Made by a program: the position numbers and the translations under genes
The notes under the pieces: model-generated
What the model was told of the DNA's origin: nothing
The model's database searches: none
The model's input: only the letters and a program-made list of their open reading frames with translations
Shown: positions 1 through 4,544 of the stretch, one piece after another
How the letters are laid out: each line of letters begins with the position of its first letter
How positions within the stretch are numbered: position 1 is the first letter of the stretch
Virus record (IMG/VR): IMGVR_UViG_2778261512_000017
Length of the DNA: 4,544 nt
Origin: a virus
Taxonomy: Duplodnaviria > Heunggongvirae > Uroviricota > Caudoviricetes
Reading direction: 5' to 3' (one strand)

Positions 1-198
1 ATACAAATTCAATCGAACTATTCCGGCAGATGCTACGACTACGGTCATGAATTCTCGTATGTTATCGGAATGGCGAGAGACGTTTTAATAAACCACACAC
101 GAGATGTTGATATTAATGAGCCAGACGGACCAACGAATCTTTCCGCATGGATGAGACTTAAGAATAAAGAATTGCCTCCTTCAGTACATAACTACTGA
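1..198 (+). CDS. 3' end (C-terminal 65 codons) of an upstream gene truncated by the window start; product unidentified
   Basis: Frame 1 is open from position 1 to a TGA at 196-198 (translation ...[24 protein letters not shown]). It is followed 18 nt later by a strong intrinsic terminator. In P22-like genomes the tailspike is preceded by late or immI-region genes, but I do not recognise this fragment. It is absent from the ORF track because it has no start codon in the window. Confidence 0.4.
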
Positions 199-215
199 CA
201 GATAACCAACGCAAC

Positions 216-241
216 GACCCAGCTTCGGCTGGGTTTTTTTA
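216..241 (+). terminator. Rho-independent terminator (6-bp GC-rich stem, TTCG tetraloop, T7 tract)
   Basis: CCCAGC (218-223), loop TTCG (224-227), GCTGGG (228-233), then TTTTTTT (234-240). It sits right after the upstream stop and 58 nt before the tailspike ATG. Confidence 0.75.
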
Positions 242-286
242 TGCCCAAAATTCACCGTAGCTACGCTGCGGCGATTCCTTGTATCT

Positions 287-290
287 GGAG
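287..290 (+). promoter_or_regulatory. Shine-Dalgarno (GGAG) for the tailspike gene
   Basis: GGAG lies 8 nt upstream of the ATG at 299-301. An in-frame TAA at 296-298 makes that ATG the only possible start. Confidence 0.55.
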
Positions 291-298
291 CAAATTAA

Positions 299-637
299 AT
301 GACAGACATTACAGCCAATGTTGTAGTAAGCATGCCTTCGCAACTCTTCACTATGGCGCGTTCTTTTAAAGCGGTTGCCAATGGCAAAATTTATATCGGT
401 AAAATTGACACTGATCCGGTAAATCCTGAAAACCAGATTCAGGTTTATGTGGAGAACGAAGACGGTTCTCACGTTCCTGTTTCGCAACCAATCATCATTA
501 ACGCTGCTGGATATCCGGTATATAACGGACAGATTGCCAAGTTCGTTACTGTGCAAGGCCATTCTATTGCTGTGTACGATGCATATGGATCACAGCAGTT
601 CTATTTCCCAAACGTGTTGAAGTATGATCCAGATCAG
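299..637 (+). other. Tailspike N-terminal head-binding (particle-attachment) domain, residues ~1-113
   Basis: High similarity, recalled from memory, to the P22/Sf6/HK620 tailspike N-terminal domain. It ends at the conserved YDPDQ hinge (residues ~109-113), after which the sequence diverges. Confidence 0.8.
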
Positions 638-2101
638 CTAAGACAGGAGTTGTCTGGTGATGATGGAGCCTCATTAATAGGTCTTTGTCCTGGTCACACT
701 GTTGCAGATTTGATTGGTGCAGGTATCAGCGACGGAGATGCAATGATACCTGTTATTCAACCTTATACCGGAGCAGTAAAAAGGACTCAGCATGAAAAAA
801 ATGCAGAGAATCTTACAGTTGCAGATTGGGGAGCTGTGAGCGATGTTGAATCATCAATCTCAGCTCAGAAGATGATTGACGATATAGGTATGCTGATTGT
901 TCCCGAAGGGTTTACTCTCGTTGCAAAAAATCTCAACCTTTCTTCAGCAAAAAAAGTGATTGTAAAGGGGAAGCTCAAATTACCGTCTGGATGTGTCGAC
1001 TTTGACAGATTACTTTACGCAGCAGGTAATAACTCTGGTCTAATAATTCACATTAATGAGATTGATGGTAATAAAGCAGGACAATCAGGACAGATTGGAA
1101 CCCATCTTGTCTATCTGACAGAGTGTCAGAACGTAGATTTTTACGCTCATTATGTCCATGACCATTACTACCCTCGCACTTTTATAAGTGCACCATCACC
1201 AGATGGAATCCGCAATGACGGCTCTGGTTGTCTGTTTTTCTATCAGTGCCATTACTCAAAGTTTATCGTTGATCGGATTGAATCGTGGGGGCATGAAGCG
1301 TTTTATATTTACAAAACTAATAGAAGTATTGCGGCACTAGGGCATGCACAAGGCGCTTCTGGTGATGACGCTTATTCTGGTATTCAATTTAGTGGTGATT
1401 ATAACCGTTTGCTTTATGCATCTGTGGATCTTGCATCAGCATCAGGCATTGGTTTTGATTGCCGCTGGAGCATGGCAGGAAAGTTGATATCTACCAACAC
1501 GCAATTTTTCCACGGTATTAACTTTGGACATGCTGGACTGCCAACAACAGGATCCACAATTGAGAGTGTTTATGTTAATACTTGCGAGCAAAACGGTATT
1601 AACTTTGCGGCAGGATCGGCAAATACCAGAGTTCTTTCAGCTTATATTAATGCTGCAGGAAAAAGTGGTGTTAACCAATCGGATGGTGCTACAGATAACA
1701 CCGTGAATAATGCCACTGTTGTTAATTCAGGTATTGCACAGGTTACCAGTTATCAAAATAATCTTGTCTTGACAAATTGCAATCTTACAACCGTAACAAG
1801 TGCACTCATTCCAAAGCTAAACCCAACTGGAGGAGGTACATTTACAATAAGAAACGTCCTTCTTTCTGCAACTGAAAAGATGGTGATGAAGTCATTCAAT
1901 GGATTGAGTGGTGTAGCTTCAGCAACACTGGTTGATGAAAATATAACACCTTATTCACAAGTTGTGATTCACCCAGCAAATGCTTCAGCTGCAGCAGCAA
2001 ATGCATATGTTTTAAGTCAATCAAACGGAAGTCTTGTCCTTGCTACGCAGTCAGGTTCTCCAGCTGCAGGCGGAGCAAGCTTCAGATATATGGTGATATA
2101 A
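299..2101 (+). CDS. Phage tailspike protein (P22-like podovirus type): conserved N-terminal head-binding domain plus a divergent receptor-binding domain
   Basis: 600-aa ORF. The N-terminus [88 protein letters not shown]...NVLKYDPDQ matches, from memory, the conserved particle-binding domain of P22-family tailspikes (P22 gp9, Sf6 gp14, HK620). Downstream is Gly/Asn/Ser/Thr-rich sequence typical of beta-helix receptor-binding domains. Unambiguous start, SD present, terminator directly after the TAA at 2099-2101. Confidence 0.93.
638..2098 (+). other. Tailspike receptor-binding domain (probably a polysaccharide-binding/processing beta-helix), residues ~114-600; specificity unknown
   Basis: The sequence after the YDPDQ hinge ([15 protein letters not shown]...) does not match the P22 or Sf6 receptor-binding domains as I recall them. 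The composition (G, N, S, T, V, I rich, Asn-rich C-terminal region) fits a beta-helix fold. No GDS(x) or DxxH SGNH motifs are present, so there is no sign of esterase chemistry. Confidence 0.6.
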
Positions 2102-2103
2102 AG

Positions 2104-2129
2104 AAAAAGCCTCTGAGTAGAGGCTTTTT
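2104..2129. terminator. Bidirectional rho-independent terminator shared by the convergent tailspike and acetyltransferase genes
   Basis: AAAAA-GCCTCT-(GAGT)-AGAGGC-TTTTT: a perfect 6-bp GC-rich stem (2109-2114 / 2119-2124) with a 4-nt loop, flanked by an A5 run 5' and a T5 run 3', so it works as a hairpin plus U-tract on either strand. It fills the 30-nt gap between the two stop codons (TAA 2099-2101 on +, TAG at 2132-2134 on -). Confidence 0.75.
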
Positions 2130-2131
2130 AA

Positions 2132-3973
2132 CTACTTTATCTTGCTAAAGATATATTCACCAACCTTAACTGACCATACCTTTGTAAGATGAGAGTTATC
2201 CGTGTAAACAGGCATATCTCCATCAACCACTCTACATTTGCCATCACTGCATATTGCTGGGCTAGGGTCAACGAAATGAACTTTTTGATATTGCTCAGCA
2301 AATATTTTAAATCTGCTATTCATTGCAGGCTCTATATAATCCTGAAACTCATTGCATTTTCTGAATAATTTATTAATAGGAAGGTCTTGTGATGCCAGGC
2401 ATTGATACATGATTTCCTTGCTTCCCTGGGTATCACCAACAATATATATCTGGCTGTTAGAGCCTTTAATATCATCAAGAAAATATTTCATTTCACTGAT
2501 GAAATCATTTTTATAAGAATTGTCAGTCGTTAGCGGGTTTCCAACCTTTCCAGTATACCACGCTTGCAACCATACGACTTTCTTGCCAGGATGGGCATTA
2601 ATGAATTCAACGGCCTTCTTATATCTTCCTTCGCAAATCTTTCTGAGTTTTTCAGAATAGTTTAGCGGCCCCATAAAATGCTTTGTAACTTTACAACCAT
2701 CCGCAGCTAGCGATGCTACTTTAAGACCGCTTTGTTTGAAGAAAGCGAAATAGTGTCTTGCATGGCTGTCACCAAGTATGATGTAGTCAAAGTCTTTTTC
2801 TGTAGCGTTGAAGTAGTCTACATTCTCTCCAGGCTGCATCCATAAATGTCCTTCGTAAGCCCGGCGGAACAGGTCTTTATTAAGATGGTAATCAGGATTC
2901 TTAATGCGACTACTTACCCCGTCGACATTGACATACAAAGCGGCTGCGAGACATACACAATAACAGAAAAGCAATCCCCATCCATAACCACGACGCTTCT
3001 CTACAAGGCTATAAAGTAGTGCTGAGGCTGACACTACACCAGCCAGATACCAGAAAATATTTAACTCAATTCCCGTCTTCTCGCAAAAGACGATTACCGG
3101 CCAGTGGATCAAGTATATTGAATAGGACCAGAGCCCAAGCTTTCCAATGATCTTACCAGAAAGAATGGTTCTTTTATTGTCAGCAAGAATGCAGATATAG
3201 GCCCCGAATACTGGAATAAACGCAATGTAGCCAGGCCACGCCAAGCTTTCGCTCATGAACGCGAGAGACAGCGCGATCAATATTAGCCCTGCTGATTCCA
3301 AAACTCGTCTTGATTTATCGCTACCTTTAAACGGGAACAGAAAAGCAATGCCTCCCAGCATCATTTCCCAACCTCTTGATGCGATGCTGAAGTATGATGA
3401 CACGGGATCAGTTCTGGTTATGTAAATGCACCATGCAAAAGAAACAACAGCAATCGCAACAACAAATATTTTAAGATTTTTTATTGACAATATCTTTGAC
3501 AGTGCAAGTAACACTATCGGGTAAATTATATAGAATTGCCATTCAACTGATAGCGACCATGTATGCAGTAAAAATTTTTGCTTTGATGTATCATCAAAAT
3601 AACCTGATTCAGACTGATAAATAATATTGGAAATAAATGTTAGACTTGCCGCAGAATGTTTTCCTATGATCTGTAATGTCATAGGCTCAAAGAACATATA
3701 ACCAATAATCAGTGTAAGGAATACAACTGCAACGAGAGCAGGAACTATACGTCTCGCCCTTGCTTTCAGGAAGTCAATAACCGAAAAAGAATTAGATTCT
3801 ATCCCTCTGAATATAATTGATGTCATCAAGTATCCAGATATGACGAAAAACACGTCTACACCAATAAATCCGCCTGGAATTATAGAAGATGAAAAATGAA
3901 ACAAAACAACACTTATAACAGCTATAGCTCTTAGGCCATTAATGTCATTTCTGAACTTTGTTGTAACTGTCAT
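2132..3973 (-). CDS. Two-domain membrane O-acetyltransferase (AT3 acyltransferase-3 domain fused to a C-terminal SGNH domain); OafA/Oac-like O-antigen acetylase, probable lysogenic-conversion factor
   Basis: 613-aa ORF with hallmark acyltransferase-3 motifs: R14 in NGLRAIAV, H26 in FHF, VDVFFVISGY (39-48), RRIVP (74-78), HTWSLSVEWQFY (137-148), and many hydrophobic helices through ~residue 350. The C-terminal region carries SGNH-type motifs GDSH (401-404) and DNSH (592-595, a DxxH pair). SD AGGA lies ~7 nt upstream of the ATG (plus coordinates 3980-3983). This is the architecture of Salmonella OafA/OafB-type O-antigen acetyltransferases, and the position beside a tailspike mirrors oac in Sf6. 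Confidence 0.92.
   Translation of the reverse strand: MTVTTKFRNDINGLRAIAVISVVLFHFSSSIIPGGFIGVDVFFVISGYLMTSIIFRGIESNSFSVIDFLKARARRIVPALVAVVFLTLIIGYMFFEPMTLQIIGKHSAASLTFISNIIYQSESGYFDDTSKQKFLLHTWSLSVEWQFYIIYPIVLLALSKILSIKNLKIFVVAIAVVSFAWCIYITRTDPVSSYFSIASRGWEMMLGGIAFLFPFKGSDKSRRVLESAGLILIALSLAFMSESLAWPGYIAFIPVFGAYICILADNKRTILSGKIIGKLGLWSYSIYLIHWPVIVFCEKTGIELNIFWYLAGVVSASALLYSLVEKRRGYGWGLLFCYCVCLAAALYVNVDGVSSRIKNPDYHLNKDLFRRAYEGHLWMQPGENVDYFNATEKDFDYIILGDSHARHYFAFFKQSGLKVASLAADGCKVTKHFMGPLNYSEKLRKICEGRYKKAVEFINAHPGKKVVWLQAWYTGKVGNPLTTDNSYKNDFISEMKYFLDDIKGSNSQIYIVGDTQGSKEIMYQCLASQDLPINKLFRKCNEFQDYIEPAMNSRFKIFAEQYQKVHFVDPSPAICSDGKCRVVDGDMPVYTDNSHLTKVWSVKVGEYIFSKIK
2135..2806 (-). other. SGNH (GDSL-like) domain, residues ~390-613, predicted periplasmic
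   Basis: Block I GDSH (S403, codon at plus 2765-2767) and C-terminal DNSH (D592/H595, plus ~2191-2200) match the SGNH catalytic Ser and Asp/His signature. The domain follows the last TM helix after a ~40-residue linker. Confidence 0.75.
2924..3973 (-). other. AT3 (acyltransferase family 3) integral-membrane domain, residues ~1-350
   Basis: Conserved AT3 motifs listed above plus multiple predicted transmembrane helices. The final hydrophobic segment GWGLLFCYCVCLAAALYVNV (331-350) is consistent with an extra helix that would place the C-terminal domain in the periplasm. Confidence 0.8.
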
Positions 3974-4110
3974 TTATAATCCTAAATTTAATGACTATAC
4001 CTTAGCCGTAATGATCACTGCAAAACAATGAGTTGAAGTGTATCACTACGCAGTAACTCGATCGACAGTAACGATTATGACAAATGTGCTAATCATGGCA
4101 CTTTCCTGAG
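3974..4110 (-). promoter_or_regulatory. Putative promoter/regulatory region of the acetyltransferase gene (exact promoter not resolved)
   Basis: Non-coding sequence directly upstream of the - strand ATG. On the - strand a TATAGT (plus 3994-3999) sits 18 nt downstream of a weak -35-like TTGCAG (plus 4018-4023), with a GATC (plus 4013-4016) inside the spacer. A second GATC (4060-4063) lies in the palindrome TCGATCGA, flanked by direct CAGTAAC repeats (4051-4057 and 4066-4072). The promoter assignment is tentative because the leader would be very short. Confidence 0.3.
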
Positions 4111-4544
4111 GATAGTCATAAATGGAATGTATGGATTGTTCAAATAATTAGCAAAAAATTATATCTCTAGGCATAAAGACGGTGATACGTCTTGTGTTGG
4201 AAATCTTAGTGACACGGGACAAAATGGGACGCACAAAGCTTTGCACTTGATTGCAAGGATTTGTGTCATTCGATAGTTAAGGTGGCTTACTCTACCTTCT
4301 CATCAATCCAGTCCGCCCACCACTGCATCATTTCTCTGCGCTTATCGTGGCAGATGCCTCACTATCACACGGTGATGGTTCATTACTGGTTTGCATAATG
4401 GATAGAGAACTGAGGATAAAAGATATCCCAAAACCCCAAAATCTCATCTTTAGGATTTGCAGAAAGGGAGGCGTGAACAAATACCTGCGCATGAAAACGG
4501 AACTAGTCCAGATGTGATGTTTGTGGTGATCACATACATCATTA

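What the first reader, a model, noticed from the sequence alone, without database searches (positions are those of the whole stretch)
299..2101. Mosaic tailspike: conserved P22-type head-binding domain joined at the YDPDQ hinge to an unrecognised receptor-binding domain
The first ~113 residues are the conserved particle-binding module of P22-family tailspikes, and the sequence departs from the P22 and Sf6 receptor-binding domains I recall immediately after the KYDPDQ linker (nt ~630-640). This is the classic domain-swap point that changes host serotype specificity. The ~487-residue C-terminal module is shorter than that of P22 and may target a different O-antigen or capsule. It sits beside a gene that chemically modifies surface polysaccharide, which points to the glycan the spike reads.
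Basis: partly seen in the sequence, partly recalled or inferred. Interest (0 to 1): 0.55.

Follow-up and report, generated by a model that had tools for sequence, protein, structure and literature searches.

The report
Mosaic prophage tailspike, uncharacterised receptor domain
This is the tail spike gene of a P22-like E. coli prophage: a standard particle-attachment domain joined to a rare, uncharacterised sugar-binding beta-helix module that moves between unrelated phages and probably reads an O-antigen, possibly the pseudaminic-acid-containing O136.

Summary
ORF 299-2101 (+) encodes a 600-aa protein. Residues 1-113 are a full-length P22-type head-binding domain (Pfam PF09008, E 1.7e-66), 93% identical to Sf6 and 77% to P22. 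DNA similarity to every known P22-like phage stops at nt 637-651, just after KYDPDQ (nt 620-637).

Residues 114-600 match no Pfam, NCBIfam or PHROG family over their body and no PDB sequence, and have no full-length match in 50,697 phage records. The AlphaFold model is a confident right-handed beta-helix whose best structural neighbours are only 8-16% identical.

The module belongs to a small family: 39 clusters at 90% identity, and 83 representatives at E<=1e-30 among 1.84 billion. Members are fused to at least four different adaptors. Homology starts exactly at residue 114.

In temperate relatives the gene is always followed by a convergent O-antigen-modifying gene. Here that is an AT3-SGNH O-acetyltransferase with intact motifs. 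E333 and D387 are the only invariant acidic residues.

The only complete E. coli genome of 5,426 carrying the cassette is one of four with O136 wzy (pseudaminic-acid O-antigen).

Verdict: a new member of a known kind, a mosaic tailspike. The O136 link is a lead resting on one genome.

The parts
1..198 (+). 3' end of the antirepressor gene ant (P22_AR_C domain), cut by the contig end
   Evidence: The called gene carries PF10548. It matches ant in P22-like phages.
216..235 (+). Intrinsic-terminator-like hairpin plus T run between ant and the tailspike gene
   Evidence: 8-pair stem followed by TTTTTAT. A terminator is annotated at the same place in epsilon34 and HK620.
299..2101 (+). Tailspike gene, 600 aa (WP_244571633.1)
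299..637 (+). Head-binding (particle-attachment) domain, aa 1-113, ending in KYDPDQ (nt 620-637)
   Evidence: PF09008 E 1.7e-66. 93% identical to Sf6 and 77% to P22.
638..943 (+). Start of the exchangeable receptor module: neck and linker '[15 protein letters not shown]...' (aa 114-147) and helical cap (aa about 148-215) with the Sf6-like motif [10 protein letters not shown]...RTQHEKN...DWGAV
   Evidence: The junction at aa 114 is shared with relatives that carry other adaptors. The cap matches Sf6 and AlgE4 in profile searches.
944..1798 (+). Right-handed parallel beta-helix body (aa about 216-500). The conserved stripe lies at aa 228-415.
1295..1297 (+). Codon of E333, an invariant acidic residue and candidate catalytic carboxylate
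   Evidence: Invariant in A1 (40 sequences) and in A2 (71 sequences down to 20% identity).
1457..1459 (+). Codon of D387, an invariant acidic residue and candidate catalytic carboxylate (motif ASGxGFD)
   Evidence: Invariant in A1 and A2.
1799..2098 (+). C-terminal beta-strand domain (aa about 501-600), variable in sequence, with invariant R596 (in A1) near the end
   Evidence: Secondary structure and pLDDT 83-93. Conservation.
2104..2129 (.). Hairpin flanked by A and T runs between the convergent tailspike and acyltransferase genes; likely a bidirectional terminator
   Evidence: 11-pair stem. Sequence AAAAAGCCTCTGAGTAGAGGCTTTTT.
2132..3973 (-). O-antigen O-acetyltransferase candidate, 613 aa: membrane AT3 domain fused to a periplasmic SGNH domain
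   Evidence: PF01757 E 1.2e-29 and PF19040 E 2.8e-26. PHROG 6705 'O-antigen acetylase' E 1.4e-147. Motifs R15-X10-H26, R72-xx-R75, G401-D-S and D592-xx-H595 are present, with about 9 hydrophobic segments.
4288..4347 (-). Last ~20 codons of an intS-type integrase gene. Similarity to the other copies of the cassette ends at 4347.
   Evidence: Mapped from the L001 intS annotation and blastn end-points.
4348..4544 (.). Non-coding prophage-end sequence shared with other lambdoid, P22-like and Stx prophages, running to the contig end

Best explanation
ORF 299-2101 is the tailspike of a P22-like (Lederbergvirus-type) temperate phage of E. coli. The window is one whole 4.5-kb contig of a draft genome.

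Architecture and mechanism:
- Residues 1-113 dock the spike on the tail hub, as in P22 and Sf6. This is shown by homology.
- From residue 114 onward the protein is a self-contained exchangeable receptor module: a neck, a cap, a right-handed beta-helix of roughly 11-12 rungs, and a C-terminal beta domain.
- The module belongs to a small, uncharacterised sequence family that has been fused to at least four different virion adaptors.
- By analogy with every studied beta-helix tailspike, I infer that it forms a trimer and binds the host's O-antigen chains along a groove. That groove would be marked by a stripe of conserved residues on successive rungs (aa 228-415).
- I infer that it cleaves the chains hydrolytically, with E333 and D387 as the catalytic carboxylates, so that the virion can descend to the outer membrane.
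- The convergent downstream gene, an AT3-SGNH acyltransferase, is a lysogenic-conversion gene. I infer that it O-acetylates the same O-antigen and so blocks superinfection by phages that read it.
- The best candidate glycan is E. coli O136, whose O-antigen contains Pse5Ac7Ac and GlcNAc.

Sub-probabilities: mosaic tailspike with an uncharacterised beta-helix receptor module, about 0.9. Receptor is an O-antigen, about 0.75. Enzyme is a glycoside hydrolase using E333/D387, about 0.5. Specificity is O136, about 0.35.
For: Head-binding domain.

Phage context: ant, terminator, tailspike, oac and int follow the Sf6 order. An intact P22-like virion gene set (gp7, gp20- and gp16-type ejection proteins, arc/mnt, ant) lies upstream of a 98%-identical copy in L003.

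Module mobility: the same module is 83% identical behind a PF18668 adaptor in a siphovirus-type prophage (L007), 71% in an Enterobacter ludwigii prophage (L009), and 51% behind a T7-tail-fibre adaptor in a T7-like genome (L008). The junction is exactly at aa 114.

O-antigen as receptor: in all temperate contexts examined (three copies of the E. coli cassette, plus L007 and L009) the spike is followed by a convergent O-antigen modification gene. These are AT3-SGNH here and in L003/L004, a GtrC-like gene plus GtrB in L007, and a 335-aa AT3 in L009.

Catalysis: E333 and D387 are the only invariant acidic residues in 71 sequences down to 20% identity. Conserved residues recur every 24-28 aa, which is one helix rung.

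O136: only 1 of 5,426 complete E. coli genomes carries the cassette. That genome has O136 wzx/wzy and pseBCFGI. Only 4 of 5,426 genomes have O136 wzy, giving about 7e-4 under no association. O136 contains Pse5Ac7Ac (PMC7685785).
Against: No activity, binding or trimer data exist, and the model is a monomer. The catalytic assignment rests on conservation alone; I could not read model coordinates to check that E333 and D387 face one groove.

The O136 link rests on one genome. Its prophage is a decayed remnant with no head genes, so the O-antigen could have changed since infection. Another O136 genome has an empty argW site.

A spike whose receptor module is only 57% identical sits beside a 99%-identical acyltransferase in another strain, so the acyltransferase does not uniquely pin down the spike's specificity.

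The top structural hits include lyases and epimerases as well as hydrolases.
Confidence: 0.75

Rival explanations
1. The receptor module is merely a diverged copy of an already characterised tailspike (Sf6, HK620, P22, CUS-3 endosialidase and so on), so specificity and mechanism are already known.
For: Sf6 gp14 aligns up to residue 211. Foldseek ranks Sf6 first.
Against: The Sf6 match beyond residue 113 covers only the cap (aa about 144-211, about 35-40% identity). The Foldseek rank is driven by the head-binding domain; Sf6 receptor-domain chains give TM about 0.4 at 14-15% identity. There is no full-length tblastn hit in 50,697 phages. Family-profile searches of the PDB find nothing over the helix body. 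No Pfam, NCBIfam or PHROG family covers the body.
Confidence: 0.03
2. The spike reads and degrades an O-antigen other than O136, and the O136 lysogen is a coincidence or reflects a later O-antigen switch.
For: Only one complete lysogen could be serotyped, and its prophage is a remnant. The cassette also sits at a different attachment site in another strain (L003). A receptor-module variant only 57% identical shares the same acyltransferase.
Against: The chance that a random complete genome is O136 is 4/5426.
Confidence: 0.4
3. The receptor is a capsule or another exopolysaccharide rather than LPS O-antigen.
Against: P22-like spikes with this adaptor mostly read O-antigen. CUS-3, whose spike is annotated as a K1 endosialidase, is the known exception (own knowledge). 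Relatives of the module sit next to gtrB/gtrC-type genes and AT3 genes, which modify O-antigen. PHROG labels the neighbour 'O-antigen acetylase'.
Confidence: 0.15
4. The beta-helix is a lyase or epimerase-like enzyme, or a non-catalytic binder, rather than a hydrolase.
Against: The AlgE4 active-site motif as I recall it (YG-F-D-P-H) reads I-G-F-D-C-R here, so the Tyr and His are absent (own knowledge plus the sequence). No invariant Lys or Arg lies in the conserved stripe in A2. The two invariant carboxylates fit a glycosidase. If the substrate is O136, it has no uronic acid for beta-elimination (own knowledge). An invariant acidic pair would be unexpected in a pure binder.
Confidence: 0.2
5. 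The gene is a dead relic of decaying prophages and has no function.
For: The Tig228 copy lies in an ~11-kb prophage remnant. The window is an isolated 4.5-kb contig.
Against: The ORF is intact in about 50 variants at 98-99% identity. In L003 it lies in a prophage with a full run of virion genes. IMG/VR holds a 26-kb viral contig with a 99%-identical copy.
Confidence: 0.05

Closest known systems
Shigella phage Sf6 tailspike gp14 (endorhamnosidase; PDB 2vbk, 7sg7) with its oac-int neighbourhood
   Same: The head-binding domain is 93% identical (105/113). Both have the YDPDQ hinge and a cap motif after it (about 35-40% identity over aa 144-211). Gene order is tailspike, convergent O-acetyltransferase, integrase in both. 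Both have a right-handed beta-helix fold.
   Different: No detectable sequence similarity exists over the helix body or the C-terminal domain (TM about 0.4, 14-15% identity). Sf6 Oac is an AT3-only protein (own knowledge), whereas the neighbour here is an AT3-SGNH fusion. Sf6 gave no hit among the acyltransferase relatives listed.
Salmonella phage P22 tailspike gp9 and coliphage HK620 tailspike
   Different: Receptor domains are unrelated in sequence (11-18% identity in structural alignments). The module here is shorter: 487 aa against about 553 in P22.
Acinetobacter phage APK16 tailspike depolymerase gp47 (PDB 8opz)
   Different: Identity is 12%. hhalign finds only the 33-residue cap motif (probability 28%) and BLASTP finds nothing. 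The adaptor (T7-type), the host and the C-terminal domain all differ. The resemblance is in fold and perhaps substrate class; it is not family membership.
AlgE4 mannuronan C-5 epimerase A-module (PDB 2pyg) and the Pect-lyase_RHGA_epim / Beta_helix Pfam families
   Different: The window protein itself matches neither Pfam family at E<=0.001. The AlgE4 catalytic Tyr and His are not conserved here (own knowledge plus the sequence).
Salmonella OafA/OafB-type AT3-SGNH O-antigen acetyltransferases (for the neighbouring gene)
   Same: The two-domain architecture is the same: PF01757 plus PF19040. The R-X10-H, RXXR, GDS and DXXH motifs are present (the significance of these motifs is from my own knowledge of the OafA/OafB literature).
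   Different: The closest phage homologues are only 57% (Escherichia phage PAS61) and 46% (Enterobacter phage Tyrion) identical. There is no PDB sequence match. The acceptor sugar is unknown.

Membership tests
P22-type tailspikes (Pfam PF09008 head-binding family; Lederbergvirus-like podophages) | Full-length N-terminal head-binding domain | tested here: met
   PF09008 covers 1-113 of 113, E 1.7e-66. 93% identical to Sf6 and 77% to P22.
P22-type tailspikes (Pfam PF09008 head-binding family; Lederbergvirus-like podophages) | YDPDQ hinge followed by an exchangeable receptor domain | tested here: met
   KYDPDQ is at aa 108-113. Homology to all P22-like phages ends at nt 637-651. Relatives with other adaptors align from aa 114.
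P22-type tailspikes (Pfam PF09008 head-binding family; Lederbergvirus-like podophages) | Position at the end of the late operon, after ant, in a P22-like genome | tested here: met
   The 3' end of ant lies upstream. In L003 the same gene follows P22 gp7, gp16-type ejection proteins, arc/mnt and ant.
P22-type tailspikes (Pfam PF09008 head-binding family; Lederbergvirus-like podophages) | Homotrimeric right-handed beta-helix receptor domain | tested here: inconclusive
P22-type tailspikes (Pfam PF09008 head-binding family; Lederbergvirus-like podophages) | Receptor-destroying (endoglycosidase) activity on host polysaccharide | not testable with these tools
   The only support is inference from the invariant E333 and D387.
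Characterised receptor domains of Sf6, P22 or HK620 | Sequence similarity across the beta-helix body and C-terminal domain | tested here: not met
   phmmer and profile searches of the PDB hit only the cap. tblastn against phages covers at most 19% of the module.
APK16_gp47-type depolymerases | Sequence homology of the catalytic beta-helix | tested here: not met
   hhalign probability 28% over 33 cap residues. BLASTP E 0.79 or worse.
AT3-SGNH O-antigen acetyltransferases (OafA/OafB type), for the neighbour gene | N-terminal AT3 membrane domain plus C-terminal SGNH domain with catalytic motifs | tested here: met
   PF01757 and PF19040. R15-X10-H26, RARR72-75, GDS401-403 and D592-x-x-H595 are present.
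AT3-SGNH O-antigen acetyltransferases (OafA/OafB type), for the neighbour gene | Acetylation of a defined O-antigen sugar | not testable with these tools
   Support comes only from the annotation-level PHROG label 'O-antigen acetylase'.
O136-specific receptor-binding protein (proposed, not an established family) | Lysogens carry the O136 O-antigen gene cluster | tested here: inconclusive
   One of one complete lysogens is O136, against a background of 4/5426. Draft lysogens could not be serotyped.

The most novel reading that the evidence does not exclude
The module would be the first tailspike receptor domain specific for a pseudaminic-acid-containing E. coli O-antigen (O136, an enteroinvasive serogroup). 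It would found a glycoside hydrolase family with an E333/D387 catalytic pair and no characterised relative. Its fold-level resemblance to the Acinetobacter K16 (Pse-containing) depolymerase APK16_gp47 would then reflect convergent or very ancient adaptation to Pse-Gal-HexNAc repeats. The paired acyltransferase would switch the O136 epitope on and off for two spike variants that are only 57% identical.
Probability: 0.25. Interest if true: 0.5.

Novelty: new member of a known kind. Interest (0 to 1): 0.35.

Why it matters
Tailspike receptor modules determine which serotype a phage can infect. They are the raw material for phage typing, engineered host range, diagnostics and glycan-cleaving enzymes.

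This module has no characterised relative. It is shown here to be portable between podovirus, siphovirus-type and T7-like chassis, with a precise junction at residue 114, which makes it a ready-made part for swapping.

If the O136 link holds, it would fill a gap. A published catalogue that links E. coli phage receptor-binding proteins to serogroups does not mention O136 (PMC10408124). It would also provide an enzyme acting on a pseudaminic-acid O-antigen of an enteroinvasive serogroup.

Otherwise this is one more example of well-understood tailspike mosaicism.

Tried and rejected
- Sequence searches for a characterised homologue of residues 114-600 found nothing over the helix body. I tried Pfam, PHROGs, NCBIfam, PDB phmmer and two PDB profile searches.
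- A sub-threshold HMMER alignment to the Sf6 catalytic region (score about 0 bits) was not used.
- I looked for more complete lysogens to serotype. The cassette is in 1 of 5,426 complete genomes, and the 57% variant (P0007 type) is in none.
The source assembly accession appears in no paper.
- The argW site of a second O136 genome is empty, which is uninformative.
- I considered a Wzy-based reverse look-up of draft assemblies. I dropped it because the tool collapses identical neighbourhoods and would not list the samples.
- Model coordinates are not exposed, so I could not measure the geometry of the E333/D387 pair.
- My first MAFFT sliding-identity plot misaligned the 3' end of the gene. I used the BLAST and protein alignments instead.
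Full report
**What is in the window.** The window is the complete 4,544-bp contig NLQJ01000102.1 of the E. coli draft assembly GCA_002231255.1. It holds the following features in order:
- the 3' end of the antirepressor gene ant (nt 1-198, P22_AR_C);
- a terminator-like hairpin (216-235);
- the ORF in question (299-2101, +, 600 aa, GGAG 8 nt upstream);
- a hairpin flanked by A and T runs (2104-2129);
- a convergent 613-aa gene (2132-3973, -);
- the last ~20 codons of an intS-type integrase (about 4288-4347, -);
- non-coding sequence shared with the ends of other lambdoid and P22-like prophages.

**Checking the observation.** Pfam's Head_binding model (PF09008) matches residues 1-113 end to end, with E 1.7e-66 and 222 bits against a cut-off of 24.
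- PDB searches align residues 1-117 to P22 gp9 and 1-211 to Sf6 gp14.
- Over the first 113 residues the protein is 105/113 identical to Sf6 and 87/113 to P22.
- KYDPDQ occupies aa 108-113, nt 620-637.
- At the DNA level, 134 phage records match the window. For the listed P22-family phages (epsilon34, HK620, CUS-3, Kapi1, Emek, Sf6) the tailspike match ends between nt 637 and 651.

The observation and its coordinates are confirmed.

**The C-terminal module is not a known one.** Residues 114-600 give no full-length tblastn match in 50,697 phage records. The best hits cover only the first ~100 residues at 30-41% identity (one 49-residue stretch reaches 51%).
- PHROG matches are confined to that same cap region.
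- NCBIfam has no model for the protein.
- The module alone hits no Pfam family at E<=0.001.
- PDB sequence searches with the single protein, a 40-sequence profile and a 71-sequence profile reach only the Sf6 cap motif (GDAMIGVKQP...RTQHDKN...DFG) and the N-terminal ~115 residues of AlgE4. Nothing matches over the helix body.

One refinement applies: high identity stops at the hinge, but a weak Sf6-like cap motif continues to about residue 211.

**Fold.** An AlphaFold2 model built on the family alignment has pLDDT mostly above 90 from about residue 170 to 500, and 83-93 for most of the C-terminal hundred residues. It is low only over the head-binding domain, which few alignment rows contain.
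- All of these are only 8-16% identical.
- Foldseek ranks Sf6 first because of the shared N-terminus. Sf6 receptor-domain chains give TM about 0.4 at 14-15% identity.

So the fold is the expected one, but the sequence family has no characterised member.

**The family and its mobility.** A search of 5.8 billion clustered proteins found 39 clusters.
- The window protein is WP_244571633.1, named only 'phage head-binding domain-containing protein'. It sits in a cluster of about 50 near-identical E. coli variants.
- An exhaustive HMM search of 1.84 billion representatives found 83 at E<=1e-30 and 178 at E<=1e-10.
- IMG/VR's 2.9 million viral contigs yielded one 99%-identical copy and a dozen distant ones.
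- Relatives carry different N-termini: Head_binding, Tail_spike_N (PF18668), the T7 tail-fibre N-terminus (PF03906), the endosialidase N-extension, tail-collar fibre and collagen repeats.
- BLASTP shows that eight relatives with non-P22 adaptors begin to align exactly at residue 114. The conserved opening there is LR(Q/S)(E/D)L...DGA.L(I/V)G.G.GHTVADL...GDALIPV(I/V)QP, directly after YDPDQ here and after '...GDA(S/A)' in the PF18668 proteins.

Genomic contexts confirm at least three virion types:
- P22-like prophages (this window, L001, L003, L004);
- siphovirus-type prophages with tape-measure and J-like genes (L007 at 83% identity, L009 in Enterobacter ludwigii at 71%);
- a T7-like genome (L008, 51%).

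**What it reads.** In every temperate context examined, the spike gene is followed by a convergent gene that modifies O-antigen:
- the 613-aa AT3-SGNH protein here and in L003 and L004;
- a GtrC-like (PF14264) plus GtrB (PF00535) pair in L007;
- a 335-aa AT3 protein in L009.

The neighbour in the window has both Pfam domains and matches the PHROG 'O-antigen acetylase' at E 1.4e-147. It keeps the R-X10-H, RXXR, GDS and DXXH motifs and about nine hydrophobic segments. The functional meaning of these motifs comes from my knowledge of the OafA/OafB literature. This pattern supports an LPS O-antigen receptor and a lysogenic-conversion role for the neighbour. Both remain inferences.

**Which O-antigen.** Only one of 5,426 complete E. 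coli genomes carries the spike-acyltransferase cassette: isolate Tig228, 99.5% identical over nt 288-4347, in a decayed prophage at argW.
- Its O-antigen locus has O136-family wzx and wzy and the pseudaminic-acid genes pseBCFGI.
- O136 wzy occurs in only 4 of the 5,426 genomes, so the chance of this under no association is about 7e-4.
- O136 contains Pse5Ac7Ac (PMC7685785) and GlcNAc (PMC12503535). From memory of Staaf et al. 1999, the unit is a Pse-Gal-GlcNAc trisaccharide.
- The published catalogue of E. coli receptor-binding-protein subtypes by serogroup does not mention O136 (PMC10408124).

I rate O136 specificity at about 0.35. It rests on one genome with a remnant prophage, and a second O136 genome has an empty argW site.

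**How it probably works.** Conservation within the family is concentrated in aa 228-415: CxDFDR, NEIDGN..AGQSG.IGTHL.Y, PDG.R, WG.E, YSG.Q.SG, ASG..FD and FGH.G.P.
- These motifs recur every 24-28 residues, which is one rung. They therefore form a stripe along one face of the helix.
- The distal helix and the C-terminal domain are variable.
- In the deeper 71-sequence alignment, reaching down to 20% identity, the only invariant acidic residues are E333 and D387.

This fits a two-carboxylate endoglycosidase, as in P22, Sf6 and HK620. It does not prove one.
- The AlgE4-type Tyr/His motif is absent, and no invariant basic residue marks a lyase site.
- If the substrate is O136, it has no uronic acid to undergo beta-elimination (own knowledge).

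**Side observations.** A second spike type (P0007, found in Escherichia sp. WS436 and E. coli) has a receptor module only 57% identical.
- It lies in DNA that is at least 95% identical up to nt ~740 (aa 147, 34 residues past the hinge). Similarity returns to about 97% overall from the stop codon through an acyltransferase that is 611/613 identical.
- All copies of the cassette lose similarity to the window at exactly nt 4347, inside the integrase 3' end. The flanks to the right differ.

**Verdict.** It is a new member of a well-known kind, a mosaic P22-type tailspike, carrying a receptor module from a small, uncharacterised but mobile beta-helix family. That makes it routine in concept for specialists. 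It is moderately interesting for the precise module boundary, the candidate catalytic pair and the testable O136/pseudaminic-acid lead.

Noticed in passing
window 740-2101 compared with L004 10440-11806: A second tailspike type (P0007) has a receptor module only 57% identical. Its flanks are nearly identical: at least 95% up to nt ~740 (34 aa past the hinge), and about 97% overall from the stop codon through a 611/613-identical acyltransferase. Two diverged spikes are therefore paired with one O-acetyltransferase. This type is absent from all 5,426 complete E. coli genomes.
   Followed up: partly
window 4288-4347 and 4348-4544: Similarity to the other three copies of the spike-acyltransferase cassette (L001, L003, L004) ends at exactly nt 4347, about 60 nt into the 3' end of intS. 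Beyond that point the contexts differ: intS plus tRNA-Arg argW, the chromosome near the bio operon, and in the window a sequence shared with the ends of Stx and P22-like prophages. This looks like a fixed recombination breakpoint.
   Followed up: partly
L001 13376-25160 (NZ_CM196107.1, isolate Tig228): The only complete-genome copy lies in an ~11-kb prophage remnant at argW. The remnant holds torI, lysis genes, two ejection proteins, arc, an HNH gene, the spike, the acyltransferase and intS, but no head or portal genes. The spike and acyltransferase ORFs are nonetheless intact.
   Followed up: no
L007 11874-14203; L009 11875-12882: Relatives of the receptor module in siphovirus-type prophages are followed by convergent O-antigen modification genes of other kinds: GtrC-like plus GtrB, and a short AT3. 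The pairing of spike with modifier is kept while both partners change.
   Followed up: partly
window 2100-2700 and 3450-4200: G+C drops to 32-37% at both ends of the acyltransferase gene and in its upstream region, against 40-46% in the tailspike and in the middle of the acyltransferase gene. This is consistent with a separately acquired accessory gene carried by the prophage.
   Followed up: no
L006 34762-37119 (Acinetobacter phage APK16 gp47): The best structural neighbour of the module degrades a pseudaminic-acid-containing trisaccharide capsule, the same sugar class as the O136 O-antigen of the one serotyped lysogen. There is no detectable sequence homology.
   Followed up: yes
window 1-4544: The window is an entire draft-genome contig. 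It breaks inside ant on the left and in repeated prophage-end sequence on the right, probably because several P22-like or lambdoid prophages in that genome collapse in assembly.
   Followed up: no

What the first reader, a model, noticed from the sequence alone, without database searches (positions are those of the whole stretch)
2132..3973. Phage-borne AT3-SGNH fused O-acetyltransferase convergent to the tailspike: candidate serotype-conversion and superinfection-exclusion moron
The protein has every hallmark AT3 motif (R14, H26, VDVFFVISGY, RRIVP, HTWSLSVEWQFY) and a C-terminal SGNH domain (GDSH, DNSH). This is the two-domain architecture of OafA/OafB-type O-antigen acetyltransferases, not the short single-domain Oac of phage Sf6. 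It sits immediately downstream of, and convergent to, the tailspike, the canonical place for lysogenic-conversion genes in P22-like phages. The natural hypothesis is that it acetylates the O-antigen sugar that this tailspike recognises, so lysogens become refractory to the same phage. By eye the gene looks more AT-rich than the tailspike, but I could not compute this and membrane-protein codon bias could explain it.
Basis: partly seen in the sequence, partly recalled or inferred. Interest (0 to 1): 0.6.

Follow-up and report, generated by a model that had tools for sequence, protein, structure and literature searches.

The report
Prophage O-antigen acetyltransferase beside tailspike
This is an intact two-domain membrane acetyltransferase carried at the end of a P22-like E. 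coli prophage, back to back with the tailspike gene; it most likely acetylates the cell-surface sugar chain the phage uses as receptor, which is a well-known phage strategy, so it is an ordinary though uncharacterised member of a known family.

Summary
ORF 2132-3973 (minus strand, 613 aa) has Pfam Acyl_transf_3 and the AT3-fused SGNH domain, both far above threshold. Every residue shown essential in Salmonella OafA has a conserved counterpart; the arginine is R15, not R14. An AlphaFold model (pLDDT 93.7) gives 11 membrane helices, a structured linker and an SGNH domain whose best solved match is OafB (6SE1). The gene is convergent to a P22-type tailspike across a 30-nt bidirectional terminator.

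The claimed extra AT-richness is not real. Both genes share one low-GC island.

The kind is known. PHROGs lists it as "O-antigen acetylase". BTP1 GtrC/OafB has the same architecture and position and is experimentally sufficient for phage exclusion. The identical protein lies on more than 100 public E. coli contigs, always at a P22-like prophage end, at three chromosomal sites.

Extra findings:
- The 4-kb tailspike and acetyltransferase module moves between phage backbones.
- The same enzyme pairs with tailspike receptor domains only 57% identical.
- Related receptor domains pair instead with Gtr-type or AT3-only modifiers.
- One complete host genome is O136 (pseudaminic-acid O-antigen).

Substrate and exclusion phenotype remain inferred. 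Verdict: new member of a known kind, modest interest.

The parts
1..198 (+). 3' end of the antirepressor gene ant (P22AR C-terminal part). This is backbone, outside the module.
   Evidence: An open frame ends at 198. Matches in phages and E. coli prophages are annotated Ant / P22AR C-terminal domain.
216..245 (+). Terminator-like hairpin plus T-run after ant. The left edge of the mobile module (about 254-292) lies just beyond it.
   Evidence: 8-pair stem, 5 GC, T-tail. Module edges.
299..2101 (+). Tailspike gene, 600 aa. The P22 head-binding domain is aa 1-113 (nt 299-637). The parallel beta-helix receptor-binding part is about aa 170-600.
   Evidence: Pfam Head_binding E 1.7e-66. The AF2 model has a beta-helix core with pLDDT 80-98. 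Foldseek top hits are the Sf6, P22 and HK620 tailspikes. The receptor part has no close relative in 50,697 phage records but has 57-83% relatives in prophages.
2104..2129 (.). Bidirectional intrinsic terminator shared by the two convergent genes: an 11-bp stem with a GAGT loop, an A-run on one side and a T-run on the other.
   Evidence: dG -15.2 kcal/mol, z -4.55, 0 of 200 shuffles as stable. The sequence is identical in L024.
2132..3973 (-). AT3-SGNH acyltransferase gene, 613 aa plus stop codon.
   Evidence: Identical to database protein P0241.
2921..3973 (-). Codons 1-351: the AT3 membrane domain (10 TMH) plus the 11th helix. Carries R15, H26, GGFIGVD 34-40, FFVISG 42-47, R72/R75, S115 and E325.
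   Evidence: Pfam. Hydropathy and positive-inside loops. AF2 helices. Invariant columns. Mapping to OafA mutagenesis data.
2789..2920 (-). Codons 352-395: structured periplasmic linker, the counterpart of the OafB SGNH extension. G352, R356 and G375 are invariant.
   Evidence: pLDDT 86-97 with short helices 360-373 and a strand at 386-388. Invariant columns. The 6SE1 alignment covers 239 columns of 261 residues.
2135..2788 (-). Codons 396-613: SGNH domain with catalytic S403 (GDSH) and D592/H595 (DNSH), plus six periplasmic cysteines (427, 447, 525, 540, 575, 580).
   Evidence: PF19040. Invariant or at least 90% conserved columns. Best solved-structure match is 6SE1, E 7.3e-6, TM 0.61. Cysteine list.
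3980..3983 (-). AGGA ribosome-binding site, 6 nt upstream of the ATG.
   Evidence: Read from the sequence.
4074..4101 (-). Sigma-70-like promoter candidate: GTGCCA, 16-nt spacer, TG-CATAAT, about 100 nt upstream of the ATG.
   Evidence: It is conserved in the variant modules, and in L022 the -10 element is TATAAT. This is a consensus match only and has not been shown to fire.
4278..4347 (-). Remnant of the last ~22 codons plus stop of an IntS-type integrase (...HDKRREMMQWWADWIDEKVE*). It forms the right edge of the mobile module.
   Evidence: Translation shows stop codons upstream of this stretch. In Tig228 and L024 the full intS gene follows here. Similarity to those loci ends at 4347.
4348..4544 (.). 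Backbone-specific non-coding DNA near the prophage end, of the dacD-site type.
   Evidence: Matches E212, EC.P3 and FORC_031-type prophages. L032 matches the window from 3 to 4544 at 99.1% and lies next to dacD.

Best explanation
The gene encodes an inner-membrane O-acetyltransferase of the AT3-SGNH (OafA/OafB) type, carried as a lysogenic-conversion moron at the end of a P22-like E. coli prophage.

Proposed mechanism, by analogy with OafA/OafB:
1. The 10-helix AT3 domain takes an acetyl group from a cytoplasmic donor, probably acetyl-CoA. R15 and H26 on TMH1 and R72/R75 handle it.
2. The acetyl group is passed across the membrane.
3. An 11th helix places the SGNH domain in the periplasm. Its Ser403-Asp592-His595 triad transfers the acetyl group to a sugar of the surface polysaccharide, most likely the O-antigen repeat unit.
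4. The acetylated glycan is a poorer substrate or ligand for the beta-helix tailspike encoded next door. Lysogens would then adsorb this phage and others using the same receptor less well, lose less O-antigen to free tailspike, and recapture fewer released progeny.

Shown here: domain identity, conservation of the catalytic residues, predicted topology and fold, exclusive prophage location, and linkage to the tailspike.

Inferred: the acetyl donor, the acceptor sugar, expression in the lysogen, and the exclusion phenotype.
For: Identity:
- Pfam AT3 and AT3-fused SGNH, both well above the gathering scores.
- phrog_6705 'O-antigen acetylase', category moron, E 1.4e-147, full length.

Catalytic residues. 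Counterparts of all OafA residues whose mutation abolishes activity (R14, H25, D39, R69, R72, S112, S412, H590) or lowers it (F35, E325, D587) (PMC7448272) are invariant or at least 90% conserved in a 72-75-sequence family alignment: R15, H26, F36, D40, R72, R75, S115, E325, S403, D592, H595.

Topology and fold:
- 11 hydrophobic helices, with K/R-rich loops on alternate sides placing the N-terminus inside and the C-terminal domain outside.
- AF2 pLDDT 93.7, pTM 0.85.
- Six conserved cysteines, all in the periplasmic part.
- Best solved match is the OafB periplasmic domain 6SE1.

Context:
- Convergent to the tailspike with a shared terminator.
- The identical protein occurs in 10 of 10 sampled neighbourhoods at P22-like prophage ends, at three chromosomal sites, each with an intact tailspike.
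- Homologues of 45-62% identity also lie in prophages or phages, mostly beside the tail spike or fibre gene.
- Relatives of this receptor domain are followed by a convergent AT3-SGNH, AT3-only or GtrB/GtrC-type gene.

Precedent:
- GtrC(BTP1)/OafB has the same architecture and position. It is necessary and sufficient for protection against BTP1 and blocks tailspike cleavage of O-antigen (PMC4413052).
- It is highly expressed in lysogens (PMC7067206).
- phiV10 oac is convergent to the tail fibre gene and gives superinfection immunity.

The tailspike is a P22/Sf6/HK620-type beta-helix.
Against: - No biochemical or phenotypic data exist for this protein or any close relative. PAS61's 57% homologue is annotated but not discussed in its paper.
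- The SGNH domain, which sets acceptor specificity in OafB, is not alignable to OafB by BLASTP and shares only 15% identity in the structural alignment. The acceptor therefore cannot be transferred by homology.
- The same enzyme allele sits next to receptor domains 99%, 82% and 57% identical, so a one-to-one enzyme and tailspike specificity match is not demonstrated.
- A Proteus homologue lies away from any tailspike.
- The promoter is only a consensus match.
- The host O-type is known for one genome only.
Confidence: 0.72

Rival explanations
1. The enzyme has the same chemistry but acts on a different acceptor. It would acetylate a capsule (K antigen), colanic acid, enterobacterial common antigen or LPS core rather than the O-antigen, and the neighbouring tailspike would target that glycan.
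For: P22-like E. coli tailspikes can target capsule; CUS-3, with an endosialidase tailspike, appears among the backbone matches. The SGNH domain is too divergent to infer the acceptor. The tailspike's best PHROG carries a 'colanic acid degradation' label.
Against: The colanic-acid label comes only from the shared head-binding domain; the receptor part alone does not hit that PHROG. The characterised enterobacterial AT3-SGNH enzymes (OafA, OafB) and the phage family phrog_6705 are O-antigen acetylases. Relatives of the receptor domain are paired with GtrB/GtrC-type genes, which are O-antigen glucosylation machinery (PMC7685785).
Confidence: 0.13
2. The enzyme does acetylate the O-antigen, but what is selected is host benefit: serotype conversion for immune evasion, or resistance to unrelated O-antigen-dependent phages. 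Exclusion of the carrier phage itself would be incidental or absent.
For: The enzyme is far more conserved (97.6-100%) than the adjacent receptor domain (57-99.6%). It is kept intact in a ~12-kb decayed prophage remnant in Tig228, which suggests value to the host independent of a functional phage.
Against: In that remnant the tailspike is kept intact as well. 9 of 10 sampled neighbourhoods keep the same receptor allele. In the BTP1, Sf6 and phiV10 precedents the modification blocks the carrier phage itself.
Confidence: 0.1
3. The enzyme is a peptidoglycan O-acetyltransferase (OatA-like) that protects the lysogen's wall from lysozymes or endolysins.
For: OatA shares the AT3-SGNH architecture. 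PatB, a peptidoglycan O-acetyltransferase, is the second-best structural hit (7TLV, E 1.3e-3).
Against: The best structural match is the LPS enzyme OafB. The AT3 half is 45% identical to OafB. It carries the GG-F/Y-xGV-D and S112-type residues of the O-antigen group. Gram-negative bacteria use PatA/PatB for this job (PMC12148441 abstract). The consistent tailspike linkage has no rationale under this reading.
Confidence: 0.03
4. The gene is a decaying passenger with no current function.
For: It lies beside an integrase remnant (4278-4347), and one carrier prophage is degraded.
Against: The ORF is intact, and the identical protein is present on more than 100 contigs and indexed in 211 blocks of the collection. 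Cluster variants differ by one or two substitutions. All catalytic residues are retained.
Confidence: 0.02

Closest known systems
GtrC(BTP1) / OafB of Salmonella (family II GtrC; periplasmic domain structure PDB 6SE1)
   Same: Two-domain AT3-SGNH protein (640 aa against 613 aa). Encoded in a P22-like (Lederbergvirus) prophage, convergent to the tailspike on the integrase side. AT3 halves are 45% identical. Same essential residues. 6SE1 is the best structural match for the SGNH half. Experimentally it acetylates O-antigen rhamnose, blocks tailspike cleavage and excludes BTP1 and P22.
   Different: The SGNH halves are not alignable by BLASTP and share 15% identity in the structural alignment, so the acceptor is presumably different. 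There is no gtrA upstream here. The host is E. coli rather than Salmonella.
OafA of Salmonella Typhimurium (abequose 2-O-acetyltransferase)
   Same: AT3-SGNH architecture. R-X10-H, GG-F/Y-xGV-D, RxxR, the S112-type serine, the E325-type glutamate and the Ser/Asp/His triad all have counterparts.
   Different: According to the review, oafA lies at a locus separate from the O-antigen gene cluster; whether that locus is a prophage was not checked here. No direct sequence comparison with OafA was run, and its acceptor, abequose, is not known in E. coli O-antigens (my own knowledge).
Oac of Shigella phage Sf6 and oac of E. coli O157 phage phiV10
   Same: Phage-borne O-antigen acetyltransferases next to the tail spike or fibre gene. 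phiV10 oac is convergent with a 12-nt gap. Sf6 oac lies between the tailspike and int. Both give immunity to superinfection.
   Different: Both are single-domain AT3-only proteins of about 330 aa with no SGNH domain. The window protein matches the AT3-only PHROG (phrog_3333) only over aa 8-327.
phrog_6705 'O-antigen acetylase', including Escherichia phage vB_EcoP_PAS61, Enterobacter phage Tyrion and Pseudomonas phage D3 orf28
   Same: Full-length profile match, E 1.4e-147. PAS61 is 56.7% and Tyrion 46% identical over the full length, both next to the tail spike or fibre gene.
   Different: Those phages have epsilon15-like (Uetakevirus) or D3-type backbones. None of these enzymes has been characterised in the searchable literature. 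Tyrion's SGNH half is only 29% identical although its AT3 half is 59% identical.

Membership tests
Acyltransferase-3 (AT3, PF01757) | Profile match above the curated threshold | tested here: met
   103.9 bits against a cut-off of 31, aa 9-319.
Acyltransferase-3 (AT3, PF01757) | R/K-X10-H in TMH1, the FFxISG motif and the RxxR motif (PMC7448272) | tested here: met
   R15/H26, F42-F43-V-I-S46-G47 and R72/R75 are all invariant in 72-75 homologues.
Acyltransferase-3 (AT3, PF01757) | Ten transmembrane helices | tested here: met
   Hydropathy analysis and AF2 helices between residues 9 and 325, pLDDT above 90. This is prediction only.
[quoted passage not shown] | C-terminal SGNH domain with a Ser (GDS) and Asp-x-x-His catalytic triad | tested here: met
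   PF19040, 93.2 bits against a cut-off of 27. S403 and H595 are invariant and D592 is at least 90% conserved.
[quoted passage not shown] | An 11th helix that places the SGNH domain in the periplasm | tested here: met
   Helix 332-351 follows the K/R-rich loop 325-331. The positive-inside pattern is consistent with N-in, C-out. Six conserved cysteines lie only in the C-terminal part. In silico only; no reporter-fusion mapping has been done.
[quoted passage not shown] | Residues specific to fused proteins: the GG-F/Y-xGV-D motif before TMH2, a Ser in the TMH3-4 loop, and a Glu after TMH10 | tested here: met
   G34-G35-F36-I-G38-V39-D40, S115 and E325.
[quoted passage not shown] | Structured linker (SGNH extension) packing on the SGNH domain | tested here: inconclusive
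   Residues 352-395 are modelled with pLDDT 86-97 and contain invariant G352, R356 and G375. The 6SE1 alignment spans 239 columns of 261 residues. Model coordinates could not be inspected for contacts.
[quoted passage not shown] | The additional helix (alpha8), found only in LPS-acting members | not tested
   This needs a residue-level structural alignment to 6SE1, which the tools did not provide.
[quoted passage not shown] | Demonstrated O-acetylation of an O-antigen sugar | not testable with these tools
   Requires LPS NMR or mass spectrometry after expression.
OafB / family II GtrC orthologue (rhamnose 2/3-O-acetyltransferase) | Orthologous SGNH (acceptor-specificity) domain and a gtrA-gtrC operon | tested here: not met
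   The SGNH halves give no BLASTP alignment (E 0.16) and 15% structural identity. The 300 nt upstream hold no ORF. It works like OafB but is not an OafB orthologue.
AT3-only phage Oac (Sf6 Oac, phiV10 Oac type) | Single-domain protein of about 330 aa without a periplasmic partner domain | tested here: not met
   613 aa with an SGNH domain. phiV10 oac is 338 aa.
Lysogenic-conversion moron of P22-like phages | Location between the tailspike gene and the int/att end of the prophage, transcribed against the late operon | tested here: met
   Window layout. 10 of 10 neighbourhoods of the identical protein show it. Same layout as BTP1 and Sf6.
Lysogenic-conversion moron of P22-like phages | Own promoter and terminator, and atypical composition | tested here: inconclusive
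   The terminator is strong. The promoter is a conserved consensus match only. Low GC is shared with the tailspike.
Lysogenic-conversion moron of P22-like phages | Expressed from the repressed prophage and changes the host surface | not testable with these tools
   Needs RNA-seq of a lysogen and LPS analysis. The BTP1 counterpart is expressed at more than 100 TPM in lysogens.
PHROG 6705 (O-antigen acetylase) | Full-length profile match | tested here: met
   E 1.4e-147, aa 3-611 on profile positions 4-640 of 647.

The most novel reading that the evidence does not exclude
The module is specific for the pseudaminic-acid-containing O136 O-antigen. The enzyme would add an O-acetyl group to that repeat unit, which I recall (not checked here) as unacetylated in the published O136 structure. 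That would create an undescribed prophage-determined O136 subtype. The two receptor-domain alleles found next to the same enzyme (57% identical) would then be a receptor-modification and escape pair, one allele reading the unmodified glycan and the other tolerating the acetylated one.
Probability: 0.12. Interest if true: 0.55.

Novelty: new member of a known kind. Interest (0 to 1): 0.3.

Why it matters
If confirmed, this would be the first characterised AT3-SGNH O-antigen acetyltransferase of an E. coli phage that I could find in the searchable literature, adding a prophage-determined variable to E. coli O-serotyping.

It also matters for phage therapy and phage-based diagnostics. A common prophage module could make otherwise matching strains refractory to phages that rely on the O-antigen.

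The module offers a tidy natural system for studying receptor-modification arms races: one enzyme, two tailspike alleles, three integration sites, and alternative modifiers on related tailspikes.

It does not open a new kind of biology. The mechanism and genetic logic are already established for Salmonella BTP1, Shigella Sf6 and E. coli phiV10.

Tried and rejected
- Sequence search of the PDB with the protein gave only spurious repeat matches to designed 'Cake' proteins. The OafB relationship appeared only through the fold search and through BTP1 GtrC.
- NCBIfam gave no usable equivalog. SucT scored 115 bits against a cut-off of 1275, and MdoC and SLATT were at noise level.
- The 'colanic acid degradation' label of the tailspike's best PHROG was rejected as evidence for the target. 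The receptor part alone does not hit that family.
- Dam/OxyR-type phase variation was considered because of two GATC sites upstream (4013, 4060). It was rejected because each site is lost in one close variant.
- Rfam and tRNA scans of the window found nothing.
- The extra AT-richness relative to the tailspike was rejected by direct computation.
- Strict co-inheritance of the enzyme with one tailspike allele was considered after the Tig228 match. It was rejected once L024, L030, L007 and L008 showed the same enzyme with a 57% receptor domain.
- The O136 lead could not be extended. Only 4 of 5,426 complete genomes have O136 wzy and only one carries the module. The roughly 200 draft assemblies that carry it could not be serotyped with these tools.
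- The tailspike receptor part has no useful relative among 50,697 phage records, so its specificity could not be inferred.
Full report
**1. What is in the sequence**

The window holds two long convergent ORFs: a 600-aa gene at 299-2101 (+) and the 613-aa gene of the finding at 2132-3973 (-).

- The 613-aa protein matches Pfam Acyl_transf_3 (aa 9-319, E 1.2e-29, 103.9 bits, cut-off 31). It also matches PF19040, 'SGNH domain (fused to AT3 domains)' (aa 394-601, E 2.8e-26, 93.2 bits, cut-off 27).
- The 600-aa protein carries the P22 tailspike head-binding domain (aa 1-113, E 1.7e-66).
The one exception is the arginine, which is R15, not R14.
- The two stop codons are 30 nt apart. The gap is a perfect hairpin flanked by an A-run and a T-run (AAAAAGCCTCT-GAGT-AGAGGCTTTTT). 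It has dG -15.2 kcal/mol and z -4.55, and none of 200 shuffles folds as well. This is a bidirectional terminator.
- Upstream of the acyltransferase lie an AGGA ribosome-binding site and a conserved sigma-70-like promoter candidate.
- About 300 nt upstream lie the last ~22 codons of an IntS-type integrase, with stop codons just before them. That makes it a remnant, not a gene.
- The left end of the window is the 3' end of ant plus its terminator.
- Rfam and tRNA scans found nothing.

**2. Composition**

It is not, in any meaningful sense.

| Gene(s) | GC | GC3 |
|---|---|---|
| Acyltransferase | 38.9% | 36.8% |
| Tailspike | 41.7% | 30.9% |
| Backbone phage genes in a related prophage | 48-51% | not summarised |
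| Host genes | 47-52% | not summarised |

The two genes together form one low-GC island.

**3. Is it a functional AT3-SGNH enzyme?**

A 72-75-sequence alignment of homologues (39-62% identical) shows these positions as invariant or at least 90% conserved: R15, H26, G35, F36, G38-V39-D40, F42-F43, S46-G47, R72, R75, S115, Y125, E325, G401, S403, D592, H595.

They correspond one-to-one to residues tested by mutagenesis in OafA (PMC7448272).

- Mutation abolishes activity at R14, H25, D39, R69, R72, S112, S412 and H590.
- Mutation lowers activity at F35, E325 and D587.

Further support:

- Hydropathy gives 11 membrane segments, with K/R-rich loops on alternate sides. The pattern fits N-terminus inside and C-terminal domain outside.
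- The six cysteines of the C-terminal part are conserved, as expected for a periplasmic domain.
- An AlphaFold2 model built on the alignment is confident (pLDDT 93.7, pTM 0.85). It shows 11 long helices up to residue 351, a structured linker and an alpha/beta domain.
[quoted passage not shown] The peptidoglycan enzyme PatB comes next.
- No solved AT3 domain was matched.

**4. Relation to characterised enzymes**

BTP1 GtrC (= OafB) is 640 aa and lies in a P22-like Salmonella prophage, convergent to the tailspike on the int side. Its SGNH half is the 6SE1 sequence.

The AT3 halves are 45% identical, but the SGNH halves cannot be aligned by BLASTP. The window enzyme therefore works like OafB but is not its orthologue, and the acceptor sugar cannot be transferred by homology.

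- PHROGs places it full-length in phrog_6705, 'O-antigen acetylase', category moron (E 1.4e-147).
- The closest phage relatives are PAS61 (56.7%) and Enterobacter phage Tyrion (46%). Each gene lies next to the tail spike or fibre gene.
- The PAS61 paper does not mention the gene.
- phiV10 oac and Sf6 oac occupy the same position but are AT3-only proteins.

**5.

The window protein is identical to database entry P0241. That entry is annotated only as 'acyltransferase family protein [Enterobacteriaceae]', is present on 104 contigs and is indexed in 211 blocks of the collection.

Ten sampled neighbourhoods all lie at the end of a P22-like prophage. They fall at three different chromosomal sites: argW/yfdC with IntS, bioA-ybhB, and dacD-sbmC. 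Each has an intact tailspike ORF in the convergent slot. L032 (dacD site) matches the window from 3 to 4544 at 99.1%, so the window is of that type.

Only 1 of 5,426 complete RefSeq E. coli genomes, Tig228, carries the module. There it sits in a ~12-kb decayed prophage that still keeps the tailspike, the acyltransferase and intS.

Seven more distant homologues (45-62%), from Morganella, Enterobacter, Citrobacter, Proteus and E. coli, are also in prophages. Six lie directly beside, or one gap away from, the tail spike or fibre gene, and one (Proteus) lies next to the terminase.

No phage-free context was seen.

**6. A mobile module, and how tightly enzyme and tailspike are linked**

Similarity between the window and the argW-type and bio-type prophages runs from about 254-292 to exactly 4347 at 99.4-99.6%. 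Against Tig228, 19 of 21 differences lie at the two edges. The 4-kb tailspike and acyltransferase block, with a scrap of int attached, has therefore been moved recently between P22-like backbones by recombination in flanking conserved sequence.

The enzyme is nevertheless not tied to one tailspike allele. The enzyme (97.6-100% identical) occurs with three receptor-domain variants.

| Receptor-domain identity to window | Loci |
|---|---|
| 99-99.8% | 9 of 10 P0241 sites, plus Tig228 |
| 82% | L022 |
| 57% | L024, L030, and the L007/L008 contigs |

Sources.

At DNA level, near-identity resumes inside the last ~170 nt of the tailspike gene. The swapped segment is therefore the central receptor-binding region.

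Conversely, receptor domains 83% and 71% identical, on a different N-terminal anchor (Tail_spike_N), are followed by other convergent genes. One has a GtrC-like plus GtrB-like pair, and the other has an unrelated 335-aa AT3-only gene.

So this family of receptor domains is regularly accompanied by a convergent glycan-modifying gene, but the chemistry varies. This supports the receptor-modification reading more strongly than position alone. It also qualifies the simple claim that the enzyme acetylates exactly what this tailspike reads.

**7. The tailspike**

The receptor part has no close relative in 50,697 phage records. Its model is a confident parallel beta-helix, and the best matches are the Sf6, P22 and HK620 tailspikes and capsule depolymerases.

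It belongs to the glycan-binding and depolymerising class, not the esterase class. Its specificity is unknown. A 'colanic acid' label on its best PHROG derives only from the shared N-terminal domain.

**8. Candidate substrate**

Tig228 has an O136-type wzx/wzy with pseBCFGI. The O136 O-antigen contains Pse5Ac7Ac (PMC7685785). Four complete genomes have this wzy and one of them has the module. The enzyme is therefore accessory to O136 synthesis.

This is a single observation. It yields a testable prediction, not a result.

**9. Mechanism and confidence**

The best-supported account runs as follows:

1. The AT3 domain takes an acetyl group from a cytoplasmic donor, probably acetyl-CoA, and moves it across the membrane.
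2. The periplasmic SGNH triad passes it to a sugar of the O-antigen.
3. The modified glycan resists binding or cleavage by the phage's tailspike. That limits superinfection, self-inflicted O-antigen trimming and re-adsorption of progeny.

All of this has been shown for GtrC(BTP1) (PMC4413052), which is also strongly expressed in lysogens (PMC7067206).

- Shown here: domain identity, residue conservation, predicted topology and fold, prophage location, and tailspike linkage.
- Inferred: donor, acceptor, expression and phenotype.
- Rivals: another surface glycan as acceptor, host benefit rather than self-exclusion, peptidoglycan acetylation, and decay. They are scored lower for the reasons given in their entries.

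**10. Verdict**

The feature is a new, uncharacterised member of a known kind. The protein is already in the databases under a generic name and belongs to a catalogued phage family with a well-studied Salmonella analogue. Interest is modest (0.3).

Three points add value: the modular behaviour of the tailspike and modifier cassette, the decoupling of enzyme and receptor-domain alleles, and the possible link to a pseudaminic-acid O-antigen.

Noticed in passing
window 4278-4347 (minus strand): Only the last ~22 codons and the stop of an IntS-type integrase survive here, with stop codons just upstream. The same point (4347) is the right-hand limit of similarity to prophages at two other chromosomal sites. 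The module therefore seems to have been imported from an argW/IntS-type phage into a backbone with a different integration system.
   Followed up: yes
window ~700-1930 against L024, L030, L007, L008: The central receptor-binding part of the tailspike is replaced by an allele only 50-65% identical at DNA level (57% aa). The flanking head-binding domain, the last ~170 nt of the tailspike, the terminator and the acyltransferase stay at 92-100%. This is a sharp recombinational swap inside the tailspike gene.
   Followed up: partly
L023 7874-10203; L025 7875-8882: Receptor domains 83% and 71% identical to the window's, fused to a Tail_spike_N anchor in siphovirus-like prophages, are followed by other convergent genes. 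L023 has a GtrC-like (Glucos_trans_II) plus GtrB-like pair. L025 has an unrelated 335-aa AT3-only acyltransferase. That gives three different modifiers for one receptor-domain family.
   Followed up: partly
L001 (Tig228) 13376-25160: The argW prophage is a ~12-kb remnant. It holds torI, eag, holin, lysozyme, two ejection proteins, arc, HNH, tailspike, acyltransferase and intS, and has no head or replication genes. The tailspike and acyltransferase are nonetheless intact.
   Followed up: partly
L021 1-9602 (Tig228 chromosome 1,880,000-1,889,601): The host O-antigen cluster is O136-type (wzx, wzy) with the pseudaminic-acid genes pseBCFGI. Only 4 of 5,426 complete E. coli genomes have this wzy.
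   Followed up: partly
window 299-2101 and 2132-3973: Both genes are low in GC (39-42%; tailspike GC3 31%) compared with 48-51% for neighbouring phage backbone genes. The whole cassette looks foreign to E. coli, not just the moron.
   Followed up: yes
L003 (phage Tyrion) 5001-6875: Tyrion's homologue is 59% identical in the AT3 half but only 29% in the SGNH half. The two domains diverge at very different rates or have been recombined, which fits the SGNH half setting acceptor specificity.
   Followed up: no
L017/L018 8001-9851 (Proteus mirabilis): A 46% homologue that is very common in Proteus (indexed in 199 blocks) lies between the RusA region and the small terminase subunit of an epsilon15/BPP-1-like prophage, not next to a tailspike.
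   Followed up: no
window 4013 and 4060: Two GATC sites lie between the candidate promoter and the start codon, reminiscent of Dam-dependent gtr phase variation. Each is lost in one close variant (L022, L007), so they are probably not regulatory.
   Followed up: yes
L001 19415-19924; L026 and L033 8266-8775: In the argW-type prophages an HNH endonuclease gene occupies the place of ant immediately upstream of the tailspike, at the left edge of the shared module.
   Followed up: no

Follow-up and report, generated by a model that had tools for sequence, protein, structure and literature searches.

The O-antigen glucosylation (gtr) operons of P22-like phages are the closest described relatives of the regulatory DNA considered here, and gtrABC of phage P22 is the example with which it is most directly compared (Broadbent et al., 2010; PMC2909390). 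The gtr signature consists of four GATC sites arranged in two pairs, the members of each pair lying 13 bp apart (at -110/-97 and -46/-33), together with three OxyR half-sites spaced 32 bp, of which half-sites A and C cover the pairs (PMC2909390). A P22 construct reduced to -45 to +34 (strain sMV175) is uniformly Lac+ at 349 MU with GATC4, the site at -33, methylated, and its activity falls in a dam mutant (PMC2909390). OxyR requires two boxes, and probes that carry a single box show no detectable OxyR binding (PMC13505456). In prophage BTP1, the acetyltransferase gene gtrC stands behind a disrupted signature and is uniformly ON and not phase variable, and the resulting O-antigen modification protects against superinfection (Kintz et al., 2015; PMC4413052). 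In S. Enteritidis and S. Typhi, the acetyltransferase-encoding gtr operons (family 2) undergo phase variation (PMC4413052).

Other systems offer partial parallels. The agn43 (flu) gene of E. coli follows the principle of placing GATC inside OxyR sites, in the form of three GATC within one OxyR site that lies downstream of the promoter. The oac gene of phage Sf6 encodes an O-acetylase of 333 aa with an AT3 domain only, and is located between tailspike and int with a putative promoter of its own. In HK620, a terminator of the prophage excision transcript is found downstream of int.

The window, by which we mean the whole stretch of 4,544 nucleotides that was analyzed, covers the end of the late operon in a P22-like (Lederbergvirus-type) prophage. 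We propose that its last part, 3974-4544, contains a sigma-70 promoter (4078 to 4030, minus strand) that descends from the gtr regulatory region of P22-like phages and that is now joined directly to the gene of an AT3-SGNH O-acyltransferase. The Dam/OxyR switch, to which intact gtr operons owe their phase variation, has been lost along the way, with GATC4 and a lone OxyR(C)-like half-site surviving and with half-sites A and B, GATC1 and GATC2 replaced by unrelated DNA.

Gene context and GATC sites

The genes of the window and the GATC sites of its last part are as follows.

Window start: 3' end of ant, at the end of the late operon
299-2101, plus strand: tailspike gene with the P22 head-binding domain (Pfam)
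2132-3973, minus strand: gene (ORF) of a 613-aa O-acyltransferase with AT3 and SGNH domains, converging on the tailspike gene and served by the region 3974-4544
4012-4017: palindrome TGATCA around the GATC at 4013
4059-4066: palindrome TCGATCGA around the GATC at 4060
4526-4533: palindrome GTGATCAC around the GATC at 4528

Both domains of the acyltransferase are recognized by Pfam (Acyl_transf_3, 1.2e-29; SGNH, 2.8e-26), and its 45% identity to BTP1 GtrC extends over the AT3 domain only. A Shine-Dalgarno AGGA (3983 to 3980) lies 6 nt ahead of its ATG. The order of tailspike, opposite-strand acyltransferase and int 3' end is shared with Sf6 oac and is also seen in E. coli Tig228. As in P22, the regulatory region has the integration module on one side, together with the same hairpin, and on the other a lysogenic-conversion gene pointing towards the tailspike gene; the two differ in host, which is E. 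coli here, and in integration module, which here belongs to the 2851/sbcB type. As in BTP1, an AT3 (+SGNH) acyltransferase sits beside the tailspike of a P22-like prophage.

The sequence-only reading described 3974-4544 as an ORF-poor region with three palindromic GATC sites, and this description stands. No ORF reaches 60 aa, the longest being 56 aa (4347-4517, plus strand) and 54 aa (4328-4492, minus strand); each of the three GATC lies within a longer palindrome, at the positions listed above; and CAGTAAC direct repeats bracket GATC-4060 at 4051-4057 and 4066-4072. The caution that the number of sites is at chance level was also borne out, with 3 in 571 bp against 2.05 expected from base composition (P(≥3) = 0.34), and the entire window shows no enrichment (16 GATC, 16.4 expected). 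None occurs between 4064 and 4527. GATC is embedded in a 6-bp palindrome at all three sites of the region and at 1 of 13 elsewhere in the window (Fisher p = 0.007, post hoc), a context that for GATC-4060 and GATC-4528 is attributable to ancestry, in a gtr-type promoter and in a umuD-like coding remnant, respectively. Specifically, the TCGATC at 4060 is the inherited -35 and OxyR(C) arm of a gtr-type promoter, and GTGATCAC at GATC-4528 falls in the V-I-T-Y-I-I codons of the umuD-like remnant, where phage mEp234 has identical bases. No such ancestry was found for the TGATCA at 4013, which is located 47 bp from GATC-4060, at about +15 of the predicted 5' UTR, and whose counterpart in P22 is GATT.

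The gtr-type promoter and its missing switch parts

Upstream of the acyltransferase, the following elements were assigned.

3974-4030, minus strand: predicted 57-nt 5' UTR, with the start taken from the P22 gtr register
4032-4078, minus strand: segment with homology to gtr regulatory regions, in their promoter-proximal part (nhmmer, shuffles, MAFFT)
4037-4045, minus strand: extended -10 TGATACACT, which in P22 gtr is TGCTACACT (alignment)
4060-4065, minus strand: -35 hexamer TCGATC, containing the GATC at 4060-4063 that corresponds to gtr GATC4 (-33); hexamer and 17-bp spacer are shared with P22 gtr
4061-4075, minus strand: vestigial OxyR(C)-type half-site ATCGTTACTGTCGAT, 7/10 to consensus, of the form ATCG-N7-CGAT, at -45 to -31
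4079-4217, no strand assigned: AT-rich stretch of 139 bp, 36% GC, in place of P22 OxyR(A), OxyR(B), GATC1 and GATC2 (BLAST, OxyR scoring)

The starting point was a comparison of the sequence upstream of the acyltransferase with that upstream of P22 gtrA, in which P22 also served as the positive control for OxyR scanning. Along GTAGTG[A/C]TACACTTCA the window matches the -10 region of P22 gtr at 15 of 16 positions, and a wider comparison by MAFFT alignment finds the -35 hexamer TCGATC, the 17-bp spacer and TACACT arranged as they are in P22 gtr. For a non-circular test, a profile was prepared from six gtr regulatory regions retrieved by BLAST with P22 (P22, ST64T, ECO95, BTP1, ST-35 and an Enterobacter phage), from which the window was excluded. 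Searched with nhmmer, this profile produces a single match in the window, from 4078 to 4032 on the minus strand (E = 1.8e-5, 16.7 bits), a score reached by 0 of 3000 dinucleotide shuffles of the region, the highest of which scored 11.9. The copy of the gtr-like promoter in E. coli Tig228 is likewise significant in a 1.44-Mb search (E = 0.0057). The same profile search found no promoter of this type at about 110 other acyltransferase loci, nor at Sf6 oac, whose own promoter is consequently not of the gtr type. A second HMM, prepared from IMG/VR loci, gave E = 5.8e-7 and was not relied on, because those loci had been chosen with a pattern partly designed on the window. Taken on sequence homology, and not on gene position alone, the link to gtr is judged to be real.

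The homologous stretch is short, amounting to 47 aligned nucleotides, and the similarity fades near the predicted start of transcription, with the nhmmer envelope ending at 4013. That start is placed at about 4030 by borrowing the register of P22 gtr, where GATC4 lies at -33 and transcription begins 25 nt before gtrA (PMC2909390). The 5' UTR would then measure about 57 nt in the window, compared with 25 nt in P22, and its predicted RNA fold is unremarkable (z -0.9). All three known copies of this arrangement (the window, Tig228 and the metagenome contig L181) are 99-100% identical over the regulatory part, 3960-4230, and for this reason their conservation is uninformative as to which bases are constrained.

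Common to the window and to P22 gtrABC are therefore TCGATC, GATC4 at -33, the 17-bp spacer, TGnTACACT and an OxyR(C)-type half-site at -45 to -31. Unlike P22, the window has none of GATC1, GATC2, GATC3, OxyR(A) and OxyR(B), and the ATG of its AT3-SGNH gene comes directly after the promoter, with no gtrA or gtrB between. The earlier suggestion of gtr-like Dam/OxyR control thus survives in its first half, in that the promoter is homologous and GATC-4060 is GATC4; the switch to which it referred is gone. GATC3 (-46) has been mutated to AATC (4076 to 4073), no pair of GATC at 13-bp spacing exists in the region, and 4079-4217 contains no GATC at all, leaving the -33 site at 4060-4063 as the only one of the four. 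The two upstream sites singled out in that suggestion, at 4013 and 4060, do not form a gtr pair, since they are 47 bp apart and gtr pairs are 13 bp apart. OxyR half-sites over the GATC pairs, which had been proposed as the thing to look for, were found in one register only. The C-type half-site over GATC-4060 scores 7/10, whereas the B and A registers reach 2-5/10 and 2-4/10, respectively; the corresponding P22 half-sites score 8 (A), 10 (B) and 8 (C). Nowhere in the region does a half-site or tetramer score exceed the level of shuffled sequence, and a tetramer scan at the 22-bp (oxidised) spacing likewise stays at that level.

Alignment to the regulatory region of agn43, also proposed at the outset, is not significant (local score 22, null 19.7 ± 2.5). 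The window does share TCGATCGA and the principle of GATC inside an OxyR site with agn43; it differs in that no three GATC fall into one OxyR tetramer site and no tetramer rises above the shuffle level. The resemblance to gtrA*-gtrC(BTP1) is closer (Kintz et al., 2015; PMC4413052), as both are P22-like prophages in which an AT3-type acyltransferase follows a gtr-type promoter whose upstream signature has been destroyed. In BTP1, however, GATC3 and GATC4 persist along with a remnant of gtrA, and the signature is interrupted by the insertion of a umuD-like gene and LexA box. In the window GATC3 is lost too, there is neither a gtrA remnant nor a LexA box (a scan found none with fewer than two mismatches), and the replacing DNA upstream is different; the umuD-like fragment of the window begins about 260 bp from the promoter segment and its 5' end is absent.

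Loss of switch parts is not peculiar to this locus. When IMG/VR was scanned with a pattern for the promoter core, 51 loci were obtained, 50 of them scorable, of which 14 have all four GATC, 22 only GATC3 and GATC4, and 14 GATC4 only. The full signature is accordingly missing in 36 of 50 viral loci, a survey in which loss of GATC4 would be invisible because the search pattern required it. Switch decay is recurrent in phages. In 19 of the 22 loci with GATC3 and GATC4, a LexA box from a divergent umuD-like gene abuts OxyR(C). All of the unique survey sequences that were read are followed by gtrA, and the window differs from them in having the acyltransferase joined straight to the promoter.

As a separate observation on these loci, a near-consensus LexA (SOS) box, TACTGTATAT..ATACAGTA, abuts OxyR(C) in BTP1 (L123, about 3480-3520) and in a second region (L124, about 2960-2990). 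A LexA box occupies this position in 31 of the 50 IMG/VR loci (L130-L180), and it belongs to the divergent umuD-like gene, so that the '365-nt insertion' described in BTP1 appears to be a umuD-like gene with its SOS box. In BTP1-type regions, LexA might thus act on the gtr promoter.

Expected expression of the acyltransferase

The reading that we consider likely is that the promoter is constitutive, perhaps modestly Dam-sensitive, and not a phase switch. OxyR binds only where two half-sites adjoin and is therefore not expected to bind here; if it does not, the GATC would be methylated in all cells and the promoter would fire constitutively. Phase variation is not expected, because constructs and phages reduced to this state are uniformly ON and a single OxyR box is left unbound. 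Every lysogen would then carry a modified O-antigen and would probably be protected against superinfection, as in BTP1, while Dam, by methylating the GATC of the -35, may adjust promoter strength to a modest extent but cannot create a heritable ON or OFF state. For an E. coli P22-like prophage with a gtr promoter minus its switch, O-antigen acylation is thus predicted to be a stable and not a phase-varying trait, which bears on serotyping, on the masking of phage receptors and on the prediction of stable O-antigen modifications. In E. coli phages, gtr-type regulatory DNA is seen here to be coupled with an unrelated acyltransferase, and loss of switch parts is frequent among viral contigs; neither circumstance alters the current understanding of the mechanism.

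A more ambitious version, which we hold to be improbable, is that the lone -35 GATC makes promoter strength methylation-dependent and that phages repeatedly dismantle the gtr switch. The drop in activity of the minimal P22 promoter in a dam mutant hints at the first part. If true, expression of the acyltransferase would shift transiently after replication or after the entry of unmethylated or hemimethylated phage DNA, and the repeated loss of the switch could mean that selection has favoured constitutive superinfection exclusion rather than bet-hedging.

Where a constitutive gtr-derived promoter could be most seriously mistaken is in the DNA immediately behind it, and the main uncertainty is whether the site at 4101 to 4074, or other sites in the 139-bp stretch, add regulation. 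The promoter scan reports at 4101 to 4074 the combination GTGCCA-16-CATAAT with an upstream TG, which matches the consensus at 9 of 12 positions, and the 36% GC stretch accompanies the gene in all three copies. From these facts it could be argued that the acyltransferase is driven or controlled mainly from 4079-4217, by this promoter or by silencing or regulator sites, and that the gtr-like promoter is a leftover of little or no activity. We regard this as unlikely, given that the scan found one promoter-like hit where shuffled sequence would be expected to give 2.2, that the gtr-type promoter retains the -35, spacer and extended -10 that are intrinsically active in P22, and that the stretch has no known relative to back a function. 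By BLAST, 4079-4217 is present in 1 of 5426 E. coli genomes and matches no phage record; the larger interval 3960-4230 finds one E. coli genome at 99.3% identity and zero phage records, and a metagenome scan added one further copy, L181, identical over the region. Apart from weak P22 similarity in its first few bases beside the hairpin, the relatives of 4079-4217 are these two near-identical copies. The upstream regions of 16 distant relatives of the acyltransferase (34-62% aa identity) are unrelated to it and contain neither GATC pairs at 13 bp nor a gtr-type promoter. In two unrelated lineages among the relatives (L095, L099, L098), two GATC 43-45 bp apart do occur within 70 bp of the start codon, a spacing that we take as coincidence because the sequences do not align.

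A descent of the promoter from gtr could also be denied altogether, with the resemblance put down to chance and the whole region regarded as a non-functional spacer. The shortness of the aligned stretch speaks for this, as does a pairwise local alignment with P22 alone, in which 5 of 1000 shuffles equal or exceed the observed score; we nevertheless judge it very unlikely in view of the profile result, in which no shuffle reached the score, and of the agreement in position, orientation, spacer length and flanking synteny, the last including a hairpin shared with P22.

Even less credence is due to a working Dam/OxyR switch, in which OxyR bound over GATC-4060 and GATC-4013 would compete with Dam and set a heritable ON or OFF state of the acyltransferase. 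In its favour, the promoter is truly homologous to gtr, has GATC4 in its -35 and retains an OxyR(C)-like half-site, and phase variation in family 2 operons (PMC4413052) offers a precedent. The region lacks, however, three of the four GATC sites and has one of the three half-sites; GATC-4013 lies past the predicted start, 47 bp from its partner and outside any half-site; the P22 -45 to +34 construct and BTP1 are both uniformly ON; a single OxyR box is not bound; and no significant similarity to agn43 exists.

Module remnants and the attachment site

With the gtr-derived constitutive promoter confined to the acyltransferase-proximal side, the rest of the region would be non-regulatory debris at a module junction, beyond which the attachment site lies outside the window. 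Its parts are listed below.

4216-4269, minus strand: conserved terminator-like hairpin (4269 to 4229) followed by CCAUUUUGUCCC (folds, shared sequence)
4287-4346, minus strand: 3' remnant of an IntS-type integrase gene, the last 19 codons and stop (tblastn)
4338-4544, plus strand: umuD/humD-like pseudogene fragment that runs off the window end and contains GATC 4528 (tblastn)

The hairpin folds at -11.8 kcal/mol in the window (z -1.4) and at -17.3 kcal/mol in P22 (z -3.8). In P22 this element is located between attP and the gtr regulatory region, and in HK620 just downstream of int, at the aligned position of the annotated terminator; the phage L record has a 'terminator' feature, at approximate position, under a 185-bp match that includes the element. 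Positions ~4242-4347 of the window align to HK620 1-110, which comprises the int 3' end and terminator. In contrast to HK620, the integrase of the window is reduced to 19 codons, and since the gene is cut off there, the terminator element is a relic, which possibly still insulates the acyltransferase promoter. The integrase piece matches residues 367-385 of Tig228 IntS at 89% identity (tblastn, E = 2.7e-7) and is a remnant, as stop codons lie upstream in its frame; a complete intS gene is present in E. coli Tig228 (L001).

The umuD-like fragment has no N-terminus, is frameshifted near 4418-4439 and contains an internal stop. It matches phage UmuD-like proteins in two frames (tblastn, E = 1.3e-7 and 2.7e-9), and in E. 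coli GPEC1292 PGAP annotates a HumD pseudogene at the equivalent place. The ORFs of 56 and 54 aa, in which a Pfam search found nothing, are frames of this pseudogene (tblastn).

These remnants lie where two modules meet. Positions 3900-4347 are 98.4% identical to E. coli Tig228, where the same tailspike-acyltransferase pair is followed by complete intS and tRNA-Arg (argW). Positions 4218-4544 are 91-96% identical to an unannotated module of the Stx phages 2851 and 1717, mEp234, E212 and many E. coli chromosomes. Some part of 3900-4544 is matched by 1,734 of 5,426 E. coli genomes, and the best ones among the matches listed all span 4218-4544. The 130 bp common to both modules (4218-4347) comprise the terminator-like hairpin and the last 19 IntS-type codons. 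The metagenome contig L181 is identical to the window over all 571 bp and extends beyond its end.

Two side observations on this mosaic may be recorded. At 4338-4347, two 5'-truncated genes diverge, the intS 3' end on the minus strand and the umuD-like 3' part on the plus strand, and this joint is common to 2851, 1717, mEp234, E212 and many E. coli chromosomes at 91-96% identity; we read it as an old, widely spread recombination scar. The acyltransferase cassette adjoins an IntS/argW module in Tig228 and a 2851/sbcB-type module in the window and L181, which is consistent with the shared 130 bp (4218-4347) having acted as a linker for module exchange by recombination.

The alternative offered by the sequence-only reading, that the region holds the attachment site or a prophage boundary, can be given almost no probability: it falls in the tailspike-to-integrase interval where P22 has attP and it contains an integrase gene remnant, but the core CGTAATCGTGAAA is absent from the window and occurs in L181 at window-equivalent 4675-4687, followed by host DNA next to dacD, the attP of mEp234 comes 133 bp after the shared module ends, and the window has no tRNA. 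The boundary was nonetheless sensed in about the right place, as it is close by, just past the window end and outside 3974-4544. The core equivalent, 131-143 bp beyond that end, belongs to the sbcB/dacD (phage 2851) type and not to the tRNA type; in L181 it marks the junction of prophage and host, because past it the similarity is to E. coli chromosomes, as far as dacD, and not to phages. In mEp234 the 2851-type attP core CGTAATCGTGAAA is annotated and is followed by the integrase gene. That no tRNA-like sequence is visible in the region agrees with an ARAGORN scan of the window, which returned zero tRNA, and an Rfam scan of the window returned zero matches.

On both sides of the 2851-type core, GTACCAAA repeats are present (in mEp234, L003, at about 4395-4420 and about 4640-4690, and in L181), all at positions outside the window. 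They are probably arm-type binding sites of the integrase, a putative assignment; the combination of core CGTAATCGTGAAA and GTACCAAA arm repeats that would characterize such an attachment site does not occur in the window.

Further minor observations concern the tailspike end of the window. L181 is 97.7% identical to the window from 1933 on and 78% identical over 252-1428, with no match at 1429-1932, an uneven identity that makes the tailspike gene, too, a mosaic between two prophages that are nearly identical elsewhere. A short hairpin, GCCTCTgagtAGAGGC, with flanking A and T runs lies at 2102-2131, where the tailspike and acyltransferase genes converge, and looks like a shared bidirectional terminator. 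Another terminator-like hairpin, CCCAGCttcgGCTGGG, followed by a T-run, is found at 218-240, after ant.
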